Shown piece by piece: positions 1-64,000 of a DNA stretch of 64,000 nucleotides (positions within the stretch are counted from its first letter, which is position 1; every line of letters starts with the position of its first letter). The stretch lies in the IMG/VR virus record IMGVR_UViG_3300042511_000879, positions 62,001 through 126,000 of that record. The stretch is one strand, 5' to 3'. A model generated the notes under the pieces. The model saw nothing but the letters and a program-made list of their open reading frames with translations. It had not been told where the DNA came from and did not search any database. A program made the position numbers and the translations under genes.

Positions 1-527
1 AGTTGAACATTTAAAGCAGCAGGAGGTCCGTCTGTATATAGAGGTGGTACATTACTAGAATGCGAATATATATTTCCAGCCCATCCTCCACCGTCATTAC
101 CGTGTGTTGGATATTTATGTCCATGCTCCGGCATTTCACCAGTAGTTAAAATATGTGTTTTTTCACCAAAAGTAACTGGTACGCCATTAGCATACATATT
201 CGGTTGAGCAATACTAGTACCATTATCGTCGGTAGCTGTAGTTCCCCAACCAACAGAAACTCTACCTGTTCGGTTTTTTGTTAAACCATTATATCCGTTA
301 CAAATCGCCCATCCTAATCTTTCATTAGTTCCTATTCCATTTGCATCGAAGTTATTCGAAATATATGCATCAGTGCAGTCAATTTCTTTTATGTCTCCGG
401 TTAGCCATTGGCTGTTTGCAAAAGCTAAAATAGCTTCTTCAGCATCTATATGCCTCTCTGCTGTTATATTACTTCCAGGAGCTAGCTTTTCGGAAATAAT
501 TTGTAATACTTCATTATATGTCGCCAT
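1..527 (-). CDS. Tail-collar domain fibre protein (partial, runs off the left edge)
   Basis: Not in the ORF track (no stop in window). Hand translation from ATG at 527: MATYNEVLQII...WLTGDIKEIDC...GWAICNG...RVSVGWG...GEKTHILTTGEMPEHGH, the typical phage tail-collar/microcystin-dependent pattern. Confidence 0.8.
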   Translation of the reverse strand, partial: MATYNEVLQIISEKLAPGSNITAERHIDAEEAILAFANSQWLTGDIKEIDCTDAYISNNFDANGIGTNERLGWAICNGYNGLTKNRTGRVSVGWGTTATDDNGTSIAQPNMYANGVPVTFGEKTHILTTGEMPEHGHKYPTHGNDGGGWAGNIYSHSSNVPPLYTDGPPAALNVQ

Positions 528-545
528 AATTTATTTTTATTTTTA

Positions 546-1934
546 TTAACCTGCATTATAATCTGATAATGCATAGTCAGTTTGATTATAGTCTGTTGTT
601 ATAAGTTGTCCTTCGCCTAATTGTGACCAATATAAATTACTTACTCCTAAATAAACAATTTGAGGTAGTTTTTTAATTTTAAATTGTATACCTGAATTAT
701 TTGATGAGATTTGTGGATCATTTGAATCATTTGAAAGATCAATATCATACAAAGCGCTACTCTCTCCGGATTCATCTGCATCCACAAAAATAAGAGCTCC
801 TCCAATTAATTGAATTTCATCATTAGTTACACTTTTATATCCTTGACTATTAGGATCCGCAGACTGTGGATTATTAATAATTTGATATGAATATGAATTA
901 AGATCAGGAACTTGCCATTTGTAAAAATCAGGATTATTAGGATCAGTAATAACACCATCTGTCCACCTTTGTCCATTACAAACATACCAACCTAGATAAT
1001 CTCCAATTCCAGCTCCCATTTTTATTTTTATAGGATTATTTAGATCTGAATTTGTATCGATGATTTGACTATAAACAAATCTAGACGGGTCACTAAATAT
1101 TGAAGGTAATATAGAAATAATAGTACCTATTTTAACACTACCTCCTAATTCTTCTGTCGTTTTAAAAGTTACATTACCAGCACTGTTAATTGCAGTTACT
1201 ATTTTATTTACATCTGCGCCTTGATTCCCAATACGTAATGCTGCATTAAAAGTAACCTGTTTTTCAAAAAAAGTATTTCCTAGAGTTGATCCACCAGATG
1301 TTGAAATATTAAATAAATCAACTGCAGTATTTCCAGTACTTTTAATAATATGAGATTTTGCTTTTAAATTTAACTGTGAATTTTGATTATCAATAAAACC
1401 TAGATATAATTTAGATAATCCATCAGAATTATCCATGGTAATATCAAACGCATTACCAAAAACACCTGAACTTTTAAATCTTAAATTAGAAGCAACATTG
1501 CTACTACGTCTATTAACAACCCATTGATATTTTGGTAAACCATTGGGTTGCTGCTGTGCTTCATATCCAGTATCTTCATCTGTGTAGCCGGCAGCAATAA
1601 CAGAAGCATATAATGGAGCAGGATCGATATTGTCAATAGGATGCTTTGAAAACATAGTTGCCATTACATTTCCACCATCTATTAAATTCTGAGAAACGAC
1701 TACCCAATATGAATCAGAACCTCCTACGTCCGGTCCTTTGGTTCCTTGACTTCCTCTACCACCCTGAACTCCTAATGCTCCTTTAAATCCTTGAGCACCA
1801 TCATTTCCATTTGATCCTATATAACCTTTAGGACCTCCACCATTTGCAATAAGCTGATCAAAATTATAGTTAATTTTGTCCAGCTTAATATTATCAGTAT
1901 CGAGTACTCTTATCTGTTTAAGGTTAATTGTCAT
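546..1934 (-). CDS. Collagen-repeat, tail-collar-containing fibre protein
   Basis: N-terminal DKINYNFDQL baseplate-attachment-like motif, G-X-Y run (GPKGYIGSNGNDGAQGFKGALGVQGGRGSQGTKGP), collar motif IGTIISI...GWYVCNG...VPDLN. Confidence 0.8.
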   Translation of the reverse strand: MTINLKQIRVLDTDNIKLDKINYNFDQLIANGGGPKGYIGSNGNDGAQGFKGALGVQGGRGSQGTKGPDVGGSDSYWVVVSQNLIDGGNVMATMFSKHPIDNIDPAPLYASVIAAGYTDEDTGYEAQQQPNGLPKYQWVVNRRSSNVASNLRFKSSGVFGNAFDITMDNSDGLSKLYLGFIDNQNSQLNLKAKSHIIKSTGNTAVDLFNISTSGGSTLGNTFFEKQVTFNAALRIGNQGADVNKIVTAINSAGNVTFKTTEELGGSVKIGTIISILPSIFSDPSRFVYSQIIDTNSDLNNPIKIKMGAGIGDYLGWYVCNGQRWTDGVITDPNNPDFYKWQVPDLNSYSYQIINNPQSADPNSQGYKSVTNDEIQLIGGALIFVDADESGESSALYDIDLSNDSNDPQISSNNSGIQFKIKKLPQIVYLGVSNLYWSQLGEGQLITTDYNQTDYALSDYNAG

Positions 1935-1962
1935 TTAGATTTATATATTATTTTAATTATAA

Positions 1963-4275
1963 CTAACATTCCAATACGTCTATTATTTGACCAGTTGCCG
2001 ACGCTCCTCCTACGTTTAATTTTCCATAATCAACAGGAGATTCACCAAAAAGAGGACCATTCAAATATACTTTAGTATATTTACCAATTGTATTTGGTCT
2101 GTTTTGGTCTTTTATATTAATTAACGGAGGTGTAGCAGTTAATTCTCCAGTAATTAGTGAATATTCACCTTCATCCCATCCAACTGTAACATATAACGCA
2201 GATCCATAAGCCATAACATGTTCAGCTAGCGTTGTTCCAGATGGAGGAGGTGTTAACTCAGTATTTGCAGCAACATATGTTATGTGAATCATCTGCGTTG
2301 CATCACAAACAGATGCCGGTTCTGGCACTAATGGAGTAGGAGTAAGTTGGATTGCGCTATTATAACCCGGGTCATATAGATTGCCATTGCTTGGTTGGTA
2401 TATTTCTACTCTACAAACATAATCTCTAGTAAATGAAAAACCAACAAATATACTTCCATTCCAATATCTTCTAACTCCGGATGTACCTTCACGGTACCAT
2501 CCTTTAGGTGCATTAGTTCCGACAGGATACTCCGGTTGATCGTCAGACCATTTTAAAGTAGTCGCATTAATAAACAATGGTGCATTATACTGAAGATATA
2601 AATCACCAACAAAATTGCTAGGTCCATTTAATTCTTCAACAAGTAGGCTAGTTATCAAATTATTAGTTGTTCCTCCGCCACTACATGTAGCTCCTCTTTG
2701 AGTAAAATCAGTTCCATTCCAAAATATTGGATATCCATCAATATTTTTATACCATCCGGATGACACATAATCTGTTGTTCCATTATTAAACAATTTATAT
2801 GTTGAAGGAATTGTAAACGTATTCCAATCTGTGTTTCCAGTCCAACTATAATACATATCAACTGGAAGAGAGCACGACATAAGAGCTCCAATAGTTCCTG
2901 GTTTCATTATTGGTTCTGTTAGCGTAATTGCATTTGTAGTAATAGGAGGCACATAAACTCCAGTATTCGACCATTTTAAATCATGATTTTCTAAGTAAAC
3001 TATATGAATCATTCTACTAGTTTCGTAGAGTCCAGAAGTACCCATAGTAATAGAACTAATTCCAGGAGATGTATTATTATTTAGAAATTCATTAGTATAT
3101 CCTACGGTATATATTCCAGCTGCACTTGGTACTGCTGAAATTCGCATATCATATCCTCCAATTAATATTGGAGCATCTTCTAGAATTGTAATTGGATTTT
3201 GAGCATCACCATTAGCACCTATAGTATAACTAAAGTTATTTAGATTTGGAGTTAAAAATTGATTAAAACCGCCAACTGTTTCCCATGTCTCTCCATTGCA
3301 AAGATACCATCCTTCATAATCAGTACCTGCCTTTCCTCTTCCATAAATATTATTTAATGGAGAACCGGCAGTTACGTTTATCGAATCATTTAACCAAAAG
3401 TGATCAGTGATAAATTCATTTGCTCTAATTGAAACTATAGAACCTATTGGAAATGTTCCAAAAACGTCTTTAACGCTTTTCCATTCAACATCACCATTAG
3501 TATTTGTCGATACAAGAACCCTATCTTCAGCAGCACCTGGTGTAAATCTAAATACATCTTGAGATGTTACTATTGTTCCAGCTGCACTGCCTAAATTAAA
3601 TGGCCCACCAATCCCACCATTATTGATAGTAATTTGGGAGTCAGTAATAACGATTGAATTATTTAATAAAGAATTAGTAATGCTACCTGTTTTGAGCACT
3701 ATAGTCTGTGCAACATATATAATCTTAAAATTTGAATCTGTTAAATCCGGAGTAATCTCAAAATTTGGATTACTACTATTAGATCCAAACTTAAAATTAT
3801 AACCATTAAAACCTCCGTTATCTTCGACTCTTAGATTAACCCAAGAACTATCTTTAGTTTTTATAACTTGAATCGGCGTGTCAATTGGATTAACTCCATC
3901 ATTATATTCGCTATCATTACCTAGAAATCCAATTCTTAAAGCAACTGGCGCTGATTGAATATCAGTAGCAGGGTTTTTTCTAGGAAATAAATATCCCGGT
4001 AAACCATTACCTTCTGGAAAATAATCCCAATCATTTAAACTCTCTGCTCCTTGAGGACCTTGGTAACCTTGAAGACCCTTATATCCAGTGTCTCCTTGAG
4101 CTCCCATATTTCCATCTCCACCATCTGCTCCGATAGTACCCTGAGGCCCTGGCATTCCTCCATTTGAAAGCTGATCAAAATTATAATTAATCTTATCGAT
4201 TTTATCTTTAGACCACCAGACTCCACTATTTGGATTAAGATCGGTTACAAAAAGTTCTTTTATATTAATAGCCAT
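1963..4275 (-). CDS. Collagen-repeat, tail-collar-containing fibre protein (paralog of 546..1934)
   Basis: Same DKINYNFDQL motif, G-X-Y run (GPQGTIGADGGDGNMGAQGDTGYKGLQGYQGPQG), collar motif PIGSIVSI...GWYLCNG...TPNLN, long beta-rich C-terminal extension. Confidence 0.8.
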   Translation of the reverse strand: MAINIKELFVTDLNPNSGVWWSKDKIDKINYNFDQLSNGGMPGPQGTIGADGGDGNMGAQGDTGYKGLQGYQGPQGAESLNDWDYFPEGNGLPGYLFPRKNPATDIQSAPVALRIGFLGNDSEYNDGVNPIDTPIQVIKTKDSSWVNLRVEDNGGFNGYNFKFGSNSSNPNFEITPDLTDSNFKIIYVAQTIVLKTGSITNSLLNNSIVITDSQITINNGGIGGPFNLGSAAGTIVTSQDVFRFTPGAAEDRVLVSTNTNGDVEWKSVKDVFGTFPIGSIVSIRANEFITDHFWLNDSINVTAGSPLNNIYGRGKAGTDYEGWYLCNGETWETVGGFNQFLTPNLNNFSYTIGANGDAQNPITILEDAPILIGGYDMRISAVPSAAGIYTVGYTNEFLNNNTSPGISSITMGTSGLYETSRMIHIVYLENHDLKWSNTGVYVPPITTNAITLTEPIMKPGTIGALMSCSLPVDMYYSWTGNTDWNTFTIPSTYKLFNNGTTDYVSSGWYKNIDGYPIFWNGTDFTQRGATCSGGGTTNNLITSLLVEELNGPSNFVGDLYLQYNAPLFINATTLKWSDDQPEYPVGTNAPKGWYREGTSGVRRYWNGSIFVGFSFTRDYVCRVEIYQPSNGNLYDPGYNSAIQLTPTPLVPEPASVCDATQMIHITYVAANTELTPPPSGTTLAEHVMAYGSALYVTVGWDEGEYSLITGELTATPPLINIKDQNRPNTIGKYTKVYLNGPLFGESPVDYGKLNVGGASATGQIIDVLEC

Positions 4276-4278
4276 TAA

Positions 4279-7200
4279 TTATGCTTGTATTTTAACATGT
4301 ATTTTAAAGTTATATGAATATCCATATTTTTTATTATATATTAGTCTAAAACTTAAACCGTCATTTTGATAACTTTGAATATTGAAATTAGTTAACTCTA
4401 CATAATTATCAGCAGTTAATTGTGATGTTTGAGTAACCGACACGAAACTCGTTTCTAATCCCTTACCTTCAATTCCATAAATTTTAATTGAATCAATAAT
4501 AAAACGAGGGGATATATTTGATTTTGAATAGATTTGCAAATCATCTTTTATCGAAGATTTATCTCCATATGAATTTGCAGCTTTAACGTATCTTCCGAAA
4601 TATCTTTCAATTCCATCTTCAGTTAATTCATTTAATATTGCAGTTGATAAATAAAAATCTGCAATTACTTGAGATTCATCTTCAATCCAATGTATGGATG
4701 CTGTATTAGATTGTACAAACCTAATTTTATCTAAAACTTCAATTGAAAGCTCTTGAACATTATCAAATTTAGTTATATCATAAGTATCTCTGACCTTCAT
4801 GATTGTTGATGCCATGAATGTTTTCTTTTCTACAGGACTTAATGTTCCATTTGTTGTTTCAGATTCTCCACCACTAAGGGCTCTTGTGAAATAATCTTTA
4901 GAATACTTAGATTTAAAAACATTAATCTCTTTTTTATCAATTGCAATCTCTCCAATCATCGGATATAATGGTAATTTATCAGTTGTTTGAGAAAGTTTTA
5001 ATATATTTTTCGAGTCTTGCTCATTAACTTTATGATAAAAATAGTTACTAATAAAACCATAGTTGTTTGTATTTTCTTTAAAAGAATCAAAAGAGATTCC
5101 TTTACCATTTAACTTGTTGTACGCAATTAAAACAGATTCTTTTAACGCAGTTGTTGGAACTAATGGATCCTCTTCTATTTTAAGTACTTTTTTATCTGAA
5201 TTAATATCTGAAAAAGTTATAATATCATTAAAAATAGGATTATAATCTCCATTCATTCTTCTCAAAATAGATACATATCCTCCATCTTTTCTATCTTCTA
5301 CGATATTACCAATTTGATTTGAAGATAGTCTAAACGCTTTTGGTCTTTCTGGATCTGAAGTTGGTTGTATAATAGAAGGTTTAACAACATCGACACCTGA
5401 TTCTACCGAAAGAACAAAATCATTTTTTGATAGAGTTCCATCTTCAGCAATTGTAACATAGTTTACTTGTCCAAATGAATTAAATCTTTTAGAATATTTA
5501 TAAGCACTAATTGAATCTAATAAATTTGCAAACTCATTTTTACCTCCTTGTGAATAATCAAAAGGTCCAGTTTCAGCTACCAAAGACATAAATTGTGGAT
5601 CTAATCGACCCTCTAGAGGATATGGAGCAATAGGCGGATCATTAGGATTTATTGGTTGCGTCGGATTCGGTACAAATTTATACGGGTGTCCACTTACTAA
5701 TATTGAAGTGTCATCAATAACATCGATAACTTTTACTGCGTATGTATCTCCTGTCACTGTGAAATATATCCATGAATATTCGCCAATAGAATTTCTCTTA
5801 ACAAACTCAGTAAACTTCGCAGTGCCATTATTTATTGATATAATCGATGCCTTAATAATAAAAGGAGTATCAGGGTCTGAATCTGGCTCTGGAGTTGATC
5901 CAATAAAATCAATACGAAATGGAATTCTAGTATCTATAATATCACCGCCTAATGTTAAATCGTTTATAGTGTATAGCAAGTATCTATTAATATCTTCTTC
6001 TGTTATGTCATTTTCAATAATCTTTAATTCTATGTTAACACAAATAAATTTAAACTTGTCATTTTTAACACAATTAAAAACAATTGAATTTGATGGAATA
6101 GTATCATCGCTACTGTATGACAGATATGCTCCAAACTTATAATCACTTATGTCAATTCCTTTCAAGAACTCAGTTGGAATTTCATTTGTAATTTCTTTTC
6201 TTTTTTGGAAAACATATCTAAGACCTCTAAAAACTGCCGATGAATTTTTTTCAAAATTACCTATATCAAATTTAGACCATAATCTTTTTGATTTATTATC
6301 AAACCACGACTGTGCAGAGTTGCTTGTATCAAAATAACCAGTCCAATTAAAATGTTTATCAAAATAATTAAACGTAGTACTTTTTAATTTATCAATGGTT
6401 AATCCTCCATCACCTGCAAAATCTAAATAATTATTTAAGTCTTTTCTAGAGCCTAAAATGCTAGTTGGAATTCTATTTAAGTGAAAATGTTCCATATTCA
6501 AGGATTCAATATTTCTTTTTGAATCCAATTCTATATTTGGCGATAAATTATCATCTCCAAACGCCTCGTTTACATTTAAAACATAAGGTAAATTTCTACC
6601 ATTTGATGAATTCTTAAGTTCATATTTACAAATAGTCGGAACAACTCTACTTAAAAGAGCAGTTTCCTTAAGACTATTTTCTTTAAGACGGTCATATTCA
6701 TTTAAGAGTTGAGTTTTTGCGACTGTTTCTGAAGTTTCCGCGGATAAAATATCTCTAAGACCTGAATAGAATAATGATGCAGTAGTTGTTGAAGACTCAT
6801 CAAAATCATAAACCAAATCTCCTAGGTCTGAGTTTCTTGTTGAGTAAAAATCAAAATCAAAATCTTTAAAATCATATGCAGCAAATTTACCATGAACCGT
6901 TTTATATTCATCATAAACCTCATATACTCTATCATTTGAAAGTTTTGTAGCTCTATCTAAAATAACTCTATAGTAATTTGTATCAAATGGGTCTTGGTTA
7001 ATCTCTATAATTCTAACAAATTTATCAGAATCTTTTTGTTTTAAGTATTCTCCAACTTGAACATTTCCAATTTCTGAAGATTTAACAAGAACTGATTGTC
7101 CTTCAGATGATCCAGCAATAGTTGTCCATATATTCCAAACATTTGGAATATTAGCGTTTAGTCCAATATCATCAAATTCACCATTATCAACATTAATAAA

Positions 7201-8781
7201 ATCAACTAAATTAGTATTGTATACTCCGAATGCGGTTTGTTTTCTTTTATTTCCAGCAACTATCTCTTCAATAATTATCGAAGTGCCAATAACTTTTGTT
7301 TTATAAGTTATAATTTCTCCATTGTTAATTGCAGAAGCTAAAGCAATTGCTATTTGTTGTAGACTTCCATCGCTTGAGAATCTATTTCCTACAGCTCTAG
7401 CGACTGGTAAGGTTGGATCTGCAATAACAATATAGTCTCCTAAATTGTATTGTGAAATTTGAATTTCAGTTTTATCTCCAATAAAAATTCTATCATTAGC
7501 ACTTGGAATATCTTTTATTGTAATCTTAATAAATCCTTTATAACTTGGCTCTTTAAGATCTGCCGTTATTTTCTTACCATTTTTTGCATATCCAATAAAA
7601 GATTTTTCATTACTATCATTTTGAGATATTAAAAATTTATAAGACCAAACTTCTGGTATAGATAGTCCAGGATTTCCAGCATTTATTAATTTACTTGATG
7701 CATTTTTGATATTATAAAAAGTACCTGATTTATCTTTAACATATTGTAAGGTTGGAATTTGAAATTGGTCACTTCCAGGAAACATATCAATATCAACCAA
7801 AGGAATTGGAGCTTGAGATATATCATAAAAAGTTTTATAACTATTGTATTCGGCATTTAATTGACTATTCGTAAGTCCAATAGAACCAAAACTACCTTCA
7901 TCAATATCATCGGCATAAATACCAAAGTATCTATAGATTTTATAGTTTTCTGCAGTATAATCATCGAACAAAAATTCTAAATTAATTATATTAGCAGAAA
8001 CAATACCATTCCTTTCAAATCCATTAGTTATGGTTTGATTGCTAAAAATCTCAGGATAATCAACTTGAACATAATCTCTGTCTAATTGTTCTGTTTTAAC
8101 TGTAAATCCACCGTTAACGATATCAATACCATTAAATGTTGATTGAGAACCTTCTTTAAAGTTTATAGTAAGCGCTGAGTTTGGAAATCTTTTATCGTTA
8201 ACATGAGTATTTAAGTACTCTCCAATTTTTGAAGATTTACCCAAATCAAACGTTTTAATTATTGTAGCATTTTTAAGAAGTTCTAAAATCCTAGAATTTT
8301 GTCCAGTAGTATTTTCAGTATAATCTGTGTTATAATCAACATCTTCAATTCTATAAATTACAAATTTAGAAGGTACTTGTTTTTCAAGCCAAATTGGAGC
8401 AAATATTTTATATTGCTCATCATATAATTTAGTAATATTTTGGATTGCGCCATATTGATACTGATCTTCATATTGAAATTCATAATCAGAAAATAGAGCA
8501 ATATCAGAAGATGCTCTAAGAGTTTCGTATCTTTGCGTTAGCGGAAGCTGTTTATAAAAATTAGCAATATCGATAGAATATATCCCGGAAGATTTAATCT
8601 CATATTTTTGAAATTCAATTTTAGAAAGTTCTTTGTTTGCTCTAAAAGAACTTAAAAACAAGTCGCCATTTGAGTTAACAAGCAACTTTGAATTACTCGT
8701 TAACTTTGGATTTGTTCTTAATAAAGCAAAAGATTTATTATCTATTGAATTGTTTACAGCATCAGTATTAATTATAGCCAT
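4279..8781 (-). CDS. Large virion structural protein (1500 aa)
   Basis: Long ORF, beta-rich composition, co-oriented within the tail/baseplate block; no family recognised. Confidence 0.55.
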   Translation of the reverse strand: MAIINTDAVNNSIDNKSFALLRTNPKLTSNSKLLVNSNGDLFLSSFRANKELSKIEFQKYEIKSSGIYSIDIANFYKQLPLTQRYETLRASSDIALFSDYEFQYEDQYQYGAIQNITKLYDEQYKIFAPIWLEKQVPSKFVIYRIEDVDYNTDYTENTTGQNSRILELLKNATIIKTFDLGKSSKIGEYLNTHVNDKRFPNSALTINFKEGSQSTFNGIDIVNGGFTVKTEQLDRDYVQVDYPEIFSNQTITNGFERNGIVSANIINLEFLFDDYTAENYKIYRYFGIYADDIDEGSFGSIGLTNSQLNAEYNSYKTFYDISQAPIPLVDIDMFPGSDQFQIPTLQYVKDKSGTFYNIKNASSKLINAGNPGLSIPEVWSYKFLISQNDSNEKSFIGYAKNGKKITADLKEPSYKGFIKITIKDIPSANDRIFIGDKTEIQISQYNLGDYIVIADPTLPVARAVGNRFSSDGSLQQIAIALASAINNGEIITYKTKVIGTSIIIEEIVAGNKRKQTAFGVYNTNLVDFINVDNGEFDDIGLNANIPNVWNIWTTIAGSSEGQSVLVKSSEIGNVQVGEYLKQKDSDKFVRIIEINQDPFDTNYYRVILDRATKLSNDRVYEVYDEYKTVHGKFAAYDFKDFDFDFYSTRNSDLGDLVYDFDESSTTTASLFYSGLRDILSAETSETVAKTQLLNEYDRLKENSLKETALLSRVVPTICKYELKNSSNGRNLPYVLNVNEAFGDDNLSPNIELDSKRNIESLNMEHFHLNRIPTSILGSRKDLNNYLDFAGDGGLTIDKLKSTTFNYFDKHFNWTGYFDTSNSAQSWFDNKSKRLWSKFDIGNFEKNSSAVFRGLRYVFQKRKEITNEIPTEFLKGIDISDYKFGAYLSYSSDDTIPSNSIVFNCVKNDKFKFICVNIELKIIENDITEEDINRYLLYTINDLTLGGDIIDTRIPFRIDFIGSTPEPDSDPDTPFIIKASIISINNGTAKFTEFVKRNSIGEYSWIYFTVTGDTYAVKVIDVIDDTSILVSGHPYKFVPNPTQPINPNDPPIAPYPLEGRLDPQFMSLVAETGPFDYSQGGKNEFANLLDSISAYKYSKRFNSFGQVNYVTIAEDGTLSKNDFVLSVESGVDVVKPSIIQPTSDPERPKAFRLSSNQIGNIVEDRKDGGYVSILRRMNGDYNPIFNDIITFSDINSDKKVLKIEEDPLVPTTALKESVLIAYNKLNGKGISFDSFKENTNNYGFISNYFYHKVNEQDSKNILKLSQTTDKLPLYPMIGEIAIDKKEINVFKSKYSKDYFTRALSGGESETTNGTLSPVEKKTFMASTIMKVRDTYDITKFDNVQELSIEVLDKIRFVQSNTASIHWIEDESQVIADFYLSTAILNELTEDGIERYFGRYVKAANSYGDKSSIKDDLQIYSKSNISPRFIIDSIKIYGIEGKGLETSFVSVTQTSQLTADNYVELTNFNIQSYQNDGLSFRLIYNKKYGYSYNFKIHVKIQA

Positions 8782-8860
8782 CTAGGACACCTCTTTTTAT
8801 TTATATTATATATCCCAGATTATGGAACAATATAAAGAGTATATGCCTTAGTAGAACTAA

Positions 8861-11800
8861 TTAATAATTATTAATATCTGGAAAGGAAAGATTTAAGAAG
8901 TCATCAGATAAATATCTACGTCTTCCTCTTCCCGGTTGATAATTATTTTGATATTTAGTTAACATAGTACTTGTTACATTGTTAATATTTCTACCTTCAG
9001 CCGCATATTTAGATGTTACTTCAATATCAAATTTAAAATCATTACTTCCAAAATCAATTATATCAATACCTATTTTTTTAGCATAACTTAAGTTTGTAAA
9101 AGTATTATCTAAAACTCCACCAACTCTACCAGTTCCAGTAGCCTTAGGTCCATAATAATCAGTCATACGGTACTGATAAACCAAATCAACTGACACAGCA
9201 TTTGCACTTCCACCTGGAATTAGCTTTTTACCACTTTTATTAGAAGCATCTACCACTAACGAATTAGTGTTTAGTGGAGAAATATAAAGGAATGAACCGC
9301 ATGATCGACCGCCTAATAAGTATTGGTCTTCTGGAGAGAATCCTGCTTTACCAGTTTGTCGTAGACCTGCAATATTGGTATTACTTATAGTATCAATTAT
9401 TCTAAGAGGTGTTTGTTTTTTACCATTTAGATCTGTTGCTCTTAGAGAAGCTGTTTTTGGCATTCCAACCGTTCCATTACTTGCAATATTTCCTAAAGAT
9501 GGAGAATTTGTACCACTCTGTAAAAGAGGGTGATCGACATGCAAATAAATACCATTTGTATATTGTAAATATGACATCGTGGTTGGAACTCCAATTGCAA
9601 TTTTTTCAGGAATTCCTGTTGATGCTGCATAGCTTCCAGACCAAACAAAATCATTTGGACTAGAAGATAATGGAGCAAATGGAGTTCCATTTATACCATT
9701 AAAGTTTTTAAATCCATTAGTTCCAGATGGAGGAACTGTAGGAAATGTATATGAAATTCCATATTCATATAAATCATATGCACTATTAGTACCTGAATCT
9801 ATTGCAGTATTAATATTACCGTCAACTCCTTCAGTGATTACATACAAATTATCATCATTTGCGATATTTCTAAATCTAGAGTAAATAAATTGCCCTTTTA
9901 ACTGAGAAGACTGATCAGGACCACTATTAAGATAGTCTTTGGTAAGATCAGTGATATTTTGATACATTACCGGAACTAAATCATATCGACCTTCTACTGT
10001 ATAATACGAGTTACTACCATATATTGGATCGATTGATGCAATTCCAGTTCCAAGTCCAAATTTTGTATTACTCGAAGAAACTGGAGCGGGAAGAGTAGTG
10101 TCTCCTACAATTCTAGATATTAACTCAAGATCAGTTGCTTTAGTATTTGATAATTCAATTTTAAAGTTTTTAGTAACAATTGCTCCTTTTCCATTAACCG
10201 CTGGAATTTCTTGGCTATAATAACCTGCAAACAACTGTACTGTTGAGTTATTTGTTACTGGTGTAACGTTTCCGTTTTCATCAATAATTCTTACAAGTAA
10301 TTCTCCAGTTGTTTTCTCAATAACCGCTCTTAAGCTCAGAACCTCATTTTGAAGAGCTAATAACTTTTCATAAACAGTAATCGGTGCTTGGGTGTCTGTT
10401 ATAAATCCAGAAGCTATTGTATTTGCACTATGGGCAAATGTTTGGCTGCCGACTGTAAAAGATTCTCCAACATGTTTGTATACACCTGCAGATTCTAAGT
10501 CTTGCTGAATTTGTACTTTTAATAAGTCAAGCTCATTAGCTTTAATAACATTTCCTAAATTGTCAGTATTAATTTCACCTTGTGGAAATTCTATTTTTTG
10601 AATTTCCGACCAGTCAGATTCTAAAGGATTCGCAGGGAATCCAGCTTCTGAAATTGATTTAATCATAAACTCAACGACTTCTCCAGGGTTAATTGAGATA
10701 TCGAAAGAGTTAAAGTTTACTGCATTAGCATCCTCTTCGCTCTCTAGAATCCAACCATATTTTCCATTAGCATCCATTGCTCTCTTTCTAACAGGTCCAC
10801 TAACTTCTACCCAATTTGAAAAAGCAGCTGTTTTTTCAGTTTGATTTGTAGCATCTACAAATTTTATTTGATCGATTGTTGAAGTTTTTCCTGAAGTAGA
10901 AACATATCTGTATCTAATTTTAAATTGTACAACTTCTTGCGATACTTGGTTTCCAATTGTTTTTGGTTCTGGTACCGCCCAAAATCCTCTAACTTTATAC
11001 TTTGGAGATGCTGTTTGTAAATCTGCAGATTCTGCTGAAGATTTAATTTCACTAACAGTTGATGAAAAAAGTTTTGATTCAGATTCTCTTTGAGAAATTA
11101 ATGAACTTAATTCATTTTTATGAGTATCACTTTCTGCTTGAGAAGCAAATTTCTTAGTATTAATTAAAGATTTTTTCTGTTTGATAGATTCATCAAGTTG
11201 TTTTAATGATTGCTCTGTAGATGATTTATCAGACTTTAATTGTTTAATTTTATCGGTTGTAGTATTGTCAGTTAAGTGTTTATTAATTTGAACAACTTTA
11301 AAGTTTTCAACATTAATAACAGGGGGTGTTGGAGTAATTCCAGACGCTGCAGGTGGAATATAATCTACCTTTAGCGATTTAAGGAATTGTCCAAAATCCG
11401 CAACTTCATTTTTATAATATTCAGCCAAGGTCATTTTATTACCGGCTTCATCATTCATTTCTAAACTATTAGAATAGAATCCAACTCCTGGTGAGAAATT
11501 CTCAGCAGGTATTTTTGAAATAGGATCGATTGGTTTAACAAAGATAACTTGTCTTTCATTAAATGCGACATTGATTTCGATATTCAAATCAGTATCAACT
11601 GCTTTATAAATTCCAAGCGAGTTAACTCCAAGCTTAATAGATTCAGAACCTTCGAGTAATAGTAACTCAACTTGTGTTGTTGAAGTATCTATAGAAAGAA
11701 TTTGGTATCTTGTTCTATAATTACCAGAGTTAACAATAAGAGAATCTCCAGTCTTTAGCGTTTCAGTATCTTTAAGGGTTTTAGTTGAATCAGTAAACGT

Positions 11801-12535
11801 TAATTTGTTAAGCGTAAATAATTTAACAGTTTTAGTTTGGGTTGTTCCATCAATAACAACATTCTTTTGAGCATTGTCTATTTTAATAACATCAAAAAAC
11901 CCAGTGTATTGGATCTTTCTAATAGGCATATCAATAACTTGAGAATCTAAATAGTACACAAAGTTATTATTGGTCAATTGCGTTTTAAAATCAGAGTAAA
12001 CAAGTTCACTTCCTCCTTTATAAAGTTCATCAAATGCAGTGATTGAAGCCAGATCATTTTCATTGAATATGAATCTTTCAACATATACCTTTTCAGTTTC
12101 TACTGGAATTTGTTTGCTTACATCTAAATTAATTGTAAGTAATGGATTTAAAAAGTTTTCAAAGAAATCATTTAACTTAGTTGAAAACTGGGTAGGAGAT
12201 GCAAGAGTTGTAATAGAAGGAGATGGTCCTTTTAATCTAGAAGTATGGATAGTTCTAAAAGAACCGTCTTTTAATCTAACATTTGCATTTGAACCTTCAA
12301 GCCCACTAATTGAACTCAAATTACTATTCAAACGATCAATTTCTCTTTTCAAGTACCCAAATGCAGGTATTTGAATAGTTTCCATTGTATTCGTTTTACT
12401 ATTGAAAAGGTCAATACTAACAGTTTCCTTATCAGTAGTTATAGCTTCATTAATTCTTTTAAATGTTTCTAGTGAGTTAGTGTTTAACTCAAGAAACTGT
12501 TCAAGTAATTGTGATATTGAATTGCTAGCGCTCAT
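8861..12535 (-). CDS. Large virion structural protein with central coiled coil (1224 aa)
   Basis: Long ORF; heptad-like segment KIKQLKSDKSSTEQSLKQLDESIKQKK; structural context. Confidence 0.55.
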   Translation of the reverse strand: MSASNSISQLLEQFLELNTNSLETFKRINEAITTDKETVSIDLFNSKTNTMETIQIPAFGYLKREIDRLNSNLSSISGLEGSNANVRLKDGSFRTIHTSRLKGPSPSITTLASPTQFSTKLNDFFENFLNPLLTINLDVSKQIPVETEKVYVERFIFNENDLASITAFDELYKGGSELVYSDFKTQLTNNNFVYYLDSQVIDMPIRKIQYTGFFDVIKIDNAQKNVVIDGTTQTKTVKLFTLNKLTFTDSTKTLKDTETLKTGDSLIVNSGNYRTRYQILSIDTSTTQVELLLLEGSESIKLGVNSLGIYKAVDTDLNIEINVAFNERQVIFVKPIDPISKIPAENFSPGVGFYSNSLEMNDEAGNKMTLAEYYKNEVADFGQFLKSLKVDYIPPAASGITPTPPVINVENFKVVQINKHLTDNTTTDKIKQLKSDKSSTEQSLKQLDESIKQKKSLINTKKFASQAESDTHKNELSSLISQRESESKLFSSTVSEIKSSAESADLQTASPKYKVRGFWAVPEPKTIGNQVSQEVVQFKIRYRYVSTSGKTSTIDQIKFVDATNQTEKTAAFSNWVEVSGPVRKRAMDANGKYGWILESEEDANAVNFNSFDISINPGEVVEFMIKSISEAGFPANPLESDWSEIQKIEFPQGEINTDNLGNVIKANELDLLKVQIQQDLESAGVYKHVGESFTVGSQTFAHSANTIASGFITDTQAPITVYEKLLALQNEVLSLRAVIEKTTGELLVRIIDENGNVTPVTNNSTVQLFAGYYSQEIPAVNGKGAIVTKNFKIELSNTKATDLELISRIVGDTTLPAPVSSSNTKFGLGTGIASIDPIYGSNSYYTVEGRYDLVPVMYQNITDLTKDYLNSGPDQSSQLKGQFIYSRFRNIANDDNLYVITEGVDGNINTAIDSGTNSAYDLYEYGISYTFPTVPPSGTNGFKNFNGINGTPFAPLSSSPNDFVWSGSYAASTGIPEKIAIGVPTTMSYLQYTNGIYLHVDHPLLQSGTNSPSLGNIASNGTVGMPKTASLRATDLNGKKQTPLRIIDTISNTNIAGLRQTGKAGFSPEDQYLLGGRSCGSFLYISPLNTNSLVVDASNKSGKKLIPGGSANAVSVDLVYQYRMTDYYGPKATGTGRVGGVLDNTFTNLSYAKKIGIDIIDFGSNDFKFDIEVTSKYAAEGRNINNVTSTMLTKYQNNYQPGRGRRRYLSDDFLNLSFPDINNY

Positions 12536-12536
12536 A

Positions 12537-14489
12537 TTATCTTATTATTTCAAGTTCAAATGTCTTGTTTATTTCATCTACACATATTAATTCAAAGTAA
12601 GGTTTTTGGCTTAAAATATTACTACTATCTATAGAAGCCTTTAAAACATAACTATTGTTTTTATCCGTGTATATATTTATTTTGTAATTTCCTAAAGTTG
12701 GAATTCCAATCGGTATTTGATTTTTAAAAGAAAACTTAATAGTTTGCCCATTTTTCCAAGTATTAATACTATCATCTAGGTATATATTCAAGTCTCCGGT
12801 CATTGTATTATTATCCGTATTAATTCTAATTAGATTCTCAAATGGTCGTATTCTTGTAATTAAACCAGTAGATGCAGCAAGATTTAAGTTAAATAAATTA
12901 CTTGGAGCAATTAAAGAACCAGATATTCCTGGGATAAATTCATAATTAAAAATAGAATTTAATGTATATCCATTATTGTCATTAACTATCTTAATCATAC
13001 TAGGGTTTGATTTGTCGATTTTTACCCCATCACCTGCTGCAAGTACATTAGTATTATATTGTATTTCGGTTGGAATAACTCCACTAATCATTTGATTCAA
13101 CCTAGTGTTTACCGAAGTAATCATATCTAAGATTGAAGTTGACGATGCATAATTTAAAGATGCATTTTCAATTGTAGTTTCAAGTGATGAGATTCTTTCA
13201 GAAAAATCAGTTGAAGTGCTATATGCCATTAAATTTTCTAGTTCAGCCACTCTTTGTGCAATTGCAGCATAAGAATTTCCAGCATCAACCAGTAATTTAG
13301 CAGCATTTTCAAGAGCAGTTGTCGTATCCAAGAAAATATCCATGGAAAACGTAGAATAGTCATTTATATTCATTTCAACTCCTACATTATCTAATGAAGA
13401 GTTAAATTTTACATTTAACTTAAGAGCAAACGCATTTCCATTTAAACCAGTAACATCGTTTGGTTTGTATTTAGAAAGTTCAGGTATGTACATGCCTGAA
13501 CTTGCTGGATCGTCTTTAAAGTTATCTAATATTAATATACCATAAAGATTTGTAGACTTATTAGAAATATTTGATTTTGAATATAGGTCATAATAAACTA
13601 ATATTGCATTAAATCTAAAGTCTCCTCCTCTTTTAGAAAATTCTTGAAAATTATTTAATTTAGGGTCATTTGCAATTTTAGAATATACTGTTGAATTCCA
13701 TTCAATACCATAATTGTATAAGTCAACCGGATCTATATTGATTTTGCCATTTGCATTATCAGCAAGAGCATCTAAATTTAAGAAAGCATCAGGATGTGTT
13801 TGTCCACCTCTTCCATTAATAACACCGGTTCCTAAACTAACATCATATGATGTTGCAGTTGTATTATAAGGAGTTGATTTGAATAATATTTCTGGAGTAT
13901 ATCCTACTGAAGATGGTACATTTACAAATATTTCATTGTACGTATTTCCTTGATAATTTTTATCATTTGAAACATCGATATTTCCAATATACTTTACAAC
14001 TCTAGAATAACTATTACCAGTATCTGTTGTATCTTCATTTTCTATAGCTCTAGAATACCCACTTACAACTTGCTGTGAATTCGCAGTTTTAACTTCGAAT
14101 GCACCTAAATGATGCAACCACTTAAATAATATCTTTTCAGCATCGGTAGAATAAATTGCACTATCAAAATCATCATCCGTTAGGATAAAATTCTCAAAAT
14201 TAAGTGCATAGTTTTGTAAAGTTTGCGCGAAATGAACATTTGCATCTGAAGATGTTACTGGAGTATTATACGGATCTCCGGAAGCTTGATATAAGTTTTC
14301 AAATTGAATAAAGTTTGCTCCGGTGACTCCAGGATCTGATACAACTGGGATATCTATCAATGCAAACTTAGAGTACTCAAAATTTATATCAGGATTATAA
14401 TAAGCCCTTGTTAAATCTCGAGCAGCACTTGAAAATGCATACATAGTACCTCCCTGTTCTTGGGGTATTCTTATTAATGGTGTTGCCAT
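12537..14489 (-). CDS. Virion structural protein (650 aa)
   Basis: Long ORF in the structural block with a short coiled coil (IAQRVAELENL...RISSLETTIEN). Confidence 0.5.
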   Translation of the reverse strand: MATPLIRIPQEQGGTMYAFSSAARDLTRAYYNPDINFEYSKFALIDIPVVSDPGVTGANFIQFENLYQASGDPYNTPVTSSDANVHFAQTLQNYALNFENFILTDDDFDSAIYSTDAEKILFKWLHHLGAFEVKTANSQQVVSGYSRAIENEDTTDTGNSYSRVVKYIGNIDVSNDKNYQGNTYNEIFVNVPSSVGYTPEILFKSTPYNTTATSYDVSLGTGVINGRGGQTHPDAFLNLDALADNANGKINIDPVDLYNYGIEWNSTVYSKIANDPKLNNFQEFSKRGGDFRFNAILVYYDLYSKSNISNKSTNLYGILILDNFKDDPASSGMYIPELSKYKPNDVTGLNGNAFALKLNVKFNSSLDNVGVEMNINDYSTFSMDIFLDTTTALENAAKLLVDAGNSYAAIAQRVAELENLMAYSTSTDFSERISSLETTIENASLNYASSTSILDMITSVNTRLNQMISGVIPTEIQYNTNVLAAGDGVKIDKSNPSMIKIVNDNNGYTLNSIFNYEFIPGISGSLIAPSNLFNLNLAASTGLITRIRPFENLIRINTDNNTMTGDLNIYLDDSINTWKNGQTIKFSFKNQIPIGIPTLGNYKINIYTDKNNSYVLKASIDSSNILSQKPYFELICVDEINKTFELEIIR

Positions 14490-14508
14490 TTAAGCGATTT
14501 TGTTTTTA

Positions 14509-15072
14509 TTAGTATGTTATAGTGCAACGAACAGCAGATACTATGTAGAAATTTCCACTTATATATCTTAAAGTAATTGAACCATTTTGTAATATCACAA
14601 CATTCTGAGAAGGTCCAACTATATTAGTCTTGTCAAGCGTAATACTTCCTCCCTCTGCAATTAAGGTAATTTCTTGACCTTCATCTGCTGCTGCTAAAAG
14701 AATAGTAGTACTAAGCACAATTGCATTTAATACATAAGTTGTTTTATCATATGCAAGGGCAAGAGGAAGAGATATTGCATTATCATAAACAGAATGGATC
14801 AAGGCATTTCCAAGAACAACCTCTTTTGTAAACGTAGCTGATACGTTTGATATAACTTCTGTATTATTTACTTTAAATGCTTCTATACCACTATTAGTAA
14901 TACTTAAACTACCGCCTGTAATTTGTCCTGTTAATGAAAGAGTTTGTGATGTTGTATTAAATAACGAAGCAATATTTGCCAATTCTCCATTAAGGGCAGC
15001 AAAATTATTATTTAATACGATTCTAGATGAAGAAACGCTGTCGGTTCCTAAGATTGTTGTTATACTTGCCAT
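14509..15072 (-). CDS. Small fibre/baseplate-associated protein
   Basis: N-terminal RIVLNNNFAALN resembles the INxNF attachment motif of the fibre proteins; beta-rich body. Confidence 0.5.
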   Translation of the reverse strand: MASITTILGTDSVSSSRIVLNNNFAALNGELANIASLFNTTSQTLSLTGQITGGSLSITNSGIEAFKVNNTEVISNVSATFTKEVVLGNALIHSVYDNAISLPLALAYDKTTYVLNAIVLSTTILLAAADEGQEITLIAEGGSITLDKTNIVGPSQNVVILQNGSITLRYISGNFYIVSAVRCTITY

Positions 15073-15073
15073 T

Positions 15074-18037
15074 TTAAATGATTTTTAATATATTTTTATT
15101 TATTGTGTTTTTATTTCCATTCACGTCGGTCAATTCCAATTCAACAGTATAATCACCTTTGTGTTTAAATAGATATGTCAGCCATGTATTACTATAATAT
15201 ATATCATTTACATTCTCGTTATTATTTTTAAGTGTCCATTTCTGGGCAACGATTCCTGGCATATTCGTAGTATCGTATGAGAATGTAACGTGATTTAATC
15301 TTTTAACTTCCATGTGAGTATCAATAACGCATAGGTCTTGATAATTAGGATTAAAACTTTCAAAATGAATTTCAGAATCTGGAAGTATTTCACCACCTAA
15401 CGGATTATTAAAGCCAACACTAAAATAGTCATGCGTTCTTGAAGGTTCTTCAGATACTACTAACATATAGTTACATACATCTTCGGTACCATTAACATCA
15501 ACATCAACTAATATTGGGTTGTAATTAAATTTAGTTAATATTGGATGCACTACTGGGTCTAATTGAGAAAGCTCATTTGCGATAGCATTCCACGCGGTTA
15601 AATTTGTATTTGATGTAGGATATGCTGCTTGGATTTCATATGAATCAGTAATTAATAGATTTGAATTAACATCATATTGAGTTATATAAAAATTGTAACC
15701 ATTTGTGTATCCGTTAGATTGCAATAAATCCATCTTAAATGATGAGTTTATGTCGGCTCCAACTCTCGTCATATTCCAATTAATCTCGTCTCCATCTTCC
15801 CATAGTTGGGTTCTTAATTCTCTCCATTGATATGGCCCTGGAGTTTCAGCAAACCCAGATGTAGTAGTCGGATCGACATATCTTCTTACTGTAGAAAATT
15901 CCGGACCATCTTCTTCGTCGTGAACATAGTTTGCTCGGTCTAGAGTTAAATAATATGTTGCGATAACACTATCAACATCGATTGTATTCTCCCTAGCCCA
16001 ATCCCAGTCACTACCTGCAACATTATAAGAGTACTTGTACTCATTCCAGTTTAATTGAGGTAACATTTTTTGGAATATTCCGTAAACTTCAACATTTTTG
16101 TTTTTAACTTCAAAGTAGTCAGGTTTTCTATAAGAGCTTCGAACATTATATAGGTCAAATATAGACAATTCAACGGAATAGGTTCCAGCGTATGGAAGTA
16201 CTATAGGAAACTGTTGATATTGAGGGTGCCAAATATTTTCTTCGATAGGACCATTAAATACAGTTTCATAGTAACCGACAGGTCCTCTGAAGGATTTTGA
16301 ATAACCTCTAGGTCCAAGTATTGTCCATTCTAATTCATAAATTCCCTGTCTCCACCAGTTATCCCATGTTAATAAGTTATATTGCTCATTTGCATATAAA
16401 TAATCATAATTAGTAAAGTTTATGGTTGGAGGTGTACCTACAGGTACGCCAGTAGGGCATGAATTTCCAAGACATGTTGTATTAGGTCTAACTCCAGTAG
16501 CATTTGTAGGATGCGGTGGAAAATCTTCGAAAAAATTATATCCAACAGCACCGCCTACGTAATCTTTACCTGAATCTAACCATGTAAATTCCGCAGAATC
16601 CCAACTTCCTATAAATGAGTCCGCATTTAAAATAATAGGACAACCTACTGGAATTCCAACAAGAGTATTAAAACTTGATAGTTCATCAATATAATATCCA
16701 TTATAGAAATTTATTATAGATTCCGAAATGATTTCTCTATCATCAATACCAATAGCACTAAAGTCTTGATTAATTCCTGTTAATTGCCAATCAACCTTTC
16801 TTAAGTCTTCAATATACAACTGTCTATCCTCAGGGTATCTACTAAAGTCAACCTTCTGTCCAGCGGTTTGGTCTTTAATAACATGCTGATTATTCCAAAC
16901 GTTTAAATTAAATTGTGCAAAGTAATCACCTTCTCCAGTAATATCTACGATTTTAGCTTGAAGAGGTAAATATGTCGCTTGCAGTTTATTCTTAAGTCCA
17001 TATAGTTTTATAAGTACTTCATCTGGGCTATAATCAACAGACTCAACTACAGTTGGAATATCCCACTCGTCGACATTACCATCAGCCTCATTTAATCGGT
17101 AGACAAGAGAAAATCTGCTAGTCTTTTTTAAATTTGAACTTGGTAATTGGTTTCCATTATTTTTATTTGCAAGAAATCCAACAGTATCTTGATTTGGAAG
17201 GGCAACTGCTTGCAGTTTTCCAAAGTTTTCTGCTTGTTCATTAATATTCAACCAATATTCTTTGATTGTTATTTTATTGTAACCGTAAAAATCGATAGCA
17301 TTTAAGAGAGCTTTATAAGTACCGACAAATGGTTGTATTTGAGATGCTTGTAATAGGAGTTCTTTTCTTTTTTGATTCATTAAAATCCAGTCTGGAGACA
17401 TCTCCAAAATGTTTGAATCTTTAAGTATGATATACTCTTCCTCGGATAGGGACATTCCCATATTTGATAAAAGAACCGATAATCTTTCGTCTTCAGATTC
17501 CGTCTCTCCATAGATTCTTATGCTTGCAATTAATACTTCTGGATCGCCATCTGCTATTTCATAAATATCAAGGATTCTTGTATGGTAATTATCTTCCTCA
17601 CTCATAAGAGCAATGTTACACTTAACGGGAATCATTGGAATATTACTACTAATAATTTTAAAACCATCAGAGTTTGTTCCTACTGCAGTATTTGCGTTTA
17701 ATATAGTATGAGTTTGAATATCATCTTTTTGAATTTCAAGAACTCCATTATTATTTTTAGCACTGTACATAAATATGTCCTCGCTAAATTCATAACCGCT
17801 AAAAAATTTGAATTTAAAAGTACTGGTAGTATTTCCAGTTCCGATTGGAGTAATAAACTTATCGCCTCCTAATTCACCTTGAACCTGCTCTAATATGTAT
17901 ATTGTTAGGGTTTCATATAGTCCAGTAGACACTTTCGGTAAATAACAAACTCCCTCCCATATATTCGTATCTGAATTATATAGGAGGTTTAGGTCATTTG
18001 ATTCACTATCAAAAAATCTTAAATTTTGATTTGCCAT
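15074..18037 (-). CDS. Baseplate wedge-type protein with C-terminal PKD/Ig-like domain
   Basis: GTYKALLNAIDFYG motif typical of wedge (gp7/gpI-like) proteins; C-terminal YLFKHKGDYTVELELTDVNGN is PKD-like; follows the gp6-like gene. Confidence 0.6.
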   Translation of the reverse strand: MANQNLRFFDSESNDLNLLYNSDTNIWEGVCYLPKVSTGLYETLTIYILEQVQGELGGDKFITPIGTGNTTSTFKFKFFSGYEFSEDIFMYSAKNNNGVLEIQKDDIQTHTILNANTAVGTNSDGFKIISSNIPMIPVKCNIALMSEEDNYHTRILDIYEIADGDPEVLIASIRIYGETESEDERLSVLLSNMGMSLSEEEYIILKDSNILEMSPDWILMNQKRKELLLQASQIQPFVGTYKALLNAIDFYGYNKITIKEYWLNINEQAENFGKLQAVALPNQDTVGFLANKNNGNQLPSSNLKKTSRFSLVYRLNEADGNVDEWDIPTVVESVDYSPDEVLIKLYGLKNKLQATYLPLQAKIVDITGEGDYFAQFNLNVWNNQHVIKDQTAGQKVDFSRYPEDRQLYIEDLRKVDWQLTGINQDFSAIGIDDREIISESIINFYNGYYIDELSSFNTLVGIPVGCPIILNADSFIGSWDSAEFTWLDSGKDYVGGAVGYNFFEDFPPHPTNATGVRPNTTCLGNSCPTGVPVGTPPTINFTNYDYLYANEQYNLLTWDNWWRQGIYELEWTILGPRGYSKSFRGPVGYYETVFNGPIEENIWHPQYQQFPIVLPYAGTYSVELSIFDLYNVRSSYRKPDYFEVKNKNVEVYGIFQKMLPQLNWNEYKYSYNVAGSDWDWARENTIDVDSVIATYYLTLDRANYVHDEEDGPEFSTVRRYVDPTTTSGFAETPGPYQWRELRTQLWEDGDEINWNMTRVGADINSSFKMDLLQSNGYTNGYNFYITQYDVNSNLLITDSYEIQAAYPTSNTNLTAWNAIANELSQLDPVVHPILTKFNYNPILVDVDVNGTEDVCNYMLVVSEEPSRTHDYFSVGFNNPLGGEILPDSEIHFESFNPNYQDLCVIDTHMEVKRLNHVTFSYDTTNMPGIVAQKWTLKNNNENVNDIYYSNTWLTYLFKHKGDYTVELELTDVNGNKNTINKNILKII

Positions 18038-18039
18038 TC

Positions 18040-18309
18040 TTATTTAACTTTTTTATCGTCTTTTCTAATTGTGTATGATTTATATGCCTTTAAATACGTT
18101 ACAGAATCAACCCAATCAGCGACAACATGTTGCATCATCACTATAAAATCATACATTGTATTATTTCGTTGTATGTATTTTGATAACGAATTACTTAATA
18201 TATTTGTTCGATAATCATTACCTTCATGTAATCTTTTGTCCATTGCTGAAAGTCGAGTATCATAACTTTTTACTTTACGAACTTTAAATAAATTACTTAA
18301 AATACCCAT
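18040..18309 (-). CDS. Hypothetical protein in baseplate operon
   Basis: Fills the gap between flanking genes; start overlaps the upstream stop (18309). Confidence 0.55.
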   Translation of the reverse strand: MGILSNLFKVRKVKSYDTRLSAMDKRLHEGNDYRTNILSNSLSKYIQRNNTMYDFIVMMQHVVADWVDSVTYLKAYKSYTIRKDDKKVK

Positions 18310-20129
18310 TACAATGCTTTTCTATTTTGAGCTTGAATTCTACTGAAAACAGTGTTTGGAACTGCAGGTTCATCAAAATAAACCGATAGTGCTGCCATCT
18401 CTCCAACTTTAGCATCATCTAAAACTGGTGCACCATCTCGATCTACCCATCCTCCTCTGAATAGAGCAACTTCTTCTTTCTCTAAAAGAATATCTCCAAA
18501 AGAGTCTAAATTAATTACATTTTCTGGAAGTGCGGCATTTGGTTCAAAGTTAACCAATGTTGTTTTTACATTTCTTTTAAAGAAAACGTATTTTTGTTTT
18601 CCATTTCCAATATCCTCAAGAGTTGTAGTTGATGGAGTTACCGTAACCGTGTCACTTACATAATATCCTAGTCTTCTAGCTGTCTCCTCCTTTTCAGAAA
18701 CAAATCTAACATTCACTGAGTCGATTCCTTCAATTCCTTCTAATAGGGCAATAATGTCCGATTTTGGTAAACGGTCTCTTCGCGTGATACTAATTAAGTA
18801 TTGAGATATTTTAGTTCTTATTTCTCCAAATAGGTTAATCTTATTAAATCCTTCAAAATATCTTACCTTAACATCCATTCTAAAATATTGAACTTTAGGT
18901 TCTACAATTTTAACTTCAGTAGTTACCATTTGTCTACCTGAATTTTCTAAAGTTCTAAGAATTCCATTCTTTTCCTCTTCTGAGAAAAAGAACTCCTCTT
19001 TATGCAGATTAAAATAGTCATTATTTTTAGTTAACTTTCTTTTTGTATCTGGCAACATGAATAGGTAAATCACATTGTCGTCATCAATATATCCGTCATC
19101 CGTAGTATTGTAAGCATCTAGGTATGAGAACATACCATATTTCGATAGAAATGACTCATAATTGTCTGGAGTTGCCAATACAAATGAGTGACTTTGTAAA
19201 GGTGCAATTAATTTTGTAAGTTCTATACTTTCAGGGTCAGAGCCCATTGTAGGTGAAACTGTAAATGAAGACTCTAATAATTTATTTAAGTCACACGAAT
19301 TTCCAAGAGAATCAAACCCTTCAGTTTGAAATTTAAAATTAAGGTCTTTAGAACCTGTTAAATTACCTTTGATACCGTCTGAGACAATATATTCAACATC
19401 AATAGAAGAGCCTAGAGGTGGAATCATTCCAAATGAACCATTACCAAAATAAATATCTAGACCTCCAGTGATTCCTGTTTTAACAAGATACCCCTTAGTG
19501 CCGACTTGCATGTCATATAGTGAATCATATTTACTCCACAATTCGCTATTAACGCTAATTCGAACAGAGTCATTGTCTGTGTTCTTTTTGATAATTACAT
19601 TAAACGATTGTAGTTTTTCACCGGAACCTGTTAGAGTTTGTTTTTCAATTTTACCCTGGATAACCGGTATGTATATATAATCAGGACTACTTTTTTGAAT
19701 TATAAACTGATCATTGTTTGTTCTTAAGATATATTCCAGACCGTTTTTACTTGCCTTAATTACTGAATTTGCAGGAATATTTAAAGTATCTCCTTCAATA
19801 TCATTAAATGCGCTAGTATTTAATCTTATTTTTAATTCACCTAAGGCAGATGAACCTCTAAATGCATCATGTCCTGCAAGTCTTGCAAGTCCATATATAG
19901 ATTCTGGGTCTTGAGCGGTTAATATGTTTTGTTCAACAGTAGCATCTTCAATATAAAAGAATACTAAATTAGTAATTTCGGCTAGTACTTCAAGTATTTG
20001 AGAATATGGCGAAGCTGTTGTAAATAAATCGCTTGATCGCCCATATACTCTCGAAATATATGTTCGAGTATCGGCAATCATTTCAGTAGCCTTAATTCTG
20101 GCCTTTGATAAAAATTTTAATTCAGTCAT
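18309..20129 (-). CDS. Baseplate wedge subunit, T4 gp6-like (baseplate J family)
   Basis: LARLAGHDA, IQGKIEKQT, IYFGNGSFGMIPP, VEYIVSDGIKGN and LATPDNYE motifs match gp6/BplJ-type wedge proteins. Confidence 0.8.
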   Translation of the reverse strand: MTELKFLSKARIKATEMIADTRTYISRVYGRSSDLFTTASPYSQILEVLAEITNLVFFYIEDATVEQNILTAQDPESIYGLARLAGHDAFRGSSALGELKIRLNTSAFNDIEGDTLNIPANSVIKASKNGLEYILRTNNDQFIIQKSSPDYIYIPVIQGKIEKQTLTGSGEKLQSFNVIIKKNTDNDSVRISVNSELWSKYDSLYDMQVGTKGYLVKTGITGGLDIYFGNGSFGMIPPLGSSIDVEYIVSDGIKGNLTGSKDLNFKFQTEGFDSLGNSCDLNKLLESSFTVSPTMGSDPESIELTKLIAPLQSHSFVLATPDNYESFLSKYGMFSYLDAYNTTDDGYIDDDNVIYLFMLPDTKRKLTKNNDYFNLHKEEFFFSEEEKNGILRTLENSGRQMVTTEVKIVEPKVQYFRMDVKVRYFEGFNKINLFGEIRTKISQYLISITRRDRLPKSDIIALLEGIEGIDSVNVRFVSEKEETARRLGYYVSDTVTVTPSTTTLEDIGNGKQKYVFFKRNVKTTLVNFEPNAALPENVINLDSFGDILLEKEEVALFRGGWVDRDGAPVLDDAKVGEMAALSVYFDEPAVPNTVFSRIQAQNRKAL

Positions 20130-20142
20130 CTCATTTATTTTT

Positions 20143-20496
20143 TTATATAGCGATTGTTATTCCAAACCTATAGTCAATAGATATATCTATAAAAACCATA
20201 TTTTTTTCGGTTAATTCGGCAAATTCAACAGTAACATGAACTGGTATTTTTGCAGCTAGTGGAATATATCGCGAAATAGCACTTTGAACTACCCCTTGTA
20301 ACATTGTATCATTATACATAAAAGAATATACATAATCTTCAAGATTAAGGCCAAATTCAGGGTCTCCCATCACATCGCCTTTTTCGGTAAATACCAATGT
20401 TTCGATTTGAGATATTATTAATGCAATATCTTCGTCGATCTGTAATTGGTCTTCGTCGTAATTAGGGTCTTCTAGTGATTTTATGTACAATTCCAT
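20143..20496 (-). CDS. Baseplate wedge subunit, gp25-like (start revised to MELYIK at 20496)
   Basis: LVFTEKGDVMGDPEFGLNLEDYVY is the gp25/GPW signature. The track start (20562) overlaps the neck gene; the ATG at 20496 has a late-type AATATATA motif at 20502-20509. Confidence 0.8.
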   Translation of the reverse strand: MELYIKSLEDPNYDEDQLQIDEDIALIISQIETLVFTEKGDVMGDPEFGLNLEDYVYSFMYNDTMLQGVVQSAISRYIPLAAKIPVHVTVEFAELTEKNMVFIDISIDYRFGITIAI

Positions 20497-20512
20497 AATA
20501 GTATATATTTGT

Positions 20513-21343
20513 TTAAGAATGGAACATCCAGTCGGTACCTTCGTCGCTTTTAATTTCTTCAATTAGTGAAGATAGTTCATCTTCACCGAGCCCTTTAATT
20601 AGGTCAGGATTAATTTGAATATTTCCAGGAAGAGAGAATCCAAATATTCCAAGTTTTTGTCCTAGCGAAATTTTAATCTTTGCAGAACAATATCTAAAAA
20701 ATGCCTCATCTCCAAATAAAGCACATTCTGGAATTGTTTGATAAACTTTTAGAATTGTATCTTTTTTAGGAGTTTCTCCTGTGAATTTTAATTCATGCGT
20801 AAGTTGACTATAATGAAAACTATAAGGATTGTTAAAAATCTGTCGTGCTAAATCAAAAAACGATTCGTTGATTACGTAGTATTGTAAATTTTCTGCAGCC
20901 TGTCCCGTTTTAGAACCTCCATAAATTCCACCCATTAACATTCTTTCAATTGCAAAATCTCCTTGCGTAAAGTTAATATCCATACTTCCACCCCAAGAAC
21001 TTCCTCTTTCCATGATTGCAAATACTGAAAATACTTCACCACCACCCGATGTAAGGTCCATTCCTGGAAGAGTAAAACTTCTAGTTAATTTAAAATGAGG
21101 GGATTGAAACATCGCCGCTGGAATTACCAAGAAGTTTTCTTGAACTGAATACTCGTAATTTTTATAAAACCATTTCTTTGCTCTTTTAACTATATTCTGA
21201 ACCTCTGTTTTTGGAAGATTCATTGGAATCATACATGAACCTGTTATGTCAGCCGCAAGTTCATCTACAAATTTATTAAAACAGTCCGTATCCCATGTCG
21301 GATCTAGTAGACTTGAATTTCCAATCGCTGTTATATTACTCAT
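20513..21343 (-). CDS. Neck (head-tail adaptor) protein, T4 gp13-like
   Basis: C-terminal YCSAKIKISLGQKLGIFGFSLPGNIQIN resembles the gp13 motif YATAxxKxxWGQxLxKFxxQLPGGVTLN. Confidence 0.7.
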   Translation of the reverse strand: MSNITAIGNSSLLDPTWDTDCFNKFVDELAADITGSCMIPMNLPKTEVQNIVKRAKKWFYKNYEYSVQENFLVIPAAMFQSPHFKLTRSFTLPGMDLTSGGGEVFSVFAIMERGSSWGGSMDINFTQGDFAIERMLMGGIYGGSKTGQAAENLQYYVINESFFDLARQIFNNPYSFHYSQLTHELKFTGETPKKDTILKVYQTIPECALFGDEAFFRYCSAKIKISLGQKLGIFGFSLPGNIQINPDLIKGLGEDELSSLIEEIKSDEGTDWMFHS

Positions 21344-21358
21344 CTTTTTATTTTATTT

Positions 21359-22651
21359 TTATATTGCTCTAGATTTAACGATTTCAACATCATTAAATTT
21401 AGCTAGTTTTTTATCGAATGAACCTTCTCTAAAGATTCCTCCATTCATTGTTCCTTTAAAGGTTCCTTTTCCATAAACATAACAATCATTTGCAGTGCAC
21501 GTACCATGTACATATGAACCATCTAATTTAGAACTATTAAGCTGTGTTGATTGGTAGAAATTACAATAATGAATATCAGAACCATTAACGTCGCATCCAT
21601 ACATATCACATTCAGTAAATTCTCCTCGTAAAAAACAACTTACAAACTCATATCCTCTAAGGTCAACACAATATTCTAGACGACCTCCATTAACTTGAAT
21701 TTTACCAGCATCGGTGTCATAATTAATATGTCCTTTGCTAAGGTCTCCATGTGTAAATAATTTCATAACTCTTTCTTTAACAGAAGGCCAGTATAGGTCA
21801 ACTACCTTAGGATCGTCATTCATGTCGACGGTGAACTTAACATTTTTCCAATTATCTTTAATTGTCTTCCAGTCCTTTCTAGCATCGATTATTCTTTGGT
21901 TATCTGCAACTATTTTTTTTAATTCAATTGCATTTAACTCTGTGAAGTCTGGGTTTTCGGTTGATTTCCATAATTGAAGTAAAAAACGGTCGACTAAATA
22001 AAGAATCGTAGTTGTTTTCTTTTCCCAGTCCTCTCCTCCAATATAACGAAATTCAAGATAATTTTTATGTCTTTTGTCAAAATTTATTCCGTAGTATTTT
22101 GTATCTGGGTAGATAAAATTCTGTTGATTGATATGCTTTCCATCAAAGAAGTATGTGTCCTCTTTTGGTAGGACAAATTTGATAGATTTTGCGTATGCTG
22201 AGTTTTCTCTTTTAGGAAAGAATTTGAATACTTGTTCTTCATTAAAATCCAAAATGAATTTAAGAACGTTCATTTTAGAGATACGATACTTGTTTTCAAT
22301 TTTTGATTTATCAAATGAAAGATTTAAGTGAATCGAAGACCTATCATTTGTATATCCATTCTCTTGAATCCATTGACAAACATTAATTATCATTAGACGA
22401 GCTGCAGTATATGGAAGGGCTCCAGTAACTAACTCAAGAAGTTTAGCTCCACCCGACATGTCAGGTTCTATTTTAAATTCATCGCGAGTTACTTCAAAAT
22501 CGCTATGTGCTTTATCCTCGACGTGAATCTTTTTGCCAAGCAGTTTTTCAAGTTTTTTTGCAGTATCTTCAGCACTAAAATTTGAGTAGAACTCAAACTC
22601 TACGCCTACTAGAGCATTTTGCAAAATTTTAGATTCATTTAGATTATTCAT
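21359..22651 (-). CDS. Putative amidoligase (COOH-NH2 ligase family) with C-terminal beta-helix-like repeats
   Basis: GVEFEF, IEPDMS...LELVTG, SIHLNLSF, KYYGINF and LEFRYIGG motifs; C-terminal pentapeptide-like Cys/Gly/Asp repeats. Confidence 0.75.
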   Translation of the reverse strand: MNNLNESKILQNALVGVEFEFYSNFSAEDTAKKLEKLLGKKIHVEDKAHSDFEVTRDEFKIEPDMSGGAKLLELVTGALPYTAARLMIINVCQWIQENGYTNDRSSIHLNLSFDKSKIENKYRISKMNVLKFILDFNEEQVFKFFPKRENSAYAKSIKFVLPKEDTYFFDGKHINQQNFIYPDTKYYGINFDKRHKNYLEFRYIGGEDWEKKTTTILYLVDRFLLQLWKSTENPDFTELNAIELKKIVADNQRIIDARKDWKTIKDNWKNVKFTVDMNDDPKVVDLYWPSVKERVMKLFTHGDLSKGHINYDTDAGKIQVNGGRLEYCVDLRGYEFVSCFLRGEFTECDMYGCDVNGSDIHYCNFYQSTQLNSSKLDGSYVHGTCTANDCYVYGKGTFKGTMNGGIFREGSFDKKLAKFNDVEIVKSRAI

Positions 22652-22703
22652 TCAATTTGGATATATTAACTTAAGTTAAAGTATATATCCAAGTAAAAAA
22701 TAA

Positions 22704-23492
22704 CTATACCATAGAATCTCTTTTCGCTATAAGTTTTTGAAGTGATTTGTTAACACTTACTAACCATGTTTGTATTGAAGTAACATTAATTCGTTTCCAA
22801 CTATCGATTTGAGCTTGGATGCTTCTTTCTTGTTCTTGATAGTAGTATGCTTCGTCATTATTATAATTTTTAGCAGCATCTCTCTTTACAATTTCTTTCC
22901 AAGTCGGCCATACATAATCACTTTTTGCCTTAATCTCATCATCTGTTAATTTAGAGTTAACTTCAAGTTTTTCTTGTTCTGTTTTAATACGTTGCTTGTA
23001 ACTATTTATTTCTTTATTAATTTGTTCAAGCTTAGACATTTTCTTAATTTTGTCTGCATATTCTTTAGCAATTTCGGTAGCTCCAGTTTTTGGAATGCTG
23101 GTCTTAACAATATATCTATAGTGAAGTCTCTGAATGTTATGTCCTCCTGCATAAATCGCTTCAGTTTGGAAACTATAAGTGTTTTCTCCTCTTTGGATTT
23201 GAGCATCAATTTGAATATTTCCTTTAACGCTCTTACGCACGTTCATTGATAATAGTGAATCGGTTGGTAAGGTATACATTTCAATAGATTTAACCATATC
23301 GTATGTTAAATTGATTCTAGCATACTCTCTGTCGTATTTAGTGAACTCCTGTTTAAAGGTCTCAACAAACCATTTTTCTGTTGCAGCTAGCATTTCAACA
23401 ATTGTAGGTTCTAACGAATCTAAAATAACATTAACAATATTATCTTGATTTGACTCATTTAAGAATTGTCCGTATGTTTTAAATTTGTTCAT
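22704..23492 (-). CDS. Hypothetical protein with capsid-targeting-like leader
   Basis: N-terminus MNKFKTYGQFLNE|S resembles the T4 CTS MKTYQEFIAE. Confidence 0.6.
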   Translation of the reverse strand: MNKFKTYGQFLNESNQDNIVNVILDSLEPTIVEMLAATEKWFVETFKQEFTKYDREYARINLTYDMVKSIEMYTLPTDSLLSMNVRKSVKGNIQIDAQIQRGENTYSFQTEAIYAGGHNIQRLHYRYIVKTSIPKTGATEIAKEYADKIKKMSKLEQINKEINSYKQRIKTEQEKLEVNSKLTDDEIKAKSDYVWPTWKEIVKRDAAKNYNNDEAYYYQEQERSIQAQIDSWKRINVTSIQTWLVSVNKSLQKLIAKRDSMV

Positions 23493-23517
23493 GTTTTATA
23501 TATCTGTTTTAATTATA

Positions 23518-23590
23518 ATGTAAATATAAACAAAAAAACCCAGATCCGAAAATCTGGGTTGTTAATTTTATGTTAAAGTTATTAACAATT
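23518..23590 (-). promoter_or_regulatory. Class-1 promoter with embedded terminator hairpin (copy A)
   Basis: Minus strand TTTC(23551-23548)-N19-TATATTTA(23528-23521). TTTC lies in the loop of the AACCCAGAT/ATCTGGGTT hairpin (23537-23560), which is followed by a T run. Upstream TTGTTAATAAC/TTAACA boxes. Confidence 0.75.
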
Positions 23591-24803
23591 ATAGTTTCAA
23601 GAAAACCTTTCTAGTAGCTACGTCCATTCTTGTTATTTGAACGGTAATATTATCGTTCTTTGTAAGTGAATCAACCTTAACATTATCAGGAAGTTCGGAT
23701 ACGTGAAGTAATCCAACAATTCCATCTCCAACATCTACGAACACTCCATAATCTTTAACAGATTTTATTGTCCCTTTAACTTCAACTGGAAAACTTTTAT
23801 ACTTAGTAGCAACATCAGTCCATGGGTCAACAATTTCAACATGCTCTAATTGAGTCAACGTTATTTTATCGTTATTGATTATCTCTTTAATCTTAAATTC
23901 AATAACATCGCCTGGATTAATTTCTCTAGCCTTATGTTTTCTTGCCATTTCTGTGTTTAAATCATTTGCATGAATCATTCCAGTTAAACAATTATCAAAT
24001 TCAACAAATACTCCGTATTTTGTAGAACCTGTTACGTTACCTTCTTTGGTTTCTCCAGGGGTATTTCTAAGGTCTTCAATAGCATTTGGAATAAGCGCTT
24101 GAAGATATTTTCTATGGGATACTATTACTGTTCCTTTTTCCGGAGAGAAACTCATCGGTACTACGTACATTTGTGTGTTAATTACAGAACCAAAGTCTGC
24201 AAGTTTATTAATACCAGCTAGGGATCCTGGCATAAAGCAATCAACTCCTTGAACATTAACAAAGTAACCTCCACCTGGAATCATACTTGTTACAGTTCCC
24301 ATATATGCAGTATTTCCAGTTTCAGCAGATGCTAAAATTTCTCTTAATGTAGCAGCTTTGATACCAGCTTCAACAGAACCTAATACAAATCCTCTAGTAC
24401 TTTTACTTTTTTCTGCTGTAATTTCAACAGATATTTCAGTTCCAGGAATTAATTTTGCTCTTGAGATTGTAGATTCTTTTGACAATTGAACATACACCAT
24501 TTCACGATATCCAATATCGATAGATGCCCATTCCATGTCTACTGCATAAACTTTACCAGTATGCGTTTCTCCAGCATGTATTACATGTGTTTGATTATTT
24601 TCACTCCAGTGACTTTCCATTAAATTAAGAAGTTCTTGAGCATATGGTTCTCTAGAATAAACCTTAACACCATCTGGCGCTTTTACATGCTGGTTTATTT
24701 TTCTAAGAGTAGATGGGCAATCTGCAGAATATGCTTCCCAATCGAAGTTAGAGATATCGTTTGATAAATTCTCTGTTTGTTTAGTTAAAACGTCTTGTGA
24801 CAT
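23589..24803 (-). CDS. rpsA: Phage-encoded ribosomal protein bS1 homolog (four S1 domains)
   Basis: Bacteroidota-like N-terminal FDWEAY; S1 repeats YMGTVTSMIPGGGYFVNV, EGNVTGSTKYGVFVEF and KGTIKSVKDYGVFVDVGDGIVGLLHVSEL. Confidence 0.9.
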   Translation of the reverse strand: MSQDVLTKQTENLSNDISNFDWEAYSADCPSTLRKINQHVKAPDGVKVYSREPYAQELLNLMESHWSENNQTHVIHAGETHTGKVYAVDMEWASIDIGYREMVYVQLSKESTISRAKLIPGTEISVEITAEKSKSTRGFVLGSVEAGIKAATLREILASAETGNTAYMGTVTSMIPGGGYFVNVQGVDCFMPGSLAGINKLADFGSVINTQMYVVPMSFSPEKGTVIVSHRKYLQALIPNAIEDLRNTPGETKEGNVTGSTKYGVFVEFDNCLTGMIHANDLNTEMARKHKAREINPGDVIEFKIKEIINNDKITLTQLEHVEIVDPWTDVATKYKSFPVEVKGTIKSVKDYGVFVDVGDGIVGLLHVSELPDNVKVDSLTKNDNITVQITRMDVATRKVFLKL

Positions 24804-24846
24804 TGTTTTTATTTTTAAAAGGTTAATAAATTATATATTTGTTTTT

Positions 24847-27012
24847 TTAGAATGCTAGCGGTGAAAATCCTATCATAGGTGCAGTACTTGTACCTACTGG
24901 TATTTTTCCATTGTATATGAATTTTAGGTCTAAAAGATGTTTTGAGCATGCAACTGCAACCGCAGTTGCAACTGCTTTAGTAGCTGTTTTTAATGTTGGT
25001 TCAATTTTAAATCTTTTACCAGTATTCCATGCTCTTCTTAAGTCTGCTCCTAGTTTTGCCTCATCTCCGTAATATATTGGAATGTAACTTCCAGGTTGGG
25101 GTATTAAACAAGGTAATATTGGAGGTGACGTTGCAAATGGTTGAGCTGCTGTAGATTTCCAATAATCAAGTATACATTTTGACATTACGCAATATGCATC
25201 ATCCGCACCGCATGCATTTCCAGCTTTTTTGTTATCTTCTGCTATTTGATTAATATGACGGATTTTTAGGTTTCTATATCTAACCTTTTCAATATCATAT
25301 TTAGCTAGTTTTGCCTTTAAACGAATTGGTTCGGTTTTCATAGACCATTGTTTAAACGTTTCATTTTTTGTACTTGATGCGGTCGCTGCAACTATTGGGT
25401 TTTTGGCTGGAGCTCCTGCTTGATCGTTGTCAATCCCTTTAACATAAGTAAATATGCAAATAAAAGTTGAAGTTATCCATTTTGGAATACTATTAGGCCT
25501 ATCATCGTACTCTTCTTGGAATAATCTATCATTAGTTGCTACTTCTTTTTTAATCTTATTCTTAATCTTTATTACACGAAGAGATTGCACAGTTAACTCT
25601 CTATTTAATGTATCTATTTTTTTATCATCTTTTTTGAACTTTGCAATTGCTAATTCATTTTGGTATAACCTAATTTTTGCCATTATATAATCAATTGAAT
25701 CAACTTCTTTAATTTCATTGATATTTTTTTTAACAATATCGATGTTAATTAACTGTAATTCTACTGTAAGTTTCTGATTCAACCTTTCAATTTTATCAGA
25801 TACTGAAGTAGCACTTCCATTATAATTATTAAAATTTTTATATGCTAATTCAATTTTTTCTAGCGAAATTTCTGATTGAAGTAATTCAACATATGCATAT
25901 CTTTTTTCAATTGATTTGAGATTAATTTTTGTATTTAATTTATCATACTTTTCTTTCGCTTTTCTAATAGATTCACGAGCTGAATCATATTGATTTCGAT
26001 AATTATATCTAGTAACATTCGTTGAGTTATCGGCGTTTGTTTGAGGCAATCCATTAATTCCAGTATTAGTTTTTATAGATTCAGCTTCTTTGTCAAAAAA
26101 TTCTAAAACCTTCTTACTTACTTTTTTGGCGAAATCTCCATGATATGGAAGTCTTTCAACCCAATCTAAATATTCTTCTGTTCCATCATTTTCATGTATT
26201 ACTTTATTTGTAAGTTCATCAACTTGTTGAGCCTCTGTCATAGGTTTTACAAGTTGAAAAACAATAGGTGGATCCACTTTAATTTCAACTGCCTTTGTAT
26301 CTTCTTTTATTTCTATTGAAGCGCTTCTATCTATATTTTTAATTTCTGCCTTTTTAGATGCATCCATTGCACTAATAAAAACATACTCATATTTACCAGG
26401 ATCTGTAGGAGCCAAAAACTTTACAATTCCTGCGCTATCAGATGTCAATGCAGGTTGTATTAATCCATTTAATGAATATGTAAATTCATATGGAGAAGTT
26501 CCATCCCCGCCAACAACTGACATTGTTACATATCGAAGTTCTGGTTGATTGTCTACATTTTCAGAAGTTATATCAATATCTCCAAAAAGATTAGTTAATG
26601 GAACTATTGGTTTTGGAATTATACACGTAGTAGGAAACAATGGGTAAAATTCAAAAGGGTCTATTGTTTCCTTATTCTTAAGGGTCCACTCTTCAAATTC
26701 ACAATCTGGATTCATGCTTAAATCTACTCCAGGAAGTTTTTCAAACATATCTTCATATAATGAGTTTCCAAATTTATCTTCTAATTGAGGTTCAAGAGAT
26801 TTGAATAGCATATTGAATGCTTTTTTAAATCCTTCTTCAAGTATTGGTTTTTGTCCAGATTTATGGATATTTCCAAATGGAGTTTGTGAGGTTTTAACAG
26901 CATTAAAATATTCATTAGCAACAAACATACCGAAATCGTCTGGACCTTTAGAAGTTCTACTGGCCAGTTTTTTGGAAACGTTATTAATAAATATTGGCCA
27001 CTGTGCAGGCAT
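24847..27012 (-). CDS. Hypothetical spike-adjacent protein with Ig-like and coiled-coil insert
   Basis: 721-aa ORF immediately downstream of the gp5-like gene; long helical coiled coil in the middle. Confidence 0.5.
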   Translation of the reverse strand: MPAQWPIFINNVSKKLASRTSKGPDDFGMFVANEYFNAVKTSQTPFGNIHKSGQKPILEEGFKKAFNMLFKSLEPQLEDKFGNSLYEDMFEKLPGVDLSMNPDCEFEEWTLKNKETIDPFEFYPLFPTTCIIPKPIVPLTNLFGDIDITSENVDNQPELRYVTMSVVGGDGTSPYEFTYSLNGLIQPALTSDSAGIVKFLAPTDPGKYEYVFISAMDASKKAEIKNIDRSASIEIKEDTKAVEIKVDPPIVFQLVKPMTEAQQVDELTNKVIHENDGTEEYLDWVERLPYHGDFAKKVSKKVLEFFDKEAESIKTNTGINGLPQTNADNSTNVTRYNYRNQYDSARESIRKAKEKYDKLNTKINLKSIEKRYAYVELLQSEISLEKIELAYKNFNNYNGSATSVSDKIERLNQKLTVELQLINIDIVKKNINEIKEVDSIDYIMAKIRLYQNELAIAKFKKDDKKIDTLNRELTVQSLRVIKIKNKIKKEVATNDRLFQEEYDDRPNSIPKWITSTFICIFTYVKGIDNDQAGAPAKNPIVAATASSTKNETFKQWSMKTEPIRLKAKLAKYDIEKVRYRNLKIRHINQIAEDNKKAGNACGADDAYCVMSKCILDYWKSTAAQPFATSPPILPCLIPQPGSYIPIYYGDEAKLGADLRRAWNTGKRFKIEPTLKTATKAVATAVAVACSKHLLDLKFIYNGKIPVGTSTAPMIGFSPLAF

Positions 27013-27043
27013 ATTGTGTTAATTTATAGGATATTTATCCCAA

Positions 27044-27763
27044 TTATTTATTCTTTTGCTGATATGTTATATGCGAACTTTTAAGACTTGAAATTGTCGA
27101 AGGAGTCGGTGGTGAAGGAGGTCCTGAAGGTCCTGTTGGAGTTGGATGGATATGTGCTTTATAATCATCCAATAGTTTATTTAACCATTTTTCTAAAGAG
27201 ACTCCACGAACTGTAGGTTCATCTTCATTTTCACTTCCCTCTCCAGTATTACTTAAGAATACATTTCCAGAGTCTAGGAATATCTTGTCTTTAGTTGAAA
27301 TTTTAATAAATCCCTTCTCATCAATTTGAATTAATGGACGTTCTTTAGCTCCAGTTCCTCTGGTAATTACCAATCCATCTTCAGGAGAATGATAGATTCT
27401 TATATTTCTTACTTCATCATATATTAATGAAACAACATCATGTGCGGCTCCCGACTTATCAAGAACATCTGCTTTAAGAGCTTTACTTTGATTGACTTGA
27501 AACCAATATTCAGGGTGATAGATATTACCATTATCAAAACGAACAGCAACTATAGTTCCAATATTTGGAGTATTATGAGAACCAACTAAATCTCTATTCA
27601 TTGGTGTTGCCCATGGAATAGCATCATTGGGAAGTTTATCAAACTTCCCATATACTTTAACTCTGCATCTTCCCCAATTCTTAGGATCCGCATTATCTAC
27701 AACCTCACCTATCCAATGGGTCTCCCTAATGTTATCCTTTTCTAATTCAGTATCTGTTGCCAT
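27044..27763 (-). CDS. Baseplate spike, gp5/gpV-like (OB fold plus beta-strand spike, no lysozyme domain)
   Basis: WIGEVVDNADPKNWGRCRVKVYG is the gp5 OB signature; C-terminal HIHP metal-binding tip motif. Confidence 0.85.
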   Translation of the reverse strand: MATDTELEKDNIRETHWIGEVVDNADPKNWGRCRVKVYGKFDKLPNDAIPWATPMNRDLVGSHNTPNIGTIVAVRFDNGNIYHPEYWFQVNQSKALKADVLDKSGAAHDVVSLIYDEVRNIRIYHSPEDGLVITRGTGAKERPLIQIDEKGFIKISTKDKIFLDSGNVFLSNTGEGSENEDEPTVRGVSLEKWLNKLLDDYKAHIHPTPTGPSGPPSPPTPSTISSLKSSHITYQQKNK

Positions 27764-28968
27764 TATTTATTATAAATGTTACCTAAGTTATTAATCGCCG
27801 CTTTATTAAGTCCTTGTCCTATTGTAGAACCTGGTAAGATTCCATACACATTAGCTTGAATGGCAGCTCCTATATTTCTTCCCGCAATTACATCATTTGC
27901 GGCACTTGTGACTGCTTGGTCTGCTCTTCTTATAACATTCGAAAATACATTTTCGAATTTAGGAATTCTGTTAAGCGTCTCATCCTTTAACCTTTGTAGA
28001 GCTTCTGCTTTCTTTTTTTCTGCAAGAGCTTTTAAGTCTCGTGCGGCACTTTCCTTTACTTTATCAACTTTACCTTTAAGTTTATCTTTAGCAAATTCAA
28101 TAGGAGTTTTTGATGAGGATGAAAACATTTCTTGGTCAGGCGCGGGAGACAATTGAGCCTCTGCGTAACTTTGTTTAATGATTCCGTTTAACACTCTTGC
28201 TTCAACCTTTTCGATTTTTTCATATTTTATCGTAAGAGCTTCTTTTGCCATTTCAGGGTTTTTACTAAGATCTGCAAAAACAGTAGTTCCTGATGCTAAA
28301 TCAAACTCACAGTATTTTGCACCTATTAAAAAGTAGGGACGACCTTCTGGTCCAGAAATACCTGCATTTTTATTTTCGGTATCAATTTTTGGTTTCATAT
28401 TATCTGGAAATCCGGCAATAGCACTTTTATCTAGTTTTTTGGGAATCCCATTTACCTTTACATCTTCTACAATTGCAATCGATCGTACTTCAGTAACATA
28501 TATCCACATTCTAAACTTTCTTAAGTTAGCAGGGATTATGTAACTCCACTTTCTCTCGTCAAATATTGCTCTTCTATATAAGTGCATTAAACCAGAAATT
28601 GTAAGATTTAAAGATTCTAATGTTTCAATTTCAAATTTTGCATCATCACCTCCAATGTATGCATTTTGAGGATTATATTGTTGCAGTCTTTCTAGTCCCT
28701 TAAATGATTGCCAAAACCATGGCAATTCTTTATTAATAGTTTCTAGTGTTTTTATAAAATTTTGTAAGTCATTGAGTCTTTCTGCATAAAAAGAGTCTTG
28801 CGCTGCCAATGGTTTTAAAAAATTAACAGCCCCACCTGCAAGAAGTGGAGAGCTTTCTATATCATAAAAATCGAATAATAAAGCAAAAGAAAGATACGTC
28901 GGATCTTGGTAAGGGTATTTCCTGTAGGAACCTTTTCTAAAATCCATTGGTGTTTTAAAATCTGACAT
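27763..28968 (-). CDS. Tail-tube-fold baseplate protein (gp54/gp48-like), tentative
   Basis: Position between hub and spike; LETLESLNLTISGLMHLYRRAIFD...LRKFRMWIYVTEVR resembles tube-initiator proteins. Confidence 0.45.
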   Translation of the reverse strand: MSDFKTPMDFRKGSYRKYPYQDPTYLSFALLFDFYDIESSPLLAGGAVNFLKPLAAQDSFYAERLNDLQNFIKTLETINKELPWFWQSFKGLERLQQYNPQNAYIGGDDAKFEIETLESLNLTISGLMHLYRRAIFDERKWSYIIPANLRKFRMWIYVTEVRSIAIVEDVKVNGIPKKLDKSAIAGFPDNMKPKIDTENKNAGISGPEGRPYFLIGAKYCEFDLASGTTVFADLSKNPEMAKEALTIKYEKIEKVEARVLNGIIKQSYAEAQLSPAPDQEMFSSSSKTPIEFAKDKLKGKVDKVKESAARDLKALAEKKKAEALQRLKDETLNRIPKFENVFSNVIRRADQAVTSAANDVIAGRNIGAAIQANVYGILPGSTIGQGLNKAAINNLGNIYNK

Positions 28969-28989
28969 GTATTATATATTATTTTTATT

Positions 28990-31155
28990 TTAACCTTTCA
29001 TTAATTCAGCTTCATTCGCTGCTTCTGTATCCTTTAAAACATCTTCAAGTTTTTCACCTTCCACTTTACCATTTTTAGGAGGACTTGAATTCTTTTTCTG
29101 AGCATCAGAGCTTAATGTATATGAACCTACAAATGTTCCATAATCAGGTCCGTATTTAACATCCCATATATAAACTTTCTTACTTTCAGAAGAGGTAATT
29201 CCACTTTGATTAATAATATCTCCAGTTTTCCATGGATTCCATTTAAACTTAACATCTTTTTCAACCTTCTGCTCCTTATATGTTAATGTCACTTTTATAG
29301 TATACGCACCTTCTTTATCTTTAAACGTTGCTTTAGGGACTTCAAATATAGCATTGTATTTGTCCCCTGGATCTCCTTGGTCTTCTAATGTAACGTTAGC
29401 ATCATATTCTTTTTCAAGAGGTCCTACAAATTTAACCTTAATTTTAGGAGTTTCTGTAACTAGCGTTTTATCATCAGCAGTCCACTTGAATCTTGGTTTA
29501 AATTCATACCAAGAACCTAACCTATCCGCGTATTTAAAGTAACTTAAGTCCAAATCTAATACTGGTTCTTTTGGTGGTTCTGGTGGTGGTGGCGGTTCAA
29601 CAGGTTCTGGAGTAGGTGGTGGTACAGGAGGAGTAGGCGCAGGTGTAGCAGGTGTTGGTGCCGCGGCAACAGTCTCTGGATTAATATTATTAATTCTACT
29701 TGGCCATTCTCTTCTTAGCAATTTTAATTTTTGTTTAACAGAAGGATCCCCTGTCTTAAAGGTATATTCAATACCTCCAACAACATAATATGACGATAAA
29801 AATTCGTCTAGTACATATTTACCAGGTTCTACTGTTGATGCATCCGGATCTACTGTAGTATCGAACCCTTTTTCTTTTTTAGCATCTTTAATAACTTTAT
29901 CTGCTCCTAATTTGTCCTGTTGATTTGTATAAATAGCAACCGGTATTTTTTGGTATAAATGGATCGCAGGATTAAAAGATGCCAATGAAACTTCCAATGA
30001 CATTTTTTTAACCTCATCTAAGTTTTGAGCATTGCTTATTGCAGAATACTCGTAATTTAGATGAGTATGTGATGTTTCTGGATCTGCGTTTTTTCTACCA
30101 GTATATTTTGTCTTTGTTTCACCTTTATAACGATCTTCATCTCTTCGACCCTTCATAGGTTCCTCAATATCCGACATTTTCTTGCTTGCAAGAGGTTCAA
30201 TTTCATGACTTACTAGTCCCTCATCTGAATCATCTTCAAAATATTGAAGAGTTCTTTTGTAACCATTTTTTTTGGTTTTACTTCCAGCACTATTTGCTAG
30301 AGACTGTGCCTCAATAAATAGGTTGGTACCTGCATCTCTTTTATGATTGGTTAATATAAGTGGTTTTTTAGTTTGATTTGCTGAATCATCTGATCCATTT
30401 CCAGGCATATCATTAAGTTCTCTATCATAAGAAGCAATAATGTCGTCAATAGATTCTTCTGATTCTAATAAAGTATTTAAGTTAACATAATTAACATAGT
30501 AGTATTGATCGATACAATACGTCTGGAAACTATCCTCATCAATGTACGAGTGTTTTACCAAATCTTCCAATGTATCAAATCTACTATTATAAGGTAAAAC
30601 CAGGGTACATGAATCATCAGCAGAATCAATATTGGTTGCAACTCCAAGCTTTAAATCATTAGCAATTGCTTCAAGATGGTCTAGAGAAGTACCTTTCCCA
30701 TAAGATTTGCATTCATCAGCATATAAACCGGGAACTTTAATCCTTCCTGAAAAATTATATTTTCCTCCTTTGACATTTGAGTTTTGTCTAGGTTGGTCAG
30801 CACTTGTAATATCGAAATCGATTCTAATATCTTTATACGATGTTTTGTCAAGGGTACCCATTCTAAAGTTAATAACATCACCATCTCTAGGGAATGTGTC
30901 AATTGTAAATAGACCTTGAGTATCTGCAAGAGTAAGGTCTATTGTTGGGAGAGACCCATTACAATCTAATACCATTTTCAAAACGTCTCGGTCACTAAAA
31001 ACATATCCATTGATAGAAACCATTAGTATATAACCTTTACTAGTGTTAGCTTTAGTTGCATCACCTTCACCTTCACCGAACGATTCAAAAGTAACCTTGT
31101 CTAACTTAATAGTAGGCTCTGTTATTGTAAGAATATGATTATTAATTGATGCCAT
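28990..31155 (-). CDS. Baseplate hub, gp27-like, with Pro-rich linker and C-terminal extension
   Basis: Hub-like body (LPTIDLTLAD, SFNPAIHLYQKIPV, YYVVGGIEY...QKLKLLRREW), then PTPATPAPTPPVPPPTPEPVEPPPPPEPP and about 180 further beta-rich residues. Confidence 0.6.
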   Translation of the reverse strand: MASINNHILTITEPTIKLDKVTFESFGEGEGDATKANTSKGYILMVSINGYVFSDRDVLKMVLDCNGSLPTIDLTLADTQGLFTIDTFPRDGDVINFRMGTLDKTSYKDIRIDFDITSADQPRQNSNVKGGKYNFSGRIKVPGLYADECKSYGKGTSLDHLEAIANDLKLGVATNIDSADDSCTLVLPYNSRFDTLEDLVKHSYIDEDSFQTYCIDQYYYVNYVNLNTLLESEESIDDIIASYDRELNDMPGNGSDDSANQTKKPLILTNHKRDAGTNLFIEAQSLANSAGSKTKKNGYKRTLQYFEDDSDEGLVSHEIEPLASKKMSDIEEPMKGRRDEDRYKGETKTKYTGRKNADPETSHTHLNYEYSAISNAQNLDEVKKMSLEVSLASFNPAIHLYQKIPVAIYTNQQDKLGADKVIKDAKKEKGFDTTVDPDASTVEPGKYVLDEFLSSYYVVGGIEYTFKTGDPSVKQKLKLLRREWPSRINNINPETVAAAPTPATPAPTPPVPPPTPEPVEPPPPPEPPKEPVLDLDLSYFKYADRLGSWYEFKPRFKWTADDKTLVTETPKIKVKFVGPLEKEYDANVTLEDQGDPGDKYNAIFEVPKATFKDKEGAYTIKVTLTYKEQKVEKDVKFKWNPWKTGDIINQSGITSSESKKVYIWDVKYGPDYGTFVGSYTLSSDAQKKNSSPPKNGKVEGEKLEDVLKDTEAANEAELMKG

Positions 31156-31646
31156 TAAATTACTATTTTACCGTTACCGATTTTAATATTAGTATCTCCT
31201 TCTTTTAAGATATTTGGAGGTAAAATTTGTTTTGCTCCATTTGGTTTTTGTGCTGCTTTTCTTTGTAAATATTCAAGTCGTTTAGCATCTTTAATTGGAA
31301 GTCTTTTAGTATCGACAAACTGGTCTCTAATTGAAGGTTCATTTGTTGTATTTAAAATTTTAATTTCTTTGACAACTTTAAGAGCTTCTCTATGGTTTGG
31401 AATATTAAGAACATCTCCTAATTTTATAGAAAATGGATTTGAAATGCCATTCCATTTTAATATGTAATCACAGTAGTTTGCATTTCTATAATATAGTAAT
31501 GAAATTAAATCAATTCTACCAACCTGATCCTCAGTAACAGTATGTTCATTTATTGTTTCATTGTTTTCAATAAATACAAGAGTAGGCTTGGTAAATTTAT
31601 ATCTACCATCTACTAATTTCTTTTTATTTAGTGTATCAAACTGCAT
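31155..31646 (-). CDS. Baseplate wedge protein, gp53/LysM-like
   Basis: GRIDLISLLYYRNANYCDYILKWNGISNPFSIKLGDVLNIP is the gp53/LysM pattern. Confidence 0.8.
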   Translation of the reverse strand: MQFDTLNKKKLVDGRYKFTKPTLVFIENNETINEHTVTEDQVGRIDLISLLYYRNANYCDYILKWNGISNPFSIKLGDVLNIPNHREALKVVKEIKILNTTNEPSIRDQFVDTKRLPIKDAKRLEYLQRKAAQKPNGAKQILPPNILKEGDTNIKIGNGKIVI

Positions 31647-33493
31647 TATCCGTTACTTAATTTTCTAAAGTTATTTACAAAGGTATCTTTACCTGCTCCT
31701 TTTCTATCCTTGTTTCCATATTCATTAACATCAACTGTTTTGTTAATATCTGCAACATCATCAGGTTGAACATAGAATCGTCCCCTTCCTGAGTTAAACA
31801 TTGATTCAATTTCTGCTTTATCTCTTGGTCGGCCTGGTTTTAACTTAATAACTGCAGTCATGTGTTCTGGAAAATCTTGAATTCCCATACCACCTTCAAA
31901 TGTTATCTCACAGTCAGTCATACATAGGTTACCAATTACCATTATTGGATTAAGCGGATTCCCTACAGTTAAGTGCCAGTTTCCAGTAGGATCCCCTGTA
32001 AGTAATGAAGCTGCTGCCTGTCCTCCCTGTGGAGTATTAAACATATCCATCGCCATACCTCCAATAAGATTATTTAAAAACTTATTATCTTTAAGAGCTC
32101 CTAATGCACCTCCAATATCTCCGCTCATTAACGCTCCTGCAGCACCTGCCATTCCGGTTCCTGCTCCTTTGAACATTTTACCCATATCATCAACAATACT
32201 TCCTGCAAATCCAAGATAATCTCCTTCTCGAAGTTTACTTAAATTACCTAAAGGTTTTGCAACTGACCCATCTCCAATGTATCTAACAGAGCCTCCCCAA
32301 AAAGGAGCATTATTATATGTTAACGCTAGAATATTTGCAAGTTGGTCTAACATCATGATTTTAGGATTTGCTCCTTCAAATGCTCTAAGTTCATATTCAA
32401 ACTTAATAGTAAATTCTTGTTCAAATTTAAGACCCTGTTCTCTAACTAATACGTTCTTAATAACATTCATTGGACCGAAAACATGGTTAGGATATGTAGC
32501 ACTGAATGAATCAAATCCAGCATTTTGTTTATTTGCGTTTGCAGCAACTGCGTCTCTACCTGCTCCTCCATTTGCCATGGCAGAAAGAATTTTATTCCCT
32601 TCAACAATACTACCAAATTTTGCAGAAGCAGCTCCTTGCTGTGAATTTAATGTTTGCACTGTTGATTCTGCATCTTTCCATCCGTATCCATTTGTGAATT
32701 TTAATATATCTCCCATGTTATTTCCAGGAGTTTCGCCAAGCCAAGTTACTGCACGGGCAATATCCGGTTGTTGTATGCTTTCCATAGTTTTTCCATCTTG
32801 GGCAAGAGCCTGTGGAGTTACAATATCATCAGCAGCTGGATATGAGAATCTACGAAGTGTAATAAGCATATTGTTAGGGATTTTACCATAATATTTTGCC
32901 AATGCAAAATCTGAGTATTGGTATCTATATGCATAATTATCAGTAAGAGCCGAAGTTCTTTCTATAATCTGAGTTACTGTTGGATTTTTAAGGTCATTAA
33001 TATTTATTTTTTGATAAACAGTATTTCCATCAATGTTAGATATAAATCCGTTTTTAGAAGAATCTAATGGATTTCCTCTATAATTAATTAGCGAATACTT
33101 ATTAAAAGCAGAATATGGTCTTGCACCAACTGTTATCTTTTTACCTTCATTTCCAGGTTGAGTTGACTTATATACTTCAGAATCTACAATATCACTATAG
33201 TATTTGGACTTTCCGGTTTCGGCACCTAATATTGTAAAGGGTTGATCAGATGAAGCAGCTCTTTTTTGCGTTTGATCCTCTGTTTTTGGATCTTTTGCAA
33301 CAGGTTTTCCGCTGCCCTTTGAACCCGAATGTACACCATCTGGATTTGAACCTTCAATATTTGCAGCATCTAATCCAGCTACATTTTTAACAGCACTAAT
33401 AAATCCTTTTCCTATCGAGGATTCTTTAGTAGTTTTAAATGCAGATCCAGCCTTTTCCGTTACTTTATCAAACCAGCCTTTTTCTCCAGCCAT
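31646..33493 (-). CDS. Baseplate/tail-tube-associated structural protein (gp48-like), tentative
   Basis: First gene of the baseplate operon; FEQEFTIKFEYEL and WHLTVGNPLNPIMVIGNLCMTDCEITF resemble tube-fold proteins. Confidence 0.45.
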   Translation of the reverse strand: MAGEKGWFDKVTEKAGSAFKTTKESSIGKGFISAVKNVAGLDAANIEGSNPDGVHSGSKGSGKPVAKDPKTEDQTQKRAASSDQPFTILGAETGKSKYYSDIVDSEVYKSTQPGNEGKKITVGARPYSAFNKYSLINYRGNPLDSSKNGFISNIDGNTVYQKININDLKNPTVTQIIERTSALTDNYAYRYQYSDFALAKYYGKIPNNMLITLRRFSYPAADDIVTPQALAQDGKTMESIQQPDIARAVTWLGETPGNNMGDILKFTNGYGWKDAESTVQTLNSQQGAASAKFGSIVEGNKILSAMANGGAGRDAVAANANKQNAGFDSFSATYPNHVFGPMNVIKNVLVREQGLKFEQEFTIKFEYELRAFEGANPKIMMLDQLANILALTYNNAPFWGGSVRYIGDGSVAKPLGNLSKLREGDYLGFAGSIVDDMGKMFKGAGTGMAGAAGALMSGDIGGALGALKDNKFLNNLIGGMAMDMFNTPQGGQAAASLLTGDPTGNWHLTVGNPLNPIMVIGNLCMTDCEITFEGGMGIQDFPEHMTAVIKLKPGRPRDKAEIESMFNSGRGRFYVQPDDVADINKTVDVNEYGNKDRKGAGKDTFVNNFRKLSNG

Positions 33494-33536
33494 TCCTATT
33501 AAATATATTTGTTTAGGTATATATCATCGAAACTGG

Positions 33537-34124
33537 CTATTCTAAATTATCATAGTCAATAGATAGAGGTCTATACAATAATTTATCAAAGTAATCTTTT
33601 TGAGTTCCTGCTCTTTTGTCTAAGAACTTTTTAATATGAGCTTCAAATACTCCTCGACTTTCATAATAATATGTGCCCTTTGAATATGCTGACCTTGTAG
33701 TAAGTTCATAAAGGTCTCTAATAGATTTTTCAACTAAGAAGTCTTGGATATTGTTCTGTAACTCATTAAGTTCATCGTATGTTCTAACGCACATTACCGA
33801 GTCAACAACAATCAAAAAAGTTTCCCATTTTGAATCAATATAGTTCTGAAGTTCTTTTACGTTTGGTATGTTTGTTCTAGAAATTCTGAAAATAGTATTC
33901 CCTCCCTCAAATGAGCGATCAAATTTCATATCAAACATATATCTTTTAAGAAAGTCTATGTCATCATAAAATTTAACAATTCTGATCTGGTATCTAGGCA
34001 TTTTATCGTTAAACTCAATATCGTGGATTATTGCTTTAACAGGAAAAACAATATTGCTATATCTATTATTAGTTATTAGTACATTGATATATTCACCTTT
34101 TGAAAAAAGTTTATGTCTAATCAT
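33537..34124 (-). CDS. Hypothetical protein
   Basis: ORF track; tightly packed minus-strand operon. Confidence 0.6.
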   Translation of the reverse strand: MIRHKLFSKGEYINVLITNNRYSNIVFPVKAIIHDIEFNDKMPRYQIRIVKFYDDIDFLKRYMFDMKFDRSFEGGNTIFRISRTNIPNVKELQNYIDSKWETFLIVVDSVMCVRTYDELNELQNNIQDFLVEKSIRDLYELTTRSAYSKGTYYYESRGVFEAHIKKFLDKRAGTQKDYFDKLLYRPLSIDYDNLE

Positions 34125-34524
34125 TTGGAATTAATTTAACACTGTCAAATTGAGAGAGTATCGTCTCGTCAATCTTTTTATATTTATCGATAATTATTAA
34201 AGAGATTAAGAGTTCTCTTTCAGTATTAGTTTGAATTAATTTTTTGAAGTTACTTACAATGTCAGAATCGAGGCTTCTAAATACATAAATTACGCGATCT
34301 ACGTCCTTTGTGTCAGAGCGTAAGCATCGCGTAATTTCATTTATTATAGTTAATCCAATTATTGAGTCATTCGGGTCCCCACAATATGGGTCAGCTTTAA
34401 TAAGTTTATTTTTAATACTAAAAAAGTCGATTATTTTAGTCGATTCTTTTATTGTACCTTTAATAAACTTGTTAAAATCTCTTCGTGACGGACACCAAAC
34501 GCAATCAATTTGTAAGTTATTCAT
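34117..34524 (-). CDS. Hypothetical protein
   Basis: ORF track; overlaps both neighbours by a few bases. Confidence 0.6.
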   Translation of the reverse strand: MNNLQIDCVWCPSRRDFNKFIKGTIKESTKIIDFFSIKNKLIKADPYCGDPNDSIIGLTIINEITRCLRSDTKDVDRVIYVFRSLDSDIVSNFKKLIQTNTERELLISLIIIDKYKKIDETILSQFDSVKLIPND

Positions 34525-34840
34525 TAACTGTTAGCTTTCCACCCGATAATCTTTTAAGATCGGATTTGATAGCTTCTATTTTTTCATTTTTATCTTTATC
34601 ATTTGGAATATAATCATTTCCCCATGACTCGATAATTTTGATTTGGTTTTTACTTTTGGAATTACCAAAAGAAAGACCTATGTCGATGCAAAGGTCTTCA
34701 ATGAATTTAATTTTGGAAATTTGGTCAGAAAAATCATATACTACTGTTGATTCATAACTTTCTCCTCCAGCATTAATATTATCATCTACTACCGTTTTAA
34801 TAACACCGTTATCTGCTAGTGTTATCTTAACTGTTTGCAT
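34517..34840 (-). CDS. Hypothetical protein
   Basis: ORF track; operon packing. Confidence 0.6.
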   Translation of the reverse strand: MQTVKITLADNGVIKTVVDDNINAGGESYESTVVYDFSDQISKIKFIEDLCIDIGLSFGNSKSKNQIKIIESWGNDYIPNDKDKNEKIEAIKSDLKRLSGGKLTVNE

Positions 34841-35219
34841 TAAATCTCTCTATTAGTGAATCTTTAGCGTCCTTCATTAATTTTCTAGCAGCTTTTTTAT
34901 CTTCTCTAAGAGTTTGTTTATTTTTAACAGCTAGTGTAAAAAATGCCTCGCTTAACATTTCAATTTCTGCGTCATTATATCCTATCTGTTTCCAAGTCTC
35001 TTTTAAACTTTCAGCTTTTTGAGCTAATTGTTCTTCTAATTGGTCCATGATTCTTTTTTCATGGGCTTCTTGTGCTGCTTTAGAACTTGCACGCAGACTT
35101 TCTCTTAGTTGAATACCTTCAGCAGAAAGTGGACTTAACATGTTTTTGATTTTTAAATAACCCATTGCGCTCAATTGAGCTCTTCTTTGTCTTCTAGAGA
35201 CAGTTGCTGTTTTAGCCAT
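34827..35219 (-). CDS. Hypothetical basic helical protein
   Basis: ORF track; SRRQRRAQL N-terminus; operon packing. Confidence 0.6.
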   Translation of the reverse strand: MAKTATVSRRQRRAQLSAMGYLKIKNMLSPLSAEGIQLRESLRASSKAAQEAHEKRIMDQLEEQLAQKAESLKETWKQIGYNDAEIEMLSEAFFTLAVKNKQTLREDKKAARKLMKDAKDSLIERFNANS

Positions 35220-35808
35220 TATAGTAATTGTTTATAAAAATTGATACTTCTTCAGTTAAATATTCTTGTAGTTTATTTATCTCAATTTGAGACACTGCTA
35301 CTTTTGCAATAGTTTTGATTAGTTCTTCTCTGTCCTCGTCTGCATTATCTATTAACATATCAAATACCTTTTTATTTGGTATATTTAGATTAATTTTAGC
35401 TTCGAAAGGCTCAACATTTTTTTTGGAAAGTTTGTTAATCAATTGTTCTAATGGAGATTCCTTAGGTGCAATATATGCTGCTTTAGGTTCTTCATTTTTT
35501 ATTACATTAATTCCTTTTGCTATACTAGATAATTGATCAGCTCCCGGAAATGGAATTTCACCATTTATAATCTCTTCTAAAAATTCAGGTAAAACTTCAT
35601 TGTATATCTGAGATCCGTCTGTAAAATATGTAAATTCAGAATCTCTTTCTTTTACTTCAACTATTTTACCGAAGTTATCTCCGGCTTTCCATTGGTATTT
35701 TTTTACATCTTCTTTCACTAGTTCCATTTTTAATGTATTTTTATAATTATATTGTTTTTTGAAAAAATGTTTCTTAGTCCAATTCAAAAAAGACTGAATC
35801 ACTTTCAT
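35212..35808 (-). CDS. Hypothetical protein (true start may be MELVKE at 35727)
   Basis: ORF track; the annotated start overlaps the upstream ORF by 35 nt. Confidence 0.6.
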   Translation of the reverse strand: MKVIQSFLNWTKKHFFKKQYNYKNTLKMELVKEDVKKYQWKAGDNFGKIVEVKERDSEFTYFTDGSQIYNEVLPEFLEEIINGEIPFPGADQLSSIAKGINVIKNEEPKAAYIAPKESPLEQLINKLSKKNVEPFEAKINLNIPNKKVFDMLIDNADEDREELIKTIAKVAVSQIEINKLQEYLTEEVSIFINNYYNG

Positions 35809-35974
35809 TTCGATATTTATTTTTAAATTTATCTATGTAATCTACAGACTTTGAACTTCCTATTAATACATCTGCGTTTCTAACGTATTTTCTAAAAAAA
35901 GAAATACTTCCTTTACATTTAAGAAATTCTTTAAGAGCCTTTTTTTCAGGCACAAATATTTTATTAATACTCAT
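35774..35974 (-). CDS. Small hypothetical protein
   Basis: ORF track; sits between dCMP deaminase and the next gene. Confidence 0.45.
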   Translation of the reverse strand: MSINKIFVPEKKALKEFLKCKGSISFFRKYVRNADVLIGSSKSVDYIDKFKNKYRNESDSVFFELD

Positions 35975-36479
35975 TCCACGCTATTACTTGTTCAACTTCA
36001 ATTTCTGCTTTTTTAAGTAGTTCAACACCGCTCATATCTCTATAATCTTCAGTGTAGTATACTTTTTTGATTCCGGCTTGTATGATTAATTTTGCACAAT
36101 CAAAGCATGGACACGTTGTAGTATATAAATCGGCTCCTTCGCAACTCATTGTAGATTTTGCAACTTTCATAATTGCATTAGATTCTGCGTGTAAGACTTC
36201 TCGTTTGGTAACATGTCGATGAGCACAACATGAATTATCATTTGAAAGGGTCCATCCATTATCTTCTAAAAGTTCAGCGTTGTCAGGATTATCCCAATAA
36301 GTTGTTTCCACCATCTCGCATTCATTTTCGAACCCGTGGGGAGTACCATTGTAGCCAAATGAAATTACTTGTTTGTCTTTAACAATAACACATCCTACCT
36401 TTCTACGTTCAGCATAACTAAGTTTTGCGAACTGATATGCAACTTGCATATAAATTATCTCTGTCGGAATTTTGGGCAT
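35964..36479 (-). CDS. dCMP deaminase
   Basis: RRKVGCVIV, GYNGTP, HAESNAI and PCFDCAK zinc-binding deaminase motifs. Confidence 0.93.
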   Translation of the reverse strand: MPKIPTEIIYMQVAYQFAKLSYAERRKVGCVIVKDKQVISFGYNGTPHGFENECEMVETTYWDNPDNAELLEDNGWTLSNDNSCCAHRHVTKREVLHAESNAIMKVAKSTMSCEGADLYTTTCPCFDCAKLIIQAGIKKVYYTEDYRDMSGVELLKKAEIEVEQVIAWNEY

Positions 36480-36481
36480 AA

Positions 36482-36519
36482 AAAAAGTCTATATATGTTA
36501 TATTATATATAGACTTTTT
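36482..36519. repeat. 15-bp perfect inverted repeat overlapping a class-2 promoter
   Basis: AAAAAGTCTATATAT (36482-36496) and ATATATAGACTTTTT (36505-36519) with an 8-nt loop, 2 nt from the dCMP deaminase start. Confidence 0.85.
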
Positions 36520-36529
36520 ATTTAGTTTA
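36502..36529 (-). promoter_or_regulatory. Class-2 promoter KAAAC-N17-TATAAW (representative of 8 copies)
   Basis: Exact 17-nt spacing at 36502-36528, 38711-38737, 40852-40878, 44698-44724, 46789-46815, 50898-50924 and 53162-53188 (all minus) and at 56453-56479 (plus), each just upstream of a start codon. Confidence 0.75.
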
Positions 36530-36548
36530 CCGGTTGGACCGGATTTCT

Positions 36549-37031
36549 TTATTTTATATCTTCAGCGTCAGTAGCAACAGTAGCTTCTTTACTTTCATTA
36601 ATTTTCTTACTGAAAGCCTCGCTCATTTTATTTAAACATGCTTCGTATGCTTCAGATTCCATGTCTTTTTTCATTTCTTTTACACAATTAGATGCCATAC
36701 TAGCAACAAGTGATGCATTTTCAGCCATATATGTTTCTACAGTATGCTCATCATGCGCATCTTCTTCCCATGTTTTAGCTTCTGCAATAACTGCTTCATA
36801 ACACTCTTTTAATAATTCAGAAACAGGTTTTGTCTCTTCTTTAATTTCTTCAGCCTCATCTCCGATGTTTGCTTCGCCAGCTTCGTCTAGTCCTTGAACC
36901 TCTTCTGCTTCCTCTTCTGTTTCTTCTTCAGATTTAACATCAGGAGTTCCTTTAGCAACAACGTCTGCTTCTATTTCTTCGGCTCTGTCCATTTCTGAGA
37001 CAAATTCTTCGAATTTTTTAATACTTGCCAT
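36549..37031 (-). CDS. Acidic prohead-core-like protein with capsid-targeting-like leader
   Basis: MASIKKFEEFVSE|M leader, very Glu-rich, internal IAE/INE sites resembling T4 gp21 cleavage sites. Confidence 0.55.
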   Translation of the reverse strand: MASIKKFEEFVSEMDRAEEIEADVVAKGTPDVKSEEETEEEAEEVQGLDEAGEANIGDEAEEIKEETKPVSELLKECYEAVIAEAKTWEEDAHDEHTVETYMAENASLVASMASNCVKEMKKDMESEAYEACLNKMSEAFSKKINESKEATVATDAEDIK

Positions 37032-37057
37032 AATATATTTGTATTTTTATTTAATAA

Positions 37058-37459
37058 TTAATTTTGTGTTGGAGAATTAGAACTATTTGATTTTAAAGTT
37101 TTTATTAATGTAGCAATTGCTGCATCTTGTCTTTTCCATGCTGTAGTTTTTTCAACTTCTTCTCCTACTCTTGGTCTATCCGGATTGTTAGGGTCAAGTC
37201 CAACTTTTTGAAATCTACCTTTAGAGGATACACCAATCATAGAACTAGTGTCATTATCTTCTCCTTCTCTCCAATAAATTTGTACCGCATAATCAAATGT
37301 AATTCCGTCTGACCCATTTTTTTCAATAGTAGTTTCGCTAGTAACTTCTGCCCATGGGCATTTTTTAGCAACAGTATCGATTACATACTTTCTAAATTCT
37401 TCAGAAGTTTGAACTTGTTTTTCGTTTACAAATTGTTCAAATAGTTTAATATGTTTCAT
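37058..37459 (-). CDS. Hypothetical protein with capsid-targeting-like leader
   Basis: MKHIKLFEQFVNE|K leader; GATATATA motif at 37483-37490. Confidence 0.6.
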   Translation of the reverse strand: MKHIKLFEQFVNEKQVQTSEEFRKYVIDTVAKKCPWAEVTSETTIEKNGSDGITFDYAVQIYWREGEDNDTSSMIGVSSKGRFQKVGLDPNNPDRPRVGEEVEKTTAWKRQDAAIATLIKTLKSNSSNSPTQN

Positions 37460-37481
37460 TGTTTAGATTTTTATTTAGATT

Positions 37482-37799
37482 TTATATATCTTTATTTTTT
37501 AAATAACTGAAACTGTCTGATAAAAAGTAGTCTCGGAGTTTTAGATAGTGTATCAATATAAAGAATATTGAACCTCCTGGCATTACAACTATTGTTGCTA
37601 GACCTAATGTCTTAACCAGATTTATTAATTGTTTTGCAAACTTTTTACCCTCTTCGTCAGTTAAAGGTCTACGTTCTATAACGCATGTTGTTAAAAGTTT
37701 AGACATTGATTTTGTTTCAACGCCCTCTTTTTTAAGAGCCTCTAAAAATAGGTTAACATCCTTTTTTATCTTTTCTAACTCAATTGTTTTATTTTTCAC
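37482..37799 (-). CDS. Hypothetical protein with hydrophobic C-terminal segment
   Basis: ORF track; LGLATIVVMPGGSIFFILI is reminiscent of LETM1-like/membrane helices. Confidence 0.5.
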   Translation of the reverse strand: MKNKTIELEKIKKDVNLFLEALKKEGVETKSMSKLLTTCVIERRPLTDEEGKKFAKQLINLVKTLGLATIVVMPGGSIFFILIHYLKLRDYFLSDSFSYLKNKDI

Positions 37800-38706
37800 A
37801 GAGTATAAATTCTTTTTGGTATTTTTGAAGAGCCAATTCTTTTGCTTTGGCCTCTATTTCTATATCTATTTCCATTCCATAGGTATCAATAAATTCATAT
37901 AGATAATCGGCGTGTGCTCGTATAATAACACTAGGGTCTTCGTGTAGTTTTTTGGCACTTGAATAGTGACACAATTGGCGAATACCTTTAGGCCACGTAC
38001 GAGCTGCTAAAAGAAGAGCATCTTGTTCGGACATCGGGTCTTCATAGCATCTATGGTGATGGTAGTCGAATGTGATTGGAGTACCAATTGCTTCGTAAAT
38101 TCGGTAAAGGTCATTTACAGAGTATTGTGCAGGTTTATCGTCGTTTTCGAGGATTAAACGGGACTGTGCAGAAGGTGATAACAATTTAAAGTTTTCGATG
38201 AACCTTAGGATTGCTGATTCTTTGTCACCATACGAACCTCCAACATGAATATTCATCGAATAATATGGATTTGCCGGAAGACCCATCATATCTAATATAA
38301 ATGCATGTTGATTAAGTTCTTTGATAGAATTATCGACAGTTTTTTGATTTGGACTAGGCAATACACAAAACTGACCAGGATGGAATCCAATTCGCTGACC
38401 GTATTTTTGTACAAGAGAACCCGCGCCTTTTAGTAAATTTGAAATTGTTGGCCAATTTGGCAAATCAGTAAGCTCATATTCGGACATCCATGGGAACATA
38501 CTAGACGACATACGGTACAAAGTAACGCCGTTTTTATGATTCCATTTAATGATTTCTATCATGTCGCGGATATTTGCCTCTGCAAGTTCTCCAGCGTATT
38601 TGATACCTTTTGCGTCAAAGGTTTTTTTAATCATTGAACGCCCGATTTTAATACCACTCTTGTCAAGAGTCAAATTTATGCAACAATATCCGTAGTTAGC
38701 TCCCAT
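37789..38706 (-). CDS. uvsE: UV damage endonuclease UvsE/UVDE
   Basis: GYCCIN, YRMSSSMFP, HPGQFCVL, NIHVGG, LENDDK, DYHHH, HADY and EAKAKELAL motifs. Confidence 0.92.
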   Translation of the reverse strand: MGANYGYCCINLTLDKSGIKIGRSMIKKTFDAKGIKYAGELAEANIRDMIEIIKWNHKNGVTLYRMSSSMFPWMSEYELTDLPNWPTISNLLKGAGSLVQKYGQRIGFHPGQFCVLPSPNQKTVDNSIKELNQHAFILDMMGLPANPYYSMNIHVGGSYGDKESAILRFIENFKLLSPSAQSRLILENDDKPAQYSVNDLYRIYEAIGTPITFDYHHHRCYEDPMSEQDALLLAARTWPKGIRQLCHYSSAKKLHEDPSVIIRAHADYLYEFIDTYGMEIDIEIEAKAKELALQKYQKEFILCEK

Positions 38707-38735
38707 GTATATTATATTAAGTTAATTTCAAAAGT

Positions 38736-39263
38736 TTATAGAGATACAAATATTGCCTCATCCTCATTAGGAGCCGATTCTAATCCAATACCATATCGAT
38801 ACATTAGAGTATCATATCTTCTCCAGTTTTTAACAAAAGCTAGTCCCATTGTATGCGCAGAAGGTTCAATATTTAAAAATCCACAATAATCAGGATGAGA
38901 TTTGTTAAATTGATAATCTTCCGCAATTGTTTTGATAAATTGTTCCATGTCATCTAACGGTTCCTCATCGAAATAGGGCATCCCAACGTTATACATTAAT
39001 TGACAGTAGAATTTAAGAGCCTTTACATTAATATTGTCTGCATTTGCAAATGCTCTTTGCAAATCATTATCTACCACAGCTTGGACAAAACCACCACCGA
39101 CATATCCAATTTGCCATTTGGTACATAGGATTGATGTTCCTATTTGAATGATATGATTTGCATCACCATCCGCTAATTCTTTTAGTCCGGCATGCAAACC
39201 ATTTACTGCAAGATAATTTACAACGAGTTCTTTTACAACTTCTATTTTTTTGAAAGTGTCCAT
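38736..39263 (-). CDS. Hypothetical protein
   Basis: ORF track; GGGFVQAVVDNDLQRAFANAD segment. Confidence 0.6.
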   Translation of the reverse strand: MDTFKKIEVVKELVVNYLAVNGLHAGLKELADGDANHIIQIGTSILCTKWQIGYVGGGFVQAVVDNDLQRAFANADNINVKALKFYCQLMYNVGMPYFDEEPLDDMEQFIKTIAEDYQFNKSHPDYCGFLNIEPSAHTMGLAFVKNWRRYDTLMYRYGIGLESAPNEDEAIFVSL

Positions 39264-39264
39264 C

Positions 39265-39525
39265 TTAATAATTTGTTTGAGGTTCGTATTTAGGGTAACG
39301 GTTACAGATATCGAAGATTCGCATAACTTTTGAAGCTAATTCGGTAGGTAATTGAAGGGCTTCAATTTGAATTTCAGCATATAAATACCCATCAAATAAA
39401 CCGTACATCATGTTTTCTAAGTTTCTAGAGTAATCATTGTCTCCAATTTCTCTAATGATTTTCATAATTTCGGTTCTAGTTTCTGCAACCATGTTTTCTT
39501 GTCTATCAAATCTTGTGTAACTCAT
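39265..39525 (-). CDS. Hypothetical protein under a class-1 promoter
   Basis: ORF track; promoter at 39553-39583. Confidence 0.65.
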   Translation of the reverse strand: MSYTRFDRQENMVAETRTEIMKIIREIGDNDYSRNLENMMYGLFDGYLYAEIQIEALQLPTELASKVMRIFDICNRYPKYEPQTNY

Positions 39526-39541
39526 AATATTTCTTTGTTTT

Positions 39542-39583
39542 AATTAGATATGTAAATATAATCAATATTGTTGAAAGGGGAAA
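39542..39583 (-). promoter_or_regulatory. Class-1 promoter
   Basis: TTTC(39583-39580)-N19-TATATTTA(39560-39553)CATATCTAATT, with TTAACA direct repeats upstream. Confidence 0.8.
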
Positions 39584-39604
39584 ATCCGAAGTGTTAATTT
39601 TTTG

Positions 39605-39778
39605 TTAAAAATAAACTTCTGCAGTTTGTTCATAATGCTGGATTTCATTTAAACATTCATCGTAATTAGTAAACGTTAAATCAAAAGGTTCTCTACCATC
39701 GTAGTCTACTACTGTGATTGTAACTTCTCCATTACTTTTCATTTGTCTGTGTAAATCGATTTCTCTGTAAGTTGTCAT
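39605..39778 (-). CDS. 57-aa hypothetical protein (below the ORF-track cut-off)
   Basis: Hand translation MTTYREIDLHRQMKSNGEVTITVVDYDGREPFDLTFTNYDECLNEIQHYEQTAEVYF*; has its own class-1 promoter. Confidence 0.7.
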   Translation of the reverse strand: MTTYREIDLHRQMKSNGEVTITVVDYDGREPFDLTFTNYDECLNEIQHYEQTAEVYF

Positions 39779-39792
39779 TTTTTCTTTGTTTT

Positions 39793-39860
39793 AATTAGAT
39801 ATGTAAATATAATCAAAAAAACCCAGATTCGAAAATCTGGGTTGTTAAAGTTTTGTTAAA
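39793..39860 (-). promoter_or_regulatory. Class-1 promoter with embedded terminator hairpin (copy B)
   Basis: TTTC(39834-39831)-N19-TATATTTA(39811-39804); hairpin AACCCAGAT/ATCTGGGTT at 39820-39843 differs by 1 nt from copy A. Confidence 0.8.
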
Positions 39861-40205
39861 TTATTTCCAGAATAGCTGGACACATATTATAATAAATGAA
39901 AGTATTAAACAAGTTATTGTCTTTGCATTTAGAGATTCATCCATCATAAAATATGTTAGGATAGAGAACGAAATCATACCCATTGCAAATCCAATAAATC
40001 TTCCTGGCCAAAGTTGACCATCGTAATATTCTGCAATCATTCTAGTTGCTTCTATAAAAACATATGATATTGTAGAACCTCCTATTACAGCAACTAGCAA
40101 TGGGTTTCTTTTAAACCACGGCCACATGAACTGACCATTTGTTTGGAACCATATAAACGATTGTCCAAATAGAAACAAAAGAATTCCATATATTAATGCT
40201 CTCAA
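39861..40205 (-). CDS. Small multi-pass membrane protein (SMR/EamA-like)
   Basis: 114 aa with about four hydrophobic helices. Confidence 0.55.
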   Translation of the reverse strand: MRALIYGILLFLFGQSFIWFQTNGQFMWPWFKRNPLLVAVIGGSTISYVFIEATRMIAEYYDGQLWPGRFIGFAMGMISFSILTYFMMDESLNAKTITCLILSFIIICVQLFWK

Positions 40206-40834
40206 AATAAGGTTCCTGTTTCGGTCAGTAGGTGAGAAATAAAACTCATTCGATGTTGCTTACTCGGACCTAATGATTTAATTGCATCAATATGTGCTTT
40301 AGTACCATATCCTTTGTTTGAATTCCAACCATATCCAGGAATCTCAATATCCAAATCTTTCATAACAGCATCTCTTTCAGTTTTAGCTAGAATACTTGCA
40401 GCCGCTATTGAAATATATTTATTGTCTCCTCCGATTATAGTTTCAAAAGGAATTCCTTCAAATCCATGGAACTGGTCTCCATCAACTAATATAAAGTCAA
40501 ATTGGGCATTTTTTTGAACTCCTTCTAAGCATCGTTGCATTCCAATTAAAGTTGCTTTTAAGATATTAGTTGATTCAATATCTTCCGGAGATATATGTAC
40601 AATGCAATATGCAATTGCATTTTCCTCAACAATTCTACGAGCCTCTTTTCGTTGTTGTTCATTTAATAATTTTGAATCTTTGATTAAGGGGTTTTCAAAG
40701 CCAAATGGCATTATGCATGCGGCAACCGTAACAGGTCCACTTAGTGAACCTCGGCCAGCCTCATCAATGCCAATTTCTATAATTGATTCATCTCCAGAAT
40801 AGGAGTGTTTAAGTAGTATTTGTCTGGTTTCCAT
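40202..40834 (-). CDS. rnhB: Ribonuclease HII
   Basis: GIDEAGRGSLSGPV, DSKLL, LVDG, IAAASILAK, NKGYGT and HRMSF motifs. Confidence 0.95.
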   Translation of the reverse strand: METRQILLKHSYSGDESIIEIGIDEAGRGSLSGPVTVAACIMPFGFENPLIKDSKLLNEQQRKEARRIVEENAIAYCIVHISPEDIESTNILKATLIGMQRCLEGVQKNAQFDFILVDGDQFHGFEGIPFETIIGGDNKYISIAAASILAKTERDAVMKDLDIEIPGYGWNSNKGYGTKAHIDAIKSLGPSKQHRMSFISHLLTETGTLF

Positions 40835-40879
40835 CTATATGTTTTATACTTATTATATAGATGGATTCCAGATAGTTTC

Positions 40880-41632
40880 TTATTTCTCAGGGTTTTCAAC
40901 TCTCCATTTGTCGTAACGATCTACCACGTCTTGAAGTATTTTAGCTCTTACAATATCTTTATTCTCAAAAACATGGACTCCAGTTCCTTTAATTCCGCTC
41001 ATCAACTTCATAAATCCTGGAAGACCAGCACTAACCTTTGGTATATCATATTGACTAATATCACCAGTAACTAGAACCTTAGAATTTTTACCCATACGGG
41101 TTGTGAATAACATTAATTGTTTAAATGATGCATTTTGAGCCTCATCTAGAATCATAAATGAATCATCAAAGGTATCTCCTCGCATAAAGGCAAGTGGTTT
41201 AAATTCAATAGCACCTGAAGCGATCAGCCCTTCGGTTAATTCATCACCTACTATTTTTTTAAAATTTGAAATATATGATTGCATGTACGGATCAACTTTG
41301 TCTGCAATATCTCCAGGTAGGAATCCAAGTTTTTCTCCTGATTCTTGAATTGGTTTACATAGGATAATTTTTGAAACTCCTTTTGTTGCTAGCAACCATA
41401 GGGAAGTATAGCATGCAGTAAATGTTTTTGAGGTACCTGCTGGACCTGAACAGAACGTTATTTCATTTTTTTTGATTTTTTCAAAATAATCATATTGAGA
41501 TGGTTTTAATTGTACTCCTACTAAATCTAATTCTTTTACTACTGTTTTTTTAGGACGTCCAATTGGAGCTTTTGTAGTCGTAGGTTTTGCCTTAGTTGTT
41601 TTTGATTTACTTTCCACTGTTCTTTTTTGCAT
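40880..41632 (-). CDS. phoH: PhoH-like ATPase
   Basis: GPAGTSKT, LGFLPGD, PLAFMRG, ILDEAQN and GDISQYD motifs. Confidence 0.93.
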   Translation of the reverse strand: MQKRTVESKSKTTKAKPTTTKAPIGRPKKTVVKELDLVGVQLKPSQYDYFEKIKKNEITFCSGPAGTSKTFTACYTSLWLLATKGVSKIILCKPIQESGEKLGFLPGDIADKVDPYMQSYISNFKKIVGDELTEGLIASGAIEFKPLAFMRGDTFDDSFMILDEAQNASFKQLMLFTTRMGKNSKVLVTGDISQYDIPKVSAGLPGFMKLMSGIKGTGVHVFENKDIVRAKILQDVVDRYDKWRVENPEK

Positions 41633-41649
41633 ACAATTTTTGTATATAT

Positions 41650-41907
41650 TTAATCACCAGTCATCATGACAAGTTCTTTTAATTTCTTGAGTGATTCACA
41701 TTTTTCATATTCCTCTAACTCAACAAAATATTCTATTAGGACATCTACGAATTTACTTCGCTGTCCAATTCCATGTGGAATATCTATCGTGTGACTTCCG
41801 TCGTTATAAACAATAAATCTATTAATGGTTTTTGTAAAATTTCTAGTAAGTATGTAATAGCTGGACCTCATCAGAGAATCTCTTTCCTCCCCTGTTATAT
41901 CTCCCAT
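41650..41907 (-). CDS. Small protein with C-terminal UVR-like motif (1 of 4)
   Basis: YFVELEEYEKCESLKKL. Confidence 0.65.
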   Translation of the reverse strand: MGDITGEERDSLMRSSYYILTRNFTKTINRFIVYNDGSHTIDIPHGIGQRSKFVDVLIEYFVELEEYEKCESLKKLKELVMMTGD

Positions 41908-41996
41908 CTTTCAGTGGTGTTTTTAAAAGTGGCTATAGCCACATATAGTATATATTTTAACCAGTAGAATTAAAGATATCCGGGCTAAAAAGGTTA

Positions 41997-42260
41997 CTAT
42001 ATTATATTGCTTGATAACATTTCAATTATCTTTTTAAGTTCTTTACATTTTTCATAATCTTCATTATCTTTAAAAAACTTAAGAACCGTTTGCACTCCTT
42101 CTATTTTCTCTTCAATAGTTCCATCGTGCTTTAAGGCACCCATTTTACCATTAACAATAGAAGAGTACATTGCCTCCATCATATCTTCTTTAGAGGCTTC
42201 GTGTAGTCTTTTTATAAATTTTCTTGATTCCTCCGGGCTTTCTTCTTCAATACTGCTCAT
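41997..42260 (-). CDS. Small protein with C-terminal UVR-like motif (2 of 4)
   Basis: FFKDNEDYEKCKELKKI; overlaps the end of dnaJ. Confidence 0.65.
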   Translation of the reverse strand: MSSIEEESPEESRKFIKRLHEASKEDMMEAMYSSIVNGKMGALKHDGTIEEKIEGVQTVLKFFKDNEDYEKCKELKKIIEMLSSNII

Positions 42261-43080
42261 TTGGATTTTTTATCTTTTTAAGTAATTCTATTTCAGTTTC
42301 AGTTAAAGTTATAGGAAGAGTTCTAAGTTTCACCATAAGATTTCCGAATCCTTCTGCGTTATATATTGGCATTCCTTGTCCAACAACTCGTAGAAGTTGT
42401 GAATCATGAGAACCTTGAGGAACTTTGATTTTAATAGAATTTAGTTTGGTGTGGATTTCAAATTCTCCTCCGAGTAGAAGGTCAATCCAGTTTAGGGTTA
42501 ATTCAACATAGATATCACTGCCATTAACAATAAGTTCAGGGTCTGGTAAAACATTGACAGTTAATATGATATCGCCAGGAGGCGCAGATGAATTTACAGG
42601 GTGATTTGCTCCTTTACCTGGGACTTTAAGTTTTGTTCCAGTTTGGATTCCTCGAGGTATATTGATATTAAATCCACCAGTACCGACATCAATATATTTT
42701 CTGACACCTTCATATGATTCCTCAACTGTTATATTTAATGTAACTCTAACATCATATCCTCTTGCTTGACCGCCAAAGGATTGATTAAACATGTCGGTAA
42801 AATCACCTCCAAAACCATGGAAAGCGTGTTGCCATGCAGATGTGGTGTCCTGGTTTCTTTGGAAATTTCCAAATGGATTATGTCCTCTAGATGGATTATC
42901 ATACTGTTCTTTTTTGACAGGGTCAGAAAGAGTTTCGTATGCTTCAGATATTTTTTTGAATTGCGAGTCGTCTCCTCCTGTTTTGTCAGGATGGTGTTCT
43001 TTTACAAGCTTTCTATAAGATTTTTTAATCTCTTCTGGAGTAGCACCCTTTGAAACGTTAAGAGTTTCGTAATAATTCAT
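42247..43080 (-). CDS. dnaJ: DnaJ-family co-chaperone lacking the zinc finger (CbpA-like)
   Basis: J domain YYETLNV...HHPDK...AYETLSD, G/F-rich linker, C-terminal substrate-binding repeats, no CxxCxGxG. Confidence 0.92.
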   Translation of the reverse strand: MNYYETLNVSKGATPEEIKKSYRKLVKEHHPDKTGGDDSQFKKISEAYETLSDPVKKEQYDNPSRGHNPFGNFQRNQDTTSAWQHAFHGFGGDFTDMFNQSFGGQARGYDVRVTLNITVEESYEGVRKYIDVGTGGFNINIPRGIQTGTKLKVPGKGANHPVNSSAPPGDIILTVNVLPDPELIVNGSDIYVELTLNWIDLLLGGEFEIHTKLNSIKIKVPQGSHDSQLLRVVGQGMPIYNAEGFGNLMVKLRTLPITLTETEIELLKKIKNPNEQY

Positions 43081-43086
43081 TAGAGT

Positions 43087-43296
43087 CTATTTTTTGGAAT
43101 TTCTAACTCTAACTGTTTGTTTCATTACTGGAATTGGTGCAGATTTAACTTGTTTAATGCTATCTGCTTTTTTCTCGGCAACTAGAGCTGCTTGACCTTT
43201 TTTATAAGTTGCAATTTCTCTTAGTTGTTTGTTTTCCATACAGATTGCAATTCTTTCTAGACTATCTGCAATCTTTTTTAAATATTCTTCGTTCAT
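43087..43296 (-). CDS. Hypothetical protein
   Basis: ORF track; AATATATA motif at 43320-43327. Confidence 0.6.
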   Translation of the reverse strand: MNEEYLKKIADSLERIAICMENKQLREIATYKKGQAALVAEKKADSIKQVKSAPIPVMKQTVRVRNSKK

Positions 43297-43334
43297 ATCG
43301 ATATACTTTATTAGTACATTATATATTAAAGAAA

Positions 43335-43354
43335 AAAGGTCCTATAGGACCTTT
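43335..43354 (-). terminator. Intrinsic terminator
   Basis: Perfect palindrome AAAGGTCCTATAGGACCTTT followed on the minus strand by T6, over the stop of 43342..43635. Confidence 0.75.
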
Positions 43355-43635
43355 GCTTTCTTAAGTATCTTATTTATTTGGGCGCATTTTTCGTACTCTT
43401 CAAGCTCTTCAAAAAGCTCTAACATATCTCCTAGAATTTTAACAATAGGTTTAATATCAAGTTCTTGTTTTTCCATTAATTTAAAATCAACTCCTTTAGA
43501 AATTATTTCAGCATAATTTTCATTTGCAAGCTTGATTTTTAAATCATACATTACGTTATTCATTTCGGCTTCTTTTTTAATAGTGTCGATTTCGTCTTCT
43601 TGTTCTTCAAATAAATTGTTAAAGTCTTCGTCCAT
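43342..43635 (-). CDS. Small protein with C-terminal UVR-like motif (3 of 4)
   Basis: LFEELEEYEKCAQINKIL; has a class-1 promoter. Confidence 0.65.
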   Translation of the reverse strand: MDEDFNNLFEEQEDEIDTIKKEAEMNNVMYDLKIKLANENYAEIISKGVDFKLMEKQELDIKPIVKILGDMLELFEELEEYEKCAQINKILKKAKVL

Positions 43636-43650
43636 AATTATAAGGTTTTA

Positions 43651-43719
43651 ATTTGATATGTAAATATAATACAAATTCCTGACACAGAAAAACTTTTTAT
43701 CAAAAAGTTATTAACAATT
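43651..43719 (-). promoter_or_regulatory. Class-1 promoter (N18 variant)
   Basis: TTTC(43690-43687)-N18-TATATTTA(43668-43661)CATATC; upstream AATTGTTAATAAC box at 43707-43719. Confidence 0.7.
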
Positions 43720-44450
43720 TAAAATGGTACCTCATCTACCATATCCATTCCTGATATTTTAAGCATCACATTCATAGTGGCTTTAACATCTCCTTCACAA
43801 TATGTTTTTATTCTTTCAATACTACCATTCCAATACTCTTCAGTTGTACTACTTGCTTCCATTATAGTTTTAGGAGATGGAATATTAAGAGTGTTACAAA
43901 TTAAATCTAGTGATGCACTATTCCAACCTGCAAATTTCCAAATTTCATAAGTATCTACTAGACAGTTTTCCCAAGGTTTTTTCTTTTGTAAATGAAATTG
44001 ATGAGGTATTGCTACTCCGTTTACAATGGATCTTTTTATTAGATATGGAAAATCAAAGTTTTTAATATTATGTCCAGTAAATTGAACTGAAGGACTTTGA
44101 TTAAAAACAGCTTGAGCTGTACCCATAAACTCTTTAAGAATTTCTATTTCGCTACCTTTATAGAAAGAACGAATTTTTGAGGTTGTAATACCATCTTGGA
44201 ATTTAATTTGTCCCATAGAAATTACAATAACTTTGCTAAATTCTGGACTAAGCGCCGACATATGAGTATACATTTCCGCATCAGTAAGTTTTGCCAAATG
44301 AGATTCAGTATTTCTATGCTGTTCTGCTTTTTTTGCCCAATGCTTTATTCCGCCTGGTCTTTTAATACAGAATTCTTCGTAATTCGGATATTCTGAAGAT
44401 GTTTCAATGTCAATAAATAACATTGACTTTAGTTCGGTAGTATTATACAT
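43719..44450 (-). CDS. 3'-5' exonuclease, PolB-exonuclease-like (DEDD)
   Basis: LFIDIET, GHNIKNFDFPYL, KPWE...VDTYEIW and YCEGDV motifs; family common in Bacteroidota. Confidence 0.88.
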   Translation of the reverse strand: MYNTTELKSMLFIDIETSSEYPNYEEFCIKRPGGIKHWAKKAEQHRNTESHLAKLTDAEMYTHMSALSPEFSKVIVISMGQIKFQDGITTSKIRSFYKGSEIEILKEFMGTAQAVFNQSPSVQFTGHNIKNFDFPYLIKRSIVNGVAIPHQFHLQKKKPWENCLVDTYEIWKFAGWNSASLDLICNTLNIPSPKTIMEASSTTEEYWNGSIERIKTYCEGDVKATMNVMLKISGMDMVDEVPF

Positions 44451-44691
44451 TCTTTGAGTCGTTTAAATCTTTAAAAATCTTATAAATTGATATTGGGTAT
44501 ACACATTTTTTTACACTTCTATCTGACTTTTCATTCATCCAATAATATGGGACTCCATGTAATTTAGTCAGTGAATCAATTAAAGAAACTAATTGACCAT
44601 ACATAAGAATCCCTGCAAATTTAAAATAGTAATTCTCACCAATCTTTGGTTTAACTACGTAAATTTTAGGTTCTTTTTTATCTTTTGCCAT
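44443..44691 (-). CDS. Hypothetical protein
   Basis: ORF track; class-2 promoter at 44698-44724. Confidence 0.6.
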   Translation of the reverse strand: MAKDKKEPKIYVVKPKIGENYYFKFAGILMYGQLVSLIDSLTKLHGVPYYWMNEKSDRSVKKCVYPISIYKIFKDLNDSKNV

Positions 44692-44722
44692 ATACTAATT
44701 ATACACAAAAAAATAAAAAAGT

Positions 44723-44941
44723 TTAAAGATGTGTAGTGTCAACGTGGTCATGTGACTGTCGAAGTATCATATATCGATCATATGATATACTCATTTCGAT
44801 CCATCCTCCAGTAATAGATTTGGGTACTTCGTGATGGTCAATTATATAGTTTGGTGGGGTAGTAACTCTTTCTAATAAAAAGTCCATCATCAAATCTGAT
44901 TCTCTATTATGAACCCATATTTTTACAAATGTATTATTCAT
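44723..44941 (-). CDS. Hypothetical protein
   Basis: ORF track; overlaps the glycosyltransferase stop. Confidence 0.55.
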   Translation of the reverse strand: MNNTFVKIWVHNRESDLMMDFLLERVTTPPNYIIDHHEVPKSITGGWIEMSISYDRYMILRQSHDHVDTTHL

Positions 44942-46784
44942 GTTCGTTATATATTATATTTGCCGCCATCTCTTCTTGATTAAATCTTGACACTGTATTT
45001 AACGGTGCACCTGGATTTTCGTCATACGCCCAATCTTTTAATCCTAACTCTTCAAACCTGTTTTTGATTTGCTCGTTATAATAATAACCTATTGTACGTA
45101 CTCGTCTTTGAATATCTGCTCTTGATAGATTATGAGTATTCTGTCCATTTGCATTATTATATAAGAATTGAATATACCCTAATTTTGGTATTTTGCAAGT
45201 TATTGCTTTTAAGAAAGTTCTTACAACCAACTCATAATCATCGGCTATTACAAGACTTCTATTATGTCCTCCTATTTCAAAATAAGTAGATCGTCTCCAT
45301 GCTCTTACGTGATTTGGTACACCAACTATATGTCTAATTGTTTTAGGATTAATATTCTGTTGATTAGAAACATTTAGTGTCTTTCCAGCATACTCTTCTT
45401 TTCTATATGATCCGTATCCAAGCGCAAATCCTTCGCTATATGTTAAAGAATTCCAGTTTTCATCAACTTCAACAGTGTCATTAAAAAAGAATCCGGCTTC
45501 TGGATGTTTTTTAGCTGCTTTATAAAGGTCTTCAGTACACCATGGAACTAATAAATCGTCATGGTCTAATTCAGCTAAAATAAAACCTTTAGCCATTGAG
45601 CAACATCTCCATTTAACCTCACCAATATTTCCACCGCTTTTTTCTCTAAAATCATAAAGGCGTACTCTTGGGTCTTTTGCTGCAATAGATTCTGCTATTT
45701 TTAATGTTTTACCACCATCAGTAGAGTCATTTACTAGTACCCATTCCCAATTGTTGTATGTTTGGTCTAGCAGCGATTGATATGTATTAAATAGTTTTTC
45801 ACCAGTATTATATATTGGGGTAAAATATGATATCATTGAACTATCTTCTAATCCATCTGGGTTCAACAGACTTTCCATTAAACACTGATACGCGATTTGT
45901 CCAGCATCTCTAGTGGAAACTTCTTTGTCAAGATTTAACCATTTTCGTCTAAATTGAAGTGGCATGCTTGCCATTTCTGGAAAGTTTTCCCAAGATTCTC
46001 CTCTAGTTATAATAACGTCTGGTTTAAATGAGGCTAGGGATATTGTGATGTCTTTGTCATTTTTTAAATACTTAATCTCCAAACTATCATCTTCATAGTC
46101 AAGTATTTTAAGTGATTTTAATTCAGGCTCATCATGCCCAATATACAATACTTTAGGAACTTTTGCAGTTGATTTTTTCTGTAAGTAATTGTAGTGTGAT
46201 AGTACTCTTCCCGTAAATGTAAACCATTCAGGATGTTCGGCATGAACGGAACTTATAAAGATTCCATCAGCTTGATAATCAGGCAAATATGAATATTCAT
46301 ATTCATTATAAACATCAATACTAACAATATATTGAGCTAAATCAACTCCCTGCACTTTCATAAATTTAGGATATGCTTTTCTATATGTTAAGTTTGTAAA
46401 ATCTCTTCCGGCAACATGTTGTGAAACTACATGGATTTTTTTGTCTGGATTCTTTAAAGAAGATTGCAAAACATATTCATAGAAACCTTCATGCATGATA
46501 TTATCATCATCTAAAAAATAAACCCAACCATCTGATAATTTTGAAATTATGGCAGAACATTGAGGATATAACATTCCTATAGCATCTCCTTTTTCAAAAT
46601 GGTATGTTGTTAGATCGTCTTTTAAATCACATAGTAATTCTGCATCAATATCTTTAAGATTTGTAGTGTCAAATACTATGTGCCAATTTATTTCGCATCC
46701 ATTTGGTATATTGTTAAAGACAGATTCTTTAACAGTCTTTAAATTCTGTAGGCGCGTTGCTCGAGTTATTATACTAATTTTCAT
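44934..46784 (-). CDS. Tandem GT-A (GT2-like) glycosyltransferase, two catalytic domains
   Basis: Domain 1: ISIITRATR...WVYFLDDDN. Domain 2: ISYFTPIYN...WEWVLVNDSTDG...AELDHDD...ADDYEL. Confidence 0.88.
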   Translation of the reverse strand: MKISIITRATRLQNLKTVKESVFNNIPNGCEINWHIVFDTTNLKDIDAELLCDLKDDLTTYHFEKGDAIGMLYPQCSAIISKLSDGWVYFLDDDNIMHEGFYEYVLQSSLKNPDKKIHVVSQHVAGRDFTNLTYRKAYPKFMKVQGVDLAQYIVSIDVYNEYEYSYLPDYQADGIFISSVHAEHPEWFTFTGRVLSHYNYLQKKSTAKVPKVLYIGHDEPELKSLKILDYEDDSLEIKYLKNDKDITISLASFKPDVIITRGESWENFPEMASMPLQFRRKWLNLDKEVSTRDAGQIAYQCLMESLLNPDGLEDSSMISYFTPIYNTGEKLFNTYQSLLDQTYNNWEWVLVNDSTDGGKTLKIAESIAAKDPRVRLYDFREKSGGNIGEVKWRCCSMAKGFILAELDHDDLLVPWCTEDLYKAAKKHPEAGFFFNDTVEVDENWNSLTYSEGFALGYGSYRKEEYAGKTLNVSNQQNINPKTIRHIVGVPNHVRAWRRSTYFEIGGHNRSLVIADDYELVVRTFLKAITCKIPKLGYIQFLYNNANGQNTHNLSRADIQRRVRTIGYYYNEQIKNRFEELGLKDWAYDENPGAPLNTVSRFNQEEMAANIIYNEHE

Positions 46785-46834
46785 ATTATTTATATAATAA
46801 AAATGAAATTAGTTTATATTTTTTTGGGATTTAT

Positions 46835-47536
46835 CTAGATACCATGCTTGATTCGGTTAAAAAGCATGCTCTTCATAATTGGTAACATACAATCAGCGTA
46901 AGGAGGTGGTGTTGTTTTAAATTTTGCATCAAATCTAAAAAATCTATAAGAAGTACTTTCTAATTCTGTTCTTTTAATAAACTCAGAAATCTCTTTGATT
47001 GAATTTTCTAACTCTTCAACTTTCTTTAAATTAAACTCGCTCCAATTTATTTTAAAAGATGAAGGTTCTATATAAGAATAGACGTGAATTTTTTGATTTA
47101 CAATATCGATATAAAAAATGTACCCTTTGGTATTGAGATGCTTTTTCTCTGGAATCTCAGTAATTGTGCACTGTGATTCTACAATTCTCCATTTATCTCT
47201 AATAGTTCGATATAAATCTTCTAGTTTTTCTATTGCAACATCGCAAATATCATACATTGAATTGATACCATTAGTTTCTTCTGGATAATCATACTTTAAA
47301 GACATAGTATCAACATCAATTCCAGTAATTATTCTGGTTTTGCTTTCAATTTCGTCTCTTCCGTATTTAATATTATATAGTCTTTCGAGTTCTGTCTCTA
47401 CTTCTAAAATAGCAGAATACAAGTTATTAGCAGAAATCATTTTTTTAATTTTATCGATTCCGGCTAGTAGCTTGTAATATTTTAACTCATAGTCATGAGG
47501 TGGCTCTATTAGCCAATTTGTTTCAAAGACGTTCAT
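46835..47536 (-). CDS. Hypothetical protein
   Basis: ORF track; NWLIEPPHDYELKYYKLLA N-terminus. Confidence 0.65.
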   Translation of the reverse strand: MNVFETNWLIEPPHDYELKYYKLLAGIDKIKKMISANNLYSAILEVETELERLYNIKYGRDEIESKTRIITGIDVDTMSLKYDYPEETNGINSMYDICDVAIEKLEDLYRTIRDKWRIVESQCTITEIPEKKHLNTKGYIFYIDIVNQKIHVYSYIEPSSFKINWSEFNLKKVEELENSIKEISEFIKRTELESTSYRFFRFDAKFKTTPPPYADCMLPIMKSMLFNRIKHGI

Positions 47537-47597
47537 ACCTATATCTATCTTAAGTATAATAAATTATATAGGTATTTTTGTTTTATATTACTATAAT

Positions 47598-47909
47598 CTA
47601 GGACTTAGTTCTTTTAGTAATGGTGCTTTGAACTCTGTTTGGAGTTTTTCTAGGATTAACGGTAGTTAGTCCCCATTGTAGAATAAACCAACTTGCCTCT
47701 TTTTCAGCGGCTGCTTTTGAAATTTTAAGCACTTCTCGTATTCTTTCAACAGAATATTTAATAAATGTCTCTTCTTTCTCTGGAGTAGTTTTATAATCCA
47801 TGTACCATGACGGGTTTGTTTTAACATCTTCGTATGTTACTCCATGGTCCTTAAGCTGATGGTTAATCAATTCAACAAAAAGCTCTCTTTGTTTTTCTCG
47901 GTTTGTCAT
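47598..47909 (-). CDS. Hypothetical protein
   Basis: ORF track; operon packing. Confidence 0.6.
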   Translation of the reverse strand: MTNREKQRELFVELINHQLKDHGVTYEDVKTNPSWYMDYKTTPEKEETFIKYSVERIREVLKISKAAAEKEASWFILQWGLTTVNPRKTPNRVQSTITKRTKS

Positions 47910-48103
47910 AATGAAATTAATGAAATAAATGTATTTTTATCGTTTAGTCTTACAAAATCAGAATATGATATATCCACTAGGAATGAATCTTTAAAGTATG
48001 TCGGAGATATTGTAATTGGATACGTTTCTGCATCTAATTTTCCTTTAATTATTTTATCCAAATATTCAAGCTCGCCAGAATGTACGTAAAAATAGATTTT
48101 CAT
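47906..48103 (-). CDS. Hypothetical protein
   Basis: ORF track; abuts the clpP stop. Confidence 0.55.
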   Translation of the reverse strand: MKIYFYVHSGELEYLDKIIKGKLDAETYPITISPTYFKDSFLVDISYSDFVRLNDKNTFISLISL

Positions 48104-48790
48104 TTATTTTCTAGATTTTGATTTAACTGGATTAATAATCTCGTCGATTATACCGTACTTAAGTGCCTCTTCTGCGCTTAACCATAAATCTCGGGTAGCA
48201 TCAGACATAACCTGCTCTGGTTTCTTGTCACAATATGAACCTAACAAATTAAATAGTTCTTTGTTGACTTTTTGCCATTCTGCCCAGTCTATTTCGGCAT
48301 CTTGGATATTCCCACTGAATCCTCCTGAGGATTGGTGTAACATAGTAGTCGAGTGTCTTAGTGAACTTCTCTTGCCTTTAGTTCCAGCTCCTAATAGTAC
48401 TGAACCCATCGAAGCTGCCATTCCTGTATTTACTGTTTTGATATCAGATTTAATCCATTCCATAACGTCAATCATAGAAAGCCCTGATTTTACAGAACCT
48501 CCTGGACTATCAATATGCATTGTTATATCTCGGTCATCTGTGCTATCTAAAAACATTAATTGAGCTTGTACAATAGTTGACATATTGTCATTAACAGGCC
48601 CTGCAACCCACAATAATCGATCGATCATCAACCTTGAAAATATATCCATTTGAGTAGCTCTTAATTGTCTCTCTTCTAGAATATAAGGTGTCATTGATGA
48701 TTCAATTTGATTTTTATAGTAGTGCATGTTCATTGAACTTATGCCCTTGTCTAGCATTGCGTATCTTTCGAATTCTTTTCCGTGATTCAT
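48104..48790 (-). CDS. clpP: ATP-dependent Clp protease proteolytic subunit
   Basis: TPYILEER, DIFSRL, IDSPGGSV, GMAASMGSVLL (catalytic Ser) and MLHQ (catalytic His); Bacteroidota-type N-terminal extension. Confidence 0.96.
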   Translation of the reverse strand: MNHGKEFERYAMLDKGISSMNMHYYKNQIESSMTPYILEERQLRATQMDIFSRLMIDRLLWVAGPVNDNMSTIVQAQLMFLDSTDDRDITMHIDSPGGSVKSGLSMIDVMEWIKSDIKTVNTGMAASMGSVLLGAGTKGKRSSLRHSTTMLHQSSGGFSGNIQDAEIDWAEWQKVNKELFNLLGSYCDKKPEQVMSDATRDLWLSAEEALKYGIIDEIINPVKSKSRK

Positions 48791-49092
48791 TATAGTTTCT
48801 TTAATAGTTTTTTAATTTGAGTACATCTTTCGTATTTTTCATGGAATGTATAGAAGTCCAGGCTTTTTAATATTGATTGCTTATAAGAACTTTTAGGAAG
48901 ATCTGCATACTGTATATCTCCATTTTCATGGACAAAATAACATAATAATGTTTCTCTATCTTCTTTGTTAATATTTGCTTCGATAAAATCTACAATTCTG
49001 TCGTGAAATTCGCAATCGTTTGTAATTGAATTAAACCCATCTCCATCTATGTAGAATTCAGGGATATCTGTTCCTTTCATGCACTCAATCAT
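48790..49092 (-). CDS. Small protein with C-terminal UVR-like motif (4 of 4)
   Basis: FYTFHEKYERCTQIKKLL; its stop overlaps the clpP start at 48790. Confidence 0.65.
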   Translation of the reverse strand: MIECMKGTDIPEFYIDGDGFNSITNDCEFHDRIVDFIEANINKEDRETLLCYFVHENGDIQYADLPKSSYKQSILKSLDFYTFHEKYERCTQIKKLLKKL

Positions 49093-49943
49093 ATCTCTTT
49101 TATATTAAGATACCCTGATAATAAATTATAATATGTTTCTTTGGTCAACACATTATCTATCGTGGTATTTATATTATTTATCATCGAAATTCCTGAAGGG
49201 GTTAAACTCATAACTCCATTTTCAATATTAAAAATAGGTTCTAATAATTCCATTAAGTATTGTTTCTCGTGAAGAGGCTCGTGAACGATCCTTTCGGCTA
49301 ATTCAAAATGTCTTTCGTAAAAGTGGATGTTATCAGCGTAATGATGGTATACTCCAAGTTCTAATTCTGGGTAAGTTGACTTTAACCAAAGGTAAACATG
49401 TTGTTGGACGAATGCAAAGAATGGAGCATCAAATGTAAGTCCATAAAAAATATCATTAGATCGCATTTGAACTTTCATATCTAGCTTATTGTGTCTGATT
49501 GAAAAGTTTAGGTACATAGTACATACAAAATCTTTATTACCTTCAAACTGGTATTTTGGCTGATTTAAGAAAGCAATTGCTTGTCTAGTGTTCTTGTCTG
49601 CTTTAAGAGAATCGACTACCCATTGTAATTGTTCTCCGAAAAGAAGAGAACCGTAATTTGAATTAATTTCGTTTGTTCCAGGATTTGTTATGTTTTTCCA
49701 GAATCCAGAAAATTTATTAATGTAGTCAATATTGGTATCTTTATTAAGGTACCATGCTAATTCGCCGGCAAAATACTTCCAATTAAACTCTCTACTATTA
49801 AAATTAGCAAATGGTTCTTTTGGATTAATTGGATATCCGGCATAAAGTAATTCGGTAACTTCAAGGTCTCTTGGTTTAGAGACCTCTCCGTGTATTTTTA
49901 TATCTGAAATTATGTGTTTAAATTGGTGTGAGAATGTTTTCAT
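49089..49943 (-). CDS. Thymidylate-synthase-family enzyme, dCMP hydroxymethylase (T4 gp42)-like
   Basis: EINSNYG, DFVCT (catalytic Cys), MRSNDIFYGLTFD (Asp at the pyrimidine-specificity position) and HFYERHF, paralleling gp42 EINSNYG/DFMCT/RSNDVVFGFRND/YSRHF. Confidence 0.8.
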   Translation of the reverse strand: MKTFSHQFKHIISDIKIHGEVSKPRDLEVTELLYAGYPINPKEPFANFNSREFNWKYFAGELAWYLNKDTNIDYINKFSGFWKNITNPGTNEINSNYGSLLFGEQLQWVVDSLKADKNTRQAIAFLNQPKYQFEGNKDFVCTMYLNFSIRHNKLDMKVQMRSNDIFYGLTFDAPFFAFVQQHVYLWLKSTYPELELGVYHHYADNIHFYERHFELAERIVHEPLHEKQYLMELLEPIFNIENGVMSLTPSGISMINNINTTIDNVLTKETYYNLLSGYLNIKEI

Positions 49944-49956
49944 GTTTATAATTTTA

Positions 49957-50880
49957 TTATATTACGTCAAAAAAGAACATGTGAAAGAATCTTGCGTTCT
50001 CAATAGCATCGCCAAAATATTTACTTGGCGCATGAATTTGTTTAGAATCGAATAGAACTAAACGGTTGTATACATTACCAACCTCATCGATTTTATCAAA
50101 ATTAGTTGAATCATAAAAATTTGCTTGAGCATTCTTGCCTTTAAATGTATCTTCAAACACAGAATAGTCTTCAAAATTATCAAATCTTTTTTTACCAGTA
50201 TTTTTACCAGAATAGAAAGATGTACCTGTTTCGAATGGAGCATCTTTAGTTAAGAATACCATTCCTGCATACATCTGACTGTCAACATGAAATACGGGTA
50301 GATCGCTTGCTACACAATATTGGAATACTCCATTTGCATAACTTTCATAATTCCAGTTTATAATTTCGCGGCCAATTATCTTTTCTAATTTCTCTTTAGT
50401 GCCATCTAGAATAAACCTAGTTTGACTTCTTTTACCTTTGTGATAATCAGAGGGGTTGTATTCTAGATTATTCATTGCAAAATCTCTAATAAAGTCAGGA
50501 TCTGCATAAAAATTATCAACTACAATTAGACTTTTATTTTCATTATAGAATCCAGAATAATAAGCAATAAAATTATCAATGCTTCCTGGATTATAAATAA
50601 GTTCTCCAAATTTAACTTGAATCTTTGCGCCTTTAGAGATATTAAAAACTAATCCAACACTATCATCTTCTAAAGGATAATATTTAGAAACATCTGGACG
50701 ACTAATAACTGTTAATGGTATTTCAATATCATCGACTATCAATGAACTAACTGGTTTAAAGGAATCACCGTCTTTTACTAGAATCCAACCAGTTGCATTA
50801 TAGTTATTATCGGATACTTTGGTAATTGAATCAAAAAACCAAAAAACGTTTGGATCTTTTGTAAAAGTGTTATAAATCAT
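49957..50880 (-). CDS. 2OG-Fe(II) oxygenase-like protein with an extra N-terminal beta domain
   Basis: LIVVDNFYADPD start of the catalytic domain, HVD...H (QIHAP)...R iron/2OG motif, NRLVLFDS. Confidence 0.75.
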   Translation of the reverse strand: MIYNTFTKDPNVFWFFDSITKVSDNNYNATGWILVKDGDSFKPVSSLIVDDIEIPLTVISRPDVSKYYPLEDDSVGLVFNISKGAKIQVKFGELIYNPGSIDNFIAYYSGFYNENKSLIVVDNFYADPDFIRDFAMNNLEYNPSDYHKGKRSQTRFILDGTKEKLEKIIGREIINWNYESYANGVFQYCVASDLPVFHVDSQMYAGMVFLTKDAPFETGTSFYSGKNTGKKRFDNFEDYSVFEDTFKGKNAQANFYDSTNFDKIDEVGNVYNRLVLFDSKQIHAPSKYFGDAIENARFFHMFFFDVI

Positions 50881-50906
50881 ATGTTTGTTTTTTGTTTATT
50901 ATACAA

Positions 50907-52880
50907 TTATTTAAAAGAAAGTTTCTCATCTCCTTTTTTATATGAAATCGTGTACGTTTTATTTCCTTTAACAATTTCTTTAGCTAAAATACCATCTGCT
51001 AATAAGTCTTCAACATACGTTTGAATTGCTCTTTTAAGAGGTCTAGCTCCATATTGAGCATCATACCCACGTTCTGCTAAAAATACTATCGCCGTTTTTG
51101 CAACTTTAATAATATATTCTTGTTCAACCATTCTTTCAATTACTTTTTGAATTTCGATTTCTGCAATTTTAGCAACATCTTCTTGTTTTAATCCATCAAA
51201 CAATACTATTTCATCCAATCTATTTAAGAATTCCGGAGCAAATTTGTTTTTAAGCTCTTTTCTGATAACAGTTTCCATTTCCATTTTGTGGGTGGCCGTA
51301 GAACTTGAACTTGAGAATCCGATTCCAGCCCCAAATTCTGCAACTCTTTTTGCTCCAACATTACTTGTCATAATAATGATAGTATTCGTAAAGTCAATAG
51401 TTCTACCAAGAGTATCTGTTAAACGACCCTCATCTAAAACCTGTAACAAGATATTGAAAATATCTGGGTGGGCCTTTTCAACTTCATCAAATAATACTAC
51501 TGAATATGGTTTACGTCGGACTTGTTCTGTTAACTGTCCACCATCCTCATGTCCTTCATATCCCGGAGGAGAACCAATAAGTCTACTTACGTTAAACTTT
51601 TCTTGGTATTCTGACATGTCGATTCTGATTAAAGAATCCTCGCTTCCGAAATAATATTCAGAAAGGGCTTTAACAGTTTCAGTTTTACCAACTCCAGTAG
51701 GTCCAATAAACATAAATGAACCGATAGGTTTTTTAGATGAACTTACTCCAGTTCGGCTTCTTTTAATAACTCTACATAGACCTTCAACCGCAGTATCTTG
51801 CCCGATAATCATCGCTTTTAATTCATTTTCCATATCAATAACAATTCTGCTCTCGTCATCGGTCATTCTTGTTACCGGAATTCCAGTAGATTCAGAAATT
51901 ACTTCAGCAATATCTTCATAAGTTACTGCCTTCTTATTTAGTCTAAGCGTCTCCTCCCATTCTTTGGTTCTTTTTGTTATCTCTTCTCGCTTACTAATTT
52001 CAAGGTCTCTTAAATTTCCGGCTTTTTCATAATTAGTAGCATCTGCTGCTTTTAACTTTGCGGCTTTTAATTTATCAGCTTCAATTTCAAGTTCTTTAAT
52101 AATTTCTGGAATTTTTACCTCTTTTAAATGTACTTTTGCTCCAGCCTCGTCCATAACATCAATTGCTTTGTCCGGTAATTCTCTTTGAGTAATATATCGG
52201 TCAGATAATACTACACAGGCTTTAATAGCGTCAGGAGTATATGATACTGAATGGAAGTCTTCGTAATTTGGTTTAATTCTGTCTAGAATTTCGATTGCAT
52301 CTTCAAGGGATGGTGGGTCTATAAAGATTTCTTGGAATCTTCTGGTAAGAGCTCCATCGGTTTCAATATTTTCACGATACTCATCGATTGTCGTAGCACC
52401 AATACATTGTACTTGTCCTCTTGCCAATGCCGGTTTTAAGATATTACTAGCATCTAATGAACCACTTACACCACCAGCGCCTACAATTGTGTGAATCTCA
52501 TCAATAAAGACAATAACATCTGGGTTCTCTTTAAGTTCATCAACAATGTTTTTCATTCGTTCCTCAAATTCTCCACGGTATTTTGTACCTGCAACTACGT
52601 TTGCAATATTAAGAGCAATTATACGTTTATTAAGAAGAGTCATTGCAACTTTCTTTTCAACAATACGTTGCGCAATTGCTTCAACTAGTGCAGTTTTACC
52701 AACCCCAGGATCCCCTAAAATAATTGGATTGTTTTTCTTTCTACGAGAAAGGATTTGACATATTCTATGGACCTCTTTTTCTCTTCCGATGATAGGGTCA
52801 AGTTTCCCATCTGCCGCTAGTTTAGTTAAGTCCTCTCCGAATTGGTCAATGAATGGAGTATTTGTTTTCTTACTGGTCAT
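50907..52880 (-). CDS. clpC: ClpC-type Hsp100 ATPase lacking the Clp N-terminal repeat domain
   Basis: Two AAA+ modules (GDPGVGKT and GPTGVGKT), UVR middle domain (NYEKAGNLRD), IGF loop (GAGIGFS); sequence begins directly at the D1 pre-helix. Confidence 0.92.
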   Translation of the reverse strand: MTSKKTNTPFIDQFGEDLTKLAADGKLDPIIGREKEVHRICQILSRRKKNNPIILGDPGVGKTALVEAIAQRIVEKKVAMTLLNKRIIALNIANVVAGTKYRGEFEERMKNIVDELKENPDVIVFIDEIHTIVGAGGVSGSLDASNILKPALARGQVQCIGATTIDEYRENIETDGALTRRFQEIFIDPPSLEDAIEILDRIKPNYEDFHSVSYTPDAIKACVVLSDRYITQRELPDKAIDVMDEAGAKVHLKEVKIPEIIKELEIEADKLKAAKLKAADATNYEKAGNLRDLEISKREEITKRTKEWEETLRLNKKAVTYEDIAEVISESTGIPVTRMTDDESRIVIDMENELKAMIIGQDTAVEGLCRVIKRSRTGVSSSKKPIGSFMFIGPTGVGKTETVKALSEYYFGSEDSLIRIDMSEYQEKFNVSRLIGSPPGYEGHEDGGQLTEQVRRKPYSVVLFDEVEKAHPDIFNILLQVLDEGRLTDTLGRTIDFTNTIIIMTSNVGAKRVAEFGAGIGFSSSSSTATHKMEMETVIRKELKNKFAPEFLNRLDEIVLFDGLKQEDVAKIAEIEIQKVIERMVEQEYIIKVAKTAIVFLAERGYDAQYGARPLKRAIQTYVEDLLADGILAKEIVKGNKTYTISYKKGDEKLSFK

Positions 52881-52931
52881 ATTGTGTATATTAATTTATT
52901 ATGGTAGTATTATAATATGTGCGGATCCCTG

Positions 52932-53144
52932 TTATGAATGGGTACCTTTTAAATTGTTAACCGAACGTTGAACACATTCAGGACATAGAGATGCAGTGGC
53001 TTCGGCTCCTACAACAGTCCAGTTCTCGCATGGTCCATCTTCAGGCCCATATTCTGCCCATTTACTCTTTTCCGGTTCTGAATTCTGACAAATCATCGAT
53101 ACGACCTTACGGCCTTTAACTTCAGTTTCTTTAGTTTTCCACAT
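52932..53144 (-). CDS. Small putative zinc-binding protein
   Basis: C...C...CPEC pattern; class-2 promoter at 53162-53188. Confidence 0.6.
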   Translation of the reverse strand: MWKTKETEVKGRKVVSMICQNSEPEKSKWAEYGPEDGPCENWTVVGAEATASLCPECVQRSVNNLKGTHS

Positions 53145-53189
53145 AGTATATTTATTTTAGATTTATATTGAGTTATTCCAATTTGTTTC

Positions 53190-54590
53190 AGGGTAAACTT
53201 AAAGAACCTTTGAGTTAAGTGAAAAATTTTTATTCTGTAATTCAGACCGGGTGCACCCTCCTATTGCGTGGGAAAATTTGGGTTTCAATCATCAAAAAAA
53301 TGAAATAATCTACCAGAACGATTGAACCGTTGAGGCCGTTTGAAATACATAAAGTCACATTGAGGGACTATTGGGCGGCCCTCCCCTAGCCCTATTAATA
53401 CCTATTGGCACATCGGTCGTCACAGTATACTGAGCACTCTATTGGAGGTATCAGAATGGGTGTGTCCTTCCTGTAGATACTCTATATAATAACGGATGTA
53501 CACTATAGGGGTTTTTAAATATCGTATACTATTAGATAGAATAGTTCTCTTTTTAATTAGAATCCCTACAGCACGCCCCCACCCCGCCCCTTTGGGACTC
53601 TATGGGATAGAGGTCAATTTTATTTTTTTCTATAGGATTTTTTTGAGAGCTTAGAGACTTGGAGTACCTCAGAGAGGTGAGAGAGCGGTGAGTCACCCTA
53701 CCTTTCACCTTTGAGACTTGGATACTTCTTATATCCTCATAGGACCTATTAGTTTCAACGGGTTACTCTTTATTTCACAGTACACTTCGTGCCTGACACA
53801 GTACCCTCAGGTCAATCTGAGCCAACCATCGGTAATTGGTAACGGTCTTATTGGTTAATTATAGGTTCTTTATGTTTCTAGTAACGGTGATATCCATTCT
53901 ATCGGTCTCAATTGGTCTTTGGTCACCTTCCGGACCTGGGTAATTTTTTGGGTAGGGCAACATTGAAGTACTCTGAGGGTGGGATGGACCATTGGCTACC
54001 ATCGGAGGACCATCAGAGGACCATTGACGCTGGGAGGGTCTCTCAACATTGAGGTATTGATATTCCCGGACGGGGATAATTCGTCCACTTCTATGAAACA
54101 CATTTATCAAAGGTCTATATTAGTTAGGAAGTCTAGAGCTTTGATCCTACAGTCCTTTGAGAACCTCTAGACCTGGCTTTTATAAGGATCCACCCTGGGT
54201 GCTGACCGCTCCGTAGACCTGCCCAACCGGTATTGAGGGTCAATGCACACGTGCCCTAGAGTCCAGTGGTGACTGGAAGAGTCCTGCTCTACCCTAGTTA
54301 CCCTGTGTCTGTAGTGAACTATTAGTATTATTGTCATTCTTGTGCAGAGCACACCTGCATTGTGCAGGCATTGACCTGCATTGCCTATTGCAACAGTTGA
54401 TCAGTGCACTACAGGTAGATAGGTCTATTGCCCTTACAACAATATTGAGCCTATTGAGCATATTGAACCTTTGAGGACATTGAGTAATCATTGAATTGCA
54501 TTGATTATTGCTACAGGGCATTGAGCCGGGCATTGCTACAGGACATTGATCCTGGACATTGCGCCGGGCATTGATCTGGGGACATTGATC
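53190..54590. other. Non-coding, GC-richer, repeat- and hairpin-rich island (left)
   Basis: About 1.4 kb without a credible gene in an otherwise fully packed genome; many (C/T)ATTG and GGACCAT motifs, hairpins and C runs. Confidence 0.7.
54350..54590 (+). repeat. Degenerate short-period (C/T)ATTG array
   Basis: About 19 ATTG copies between 54359 and 54587, mostly spaced 9-14 nt; the later copies read GG(A/G)CATTG. Confidence 0.85.
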
Positions 54591-54593
54591 CTC

Positions 54594-55298
54594 CTATTTG
54601 AATCTGGGAGTATTGATCCTGGGAGAGTTGAAACGGAGATTAGGCGCGGAGATACTCTTCTGTTTATAAGCTGGGCCTAGGTCCCTTTCTGGTGCCTTAT
54701 AAGGGGACATTGTATTTGTCTTGTCAAAACTTGTTATAGGGAATGGGGCTGGTTCCGATACCTTATTATTAGATGGGTCATATTGTTTTTGGCTAGTACG
54801 TTTTATAGGTGCACTATCTGGTTGTTTATTAACATTTGCGTTAGGGTCTCCATTATCGTGCCCGAAGTCACTATCTATAGAACCTCTATCTCCACCTGTA
54901 TTGTTTGCTATCATATTACCCATTTGTGCATCTATAAGAGATTCTTTAAACCCCTTAGAACGAGGTTGAGGTGTTTGAGCTATATCGGTTTCCTTAGTTG
55001 GTGTTTGGGCCTGATCGCTTGACGATAGTGTTTGTTTATCGTATTGGACATTTTGATTGGCTGGATTATTTTGCTTTCGGGCAGTATCTGAGGTTGCCTT
55101 ATTACCCTGTTGGGTTTGAGCATTAACATCACTTCCAGCCTTATTTATACCCGTTGCATCTATAGGAGATATTGAACTGTCTCCTGGGGATGGATTTAAA
55201 CTACTAGGAACTGATGAGGTATCTGTCTTATTAGAGGTTTGAGTCTTAGCAGCATTTACCCTATCGCTTATACTAATTTGAGTTAGACCTATCTTCAT
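54594..55298 (-). CDS. Low-complexity, probably disordered S/T/Q/P/D-rich protein
   Basis: 705-nt open frame with few hydrophobic residues. Confidence 0.6.
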   Translation of the reverse strand: MKIGLTQISISDRVNAAKTQTSNKTDTSSVPSSLNPSPGDSSISPIDATGINKAGSDVNAQTQQGNKATSDTARKQNNPANQNVQYDKQTLSSSDQAQTPTKETDIAQTPQPRSKGFKESLIDAQMGNMIANNTGGDRGSIDSDFGHDNGDPNANVNKQPDSAPIKRTSQKQYDPSNNKVSEPAPFPITSFDKTNTMSPYKAPERDLGPAYKQKSISAPNLRFNSPRINTPRFK

Positions 55299-55413
55299 AT
55301 AGTTTTTCTAGTTCCATTTGGAGCTTTCTGATTTTTAGGAAGTTATTTGGATCCGTCATTTTAGTTTCCAATATCTCCTTGTTAAGTTGAGCAATACGTA
55401 ATCTGTTTTCCAT
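55273..55413 (-). CDS. 46-aa hypothetical protein (below the ORF-track cut-off)
   Basis: Hand translation MENRLRIAQLNKEILETKMTDPNNFLKIRKLQMELEKLYEDRSNSN*; AATATATA motif at 55439-55446. Confidence 0.5.
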   Translation of the reverse strand: MENRLRIAQLNKEILETKMTDPNNFLKIRKLQMELEKLYEDRSNSN

Positions 55414-55444
55414 GATGATATGTGTTTAGGTTATACTCTATATA

Positions 55445-55876
55445 TTATGCTTCCATTGGAACTTGGTAAGGAACGTATGCTCTATCAGCCCAAGTTTTAG
55501 CTCCTACTGCGCTATATTGTGCTTGGTTATAAAGGTTTGTATTTCTATATAGTTGATTAATCGTACCTACTGTTAGGTTACCCATTATTAACTCATCCAT
55601 TAAGACTATTTTGTTCCCTTTACGGGCGAATAATGTTAGGTAATAATCTCCACCATCTGGGCAGAATTCAACTGTTTGTAAGGCACTTTTATTATAACCT
55701 GTGATGATTGATTCTGGGTAGGTCATGAAATATTCGTTTTCATAGTCTTTAGCATCTACTATGGTCATCCAACCCGCTTTACATTTTGTTATGAAACGGA
55801 ATTTACCTTTTGTGTTTGGAAAGGCTCCTAATACGTTTACTGTTCGTACGTCTGTTGTGTTTACTAAATTTGTCAT
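55445..55876 (-). CDS. Hypothetical protein under a class-1 promoter
   Basis: ORF track; promoter at 55901-55931. Confidence 0.7.
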   Translation of the reverse strand: MTNLVNTTDVRTVNVLGAFPNTKGKFRFITKCKAGWMTIVDAKDYENEYFMTYPESIITGYNKSALQTVEFCPDGGDYYLTLFARKGNKIVLMDELIMGNLTVGTINQLYRNTNLYNQAQYSAVGAKTWADRAYVPYQVPMEA

Positions 55877-55887
55877 AATGGTGTGTT

Positions 55888-56032
55888 TTAATTAGATATG
55901 TAAATATAATCATTATTTGTGATTCCGGAAACTGTTTGCGCAAGTATTTTCAGAAAGTTATTAACAATTGTTGTTCATAAGTTTTTTGAGAAACTGTTTC
56001 GGGATTCATATAAATTGATTATATTTACATAT
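55888..56032. promoter_or_regulatory. Divergent pair of class-1 promoters
   Basis: Minus: TTTC(55931-55928)-N19-TATATTTA(55908-55901). Plus: TTTC(55997-56000)-N19-TATATTTA(56020-56027). Confidence 0.85.
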
Positions 56033-56039
56033 GAAAAAT

Positions 56040-56165
56040 AGCAAAATGACATAACGGGTTCGTATAGCACAAAGAATCGAGAGATTCGACACGGGCGGTC
56101 CTTTAAACCAGGGGAGGAAGAGTAGACTCCAGCTCGTCTTCTATTTAGAGGTCTGAAACGCCACT
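56040..56165 (+). ncRNA. Candidate small structured RNA
   Basis: Lies directly downstream of a class-1 promoter, has no usable ORF (ATG...TAA after 7 codons), is GC-richer, and contains a GAATC-GAGA-GATTC GNRA hairpin plus nested stems. Confidence 0.45.
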
Positions 56166-56167
56166 AG

Positions 56168-56245
56168 AAACTTTAACAAAAAATTAACATAAAATAGTTT
56201 CGGTTCTTGAAACTATTGATTATATTTACATATCTAATTAAAACA
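56168..56245 (+). promoter_or_regulatory. Class-1 promoter
   Basis: TTAACA repeats, TTTC(56198-56201)-N19-TATATTTA(56221-56228)CATATCTAATT. Confidence 0.85.
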
Positions 56246-56252
56246 AAGAACT

Positions 56253-56447
56253 ATGAAAATCACCATCAACATCCTTCCAGCCTTAGGTTCCCTAATCGCG
56301 TTCGGGCTTACGTATTCCTTATTAACTGGAACTCTTCAAAAATTCATACCATTCCATGGTACCCTTAATGAAATGACAACTACAATATGTCTATTTTGGA
56401 TAGGTACTCTTTTATTGTTCTGCTCATTCGAAAAATTTAACAAATAA
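56253..56447 (+). CDS. Small membrane protein (two hydrophobic helices)
   Basis: ORF track; follows a class-1 promoter. Confidence 0.6.
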   Translation: MKITINILPALGSLIAFGLTYSLLTGTLQKFIPFHGTLNEMTTTICLFWIGTLLLFCSFEKFNK

Positions 56448-56496
56448 TACTGAAACAAAACCAATTTTTAATATATAAATCTAAAATCTTATAACT

Positions 56497-57633
56497 ATGG
56501 CAATTGCAACTCTTTCTAACACCTTAATTGAACAACGTAAAGTAGCTACATTGGAGGCTCAAAACCTTCGTAAAGTAGTACCATTCCGCGATATCAATTT
56601 AATAGATGGTGAATCTATCGAATATAATGGTCAAAAAATTAACCTTACACCTACTGCATTCAAAAATCTTTTAGGTCTATTAGGTATGAGTAACCAATTT
56701 GCTCAGAAATTCGAATCTCTCTTTACTAAAGAGGCTAAATCTCAGTTTATCAACACTATGAAAAATGCAATGGCATCTAATAGTGGTAAACTTTCTGAAG
56801 TAACCCTTGTACTTAACCCTATTAGTAAATCGGTAGTGGCTATCACCAAGAAAGATCAATTTGGTATATCTAACCAACAATTCATGGGAGTTGCTGAGAA
56901 TATCATAGATAACCACGGTATGAACGTAACAAACTGGTCAGTAGACCCAGGAACTGGTATTGTAACTATTAATGCATTTAATCCTAAAGCGAATTTCGCA
57001 GTTCAAGGTTTATCTGATGAGGTATTTACTGGAGGTGTTACTTTCAAAAATTCACCTAAAGATGGTTTCCAAGTTCTTCCTTATGTTAATCGTCAGTTTT
57101 GTACTAATGGTTTAACTACTGCGTTTGCTGAGGAGTCTTATACTCTTCAATCTTTGGACCAAGGTTCTATGGAAAAGTTCTTTGAAAATATGAACGAATT
57201 ACGTAAGAATAACTTTGCTCCTACTGGTTTTGCTGACCGTGTAAGAATGGCTCATAACACTCCTGCTTCCCTAAGCGAATTACAGTTTGCACATAACCTT
57301 ATTGAACCATATGCTGGAGAACGTTCTAACACTTGGATTCCTTATGCTGAAAACATGAATGCATTCTATAATGCTGGTTTTGATAACATATCTGGTCAAC
57401 AGATGAAACATGCTAAATCAAATACTTCTGTATGGGATGTTATCAATGGTGTTACTCACTTTGCAACCCATGGTGCTGGTATTATCGATACAGACATGCA
57501 AGACTATAATGCATCTGAATTAATGGTAAAATCTGGTAACCTATTCGGTAAAAAAGCTTTTGACCACGAAAATACTATGCCAGACCTTTTTAGAGGTAGA
57601 GACTTAGTACGTAGTGGTTCATTATTAAACTAA
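56497..57633 (+). CDS. DUF932-like phage/plasmid protein
   Basis: FKNSPKDG...RQFCTNGL and TSVWDVINGVTHFATH match the DUF932 NSxDG...RxxCxNG and WxxxNxxT motifs. Confidence 0.65.
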   Translation: MAIATLSNTLIEQRKVATLEAQNLRKVVPFRDINLIDGESIEYNGQKINLTPTAFKNLLGLLGMSNQFAQKFESLFTKEAKSQFINTMKNAMASNSGKLSEVTLVLNPISKSVVAITKKDQFGISNQQFMGVAENIIDNHGMNVTNWSVDPGTGIVTINAFNPKANFAVQGLSDEVFTGGVTFKNSPKDGFQVLPYVNRQFCTNGLTTAFAEESYTLQSLDQGSMEKFFENMNELRKNNFAPTGFADRVRMAHNTPASLSELQFAHNLIEPYAGERSNTWIPYAENMNAFYNAGFDNISGQQMKHAKSNTSVWDVINGVTHFATHGAGIIDTDMQDYNASELMVKSGNLFGKKAFDHENTMPDLFRGRDLVRSGSLLN

Positions 57634-57660
57634 TATTTGGTAGTCTGCATATCGGAATTA

Positions 57661-57691
57661 AAGGGACCATTCTCACATAGGTCCCTTTTTT
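57661..57691 (+). terminator. Intrinsic terminator
   Basis: AAGGGACC...GGTCCCTT stem followed by a T run, after the DUF932-like gene. Confidence 0.8.
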
Positions 57692-57699
57692 ATGTGAAA

Positions 57700-57780
57700 T
57701 TGTTAATAACTTTTTGAAAATAATTTGAAAAACTGTTTCCAGTGTCGTGGATATTGATTATATTTACATATCTAATTTTA
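57700..57780 (+). promoter_or_regulatory. Class-1 promoter
   Basis: AATTGTTAATAAC box, TTTC(57736-57739)-N19-TATATTTA(57759-57766). Confidence 0.85.
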
Positions 57781-57793
57781 ACAAAGAAACACC

Positions 57794-58267
57794 ATGATGA
57801 CTCAAGCACAAATCACCGAACAAAACGAAATCGAATCTAAATTGGCTCATAACTACGAGTTGACTCACAGAGAGAATATGATTTTACTATATTCTGATTT
57901 TCATAAGGATGCCTACGGTTTCCGTCCTCGTACTATTAATGTATATGCCTTAACCACTGAGGAACTGGAGGCTGATTTTGACCGTTTCGAAGCGACATGT
58001 AAGATTAATAGACACGAAGAGGAAATGGCCGAAATGGAGGCTGATATCGCGTTCCGTGCCCTTATAACTAATACAATCGCTATAGGTGCAAACGATGAGG
58101 TTACTGCATTACGTTGGATCGCTGAAGGTGCTGTAGAAGATTATGGTTATGACTATGAGCATTTCCTTTGGAACCAAGGTATAGCATACTCTGCCTACGG
58201 TAAGGAGTTGGCTAAGAGATTTGCTCCTATCTGGGGTAAAGCTCTTCAAACCCAGAAAGTTGCATAA
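57794..58267 (+). CDS. Hypothetical phage protein
   Basis: YSDFHKDAYGFRPR motif; has its own class-1 promoter. Confidence 0.7.
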   Translation: MMTQAQITEQNEIESKLAHNYELTHRENMILLYSDFHKDAYGFRPRTINVYALTTEELEADFDRFEATCKINRHEEEMAEMEADIAFRALITNTIAIGANDEVTALRWIAEGAVEDYGYDYEHFLWNQGIAYSAYGKELAKRFAPIWGKALQTQKVA

Positions 58268-58269
58268 AC

Positions 58270-58340
58270 TTTAACAAACTTTTAACATTTAAAAGTTTCC
58301 GGTTTCCACAATATTGATTATATTTACATATCTAATTAAA
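58270..58340 (+). promoter_or_regulatory. Class-1 promoter
   Basis: TTAACA repeats, TTTC(58296-58299)-N19-TATATTTA(58319-58326). Confidence 0.85.
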
Positions 58341-58350
58341 ACACCACATT

Positions 58351-59460
58351 ATGAACAGACAATCTTACTTAATCCGCACACAACCTAACGAATTCATCGT
58401 TTTAGTAAACACGAAAAACCCAATTGACACCCTCTTAATCGAGCCTGGTCATTCAAAATATACTTGGGTCCAAAACCAAGACGCTAACCGTATTATCAAC
58501 ATCACCGAAACTGGTAGATGGACAAGTAATAAGGACTATAATAACGATTACGGAACCTCAACATCTAAACAACCTCAATCGGTTAACCCTTGTGCCCCTG
58601 TTGAGGTTACACTTACCAAATTAGACGACTTAAATATCGATGATTCCCTATTTACCAGCCTTCCAACTGGAACTATCTTTGACCAGTTTTGTTCAACTGA
58701 AGGTGGATTCTTACCTGGAACTAATATAATGGCTGCTGGAGCTCCTGGTGTCGGTAAAACAACAGTGCTATTAGAACTTCTATCTAAGCTATCTGCTCAA
58801 GGTAAACGGGTCTTATTTATATCTGCCGAAATGAACCAGATAGATATGGCACGTTACCTTAAAAGATTCCCACACTGGGGACAATTACCTATCCTTTTCC
58901 TATCTGACTACACTGAGTCTTGTCCAAAAGGAGTAATTGAAGGTGTACTTAACCAAGGATGGGACGTTGTCTTAACCGATTCATATACCGAAGTTAACGA
59001 TACCATCAAGGAGGAATGTAACATGACCAGAGGTAAAACCGAAAAATGGTTCCTAGACCTAATGACTCAGCATAATAAAGGTGGTAACAAGACGAAAACA
59101 TATACAACCTTCGTAACTATCCTGCAATTATCTAAAGGTGGTAATTTCGTTGGTTCTAATAAACTGAAACACATGACAACTGCGATGATGATGTTGGACT
59201 GGGACGGAAACGAAAACTCAGGTAGAAGGTTCATGGAGTTCTCTAAAAACAGAACAGGTCAAGTCGGTAAAAAACTATATTTCGAATTATCAGATGGTGT
59301 TTCCTTCGACGAAGGCCGATATACAAGAGACCTATTTAACGACGAGGTCCTAGCTGAGGAAAGAAAAGCCCTAACAGGAGAAAGTAATGCCTTCGACAAA
59401 CTATTCGGTTTCGACAAGGATGCCGTACCTGAGGAATTAAAAACCCTGGTAGAACTATAA
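58351..59460 (+). CDS. RadA/Sms-like RecA-fold ATPase without Zn finger or Lon-like domain
   Basis: GGFLPG...GAPGVGKTT, VLFISAEM, LTDS, GSNKLKHMTTAMM and KNRTG (compare RadA KNRFG). Confidence 0.75.
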   Translation: MNRQSYLIRTQPNEFIVLVNTKNPIDTLLIEPGHSKYTWVQNQDANRIINITETGRWTSNKDYNNDYGTSTSKQPQSVNPCAPVEVTLTKLDDLNIDDSLFTSLPTGTIFDQFCSTEGGFLPGTNIMAAGAPGVGKTTVLLELLSKLSAQGKRVLFISAEMNQIDMARYLKRFPHWGQLPILFLSDYTESCPKGVIEGVLNQGWDVVLTDSYTEVNDTIKEECNMTRGKTEKWFLDLMTQHNKGGNKTKTYTTFVTILQLSKGGNFVGSNKLKHMTTAMMMLDWDGNENSGRRFMEFSKNRTGQVGKKLYFELSDGVSFDEGRYTRDLFNDEVLAEERKALTGESNAFDKLFGFDKDAVPEELKTLVEL

Positions 59461-60120
59461 CAAATATACGGCTGGCAGCCGAAACTGCCTTAATTAGATA
59501 GAGATTTCCGGGAGTGTGGTGTTCCCGGAATTCTTGTATTCCGAGGCTGGCAGTTTCAAAATACCCGCTGGGGCAAGGGACGATTACCAATGGCCGGGCA
59601 AGGCAGAATTGTTTCACCCGCTGCGGCACTAGGAACTGGTAGAAATCTGGTGCTGGGCATGGTTTCGGTTGGTTTTTGTGGTGCCCAGGAGTGTGGAGAG
59701 GGTCCGGAGTGTCTCGGAGGGTGACCCAACTCGACGAGAGGTTTAAGGCCCAATGAGGAACATTGAGGAACATGAAGGGGCCCTTAGAGGAACATTGAGG
59801 TGACATTGCGAGCTTGGAGTGCCTGCTATATATCATTTTAATAAAAAAGGTAGAACTGGGGTACCTGGTTGGCTGGAGATTGAAAGGGGTTAGGGAGGGT
59901 TGGTAGGACCATAAGGGGCTTAGAATCTGGACAGGTATGGGGGTCAGGAGGGGTAGAAGGGTTCTTTATAGGGGGTTTATATCCTTATACTGTTATTCTT
60001 ATATCTGTATATCTATATAGAGGTTTAGATGTCTTAGATGTTTTTGTTTTAGGTTTATTAGATTTATTTCTTTTTTATTGTGGGGGAGGGGTGGATTCCG
60101 GACGTGCCGGACCTAAATAA
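59461..60120. other. Non-coding, GC-richer, hairpin-rich island (right) with G runs and an AT-rich tract
   Basis: Multiple perfect stems in 59469-59730, GAGGAACATTGAGG repeats, G runs at 59886-59975 and 60082-60094, and a T-rich tract at 59976-60080. Confidence 0.7.
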
Positions 60121-60144
60121 AAAAGAGGACCTTTAGGGTCCTCT
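60118..60144 (-). terminator. Intrinsic terminator
   Basis: AGAGGACC/GGTCCTCT stem (60124-60144) followed by a T run on the minus strand, after 60151..60396. Confidence 0.8.
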
Positions 60145-60150
60145 GTGTGG

Positions 60151-60396
60151 TTATTTTTGTATGTCTATAATATCGTATTTGTGGAAACCCTTTTCTATGT
60201 TCCGGATGGCAGCATCGATATCAGTATACTTGCCTTTCCACTGGGTTTCAAAATTACCTTTTACTGTAATTCCTTTAAATCCGTCTGGCGATGCACCTTG
60301 GATTGTTGTAGTGTCAAATGGTTTATCATAGATAATTTCAATTTGGTATTTACTGGATTCATTTAAGAACGCTTCAAAGGGTTTGATATGTTTCAT
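60151..60396 (-). CDS. Small protein with capsid-targeting-like leader
   Basis: MKHIKPFEAFLNE|S. Confidence 0.65.
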   Translation of the reverse strand: MKHIKPFEAFLNESSKYQIEIIYDKPFDTTTIQGASPDGFKGITVKGNFETQWKGKYTDIDAAIRNIEKGFHKYDIIDIQK

Positions 60397-60800
60397 AATT
60401 TTAAGTAGTTTACTTTGAGTTTGGTTTCTCCTAGGGCCCAGGCCTTAGTGAGTCTGTGGTGGCCGTCGTAGATTACAGGTCCTTCTGGGTATTCGATAAC
60501 ATTTATTGTTTTGACTTTACCCTCTCTAAGTATCATCTCTGTAACCTTACTAGATTGTATATTCCTTTGAGTGATATGTATATCCTTTGGGTTAATGGTT
60601 TTAGGTTTGGCCTTGTCCTCGTTCTCCTCCCATGTTTGGACTATTTCGCTCCAGGGACGGTTACTGATTTGGAAGATACCATCTATTCGTTTTGCATCAT
60701 CGAATATAGAACCCTTTGGAAGTCCTTCTACCTTTTCGATAGCGGCTTCCTGTTTTTTGGATTCATTTAGGAATTGTTCGAATAGTTTTACAAGTTTCAT
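60393..60800 (-). CDS. ParB/Srx-fold protein with capsid-targeting-like leader
   Basis: MKLVKLFEQFLNE|S leader; INPKDIHITQ...VIYDGHHRLTKAWALG is a ParB-N signature. Confidence 0.75.
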   Translation of the reverse strand: MKLVKLFEQFLNESKKQEAAIEKVEGLPKGSIFDDAKRIDGIFQISNRPWSEIVQTWEENEDKAKPKTINPKDIHITQRNIQSSKVTEMILREGKVKTINVIEYPEGPVIYDGHHRLTKAWALGETKLKVNYLKL

Positions 60801-60803
60801 AGA

Positions 60804-61388
60804 TTAATAGTATGATGGTTCTCCTCTTGTTGCGAATAATGCGGTGATGTATGGTTTACCATCATTAGTGATAATTGCATATCCTCTATCATGTAACCAA
60901 GTTCTAAATTCATTGGCAGTTGAGTTAAAATAGGATTTTGAACTATTCCCAATCTTAAGATCGATAATCGGTTCTCCATCTTCTAGTTTTCCTGCCTTTC
61001 CGCCTTTAAGTGGAATATGGATTAAGGGTCTATTAGGTGTTGTATTACTCTTTTCTGGAGTTAATTTAACGTCCCAATCAAATGATTTTTGTAGGTCCTT
61101 CATTAGGGCACTGAATACTTTTTGTTTTTCAATGTCTTTAATATCAACTACATCATATCCTGCAGCACGGATTCCGTCTTCAAATTCAGCTCTCATTTCT
61201 GGAGTAAAATCAAGTACCTCTAGGTCTTGGTTCCATGCCCATCTAGAGATGAATTTATCAACATCTTGATTTATTGTTACGTATGGCAATCTATCTGTTT
61301 TATCAGTGGTTGCCTTCTTAATCATTCCTTTGATACTATAACTTTTAGCCTCGTTTACGAATTGTTCGAATAGTTTTATTTTTTTCAT
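60804..61388 (-). CDS. Hypothetical protein with capsid-targeting-like leader
   Basis: MKKIKLFEQFVNE|A. Confidence 0.65.
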   Translation of the reverse strand: MKKIKLFEQFVNEAKSYSIKGMIKKATTDKTDRLPYVTINQDVDKFISRWAWNQDLEVLDFTPEMRAEFEDGIRAAGYDVVDIKDIEKQKVFSALMKDLQKSFDWDVKLTPEKSNTTPNRPLIHIPLKGGKAGKLEDGEPIIDLKIGNSSKSYFNSTANEFRTWLHDRGYAIITNDGKPYITALFATRGEPSYY

Positions 61389-61469
61389 GATGTGGTTTTA
61401 TTTTCTTTTATTTATTTGATTTTTAGGTAGAGTTCTATGATTGAACTGTGTGTTAGGTATATTTGCAAA

Positions 61470-61509
61470 TGACGAGAATCAAGTGTCATATTGTGCTTGA
61501 TTCTCGTCA
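61470..61509. repeat. 14-bp perfect inverted repeat (possible terminator or processing stem)
   Basis: TGACGAGAATCAAG (61470-61483) / CTTGATTCTCGTCA (61496-61509). Confidence 0.85.
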
Positions 61510-61571
61510 CTATTTCTTTTATGTATCTTTGAGGTACATATCCAGTGTCAACATACGCTTTCCATTCCTTA

Positions 61572-62747
61572 TTAGTCATCTAAATTATGGTCTATTGTAG
61601 GGTCTTTGATGGTTCTCTCTACAAAATATAGAGATGATGTTGATACCTGTGCTGGTACAAAATCTGTTGTGATATTTATTGTATTTTTACGGAAGACGAT
61701 GTAAACTAGTCCAGCATGGATTTGGTTTACAGCCTTCTGCATGTCTACTTCTAAGTCTTTTGGATTTCGGACATATTTTAATCGCTTTAATTCTGATAAA
61801 ACGTAGGTTGCTGTTTGGTCAGTTTTTGCTACGTGAAATGTAATGGTATCTCCTGTTATTAGAGCAGGGTCTAATAAGTCGATACTCAATTCGATTGGCT
61901 TTGAATTTGGTCCTCTTAGAATAACATTAGTATATCCTTGTAGACTATTTTCAACTTTAGCGGCTTGTTCGTAGAATGCATTAATGTTTTTGAAATCGGT
62001 TTTATTACATTCACCTGACATAATGGTTCCTTTTCTTCCCATTAGGTAATTTGCTGCTGCCGTCATTTCAGCAGAGAAGTATTTGCTTATATCAAATTTA
62101 GGTTTTCCAGCAGAATATCCTGTTAGTTTATCGATTCTTGATAGCGTATCACTAATCTCTCTCCAAAATTCAAAGTTACTAACTTTTGATTTTACACCAG
62201 CTCTAATCGCTGAATTTCCATTACTATAATCTTTAACTTCAAAAGCATCTTTGTTGTTAATAATAACATCATAGCTCTCTCCACCACCTTGAATTACTGC
62301 ACCTTTAATTAACCATGCAATAAGGGCTTCTCCTTTTCCAAGTCCTGTTGGCTTTTGGTCGAATAATTTACCAAGTACTGAATTTCTGTTTGAATACATC
62401 GAAACGGTTAAGTCCTTTGGTGCAATTGCTGAATATAAATATTTTGCTAGCTCTACTGACTCTTTTGGATTCAGTGATGCAAAATAATTTAGAATGAAAG
62501 TTGTTGGAATTCCATTTGGATAGTTTTTTGCAAACTCTTTATAATCTACAATTTTTCCTTGTGAGTTAATTGCATTAATTAGAGCCATATTTCCATGAAG
62601 AGAACCTGGATTATCTACCTCTCCTTGCATACTATCTGCATTAACCTTTTCATTTAATGTTAAATCAAAAGAATTCACTATTGCAGAATCTATTGATGTG
62701 TTTAATGCCGCTTCAAAACGGGCTTTAAAATCTCCTACTGTACTCAT
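61572..62747 (-). CDS. Hypothetical protein with a possible PD-(D/E)xK nuclease domain
   Basis: GLGKGEALIAWL...SYDV...AFEVK resembles the D...(E)xK catalytic pattern. Confidence 0.45.
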   Translation of the reverse strand: MSTVGDFKARFEAALNTSIDSAIVNSFDLTLNEKVNADSMQGEVDNPGSLHGNMALINAINSQGKIVDYKEFAKNYPNGIPTTFILNYFASLNPKESVELAKYLYSAIAPKDLTVSMYSNRNSVLGKLFDQKPTGLGKGEALIAWLIKGAVIQGGGESYDVIINNKDAFEVKDYSNGNSAIRAGVKSKVSNFEFWREISDTLSRIDKLTGYSAGKPKFDISKYFSAEMTAAANYLMGRKGTIMSGECNKTDFKNINAFYEQAAKVENSLQGYTNVILRGPNSKPIELSIDLLDPALITGDTITFHVAKTDQTATYVLSELKRLKYVRNPKDLEVDMQKAVNQIHAGLVYIVFRKNTINITTDFVPAQVSTSSLYFVERTIKDPTIDHNLDD

Positions 62748-62753
62748 AATTTT

Positions 62754-63305
62754 CTAGTGTTTAGCAAGATGTGTCTTGATCGTTGTACCAAGTTCACTCT
62801 CTAGTTGTTTTATTAGTTTTATATTGTTTCTATCGTCGTCGAAGAACGTGATATCCGTGTAACCCTGGTCAATAAACCAGCGCATTGCATCCTGTTTTCT
62901 TTGTTGTATGTTTCCGGTAAGTCCGTGAACTGGGTCATTAACTGCCCAAATTAGTTTTTTATCGATATGGAATCCTAAGTGAAAGCGGAACCATTCATAT
63001 ATCATCGATTGATTATCTCTAGCAGTAATAACTCCAATCGCAACTCCATTCTTGTAGTTTGTTGTAAGTACCTTAAAGTATTTATCGATTAATCGCCCAG
63101 CTTTCATAATCTCTAAGGATCTGAATTGGTCAAAGTTAACCAAGTGGTTTTGACCCTTCTCGTAAGAGTTAAACTCTTCTGGAGTCAGTTCAAAGGATTT
63201 TCCGGTCTTGGTATCAGTGACTACGATTTTAGCGGGTGTAATTGCTATTGTATCATCAATATCAAAAATAAGGATTTTATCAGTAGTATACTTTTCGTTT
63301 AACAT
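62754..63305 (-). CDS. HAD-superfamily phosphatase
   Basis: ILIFDIDDT (motif I), VITAR (motif II) and FFDDD (motif IV). Confidence 0.8.
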   Translation of the reverse strand: MLNEKYTTDKILIFDIDDTIAITPAKIVVTDTKTGKSFELTPEEFNSYEKGQNHLVNFDQFRSLEIMKAGRLIDKYFKVLTTNYKNGVAIGVITARDNQSMIYEWFRFHLGFHIDKKLIWAVNDPVHGLTGNIQQRKQDAMRWFIDQGYTDITFFDDDRNNIKLIKQLESELGTTIKTHLAKH

Positions 63306-63350
63306 GACATTTGATATTATTTAGTATTATATATCAAATTTTAGTAATGT

Positions 63351-63581
63351 TTAAGCTTGCAAATCGATATTTGGCTCTTCTAAAAAGTCTTCATTGATAT
63401 TTTCAGCGTATTCATTGATATTTTCAATGTATACTATATTAAAAAAAGATAATCTTTGTTTTAATTCATTTAGTGAATTAAAATACTCTAGATGCGGCTG
63501 ACCTGTTTCTACTACCTGGCCTTCTAAAAGTTCTCCATAATGAAAAACATCGGTTTCGTTGTGCGCTAAAAAATATCTCAT
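63351..63581 (-). CDS. Hypothetical protein
   Basis: ORF track; overlaps the upstream stop. Confidence 0.55.
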   Translation of the reverse strand: MRYFLAHNETDVFHYGELLEGQVVETGQPHLEYFNSLNELKQRLSFFNIVYIENINEYAENINEDFLEEPNIDLQA

Positions 63582-64000
63582 ATTTGTCCTCCATCTATTA
63601 TTGTCCAGTTATTTGGAGCTGATGTTAATATTGCTCTTTCTGGAGCTGCAGCTGCACTATATTTAGTTGTTCCAAAGCTAATTACTTTATTTGCAAGAAC
63701 TGGTCTAGATGACCAGCCTTCAAGTAAATTATCGTAGTCTGTAGTTGATAATCCTATTCCATCTGCGAAGGTTTCGTTTAATATAGTAGAAGAATTAAAT
63801 GAGGTTACCAATGAAACATTCCAAGAATTAAGATTTTGATTAAAACTAGCAGCGTTATAAAACATAGCAGTCATATCTGTAACTTTAGCAGTATTCCAAT
63901 TTCCAATGTTTTGGTTAAACTGGCTTACAGCGTTTCCTGTCTTATTAAAAAACATATATGACATATTAGTAGCCTCCAAAGTGTCCCATGCATTATATGT
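63578..64000 (-). CDS. DUF285/BspA-like repeat protein (partial, enters from the right edge)
   Basis: WDTLEATNMSYMF, FNQNIGNWNTAKVTDMTAMF and FNQNLNSWNVSLV repeats. The frame is open to the window edge, so the track start at 63979 is not the real start. Confidence 0.85.
   Translation of the reverse strand, partial: TYNAWDTLEATNMSYMFFNKTGNAVSQFNQNIGNWNTAKVTDMTAMFYNAASFNQNLNSWNVSLVTSFNSSTILNETFADGIGLSTTDYDNLLEGWSSRPVLANKVISFGTTKYSAAAAPERAILTSAPNNWTIIDGGQI

What the first reader, a model, noticed from the sequence alone, without database searches (positions are those of the whole stretch)
54350..54590. Strand-biased, near-helically spaced CATTG array shared with the right island
Seen: about 19 ATTG copies in 230 bp, mostly 9-14 nt apart and drifting from TGCATTG to GGRCATTG. 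The right island has GAGGAACATTGAGG twice (about 59757-59803), and GAGGACATTGAG occurs at 54474. There are no unique spacers of CRISPR length. Inference: an iteron-like or parS-like array for a cooperative DNA-binding protein (initiator, small terminase or partition protein), or a repeated RNA motif acting as a protein sponge.
Basis: partly seen in the sequence, partly recalled or inferred. Interest (0 to 1): 0.6.

Follow-up and report, generated by a model that had tools for sequence, protein, structure and literature searches.

The report
Conserved short-motif repeat array in phage
An uncultured jumbo phage carries about twenty same-strand copies of a 7-base motif in a non-coding stretch, kept in all its close relatives and echoed in a second non-coding island 5 kb away, so it is probably a multi-site docking platform for an unknown DNA- or RNA-binding factor.

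Summary
Window 54330-54620 has 21 ATTG against 1 CAAT. About 1.9 per 250 nt are expected, and the maximum elsewhere in the 236-kb genome is 8. The motif is R-Y-A-T-T-G-A.

The array is non-coding. It starts right after the TAG stop of a conserved 234-aa gene, at the right end of a 1.45-kb ORF-free, GC-enriched island (I1, 53145-54596). All nine close relatives sampled keep it, with 11-27 copies. Copy number and spacers turn over, but motif columns are better conserved than spacer columns (81% against 59%). A second island (I2, 59461-60123) holds 3-5 copies on the same strand in every genome that has both islands. More distant relatives carry arrays of other short motifs at the same two places.

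My reading is a multivalent recognition array for an unidentified sequence-specific factor. An iteron-like DNA role (replication control, T4 oriE-like setting) and an RNA scaffold or sponge role are nearly tied. Packaging-site and partition readings are disfavoured. No transcript or replication data could be obtained.

The parts
54330..54596 (+). Non-coding part of the array. About 20 same-strand copies of R-Y-ATTG-A. Left block is CCTGCATTG-type units (10-11 nt). A conserved palindrome CAACAGTTG sits at 54391. The middle block is AT-rich units (5-17 nt). The right block is GGRCATTGATCC-type units (12-14 nt).
54597..54640 (-). Last array-like units (GGGAGTATTGATCC, GGGAGAGTTGAA). They overlap the conserved C-terminal codons (...FNSPRINTPRFK, stop TAG) of the 234-aa gene. 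The array looks like an extension of this 12-nt coding repeat past the stop codon.
53145..54329 (+). Rest of island I1. It is ORF-free, 42% GC in a 34% GC genome, with no period-3 signal. Invariant blocks (for example the C-rich 20-mer at 53571) alternate with variable stretches. Some hairpins have swapped stems. It also holds 16 further ATTG, including GAGGACCAT(TG) units at 54005-54030.
59461..60123 (+). Island I2. It is ORF-free, 47% GC, with G twice as frequent as C on the + strand. It lies between the RadA-like gene and a minus-strand terminator. It has a 55-nt invariant block (around 59700-59752), a mini-array, G-rich blocks and an AT-rich repeat stretch (59975-60085).
59755..59812 (+). 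Mini-array in I2: GAGGAACATTGAGG twice plus GACATTG. Relatives have 1-5 copies here. L015/L036 have GATATTTAGG x8-14 at the same place.
59506..59530 (+). Hairpin with an invariant loop GTGTGGTG and three different stem versions in relatives. It is preceded by ATTAGATAG, a 9-mer that occurs only twice in the window, once in I1 (53531) and once in I2 (59493).
54594..55298 (-). 234-aa low-complexity protein gene whose stop codon abuts the array. It is the fastest-evolving neighbour (53-68% identity among array-bearing relatives).
58351..59460 (+). 369-aa RecA-fold ATPase (RadA/DnaB-C/KaiC-like) directly upstream of I2.
60124..60144 (-). Intrinsic terminator of the minus-strand gene 60151-60396. 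It faces the hairpin at 59506, so I2 lies between two inward-facing stem-loops.

Best explanation
The array is a selected, non-coding, multivalent recognition platform. About 20 same-strand copies of R-Y-ATTG-A are read by one sequence-specific factor that has not been identified. The same factor would read the 3-5 copies in island I2, 5 kb away.

I favour, narrowly, a DNA-level iteron-like role in replication initiation or its control. The two islands bracket the only opposite-strand early-gene module of a T4-type jumbo phage. That is the kind of strand-switch region where T4 oriE, oriF and oriG lie. The arrangement of a large site cluster plus a small one resembles two-site origins such as P4 ori/crr or P1 oriR/incA.

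Shown: the array is real, non-coding, conserved in its clade and evolves by unit turnover. The motif is better conserved than the spacers. The motif is shared with I2.

Inferred: that a protein binds it, that binding is to DNA, and that the purpose is replication control.
For: Enrichment and strand bias.

Presence in all nine close relatives, with 11-27 copies and local duplications.

Motif columns 81% against spacer columns 59% pairwise identity.

CATTGA/ATTGAG is among the top shared, same-strand 6-mers of I1 and I2 in all four genomes that have both islands. CATTGAGG is almost confined to the islands.

Other short-motif arrays occupy the same two positions in more distant relatives, which is what co-evolving site/binder pairs look like. 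Examples are CTCTATGTG, CAAAGGGTT, GCTTACTGGGGAA x9 and GATATTTAGG x8-14.

Setting: the islands flank the only + strand gene block of a genome otherwise transcribed from the minus strand. Early-type promoters sit there. Nucleotide-metabolism genes and a RadA-like ATPase are nearby. I2 has an AT-rich repeat stretch beside G-rich blocks and lies between two inward-facing stem-loops.

Literature: T4 oriE has a cluster of 12-nt direct repeats of unresolved role, and the active T4 origins lie at strand-switch regions (PMC3016281).
Against: Spacing is irregular (5-17 nt within blocks), with periods of 10 and 12-13 nt rather than one helical period.

The motif is only 7 nt long.

No initiator gene was identified. 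The true DnaB-type helicase is 96 kb away. There is no DnaA-box cluster and no marked AT-rich unwinding element next to the I1 array.

The islands are GC-enriched, like the tRNA clusters that are the only other GC-rich ORF-free regions of this genome. They contain hairpins with swapped stems. That points to RNA.

The T4 oriE repeats lie inside gene 5 coding sequence and have no proven role.

No replication or transcription data could be obtained.
Confidence: 0.35

Rival explanations
1. RNA-level reading. I1 and I2 are long structured non-coding transcripts or 3' UTRs, with the G-rich + strand as sense. The array displays about 20 single-stranded YAUUGA motifs as a scaffold or sponge for an RNA-binding protein, in the manner of CsrB/RsmZ with a different motif. 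If I1 is instead transcribed from the minus strand, it could act as a pairing partner for the complementary motif in the other island.
For: The only GC-rich ORF-free regions of the genome are the tRNA clusters, I1 and I2.

G exceeds C on the + strand, strongly so in I2.

There are hairpins with compensatory or swapped stems and an invariant loop. Local alignment-fold z-scores reach -4 to -5 in I1, better on the + strand.

Irregular spacing suits RNA motif clusters.

CAAT is almost absent from the array, so ATTG cannot be paired within it.

Flanks of the motif are somewhat more complementary than permuted flanks (z 4.3 with G-U pairs allowed).

I2 could be the 3' UTR of the RadA-like mRNA.
Against: No Rfam family matches.

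The array itself folds no better than shuffles (z -0.9 and -1.3). Only about a third of copies sit in a stem of 4 bp or more.

The global consensus fold has little covariation.

I1-left evolves about as fast as third codon positions of a neighbouring gene.

No promoter of the 20-copy family lies in either island.

No phage sponge RNA of this kind is known, and no candidate RNA-binding partner was identified.
Confidence: 0.3
2. No sequence-specific function. The array is a slippage-prone extension of the 12-nt coding repeat at the 3' end of the 234-aa gene, homogenised by unequal exchange. At most it serves by composition, for example as a C-rich periodic Rho-loading (rut) stretch on the minus-strand mRNA just after the stop codon.
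For: The last units are inside the conserved C-terminal (S/T)PR(F/I)N coding repeat.

Local perfect duplications and copy-number change are seen.

Different motifs sit at the same place in other clades, often with 9-13-nt periods and C exceeding G on the mRNA strand.

Close relatives are only about 20% diverged at third codon positions.

The 12-13-nt period of the right block recalls the regularly spaced C residues described for Rho-dependent terminators (from memory, not checked here).
Against: The motif is held across unit types whose spacers differ completely, and motif columns are more conserved than spacers.

The same motif recurs in I2, which is not next to that gene, in all four genomes with both islands.

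The array is kept in every close relative.

The minus-strand composition is only mildly rut-like (C 24%, G 18%).
Confidence: 0.2
3. Packaging (pac) site for a small terminase, or a centromere (parS/parC-like) for a partition protein.
For: Short direct-repeat clusters are used by some pac sites and by type Ib/II/III centromeres (from memory).

Four GATC lie within 70 bp in a genome that avoids GATC.

A 135-aa protein near I2 has a weak ParB-like match in PHROGs.
Against: TerL is of the T4 headful type and lies 111 kb away.

Three near-identical contigs of about 234-236 kb start at different points. That suggests permuted or circular assembly rather than a fixed end here.

No ParB_N or tubulin family is found in the genome. 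No ParA, ParM or ribbon-helix-helix gene was found among the ten neighbouring proteins scanned.
Confidence: 0.07
4. The array is protein-coding, either as the minus-strand ORF 54294-54533, as a read-through extension of the 234-aa protein, or as a frame kept by four-base decoding of UCAA by the phage's odd tRNA.
For: The minus strand of the array has few stops. The ORF after the TAG stop is in the same frame in 4 of 7 genomes. The genome encodes a tRNA with an 8-nt anticodon loop, called (ttga) by ARAGORN.
Against: Frames and lengths are not conserved, and the unit periods of 10 and 13 nt put the same unit in all three frames.

No suppressor tRNA is present.

Reading UCAA as one step does not open a longer or conserved frame.
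Confidence: 0.02

Closest known systems
T4 oriE 'iterons' (cluster of 12-nt direct repeats at a T4 replication origin)
   Same: Both are in phages with a T4-type large terminase. Both are a cluster of short direct repeats with a period of about 12 nt. T4 oriE, oriF and oriG are reported at regions where transcription switches strand, and oriE depends on an early promoter. Syntenic repeats occur in relatives. The role is unresolved (PMC3016281).
   Different: The T4 repeats lie inside gene 5 coding sequence, where TRF finds a 24-nt period. Here the array is non-coding, irregularly spaced, has about 20 copies, and has a second site 5 kb away.
Two-site iteron systems of phage-plasmids and satellites (P4 ori/crr, P1 oriR/incA, SaPI/PLE origins with 6-8-nt iterons); recalled from memory
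   Same: A short motif is repeated many times in one orientation. Two clusters lie some kb apart, with a RecA-fold/helicase-like gene between or beside them. The motif is lineage-specific.
   Different: No cognate initiator was identified. Spacing is not regular. There is no clear AT-rich unwinding element at the large cluster. The context is GC-rich and looks structured.
CsrB/RsmZ-type sponge RNAs
   Same: About 20 copies of a short motif at irregular spacing on one strand. Some copies sit in loops of short hairpins. Copy number varies between relatives.
   Different: The motif is YAUUGA, not GGA. No defined promoter or terminator was found, and no partner protein is known. No Rfam match. Transcription is not shown.
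Centromeres made of very short repeats (TP228 parH tetramer boxes, pSM19035 heptads, pB171 parC hexamers, pBtoxis tubC 12-mers); recalled from memory
   Same: Arrays of 4-12-nt motifs are bound cooperatively by small DNA-binding proteins, and motifs are lineage-specific.
   Different: No partition NTPase or centromere-binding protein gene was found next to the array, and no ParB_N or tubulin family anywhere in the genome. The phage looks lytic and T4-like.

Membership tests
Origin iterons (plasmid/phage) | Several direct repeats of one motif in one orientation | tested here: met
   20-21 ATTG against 1 CAAT; 11-27 copies in relatives
Origin iterons (plasmid/phage) | Regular spacing in register with the DNA helix | tested here: inconclusive
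   Sub-blocks with periods of 10 and 12-13 nt. Overall spacings are 5-40 nt with no coherent period
Origin iterons (plasmid/phage) | Adjacent AT-rich unwinding element | tested here: inconclusive
   Only a patch of about 25 nt lies left of the I1 array. I2 has an AT-rich repeat stretch of about 110 nt. The AT-richest windows of the region lie elsewhere
Origin iterons (plasmid/phage) | Cognate initiator gene next to the sites | tested here: not met
   The neighbours are of unknown function or are a RadA-like ATPase. The DnaB-type helicase is 96 kb away
Origin iterons (plasmid/phage) | Replication starts there | not testable with these tools
parS / centromere | Partition NTPase and centromere-binding protein genes beside the site | tested here: not met
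   No ParB_N or tubulin family in the genome. No ParA/ParM/RHH among the ten neighbouring proteins scanned. The only CbiA/ParA-type Pfam match is a weak P-loop hit in the RadA-like ATPase
pac site / small terminase site | Site in or near the terminase genes; fixed packaging start | tested here: not met
   T4-type TerL lies 111 kb away. Contig ends of near-identical records differ. Read ends are not testable
CsrB/RsmZ-type sponge RNA | Transcribed as a discrete RNA with promoter and terminator | not testable with these tools
   No expression data. No promoter of the phage's 20-copy family and no terminator flank the array
CsrB/RsmZ-type sponge RNA | Motif presented in hairpin loops or single-stranded stretches | tested here: inconclusive
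   34% of copies have a flanking stem of 4 bp or more against 21% for permuted flanks. Array fold z is -0.9
CsrB/RsmZ-type sponge RNA | GGA core motif / Rfam model match | tested here: not met
   The motif is YAUUGA. No Rfam match even at E up to 5
CRISPR array | Repeats of 24-48 nt separated by unique spacers of similar length | tested here: not met
   Units are 5-17 nt and the spacers are a few recurring types
Type III antitoxin RNA (ToxI-like) | Tandem repeats of about 34-45 nt next to a toxin endoribonuclease gene | tested here: not met
   Units are 7-14 nt and there is no such neighbour
Rho-loading (rut) region | C-rich, G-poor untranslated RNA after a stop codon | tested here: inconclusive
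   The position fits. Minus-strand composition is C 24% and G 18%, and GC skew is +0.18 to +0.31 only at the right end

The most novel reading that the evidence does not exclude
I1 and I2 are phage long non-coding RNAs, and the array is a multivalent decoy. Its consensus YAUUGA(A/U) matches the 8-nt anticodon loop UAUUGAAU of the phage's own unusual tRNA (Ser/Gln-like, ARAGORN '(ttga)', genome 201806-201895). Some units are 5-bp stems with a 6-7-nt loop. The RNA could therefore mimic anticodon stem-loops and soak up a host anticodon nuclease or another anticodon-loop-binding enzyme. More generally, this would be a phage-encoded sponge RNA for a host RNA-binding protein in a phylum reported to lack Hfq and CsrA (shown for Bacteroides; abstract of PMC13370968). 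No such phage RNA has been described.
Probability: 0.1. Interest if true: 0.85.

Novelty: new variant of a known kind. Interest (0 to 1): 0.5.

Why it matters
Jumbo phages of Bacteroidota are almost unstudied, and neither their replication origins nor their regulatory RNAs are known.

This locus gives a concrete, testable handle: a 7-nt motif, two sites, and a clade with natural copy-number variants. Sister clades carry different motifs at the same positions, which is the raw material for finding the binder by co-variation.

If the sites are DNA iterons, they would mark the first origin-control region in this phage group and would help explain the still unexplained T4 oriE repeats. If they act as RNA, it would be a new kind of phage sponge or decoy.

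Tried and rejected
Rfam, at gathering threshold and at E up to 5: no family in either island.

BLASTN of I1 against 50,697 phage records: no match.

Scan of IMG/VR for three spaced CATTGA: only perfect microsatellites in unrelated contigs, so no second lineage with this array.

Folding of the array on either strand: not better than shuffles.

Global consensus fold of I1-left: little covariation. Only local windows are significant.

Hairpin display of the motif: weak, and it does not tell the strands apart.

Coding readings were rejected. The ORF is not conserved. I1-left has no period-3 signal. There is no suppressor tRNA.

A four-base UCAA reading was tried in a script, only because the genome itself encodes a tRNA with an 8-nt loop. 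It opens no frame.

The odd tRNA was sought in five related records and not found. All five are fragments, so this is uninformative.

DnaA boxes: no cluster.

AlphaFold model of the 378-aa neighbour: pLDDT 59, too poor to search. The Atlas places it in DUF932, of unknown function.

PDB, Pfam, PHROGs and NCBIfam scans of ten neighbours: only the RadA-like ATPase is nameable.

No read-based test (transcription, ends, coverage) was therefore possible, and read laying was not used.

A shared clade-specific 6-mer between I1 and I2 was found in the window's clade but not in the L015/L036 clade.

Literature searches gave the T4 oriE parallel only.

Full report
**What the window is.**

The window is bases 62001-126000 of a 236-kb IMG/VR phage record. 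The genome is 34% GC, and almost all of it is transcribed from the minus strand.

Its large terminase is of the T4 family. The nearest cultured relatives are jumbo myoviruses of Sphingomonas, Tenacibaculum and Flavobacterium. The genome carries 29 tRNA genes, all outside the window.

Three near-identical records of 234-236 kb start at different points. The genome is therefore probably nearly complete and circularly permuted, or assembled as a circle.

**The observation.**

- Between 54330 and 54620 there are 21 ATTG on the + strand and one CAAT.
- The window-wide rate predicts 1.9 per 250 nt.
- Dinucleotide shuffles of the array itself give 3.9 +/- 1.9, maximum 11.
- No other 250-nt stretch of the whole genome has more than 8.
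- A position matrix built from 140 copies in seven genomes gives R-Y-A-T-T-G-A, with purine 77%, pyrimidine 91% and A 64%. G is nearly excluded at the last position.
- Spacing is only partly "near helical". One sub-block has a 10-nt period and another a 12-13-nt period. Many spacings are 5-9 or 17 nt, and there is no single coherent period.

**Surroundings.**

The array is the right-hand end of a 1.45-kb stretch with no ORF (I1, 53145-54596). I1 has 42-44% GC against 34% for the genome.

A second such stretch (I2, 59461-60123) has 47% GC, with G twice as frequent as C on the + strand. It lies 5 kb to the right.

Apart from the tRNA clusters, these are the only GC-rich ORF-free regions in the genome.

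Between and beside the islands lie three minus-strand genes and the only + strand gene block of the genome. That block comprises a DUF932 protein, a 157-aa acidic protein and a RadA-like RecA-fold ATPase. Its genes are driven by copies of a promoter-plus-leader element that occurs 20 times in the genome.

Upstream genes are for nucleotide metabolism: thymidylate synthase, a 3'-5' exonuclease and PhoH.

I2 lies between two inward-facing stem-loops:
- a + strand hairpin just after the RadA-like gene;
- a strong minus-strand terminator.

**Not coding.**

- The minus-strand ORF 54294-54533 has no conserved counterpart. In seven relatives the open frames over the array differ in frame and length. 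The same DNA unit is read as DQCP, INA or SMP depending on register, as expected for units of 10 and 13 nt.
- I1 to the left of the array has no period-3 signal. Its ratio is 0.4, against 73 for a neighbouring gene.
- There is no suppressor tRNA.
- The genome encodes a tRNA that ARAGORN draws with an 8-nt anticodon loop, so I tested reading UCAA as one step. It does not open a longer or conserved frame.
- The 234-aa gene ends with a conserved (S/T)PR(F/I)N repeat. The last array-like units (54597-54640) are these codons. The non-coding array begins right after its TAG stop and looks like an outgrowth of that 12-nt repeat.

**Relatives.**

Scans of IMG/VR and of JGI metagenome contigs with two flanking proteins gave about 50 loci.

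All nine distinct close relatives keep the array at the same place and on the same strand. These are relatives whose neighbouring proteins are at least about 70-90% identical. Copy number ranges from 11 to 27.

Copy number and unit order differ, and one genome has four perfect copies of a 30-nt higher-order unit. The array therefore turns over by duplication and loss.

Spacers come in a few recurring types, some of them mutually complementary or palindromic.

In a MAFFT alignment of eight arrays, ATTG positions are 81% identical pairwise against 59% for the rest. The aligner may favour matching repeats, so this is an upper estimate.

The close relatives are only about 20% diverged at third codon positions, and I1-left evolves at about that rate. 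Conservation alone is therefore modest evidence.

Relatives whose DUF932 neighbour is 80% identical or less lack the ATTG array. They keep diverged versions of both islands.

**The second island.**

- In all four genomes for which both islands are on hand, CATTGA or ATTGAG is among the top 6-mers shared by I1 and I2, always on the same strand.
- I2 has 1-5 copies of GGAACATTGAGG-like units directly after a 55-nt block that is invariant among relatives.
- Four of the five CATTGAGG on the + strand of the genome are in the islands.
- The 9-mer ATTAGATAG occurs only twice in the window, once in each island. It is the reverse complement of the core of the 20-copy promoter/leader element.
- The hairpin at the start of I2 keeps its loop GTGTGGTG while the stem has three different versions.

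**Other motifs at the same places.**

More distant relatives have different short arrays at the two syntenic positions. This is the pattern expected if sites and their binder co-evolve. It is also what a slippage-prone spot would give.

| Position | Locus | Array |
|---|---|---|
| I1 array position | L154 | CTCTATGTG, about six copies |
| I1 array position | L156 | CAAAGGGTT x4 |
| I1 array position | L160 | GCTTACTGGGGAA x9, 13-nt period |
| I2 position | L015 and L036 | GATATTTAGG x8-14 |
| I2 position | L155 | GGGACTTA x4 |

Sources.

**DNA or RNA.**

Evidence for a DNA (iteron-like) role:
- The islands flank the only strand-switch module.
- Early promoters and replication or recombination genes are nearby.
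- I2 has an AT-rich repeat stretch next to G-rich blocks and lies between two inward-facing stem-loops.
[quoted passage not shown] It also notes that the active origins lie at strand-switch regions (PMC3016281).

The T4 repeats lie inside gene 5, so that parallel is loose.

Evidence against a DNA role:
- Spacing is irregular.
- No initiator is identifiable, and the true DnaB-type helicase is 96 kb away.
- There is no DnaA-box cluster.

Evidence for an RNA role:
- The islands are GC-enriched and G exceeds C on the + strand, as in the tRNA regions.
- Hairpins have swapped stems and a conserved loop.
- Local alignment-fold z-scores are -4 to -5, better on the + strand.
- Spacing is irregular.
- CAAT is nearly absent from the array, which would keep the motif single-stranded.

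Evidence against an RNA role:
- No Rfam match.
- The array shows no fold signal.
- Hairpin display of the motif is weak.
- No promoter is known.

**Packaging and partition.**

The terminase is T4-type and lies 111 kb away. No ParB_N or tubulin family is in the genome. None of the ten neighbouring proteins scanned matches a partition-protein family beyond a weak P-loop hit in the RadA-like ATPase.

**A coincidence worth recording.**

The unusual tRNA at genome 201806-201895 has the anticodon loop UAUUGAAU. This contains the array consensus. Some units form 5-bp stems with 6-7-nt loops.

Any Ser(UGA)-type loop contains UUGAA, so the chance of such a match is not small. I could not test co-occurrence, because the five related records searched are fragments and gave no match. 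I keep this as a low-probability lead for a decoy RNA.

**Verdict.**

The array is real, non-coding, clade-conserved and shared with a second island. It is best read as a multivalent recognition array for one unidentified factor.

| Reading | Probability |
|---|---|
| DNA iteron-like, replication control | about 0.35 |
| RNA scaffold or sponge | about 0.30 |
| By-product of slippage, with at most a compositional (Rho-loading) role | about 0.20 |
| pac or partition site | about 0.07 |
| Coding | about 0.02 |

It is a new variant of known kinds of repeat arrays rather than a member of any one family. Every family I tested fails at least one defining feature or could not be tested for it.

Noticed in passing
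outside the window: G000:C1:201806-201895 (minus strand): A 90-nt class-II tRNA that ARAGORN draws with an 8-nt anticodon loop UAUUGAAU and labels tRNA-?(Gln|Ser)(ttga). It may be a Ser(UGA) tRNA with an extra loop base, or a four-base decoder. Its loop contains the array motif.
   Followed up: partly
window 39542, 39793, 43650, 55890 (minus); 56217, 57755, 58315 (plus); 20 copies genome-wide: A highly conserved promoter-plus-leader element of about 60 nt. It is often preceded by a terminator hairpin and ends 10-15 nt before an ATG. It marks a class of mostly small genes, probably early. Its upstream edge is usually ATTGAT.
   Followed up: partly
window 56003-56165 (+): A variant of that promoter (56003-56030) is followed not by an ORF but by a GC-rich patch of about 125 nt. 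This is a candidate small RNA in the divergent intergenic region.
   Followed up: no
window 54130-54300 and the same place in relatives: A hypervariable stretch between I1-left and the array, full of GC-rich palindromes of the CCCTAGGG / CCTATAGG type. CCCTA is 19-fold enriched in I1.
   Followed up: no
window 54399-54615; whole genome: GATC is under-represented genome-wide (301 against about 725 expected). Even so, four GATC lie within 70 bp in the right block of the array, as TTGATCC.
   Followed up: no
window 60151-61388 (minus): Three consecutive small genes (81, 135 and 194 aa) share an N-terminal MKxIKxFExFxNE(S/A) signature, which is also seen in a gene of L015. The 135-aa one has a DGHHR motif and a weak ParB-like PHROG match.
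   Followed up: no
L015:7800-9460 and 4700-5250: A relative carries a tandem family of about ten small genes (55-83 aa, each starting MKLGK) built from 12-nt repeats that encode xSV(R/W) tetrapeptides. This coding repeat family is absent from the window, and many related contigs end in this region.
   Followed up: partly
window 53571-53590 and 60082-60094: An invariant C-rich 20-mer in I1 and an invariant G-rich 13-mer at the end of I2 are complementary over 12 nt with one mismatch. This may be trivial for G/C runs.
   Followed up: no
window 52932-53144 (minus): A 70-aa protein with a C...C...CPEC pattern, a possible zinc ribbon, lies between a ClpB-like ATPase gene and I1. It is conserved in all relatives, including those without the array.
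   Followed up: no

What the first reader, a model, noticed from the sequence alone, without database searches (positions are those of the whole stretch)
56040..56165. Promoter-driven ~120-nt ORF-less structured transcript, first unit of the plus-strand cassette
Seen: a dedicated class-1 promoter (56020) and only a 7-codon ORF. Hairpin GAATC-GAGA-GATTC (56074-56087). Outer pairs GGCG(56094-97)/CGCC(56159-62) and CCTTTAAA(56100-07)/TTTAGAGG(56144-51) enclose GGAG/CTCC and GAAGA/TCTTC alternatives. The run CAGG-GGAG...CTCC-AGC loosely recalls the SRP helix-8 internal loop but lacks its GNRA cap. Inference: an early small RNA of unknown class (anti-defence decoy, ribozyme or regulator).
Basis: partly seen in the sequence, partly recalled or inferred. 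Interest (0 to 1): 0.6.

Follow-up and report, generated by a model that had tools for sequence, protein, structure and literature searches.

The report
Conserved phage small-RNA gene family
This short stretch of a 236-kb phage genome is a real gene for a small folded RNA: it belongs to a family absent from the RNA-family catalogue searched, found in dozens of aquatic phage contigs, built around a conserved three-armed core, and its function is still unknown.

Summary
The promoter motif at 56015-56032 is one of 26 in the genome, and the only one not followed by the standard leader plus a gene. It drives four things in order. First comes an almost invariant 24-nt A-rich leader (56031-54) that reads as a 7-codon ORF with a nested 2-codon ORF. 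The core is P-beta, a variable hairpin P3, and a GAG-UAGA-CUC mini-hairpin. Compensatory changes support P2 and P3. A covariance model of the core finds it in about 40 IMG/VR contigs, in 30 or more metagenome contigs, and 7 times in phage-like contigs of one MAG. The contexts differ: own host-type promoter, bare leader, or after a small ORF. There is no Rfam 15 family, no tRNA or tmRNA, no match in 151 sampled Bacteroidota genomes, and no conserved neighbouring gene. An RNA-library contig covers 56024-56267. The function is not shown. My best guess (about 0.4) is a trans-acting RNA whose core is a binding scaffold or decoy. Rivals are a ribozyme, a seed-pairing sRNA, a 3'-end element and a minigene.

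The parts
55997..56032 (+). Promoter. TTTC (55997-56000), a 19-nt spacer, then TATATTTA (56020-27), all inside or just upstream of the repeated 18-nt motif at 56015-56032. It resembles the Bacteroidota sigma-A pattern of -33 TTTG and -7 TAnnTTTG. The start site is inferred to lie at or within about 3 nt of the A of ATG (56031).
   Evidence: Motif count: 10 against 0.86 expected; 26 genome-wide, only 4 on the + strand; alignment A1. Relatives of the RNA sit behind canonical TTTG-N19/20-TAnnTTTG. The consensus itself is from my own knowledge (Bayley 2000; Chen 2007). The start site was not measured.
56031..56054 (+). A 24-nt A-rich 5' leader. It reads as the mini-ORF MKNSKMT* and contains a nested two-codon ORF, AUG ACA UAA (56046-54).
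   Evidence: Positions 1-10 and 16-23 are invariant in every copy that was found without using this sequence as bait. Among 31 variants only positions 11, 12, 14, 15 and 24 vary, and the frame and stop are always kept. Translation was not tested.
56058..56068 (+). P1, a marginal 3-bp hairpin (GUU / AGC) in this copy. Most relatives have a clearer 3-5 bp hairpin with a different sequence.
   Evidence: Relatives show GCU/AGC, GCCA/UGGC, GGCC/GGCC, UCC/GGA, GCC/GGC, GGUC/GACC and CUCC/GGAG. No stable hairpin is predicted for the window copy or for L042, L050, L064 and L083.
56074..56087 (+). P2, a 5-bp hairpin with a GNRA tetraloop (GAAUC-GAGA-GAUUC).
   Evidence: 97-98% of cells are paired, and 4 of 5 pairs show changes on both sides. 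The GNRA loops read correctly only on the + strand.
56088..56092 (+). Linker GACAC. It is GACAN in this clade and GAGAC in the wider family.
   Evidence: Alignments A5, A6 and A8.
56091..56137 (+). The three-way-junction core that defines the wider family.
- P-beta: 56091-96 pairs with 56132-37.
- P3: 56099-103 pairs with 56111-15, with a 7-nt loop.
- Junction: GGAA.
- P5: GAG (56120-22), loop UAGA, CUC (56127-29).
- One C at 56130.
   Evidence: Alignment A8 of 33 sequences: 88.9% of cells paired against 72.7% in shuffles. All five P3 pairs show double changes. P-beta is 82% paired and P5 98%. Model R2 scores this site at E = 2e-10 and finds a single copy in the genome. The MFE fold of the window copy recovers P2 and P-beta.
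56138..56166 (+). Variable 3' tail with a U-rich run (TCTTCTATTT, 56138-47). Relatives have an AU-rich hairpin and/or a U run here. The 3' end is not defined.
   Evidence: The consensus scan finds no terminator in the window copy. The RNA-library contig runs on to 56267.
56167..56233 (+). Upstream element (GAAACTTTAACAAAAAATTAACA) and the next copy of the promoter motif (56216-33). This marks the end of the unit; it is not part of the RNA's conserved structure.

Best explanation
What it is (shown). It is a separate small-RNA gene of a phage-borne family that is not in Rfam 15. A strong promoter of the phage's main repeated class drives a transcript of about 105-135 nt. The transcript has an unstructured A-rich 24-nt 5' leader, two small hairpins, and a conserved three-way-junction core: 5' GGG(Y), then a variable hairpin, then a purine-rich junction, then GRG-UAGA-CUC, then C, then the closing strand.

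How it most likely works (inferred). The RNA acts in trans. The core is a recognition scaffold whose junction and UAGA mini-hairpin are held by a partner that is conserved across hosts. That partner could be a host protein or RNP, or a small ligand. The RNA would then titrate, block or redirect the partner, which is a decoy or sponge mode.

The 24-nt leader is an add-on specific to this clade. It has start codons in an A-rich context typical of Bacteroidota, and I infer that it loads a ribosome at the 5' end. That would stabilise the RNA, or bring the core to the translation machinery.
For: Independent unit. It is the only one of 26 class-1 promoters without the standard CTAATTAAAAC leader plus gene, and it is followed by the next promoter. 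L081 has two tandem copies, each with its own promoter.

Structure. There are compensatory changes in P2 and P3, and P-beta and P5 are kept. The strand is fixed by the GNRA loops.

The core is the functional module. The same core occurs with quite different 5' parts:
- behind a canonical TTTG-N19-TAnnTTTG promoter plus one hairpin;
- behind a class-1 promoter and a bare leader (L144 twice, L148);
- behind a TATAAT-type promoter (L122, L154);
- after a 44-aa ORF (L149).

Dosage. There are 2 copies in L081, L144 and G006, and 7 in phage-like contigs of G012. This suits a stoichiometric role.

No conserved neighbouring gene, and the family spans promoter types. This points to a partner that does not travel with the RNA.

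Expression. An RNA-library contig covers 56024-56267 in X1, and a 701-nt contig at depth 130 carries the L019-type copy in X5.

Leader. It is invariant at the nucleotide level while P1-P3 turn over. Short ORFs recur at the 5' end of other subfamilies, for example AUG GGA CCA UAA and UAG in the two G006 copies.
Against: No partner was identified, and no binding, decoy or sponge activity was tested.

About 28 nearly invariant nucleotides around a junction is a pattern at least as typical of ribozymes and aptamers as of protein-binding RNAs.

The L149-type copies lie in a 3' UTR with no promoter of their own. That fits a cis-acting element better.

The window copy has no recognisable terminator, and the RNA contig reads into the next gene, so a discrete small RNA is not proven. 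The runs are contigs at low depth and could contain DNA.

Predicted folding energy is no better than shuffles.

The leader's invariance is partly an ascertainment effect in the metagenome set, which was collected with a pattern taken from the leader itself.
Confidence: 0.4

Rival explanations
1. A new small self-cleaving ribozyme, or a substrate for an RNA-processing enzyme. The three-way junction with its invariant junction and loop nucleotides would be a catalytic or processing core that cuts whatever transcript carries it.
For: The sequence is strongly conserved exactly at the junction and in the small P5 loop, while P3 varies freely in sequence and length.

The core occurs in many unrelated contexts and in tandem or multiple copies: after promoters, after an ORF, between genes. 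Known small ribozymes in phages are distributed the same way (my own knowledge).

The size, about 50 nt, is like a hammerhead.
Against: No Rfam ribozyme model matches, even at E<=10.

The junction strands are 0, 4 and 1 nt long, and there is no CUGANGA or GAAA, so it is not a hammerhead (inspection of A8).

Many members have a dedicated promoter only about 25 nt upstream, which leaves little to process.

No read ends or joints were seen at a fixed site, although the data are contigs only.
Confidence: 0.15
2. A base-pairing regulatory sRNA. The invariant single-stranded 24-nt 5' end would be a seed that pairs with a host or phage mRNA. The hairpins and the core would serve as a stabilising or chaperone-binding 3' body.
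For: The 5' 24-mer is the most conserved part in this clade, is predicted to be unpaired, and sits at the very 5' end, as in many enterobacterial sRNAs (my own knowledge).

Its nucleotide-level invariance includes third codon positions.
Against: The phage genome holds no complementary site: none with 5 or fewer mismatches, and one with 6, apart from the locus's own opposite strand.

Duplex energies with the five neighbouring mRNAs are no better than shuffles, z from -1.0 to +1.8.

The wider family lacks this leader altogether, so pairing cannot be the family's general mode.

An A-rich seed would pair only with U-rich sites. The host is unknown, so host targets could not be searched.
Confidence: 0.15
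3. A cis-acting 3'-end element. The core would be a special terminator, or a block to 3' exonucleases, that closes short transcription units. The unit in the window would be a decayed small gene (7 codons left) in front of it.
For: The core is always the last conserved thing before the next promoter or before a convergent gene.

In most relatives it is followed by CUUAUAUUUUUU-like U-rich tracts.

In L149 and L151 it follows a real 44-aa ORF.
Against: There is only one copy among the 26 class-1 promoter units of this genome, so it is not the general terminator.

Many members are a promoter plus the RNA with no cargo at all.

The window copy has no U tract that passes the scan.

The RNA contig runs through it.

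A simple terminator does not need an invariant junction and loop.
Confidence: 0.12
4. The mini-ORF is the point. It would be a leaderless or short-leader minigene (7 codons, or the nested AUG ACA UAA) whose translation matters in itself. Possible modes are peptidyl-tRNA drop-off as with lambda bar minigenes, a ribosome trap, or a heptapeptide product. The downstream structure would be accessory.
For: The start and the stop are kept in all 31 variants, including the change from UAA to UAG.

The second AUG has A at -1 to -3 and at -6. Among the class-1 genes the AUG lies about 14-32 nt after the motif; here the second AUG lies 13 nt after it, so just short of the shortest.

Short ORFs recur in other subfamilies.

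The lambda bar precedent is a two-codon minigene in an early operon (my own knowledge).
Against: Codons 2, 3 and 7 never show synonymous changes, which argues for an RNA-level rather than a peptide-level constraint.

Most of the wider family has no mini-ORF.

An adaptive role for minigenes has never been shown, and translation was not tested here.
Confidence: 0.08

Closest known systems
Orphan structured RNA motifs of phages and metagenomes found by comparative genomics (the kind catalogued in Rfam from the Breaker/Weinberg surveys)
   Same: It is a short intergenic element defined by covarying helices plus a few invariant junction nucleotides. It is phage-borne, sometimes multi-copy, and has no assigned function.
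   Different: None of the 4227 Rfam 15 models matches this locus or 14 related loci. This family has a compact three-way junction with a GRG-UAGA-CUC arm. In the window clade it also carries a 24-nt mini-ORF leader.
Hammerhead-type small ribozymes (three-way junction, about 50 nt)
   Same: It has three helices around a small conserved junction and one variable arm. It occurs in phages, in varied contexts and in repeated copies.
   Different: The junction strands are 0, 4 (CAGA or GGAA) and 1 (C) nt long, with none of the hammerhead core (CUGANGA, GAAA, UH). There is no Rfam match. Catalysis was not tested.
Lambda bar minigenes (two-codon ORFs in the early PL operon)
   Same: It is a tiny ORF (AUG ACA UAA nested in a 7-codon ORF) directly behind a strong promoter of the phage's main class, with no gene attached.
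   Different: The bar minigenes are not joined to a conserved structured RNA. Here the nucleotide sequence, not only the frame, is invariant. The effect on tRNA pools or ribosomes is unknown.
Signal recognition particle RNA, helix 8
   Same: Only a loose run of letters is shared (CCAGG..GGAGG..AGC).
   Different: There is no GNRA-capped helix 8 and no conserved loop motifs. The SRP models do not match at E<=10. The letters concerned are not conserved in types II and III of the family.
Decoy or sponge RNAs (6S RNA, CsrB-type RNAs, phage RNA anti-CRISPRs)
   Same: It is a small RNA with its own promoter, in some genomes multi-copy, and with no coding role. The proposed mode of action is titration of a partner.
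   Different: It has no sequence or fold likeness to any of them. It has no repeat units and no open-promoter mimic. The partner is unknown.

Membership tests
SRP RNA (Rfam RF00169 / RF01854) | Helix 8 with a GNRA cap and conserved symmetric and asymmetric loops, scored by the family covariance models | tested here: not met
   No match at the gathering score or at E<=10 on 55850-56300.
tRNA / tmRNA | Cloverleaf or tRNA-like domain, with a tag ORF for tmRNA | tested here: not met
   ARAGORN finds none in the window or in 22 related loci. There is no Rfam match. The letters GAUUCGAC.GGG and GGUUCGA recall tmRNA and T-loops, but here they lie in helices that covary.
Known small self-cleaving ribozymes (hammerhead, twister, twister-sister, pistol, hatchet, HDV-like) | Match to the family model, or the class-specific core nucleotides | tested here: not met
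   No Rfam match even at E<=10. The hammerhead core letters are absent from A8.
Self-cleaving ribozyme of any class, including a new one | Site-specific self-scission | not testable with these tools
   This needs an in-vitro cleavage assay. The contig-level RNA data show no fixed ends.
Riboswitch / cis-regulatory leader | An aptamer directly upstream of the gene it controls, with an expression platform | tested here: not met
   The unit is followed by a complete further promoter. In relatives it is followed by a convergent gene or another promoter.
Intrinsic terminator | A G+C-rich hairpin followed at once by a U tract | tested here: inconclusive
   The scan finds none at 55800-56500. Many relatives do have U-rich tracts 6-15 nt after P-beta.
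Minigene / leader peptide | A conserved start, frame and stop in a very short ORF near the 5' end | tested here: met
   All 31 variants keep AUG..AUG ACA UAA or UAG. Translation itself was not testable.
Seed-pairing trans sRNA | A conserved unpaired seed and a complementary target | tested here: inconclusive
   The seed-like 24-mer is conserved and unpaired. No target was found in the phage genome or in neighbouring mRNAs. The host genome is unknown.
Lambda nut boxB / HK022 put antitermination RNA | A promoter-proximal hairpin with a conserved GNRA-like loop (boxB), or the two-hairpin put fold | tested here: not met
   The GNRA loop of P2 is replaced by UAACC, CUAACC and AGC loops in type III, and by 9-nt loops in the wider family. 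Every downstream gene has its own promoter.
The new three-way-junction core family (model R2, built here) | P-beta, P3 and the GRG-UAGA-CUC arm, with the conserved junction | tested here: met
   The window copy scores 52 bits, E = 2e-10.

The most novel reading that the evidence does not exclude
The conserved three-way junction (GGUUCG ... CGCAGAG-GGUAGA-CUCC-RACCU) is the active centre of a new functional RNA class carried by phages. One option is a new small self-cleaving ribozyme. The other is an RNA 'sponge' aptamer that soaks up a host immune signal or factor. That would explain its strong promoters, its multiple copies and its spread across unrelated phages.
Probability: 0.15. Interest if true: 0.9.

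Novelty: new variant of a known kind. Interest (0 to 1): 0.6.

Why it matters
Phage-encoded small RNAs with their own promoters are rare and mostly uncharacterised outside enterobacterial phages. This family is defined by covariation. It is spread over large and small phages of aquatic bacteria (the promoters suggest mainly Bacteroidota hosts), is present in up to seven copies, and matches no catalogued family.

It gives a compact (about 50 nt) and easily synthesised core to test for catalysis, ligand binding or protein binding. In the window clade it also offers a natural fusion of that core to a minimal translated leader.

If the core turns out to be a decoy for a host factor, or a new ribozyme, it would add an RNA-based tool to the known phage repertoire. 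If it is only a stability or termination element, it is still a useful annotation that stops this region being called empty.

Tried and rejected
- Rfam 15 at gathering scores on the window and on 14 related loci, and at E<=10 on three short stretches, gave only chance-level snoRNA and miRNA hits.
- ARAGORN found nothing.
- GenBank phage collection, near and distant modes: no relative of the locus.
- One viral-contig scan was wasted on a mis-spaced pattern.
- Searching 185,579 prokaryote genomes for the leader plus junction gave 0 hits. A 19-base core pattern gave 28 hits, about the number expected by chance; only L107 was real.
- Model R2 in four Bacteroidota MAGs and in 151 sampled Bacteroidota genomes: no match. 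Filters were strict and only 39 candidates were scored per genome, so this means 'not found', not 'absent'.
- The alternative pairing P-alpha (GGG with CUC of ACUCC) lost to P-beta (GGGYY with the strand after ACUCC), which is kept across L128's inserted hairpin; L066 turns a G.U pair into A-U.
- tRNA-like, permuted-tRNA, T-arm plus D-arm, HDV-like, GTPase-centre, L1-stalk, 5S loop E and SRP Alu likenesses were all considered by eye. Each failed on pairing or on conservation.
- The divergent upstream neighbours (133-184 aa) are not homologous to each other. Larger neighbours are of mixed kinds: endolysin, methyltransferase, tail fibre, nitroreductase.
- Phage ribosomal protein S21 does not co-occur with the RNA; it is in 1 of the 4 RNA-bearing records searched.
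- There is no antisense match to neighbouring mRNAs.
- Three literature searches found no description of such an RNA.
- The large protein searches, structure prediction and complex prediction were not used. The question is about an RNA, and no claim here rests on proteins binding.

Full report
**1. What is at the coordinates**

The window is part of a 236-kb IMG/VR virus record (G000:C1:62001-126000; 34% G+C).

At 56015-56032 lies an exact copy of an 18-nt motif, TTGATTATATTTACATAT. The motif occurs 10 times in the window against 0.86 expected, and 26 times in the genome at up to 2 mismatches. In 24 of the other 25 copies it is followed by a conserved A-rich leader (CTAATTAAAACAAAG-like) and, about 14-32 nt on, the ATG of a gene (the mismatched copy at 31215 has neither). 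Only the copy at 56015 continues differently.

Here the ATG overlaps the end of the motif. The reading frame is ATG AAA AAT AGC AAA ATG ACA TAA (56031-56054). No other ORF lies before the next promoter copy at 56216.

The stretch 56050-56149 has 48% G+C, against 23-37% around it. It lies at a strand switch. Only four of the 26 promoters point rightwards, and all four lie at 56015-58314 in window coordinates.

**2. The promoter**

The motif with its upstream TTTC (55997-56000) and a 19-nt spacer fits the Bacteroidota sigma-A pattern: -33 TTTG, -7 TAnnTTTG. That consensus is from my own knowledge. Distant members of the RNA family sit behind textbook versions of it, TTTG-N19/20-TAccTTTG.

By that analogy the transcript should start at, or within about 3 nt of, the A of the first ATG. 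This is an inference. No start site was measured.

**3. Relatives**

The neighbouring 378-aa protein (PHROG 1362, function unknown) was used as bait, independently of the RNA. It brought in 30 viral loci.

The element is present at the same place in those loci whose neighbour protein is at least 80% identical. It is also present, 0.5 kb upstream of that protein, in L019, where the protein is only 63% identical. It is absent from that place in L009 and L030 (77% identical) and in the rest.

A pattern taken from the leader then found 38 metagenome contigs, giving 31 distinct variants. L081 carries two tandem copies, each with its own promoter.

**4. The fold**

The single sequence folds no better than shuffles: z = -0.01, +0.44 and +0.27. 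The evidence for structure is therefore comparative.

In type III relatives it is replaced by GGGU/ACCC, GGGA/UCCC and GGGAU/AUCCC stems with other loops. On the model-fitted alignment 97% of cells pair, and four of five pairs show changes on both sides.

*P3.* P3 is UCCUU/GGGGA in the window (56099-103 with 56111-15). In relatives it is CGCU/AGCG, CGAC/GUCG, CGAA/UUCG, CCUUU/AAAGG or CCCU/AGGG.

*P1.* P1 is a short hairpin of changing sequence in most relatives. It is marginal in the window copy and absent in four variants.

GGAG/CUCC is broken in L042, L064, L078 and L083.

**5. The wider family**

A 19-base core pattern run over prokaryote genomes gave about the number of hits expected by chance. 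One hit was real. It is a 7.8-kb AT-rich contig binned into a Saccharibacteria MAG, and it held five small intergenic units ending in the same ...GGUU-hairpin-(C)A(A)AGAG(GG)UAGACUCC-RAC....

Two further scans of IMG/VR added 28 contigs. An alignment of 33 cores (A8) supports a three-way junction:
- P-beta: GGGYY pairs with the five bases after ACUCC.
- P3: a variable hairpin.
- A four-base purine-rich junction.
- P5: GRG-UAGA-CUC.
- One C.

In A8, 88.9% of cells pair, against 72.7% in shuffles and 55% or less when the partners are slid. All five P3 pairs have double changes. P-beta is 82% paired with UA, CG and UG types. P5 is 98% paired, with A-U alternating with G.U.

Two more observations favour P-beta over the alternative GGG/CUC pairing. 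L066 changes a G.U pair to A-U. L128 keeps the closing strand across an inserted hairpin.

In the window, P-beta is 56091-96 with 56132-37, and the MFE fold recovers it. The core model R2 finds one copy in G000, one each in G005 and G007, two in G006, two in L144, and seven in G012. It finds none in G001.

**6. Contexts**

The core occurs in five settings:
- Behind a canonical Bacteroidota-type promoter plus one hairpin. This is an RNA of about 80 nt, usually antisense to its flanking genes.
- Behind the class-1-like promoter with only the standard leader, in 270-kb relatives of this phage (L144 twice, L148).
- Behind a TATAAT-type promoter (L122, L154).
- After a 44-aa membrane-protein ORF and a hairpin followed by seven U (L149, L151).
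- With a three-codon ORF, AUG GGA CCA UAA or UAG, in the two G006 copies.

Neighbouring proteins are unrelated to one another. There is no Rfam family, tRNA or tmRNA in any of these loci. There was no match in four Bacteroidota MAGs or in 151 sampled Bacteroidota genomes; given the filters, read that as 'not found'.

**7. The leader**

In every copy found without using the leader as bait, positions 1-10 and 16-23 are identical, while P1-P3 have turned over.

Among 31 variants, only positions 11, 12, 14, 15 and 24 vary. The peptides are MKNNKMT (24 variants), MKNNNMT (4), MKNSKMT (2) and MKNKTMT (1). The stop is always kept.

The lack of any synonymous change in codons 2, 3 and 7 argues for a constraint on the RNA, or on ribosome binding, rather than on a peptide. 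The second AUG has an A-rich context, and its leader is one base shorter than the shortest gene leaders of this promoter class.

The phage genome contains no complementary site (none with 5 or fewer mismatches and one with 6, apart from the locus's own opposite strand). Duplexes with neighbouring mRNAs are at chance level.

**8. Expression**

Only contig-level RNA libraries were available.

In run X1, a 244-nt contig with 2 mismatches covers exactly 56024-56267. That is from just upstream of the ATG, through the core, and into the next gene. In run X5, a 701-nt contig at depth 130 carries the L019-type copy.

This shows presence in RNA libraries. It does not give the ends, the strand or the level, and DNA carry-over cannot be excluded.

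**9. Interpretation**

*Shown:* a conserved, covarying, promoter-driven non-coding unit whose three-way-junction core defines a phage-borne family absent from Rfam 15.

*Inferred:* that it acts in trans as a binding scaffold or decoy. I put this at about 0.4. The reasons are that:
- the core is the only constant part across very different transcripts;
- it has strong promoters and can be multi-copy;
- it has no travelling partner gene;
- it crosses promoter types.

The leader in this clade most likely loads a ribosome, either to stabilise the RNA or to deliver the core.

*Rivals:*
- A new self-cleaving ribozyme or processing element (0.15). The conservation pattern and the scattered contexts fit; the dedicated promoters and the lack of any core likeness to known classes do not.
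- A seed-pairing sRNA (0.15).
- A 3'-end terminator or stabiliser (0.12).
- A minigene (0.08).

Its fold and its SRP analogy are not.

**10. Novelty**

This is a new family within a known kind, phage-encoded structured small RNAs. I found no description of it in three full-text searches. That is weak evidence, because subscription papers are not covered.

Noticed in passing
window 19667-58331 (10 copies); genome-wide 26 copies: The 'class-1' promoter is a long composite. It has one of two upstream elements (ACTTTAACAAAANNTTAACA or TTGTTAATAACTTTTTGAAAATA, about 50-75 nt upstream), then GTTTCCGG, then TTGATTATATTTACATAT, then a conserved 5' UTR CTAATTAAAACAAAG. It looks like a Bacteroidota sigma-A promoter (-33 TTTC, -7 TAtaTTTA) with extra sites, possibly for a regulator.
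   Followed up: partly
window 56015-59460: The rightward genes form a 3.4-kb island in a genome otherwise read leftwards: 4 of 26 class-1 promoters point right. The island holds the RNA, a 64-aa membrane protein, a 378-aa protein (PHROG 1362, unknown), a 157-aa protein (PHROG 21968, unknown) and a 369-aa KaiC/DnaB-C-like P-loop ATPase.
   Followed up: partly
L081:2380-3030 (- strand): There is a tandem duplication of the whole unit (promoter, 24-nt leader, P1, P2, core). The copies lie 209 nt apart, with different 3' hairpins. The second copy has TTTATATATG in place of TTTACATATG in its promoter.
   Followed up: yes
L107 (contig C85 of MAG G012) 1480-4880, plus C163 and C200: A 7.8-kb AT-rich contig binned as Candidatus Saccharibacteria carries five copies of the core on one strand, antisense to its protein genes, and two more copies lie on other contigs. 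The MAG is 2.3 Mb, which is large for that group, so these contigs are probably phage DNA binned by mistake.
   Followed up: partly
L131 and L135 (G006:C1:277087-277138 and 281324-281376, - strand): Two paralogous copies in a 344-kb phage share a 5' extension of about 90 nt containing AUG GGA CCA UAA in one and UAG in the other. This is a second, unrelated mini-ORF in front of the same core.
   Followed up: no
L128:4197-4290 and L142:1500-1600 (- strand): Some copies carry an extra hairpin inserted after ACUCC, followed by a second ..ACUCC-AAC.. This suggests that the 3' strand of the junction tolerates insertions or has been duplicated.
   Followed up: no
window 54594-55298 (- strand): A 234-aa ORF that is very rich in S, T, N, P, Q and D, so of low complexity. 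It has no Pfam or PHROG match.
   Followed up: no
L020:3340-3440; loose end at window 57697 in run X5: In some relatives a tRNA gene lies directly upstream of a class-1-type promoter. The X5 RNA contig ends in GGGTTCGAATCCCAC..., and L020 shows a tRNA-like GGTTCGAATCC stretch. The window itself has no tRNA.
   Followed up: no
G007:C1:62148-62306: One RNA-bearing phage record encodes a ribosomal protein S21 homologue (29 bits, above the Pfam cut-off). The other three RNA-bearing records and G001, which lacks the RNA, do not.
   Followed up: yes

What the first reader, a model, noticed from the sequence alone, without database searches (positions are those of the whole stretch)
59461..59830. Dense multi-hairpin GC-rich element after the RadA-like gene
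Seen: CGGCTG-G-CAGCCG palindrome (59469-59481). GAAACTGCC...GGCAGTTTC encloses TTCCGGGA/TCCCGGAA. CTGGGCA/TGCCCAG stem; GGGTC...GACCC enclosing a bulged TCCGGAG/CTCGGA stem. Direct repeats ACCCGCTG x2, GGGCAAGG x2 and GGAGTGT x3. No U-tailed terminator is evident. Inference: a ~300-350-nt structured ncRNA or 3' leader continuing the early transcript, or a folded ssDNA signal such as a single-strand origin or transfer stop. The duplicated GGCTGGCAG allows alternative folds, suggesting a switch.
Basis: partly seen in the sequence, partly recalled or inferred. Interest (0 to 1): 0.7.

Follow-up and report, generated by a model that had tools for sequence, protein, structure and literature searches.

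The report
Phage terminator hairpin matching own leader
The "multi-hairpin RNA" is a conserved non-coding region of an uncultured lake jumbo phage in which only the first hairpin is a supported fold: it is the terminator of a RecA-like gene, and its loop and flank are antisense to that gene's own start region; the rest looks like protein-binding DNA, not folded RNA.

Summary
The window is part of a 236-kb virus record of about 32% GC from lake water. Positions 59461-59830 are the left half of a 690-nt gene-free gap between convergent genes.

Only one hairpin (59506-59530) is better than chance.
- Its stem covaries in 14 relatives: 8 of 8 pairs show double changes, 91% of cells are paired, and 0 of 500 shuffles match.
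- Its loop, TGTGGTG, is invariant.
- In several relatives a T-run follows, so it looks like the terminator of the RecA/RadA-like gene.

New result: the loop and an 8-14-nt stretch before the hairpin are reverse complements of two adjacent blocks in the gene's own leader, which has no Shine-Dalgarno sequence (-22 to -3). Both pairs co-vary among the lineages compared. This resembles the 5'-3' UTR pairing of icaR and hbs.

The remaining 281 nt fold no better than shuffles (z = -0.10), match no Rfam family, and have no conserved consensus fold. They hold single-copy boxes at fixed spacing, tandem ACATTGA repeats of variable copy number, and a conserved promoter box on the opposite strand. I read this part as protein-binding DNA, possibly an origin.

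Public RNA data were uninformative. No single 300-350-nt structured RNA is supported.

The parts
58318..58350 (+). Early-type promoter core (TTATATTTACAT) and leader without a Shine-Dalgarno sequence of the RecA/RadA-like gene. Block A is TATCTAATTAA (58329-58339). Block B is AACACCACA (58340-58348). The ATG is at 58351.
   Evidence: The same promoter core recurs about 45 times in the genome, a fixed distance before start codons. Leader sequences of the relatives.
58351..59460 (+). Gene for a RecA-superfamily ATPase of 369 aa (RadA/Sms-, DnaB-C- and KaiC-like).
   Evidence: Pfam KaiC-type ATPase 4.6e-9. PHROG DnaB-like helicase. PDB RecA and RadA. 1227 homologues, mostly from metagenomes.
59469..59481 (+). 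Palindrome CGGCTG-G-CAGCCG. It is not conserved as a hairpin.
   Evidence: Present in the window and in L028. It reads CGGCTGGCACCCG in L005, L006, L007 and L024, and is absent in L009 and L026.
59490..59500 (+). E1: the single-stranded flank TTAATTAGATA, the reverse complement of leader block A.
   Evidence: Exact 11-nt match. The matching pair changes together in other lineages.
59506..59540 (+). Hairpin 1, terminator type. Arms 59506-59513 and 59523-59530; loop GTGTGGTGT at 59514-59522; U-rich tail 59531-59540. The loop segment TGTGGTGTT (59515-59523) is the reverse complement of leader block B.
   Evidence: Covariation. Flagged as terminator-like. Single copy in the genome. Loop-leader match.
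59541..59699 (.). Variable G-rich segment built from repeated modules (CCAATGGCCGG...GAATTGTTT...CAGGGGCA). It includes the CTGGGCA/TGCCCAG stem.
   Evidence: There are 1 to 2 module copies, and insertions of more than 100 nt in relatives. The stems are not kept consistently.
59700..59766 (.). Single-copy conserved core: GG-N-GGGTG (59716-59723), then 17 nt, then GTTTAA (59741-59746), then 11 nt, then GAACATTGA (59758-59766).
   Evidence: The spacing is fixed in nine distinct variants of four lineages while the spacer sequences diverge. Unique in the genome. No consensus fold. Local hairpin energies are not significant.
59757..59809 (.). Four tandem units of the ACATTGA type: GGAACATTGA, GGAACATGAA, GGAACATTGA, GTGACATTGC.
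   Evidence: Copy number and unit sequence differ between relatives, up to about 20 units in L013.
59827..59834 (-). GATATATA box, the phage's second promoter class, pointing leftwards into the region.
   Evidence: The genome has 36 copies on the gene strand against 1 on the other. Most lie 21-35 nt before start codons. The box is invariant in the close relatives and in L011-13. No conserved ORF follows it.
59835..60150 (.). The rest of the same intergenic locus: G-runs (59880-59975), an AT-rich stretch with TTAGAT repeats (59980-60070), a G-run (60080-60095), and the intrinsic terminator of the - strand genes (60144-60115).
   Evidence: The order of elements is kept in relatives with only 65-76% protein identity.

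Best explanation
The finding covers two different things.

(1) 59461 to about 59540 is the 3' untranslated end of the mRNA of the RecA/RadA-like gene.
- It ends in an intrinsic-terminator-type hairpin.
- The hairpin's invariant loop (UGUGGUGUU) and the single-stranded stretch just before the hairpin (UUAAUUAGAUA) are antisense to two adjacent blocks of the same gene's leader (-22 to -3). That is where the ribosome must bind, because the leader has no Shine-Dalgarno sequence.
- I infer that the 3' end pairs with the 5' end and damps translation of this gene or changes its mRNA stability. The pairing could act within one mRNA molecule, or through a stable terminator fragment acting on other copies.

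(2) About 59541-59830, together with the sequence up to 60110, is not a folded RNA.
- It is a lineage-wide cis-acting DNA locus.
- It holds single-copy boxes at fixed spacing, tandem ACATTGA-type repeats of variable number, and G-runs.
- Just outside the finding it has an AT-rich stretch with TTAGAT repeats.
- A conserved promoter box on the other strand fires into it.
- I infer a platform for DNA-binding proteins, most likely a replication origin or a comparable control site.

Shown: the hairpin, its covariation, the complementarity and its co-variation, the repeats, the fixed spacing, and the genome-wide statistics of the promoter box.

Inferred: termination at the hairpin, actual 5'-3' pairing and its effect, protein binding, and origin function.
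For: Hairpin:
- 14 distinct sequences give 8 of 8 pairs with changes on both sides and 91% of cells paired. The covariation score is 1.11 against 0.28 in shuffles (0 of 500 reach it), and the score collapses when the partner columns are slid.
- The internal wobble pairs are U-G on the + strand only (L009, L042; L014 and L047 by my reading of the sequences). This favours a + strand transcript.
- T5-T7 runs follow the hairpin in L005, L014, L041, L043 and L045. The scan flags it as terminator-like.
- It is single-copy in the genome.

Complementarity:
- In the window, 11 + 9 nt match exactly. Two-block matches are found in 14 of 16 relatives examined (L044 has only the loop block plus a 6-nt flank match; L047 only the loop block).
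- The matches reach 13-22 nt. In 13 genomes they are reached by 0-17 of 500-1000 shuffled leaders.
- Both blocks change together between lineages. Block A examples: TATCTAATTAA, CAAATTAA, TAACTAATAA, TAATTAATCAA, ATAATTAAAACAAA, ATAACAAACA, ATATAACAAAT. Block B: CACCACA pairs with loop TGTGGTG in most; CATCCAC pairs with loop GTGGATG in L014, L046 and L047.
- The gene's own leader is the best duplex partner of the loop among 305 start regions.
- This gene ranks first of 305 for leader-to-own-tail complementarity: 20 nt against a mean of 10.5, sd 3.3.
- Distant homologues without the non-coding gap score at chance.

Downstream part:
- z = -0.10, no Rfam match, and no consensus fold.
- Fixed 17- and 11-nt spacings between invariant boxes.
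- Tandem units with a period near 10 nt and very variable copy number.
- The same ATTGA motif is clustered about 22 times at 54370-54620.
- Promoter-box statistics.
- The gap of 690-1000 nt and the order of its elements are kept down to 65% protein identity.
- A ParB_N-like small protein is encoded two genes away.
Against: - There is no usable transcript evidence. The RNA-library contigs are sparse, have no direction, and cover genes and non-coding DNA alike. Neither the 3' end at about 59540 nor the activity of the - strand promoter is shown.
- The U-tract in the window itself is poor (TTCTTGTATT).
- The two complementary blocks lie in the same 5'-to-3' order in the leader and in the tail. 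They therefore cannot form one continuous duplex. Forming both at once needs a fold-back geometry that I did not model.
- The leaders of this promoter family are A/C-rich and similar to one another. Block A therefore also matches other early leaders (16-18 nt).
- Duplex energies exceed those of shuffled leaders only modestly (z from -0.2 to -2.6).
- For the origin reading: GC skew falls monotonically along the genome with no switch here, no initiator gene was identified, and the site lies between convergent rather than divergent genes.
- A few short helices may still exist. One encloses GGNGGGTGA, with compensatory differences between the window and L024. Another is GGCCC/GGGCY around the repeats. 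An RNA role for the downstream part is therefore not excluded.
Confidence: 0.45

Rival explanations
1. One reading: one long (300-350 nt) structured + strand RNA, either a 3' leader or an ncRNA, possibly a switch, made by read-through from the RecA-like gene.
For: The + strand is G-rich and its wobble pairs favour that strand. The RNAalifold energy on the close group is lower on + (-81) than on - (-63). The hairpin in the window has a weak U-tract, so read-through is conceivable. The window and L024 differ by paired changes around the GGAGGGTGA box.
Against: z = -0.10 for 59546-59826. No Rfam match. No consensus structure across clades. Core hairpin energies are not significant. Tandem arrays vary from 2 to about 20 units. 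L011-13 carry a second, canonical terminator right after hairpin 1. Relatives with T6-T7 tails should terminate efficiently.
Confidence: 0.1
2. A non-coding - strand RNA starts at the conserved GATATATA box (59834-59827) and runs leftwards. It would be C-rich, carry repeated UCAAUG units, and end with the hairpin whose loop (AACACCACA) and flank (UAUCUAAUUAA) copy the RecA-like leader. It could act as an antisense RNA against the early + strand genes, or as a decoy for a factor that binds that leader.
For: The box is a genuine promoter-type motif on that strand (36 copies against 1, at the correct distance from start codons). It is conserved at this spot. No ORF follows it. Both ATTGA clusters lie where - strand transcription would cover them. 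The first 85 nt fold well on the - strand too (z = -4.0).
Against: The internal wobble pairs of the hairpin become C-A mismatches on the - strand. No - strand terminator is conserved. The whole - strand fold gives z = -1.3. The box was not found at this spot in L042, L043 or L045, which keep the rest of the locus. One RNA-library contig spans the box (59667-59901), which a start at about 59820 would not give.
Confidence: 0.2
3. The whole gap, hairpin included, is the phage's origin of replication. The hairpin would act as a DNA (single-strand) signal for a primase or helicase, as in IncQ oriV or the pRN1 origin.
For: The gap has iteron-like repeats, G-rich and AT-rich blocks with TTAGAT repeats, single-copy status, and a position directly after a RecA/DnaB-like ATPase gene. 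A stem-loop origin downstream of the replication gene is documented for pRN1 (PMC4234260, listed; abstract only).
Against: A DNA signal does not explain the covarying complementarity of the loop and flank to the gene's own leader. T-runs after the hairpin point to transcription termination. There is no skew switch and no identified initiator.
Confidence: 0.15
4. A decayed gene, or a scar of cassette shuffling or inversion, without a present function.
For: The + strand three-gene island is inverted relative to nearly all other genes. E1 copies part of the common early leader in inverted orientation. Short ORFs with a shared start (MAGQGRIV...) occur in some relatives.
Against: Blocks of 50 nt are identical among phages whose neighbouring protein is only 90% identical. 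The architecture is kept down to 65% protein identity. The hairpin shows compensatory evolution. Reading frames are not kept.
Confidence: 0.04

Closest known systems
Pairing between the 5' and 3' UTRs of a bacterial mRNA: icaR of Staphylococcus aureus (PMC3868564) and hbs of Bacillus subtilis (PMC5737220)
   Same: A sequence in the 3' UTR is complementary to the ribosome-binding region of the same mRNA. In those cases the expected outcome is control of translation and mRNA decay.
   Different: Here the target leader has no Shine-Dalgarno sequence. The antisense parts lie in the loop and the 5' flank of the terminator hairpin itself, as two blocks. The gene belongs to a phage. No experiment exists for this case.
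The fbi/tac fold-back of hok mRNA (hok/sok of plasmid R1). This comparison rests on my own knowledge.
   Same: The 3' end of the mRNA pairs with its 5' end and keeps the mRNA translationally inert.
   Different: The gene is not a toxin, there is no Sok-like antisense gene, and no evidence of 3' processing.
Intrinsic (Rho-independent) terminators
   Same: A G+C-rich stem of 6-11 bp lies 45-60 nt after the stop codon, followed by a T-run in many relatives.
   Different: The loop sequence is invariant over wide divergence, which ordinary terminators do not show. The U-tract is weak in the window's own clade.
Iteron-type origins such as IncQ (RSF1010) oriV (own knowledge) and the stem-loop origin downstream of the replication gene of pRN1 (PMC4234260)
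   Same: Tandem direct repeats, G/C-rich and A/T-rich blocks, hairpins, and a position next to a helicase-type ATPase gene.
   Different: No initiator protein was identified, there is no replication evidence, the genome is a 236-kb phage, and the repeats differ in sequence and number between lineages.
Promoter-early stem-loop (PeSL) cassettes of T4-type phages (own knowledge)
   Same: The genome is built from about 45 repeated cassettes of terminator hairpin, early promoter and leader. The element studied here sits at the end of one such cassette.
   Different: The loop of this hairpin differs from the loop shared by the cassettes (ATTTTACCG). It matches its own gene's leader instead.

Membership tests
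Any Rfam family | A score at or above the family's gathering threshold | tested here: not met
   No match over the whole window at gathering scores. In 59300-60300 only four chance-level matches with E between 0.87 and 8.4, all far below their gathering scores. No tRNA or tmRNA.
Structured non-coding RNA (general) | Folding energy clearly below that of dinucleotide shuffles | tested here: not met
   z = -1.69 for the whole stretch on the + strand and -0.10 for 59546-59826. Only the first 85 nt are significant.
Structured non-coding RNA (general) | Conserved secondary structure supported by compensatory changes | tested here: inconclusive
   Met for hairpin 1. Not met for the core. Other stems are broken or deleted in relatives. 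A few paired differences between the window and L024 remain.
Intrinsic terminator | A G+C-rich stem-loop shortly after a stop codon on the coding strand | tested here: met
   59506-59530, 46 nt after the stop codon. Present in all 16 relatives examined.
Intrinsic terminator | A U-tract directly after the stem | tested here: inconclusive
   T5-T7 in L005, L014, L041, L043 and L045. Only TTCTTGTATT or ATTTCGTGCGTT in the window's clade.
Intrinsic terminator | Transcripts end there | not testable with these tools
   Only undirected contigs of RNA libraries are available. One X26 contig ends at about 59540, but coverage is patchy everywhere.
5'-3' UTR pairing (icaR/hbs type) | A 3' UTR segment complementary to the translation initiation region of the same gene | tested here: met
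   11 + 9 nt exact in the window. Best of 305 genes. 13-22 nt in relatives, and rare among shuffled leaders.
5'-3' UTR pairing (icaR/hbs type) | The complementarity is maintained by co-variation | tested here: met
   Block A has at least nine different sequence pairs. Block B has two (CACCACA with TGTGGTG; CATCCAC with GTGGATG). In the cross-matching matrix, cognate pairs are highest or tied in 5 of 7 rows.
5'-3' UTR pairing (icaR/hbs type) | Pairing occurs and changes translation or mRNA stability | not testable with these tools
   This needs reporter assays with compensatory mutations, or RNA-RNA interaction mapping.
Iteron-containing replication origin | Three or more direct repeats with a spacing close to the helical repeat | tested here: met
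   Four units of period 10-11 at 59757-59809. 2 to about 20 units in relatives.
Iteron-containing replication origin | An adjacent A+T-rich unwinding region | tested here: inconclusive
   59980-60070 is AT-rich with TTAGAT repeats and is conserved. It lies 170 nt from the repeats, and the genome itself is 68% A+T.
Iteron-containing replication origin | A cognate initiator gene and/or a strand-composition switch at the site | tested here: not met
   Cumulative GC skew is monotonic. The neighbours are a DUF932-like protein, unknowns, a RecA-like ATPase and a ParB_N-like protein; none is a recognised initiator.
   The record is a 236-kb phage genome. Nothing points to a rolling-circle ssDNA stage, and no test was possible.

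The most novel reading that the evidence does not exclude
A family of freshwater jumbo phages regulates its RecA/RadA-like gene through a 'self-addressed' terminator. The loop and the 5' flank of the terminator hairpin pair with the gene's own Shine-Dalgarno-less start region, giving feedback within one mRNA or on other copies. The hairpin directly abuts the phage's replication origin, so that expression of the recombination/helicase-type ATPase is coupled to origin activity.
Probability: 0.3. Interest if true: 0.7.

Novelty: new variant of a known kind. Interest (0 to 1): 0.55.

Why it matters
Long-range 5'-3' UTR pairing is documented for only a handful of bacterial mRNAs. To my knowledge it has not been described for a terminator loop in a large DNA phage, nor for mRNAs that lack a Shine-Dalgarno sequence.

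Here the complementarity is supported by co-variation in more than a dozen uncultured phage genomes. It could be tested directly with a small reporter construct.

The adjacent conserved non-coding locus of 700-1000 nt is a candidate origin or control region for a widespread, uncultured group of lake phages. The homologous protein has 1227 database relatives. No cis-acting elements are known for this group.

The study also gives two promoter classes and a cassette architecture that would help annotate these genomes.

Tried and rejected
- Rfam at gathering and at permissive thresholds, and tRNA/tmRNA search: nothing.
- blastn against isolated phages: no DNA match. By protein, the nearest record is an unannotated 484-kb uncultured phage at 37% identity. 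It lacks the element.
- RNA evidence: two run searches and two read-laying runs.
  - X24 holds one 241-nt contig over 59667-59901 but also a piece at 52745-52943.
  - X26 is patchy over genes and spacers.
  - All are undirected contigs, and DNA carry-over is not excluded.
  - They therefore give no conclusion on expression, strand or ends.
- Coding potential: no conserved ORF or frame on either strand. The 166-aa - strand ORF and the 44-aa + strand ORF are not kept.
- GC skew as an origin indicator: monotonic, driven by the nearly uniform gene orientation.
- Sigma-54 or sigma-70 reading of TGGCAC...CTGC and of GGGTGA-N17-GTTTAA: spacings or hexamers do not fit, and both are single-copy (my own inspection).
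- A long-range helix between CTGGCACC at the 5' end and GGTGCC(C)AG: present in some relatives, not in L007, and without compensatory change.
- A core hairpin around GGNGGGTGA: its register differs between clades and its energies are not significant.
- A second repeat array in the L011 clade: not found.
- Genome-terminus or packaging site: in the complete, terminally repeated relative (the record holding L014) the locus lies at 171-180 kb of 256 kb.
- Function of the genes behind the GATATATA boxes: PHROG gave nothing, so 'late' is an analogy only.
Full report
CONTEXT

The window is positions 62001-126000 of a 236,071-bp IMG/VR virus record. The record has about 32% GC. DNA runs that hold the stretch are almost all lake-water metagenomes. 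Nearly all genes lie on the - strand, and GC skew falls monotonically along the genome.

The finding (59461-59830) is the left half of a 690-nt gene-free gap (59461-60150). On its left is a three-gene + strand island:
- a 378-aa DUF932-like protein;
- a 157-aa protein of unknown function;
- a 369-aa RecA-superfamily ATPase at 58351-59460.

On its right are converging - strand genes. 'RadA-like' is a fair label for the ATPase. It matches the Pfam KaiC-type ATPase family, PHROG DnaB-like helicase, and PDB RecA and RadA.

THE OBSERVATION

The stretch is non-coding. Its ORFs are short, compositional, and not kept in frame among relatives.

The apparent density of hairpins is what G-rich sequence gives by chance.
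- The whole stretch folds with z = -1.69 on the + strand and -1.27 on the - strand.
- After removing the first 85 nt, 59546-59826 folds with z = -0.10, and 89 of 200 shuffles fold at least as well.
- Only 59461-59545 is significant.
- Rfam finds nothing at gathering scores and only four chance-level matches at E up to 10. There is no tRNA or tmRNA.

RELATIVES

The ATPase gene brought in 14 viral loci. A DNA pattern taken from the conserved core added three new metagenome variants. A protein search followed by contig look-ups added seven more distant loci with 65-76% protein identity.

All of them keep the gene order DUF932-like / small protein / RecA-like, then a 690-1000-nt non-coding gap, then convergent genes. 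Homologues at 37-47% identity lack the gap.

HAIRPIN 1

The stem-loop at 59506-59530 is the only element with strong structural support.
- On 14 distinct sequences, all 8 pairs show changes on both sides.
- 91% of cells are paired.
- The covariation score is 1.11 against 0.28 in shuffles, and 0 of 500 shuffles reach it.
- The signal vanishes when the partner columns are slid (for the first set).
- About fifteen different stem sequences carry the same loop core, TGTGGTG.
- Internal wobble pairs are U-G on the + strand, which would be C-A mismatches on the other strand (sequences). The folded strand is therefore the + strand, the sense strand of the ATPase gene.
- The hairpin begins 46 nt after the stop codon in the window; the distance varies among relatives.
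- A T5-T7 run follows in L005, L014, L041, L043 and L045. The L011-13 clade adds a second, canonical terminator.
- The consensus scan flags the hairpin as terminator-like.
- It occurs once in the genome.

I conclude that it is the 3' stem-loop, and most probably the terminator, of the ATPase mRNA.

COMPLEMENTARITY TO THE GENE'S OWN LEADER

The ATPase gene has its own copy of a promoter-leader cassette, TTATATTTACAT-ATCTAATTAAAAC. The cassette recurs about 45 times in the genome. The leaders have no Shine-Dalgarno sequence.

In the window:
- leader block A (TATCTAATTAA, -22 to -12) is the exact reverse complement of 59490-59500, just 5' of the hairpin;
- leader block B (AACACCACA, -11 to -3) is the exact reverse complement of the loop segment at 59515-59523.

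This is specific to the gene.
- Among 305 start regions, the gene's own is the best partner of the loop.
- Among 305 genes, this one ranks first for complementarity between its leader and its own tail: 20 nt against a mean of 10.5, sd 3.3.

The same two-block arrangement is present in 14 of 16 relatives. L044 has only the loop block plus a 6-nt flank match, and L047 only the loop block.

Both blocks co-vary between lineages.
- Block A and its partner read CAAATTAA/TTAATTTG in L026, TAACTAATAA in L010, TAATTAATCAA in L011-13, ATAATTAAAACAAA in L042, ATAACAAACA in L043 and ATATAACAAAT in L045.
- In L014, L046 and L047 the leader reads CATCCAC, and the hairpin loop reads GTGGATG in place of TGTGGTG.

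In 13 of the 14 relatives tested with shuffles, 0 to 17 of 500-1000 shuffled leaders reach the observed sum of the two matches. L047, which has only the loop block, does not differ from shuffles. Distant homologues score at chance.

Because a covarying stem presents the loop, the simplest reading is RNA-RNA pairing between the 3' end and the translation start region of the same mRNA species. This works like icaR (PMC3868564) and hbs (PMC5737220).

Caveats:
- The two blocks stand in the same order in the leader and in the tail, so they cannot form one continuous helix.
- Block A is shared with other early leaders.
- Duplex energies are only modestly better than those of shuffled leaders.
- No experiment exists.

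THE REMAINDER OF THE FINDING

From about 59541 onward the sequence is conserved in blocks, but not as a fold.
- RNAalifold finds no consensus structure for the core across clades.
- Local hairpin energies around the core are not significant.
- The palindrome at 59469-59481, the outer GAAACTGCC/GGCAGTTTC helix, the CTGGGCA/TGCCCAG stem and the GGGTC/GACCC stem are each broken, deleted or invariant in relatives.

What is conserved instead:
- A single-copy core: GG-N-GGGTG, 17 nt, GTTTAA, 11 nt, then GAACATT or a close variant. The spacing is fixed while the spacers diverge.
- Tandem units of the ACATTGA type with a period near 10 nt. Their sequence and number change between lineages: 4 units here, 3 longer units in L005, about 20 in L013, and 2 in L042, L043 and L045.
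- Further right, G-runs, an AT-rich stretch with TTAGAT repeats, a G-run, and the terminator of the - strand genes.

The motif ATTGA is also clustered about 22 times at 54370-54620, in a second non-coding region 5 kb away. Fixed spacing, helical periodicity and copy-number variation fit protein-binding DNA better than folded RNA. The layout resembles iteron-type origins. However, there is no skew switch and no recognised initiator. A ParB_N-like 135-aa protein is encoded nearby.

A PROMOTER ON THE OTHER STRAND

TATATATC at 59827-59834 reads GATATATA on the - strand. Genome-wide this octamer occurs 36 times on the gene strand and once on the other. Most copies lie in intergenic DNA 21-35 nt before start codons, and several follow a terminator directly.

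The copy at 59827 is conserved in the close relatives and in L011-13. No conserved ORF follows it. It would drive a C-rich transcript leftwards through the repeats and the core. Whether it does so, and how far the transcript runs, is unknown. This is the main rival reading.

RNA DATA

Three RNA-labelled runs hold parts of the region, but only as undirected contigs.
- X24 has one contig over 59667-59901 and another at 52745-52943.
- X26 covers genes and spacers in patches. One of its contigs ends at about 59540.
- X25 is probably DNA.

Nothing can be concluded about expression, strand or transcript ends.

VERDICT

The most likely picture is composite:
- a terminator hairpin that is antisense to its own gene's start region;
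- followed by a conserved cis-acting DNA locus, origin-like or regulatory;
- with a promoter on the opposite strand firing into it.

The first part is a new variant of a known mechanism and is directly testable. The second part remains an inference.

Noticed in passing
window 52881-54593, especially 54370-54620: A second ORF-poor, G-rich non-coding region. It has an array of about 22 ATTG(A/C) units (for example GGACATTGATCC) at 9-13-nt spacing. It shares many short motifs with 59461-60150 and is 72-83% identical in close relatives.
   Followed up: partly
whole genome; in the window at 56019, 56220, 57758, 58318 (+) and 55909, 43669, 39812, 39561, 23529 (-): About 45 copies of a cassette with these parts in order: two TTTAACA repeats; a terminator hairpin with conserved loop ATTTTACCG and covarying stems; a T-run; TTATATTTACAT; the leader (C)TAATTAAAACAAA; ATG. 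It recalls the promoter-early stem-loop cassettes of T4-type phages.
   Followed up: partly
whole genome; 36 sites, for example window 8807, 33518, 59827, 63328: A GATATATA box occurs on the gene strand 36 times against once on the other. It usually lies 21-35 nt before a start codon and often right after a terminator. It is probably a second (T4-late-like) promoter class. The function of the downstream genes could not be named.
   Followed up: partly
window 56035-56200: A GC-richer stretch lies between two direct copies of the early promoter and before the first + strand ORF. It may be a small RNA or a long leader. One RNA-library contig (X26) covers 56062-56131.
   Followed up: no
window 59983-59841, - strand: GGATATAAAC, a one-mismatch variant of the GATATATA box, is followed by about 125 nt of C-rich sequence and a weak terminator (AGGTACCCCAGTTCTACCTTTTTTATT). 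All of it is conserved in close relatives. It may be a small C-rich RNA.
   Followed up: no
genome 164-204 kb (outside the window): 29 tRNA genes lie in clusters. One is predicted with an 8-nt anticodon loop (anticodon 'ttga').
   Followed up: no
all gene starts examined: The leaders are A/T- or A/C-rich and lack Shine-Dalgarno sequences. This suggests a host, such as Bacteroidota, that does not rely on them. Host assignment was not attempted.
   Followed up: no
window 54594-55298, - strand: The 234-aa ORF next to the ATTGA array encodes a low-complexity Ser/Thr/Asn/Gln/Pro-rich product with no family match. Its stored model has very low confidence (pLDDT 0.47). It may be a disordered protein or a doubtful gene.
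   Followed up: partly
L025 (ERZ1034363 contig, 1528 nt): A low-coverage contig joins GC-rich bacterial-looking sequence directly to the phage core at GGGTGACCC. It is most likely an assembly chimera.
   Followed up: no
L003 and L008 (the same 234-kb IMG/VR contig): The RecA-like gene appears at both ends of the contig, at 100% and 97% identity. This points to a circularly permuted or strain-mixed assembly, not to a true genome end.
   Followed up: no
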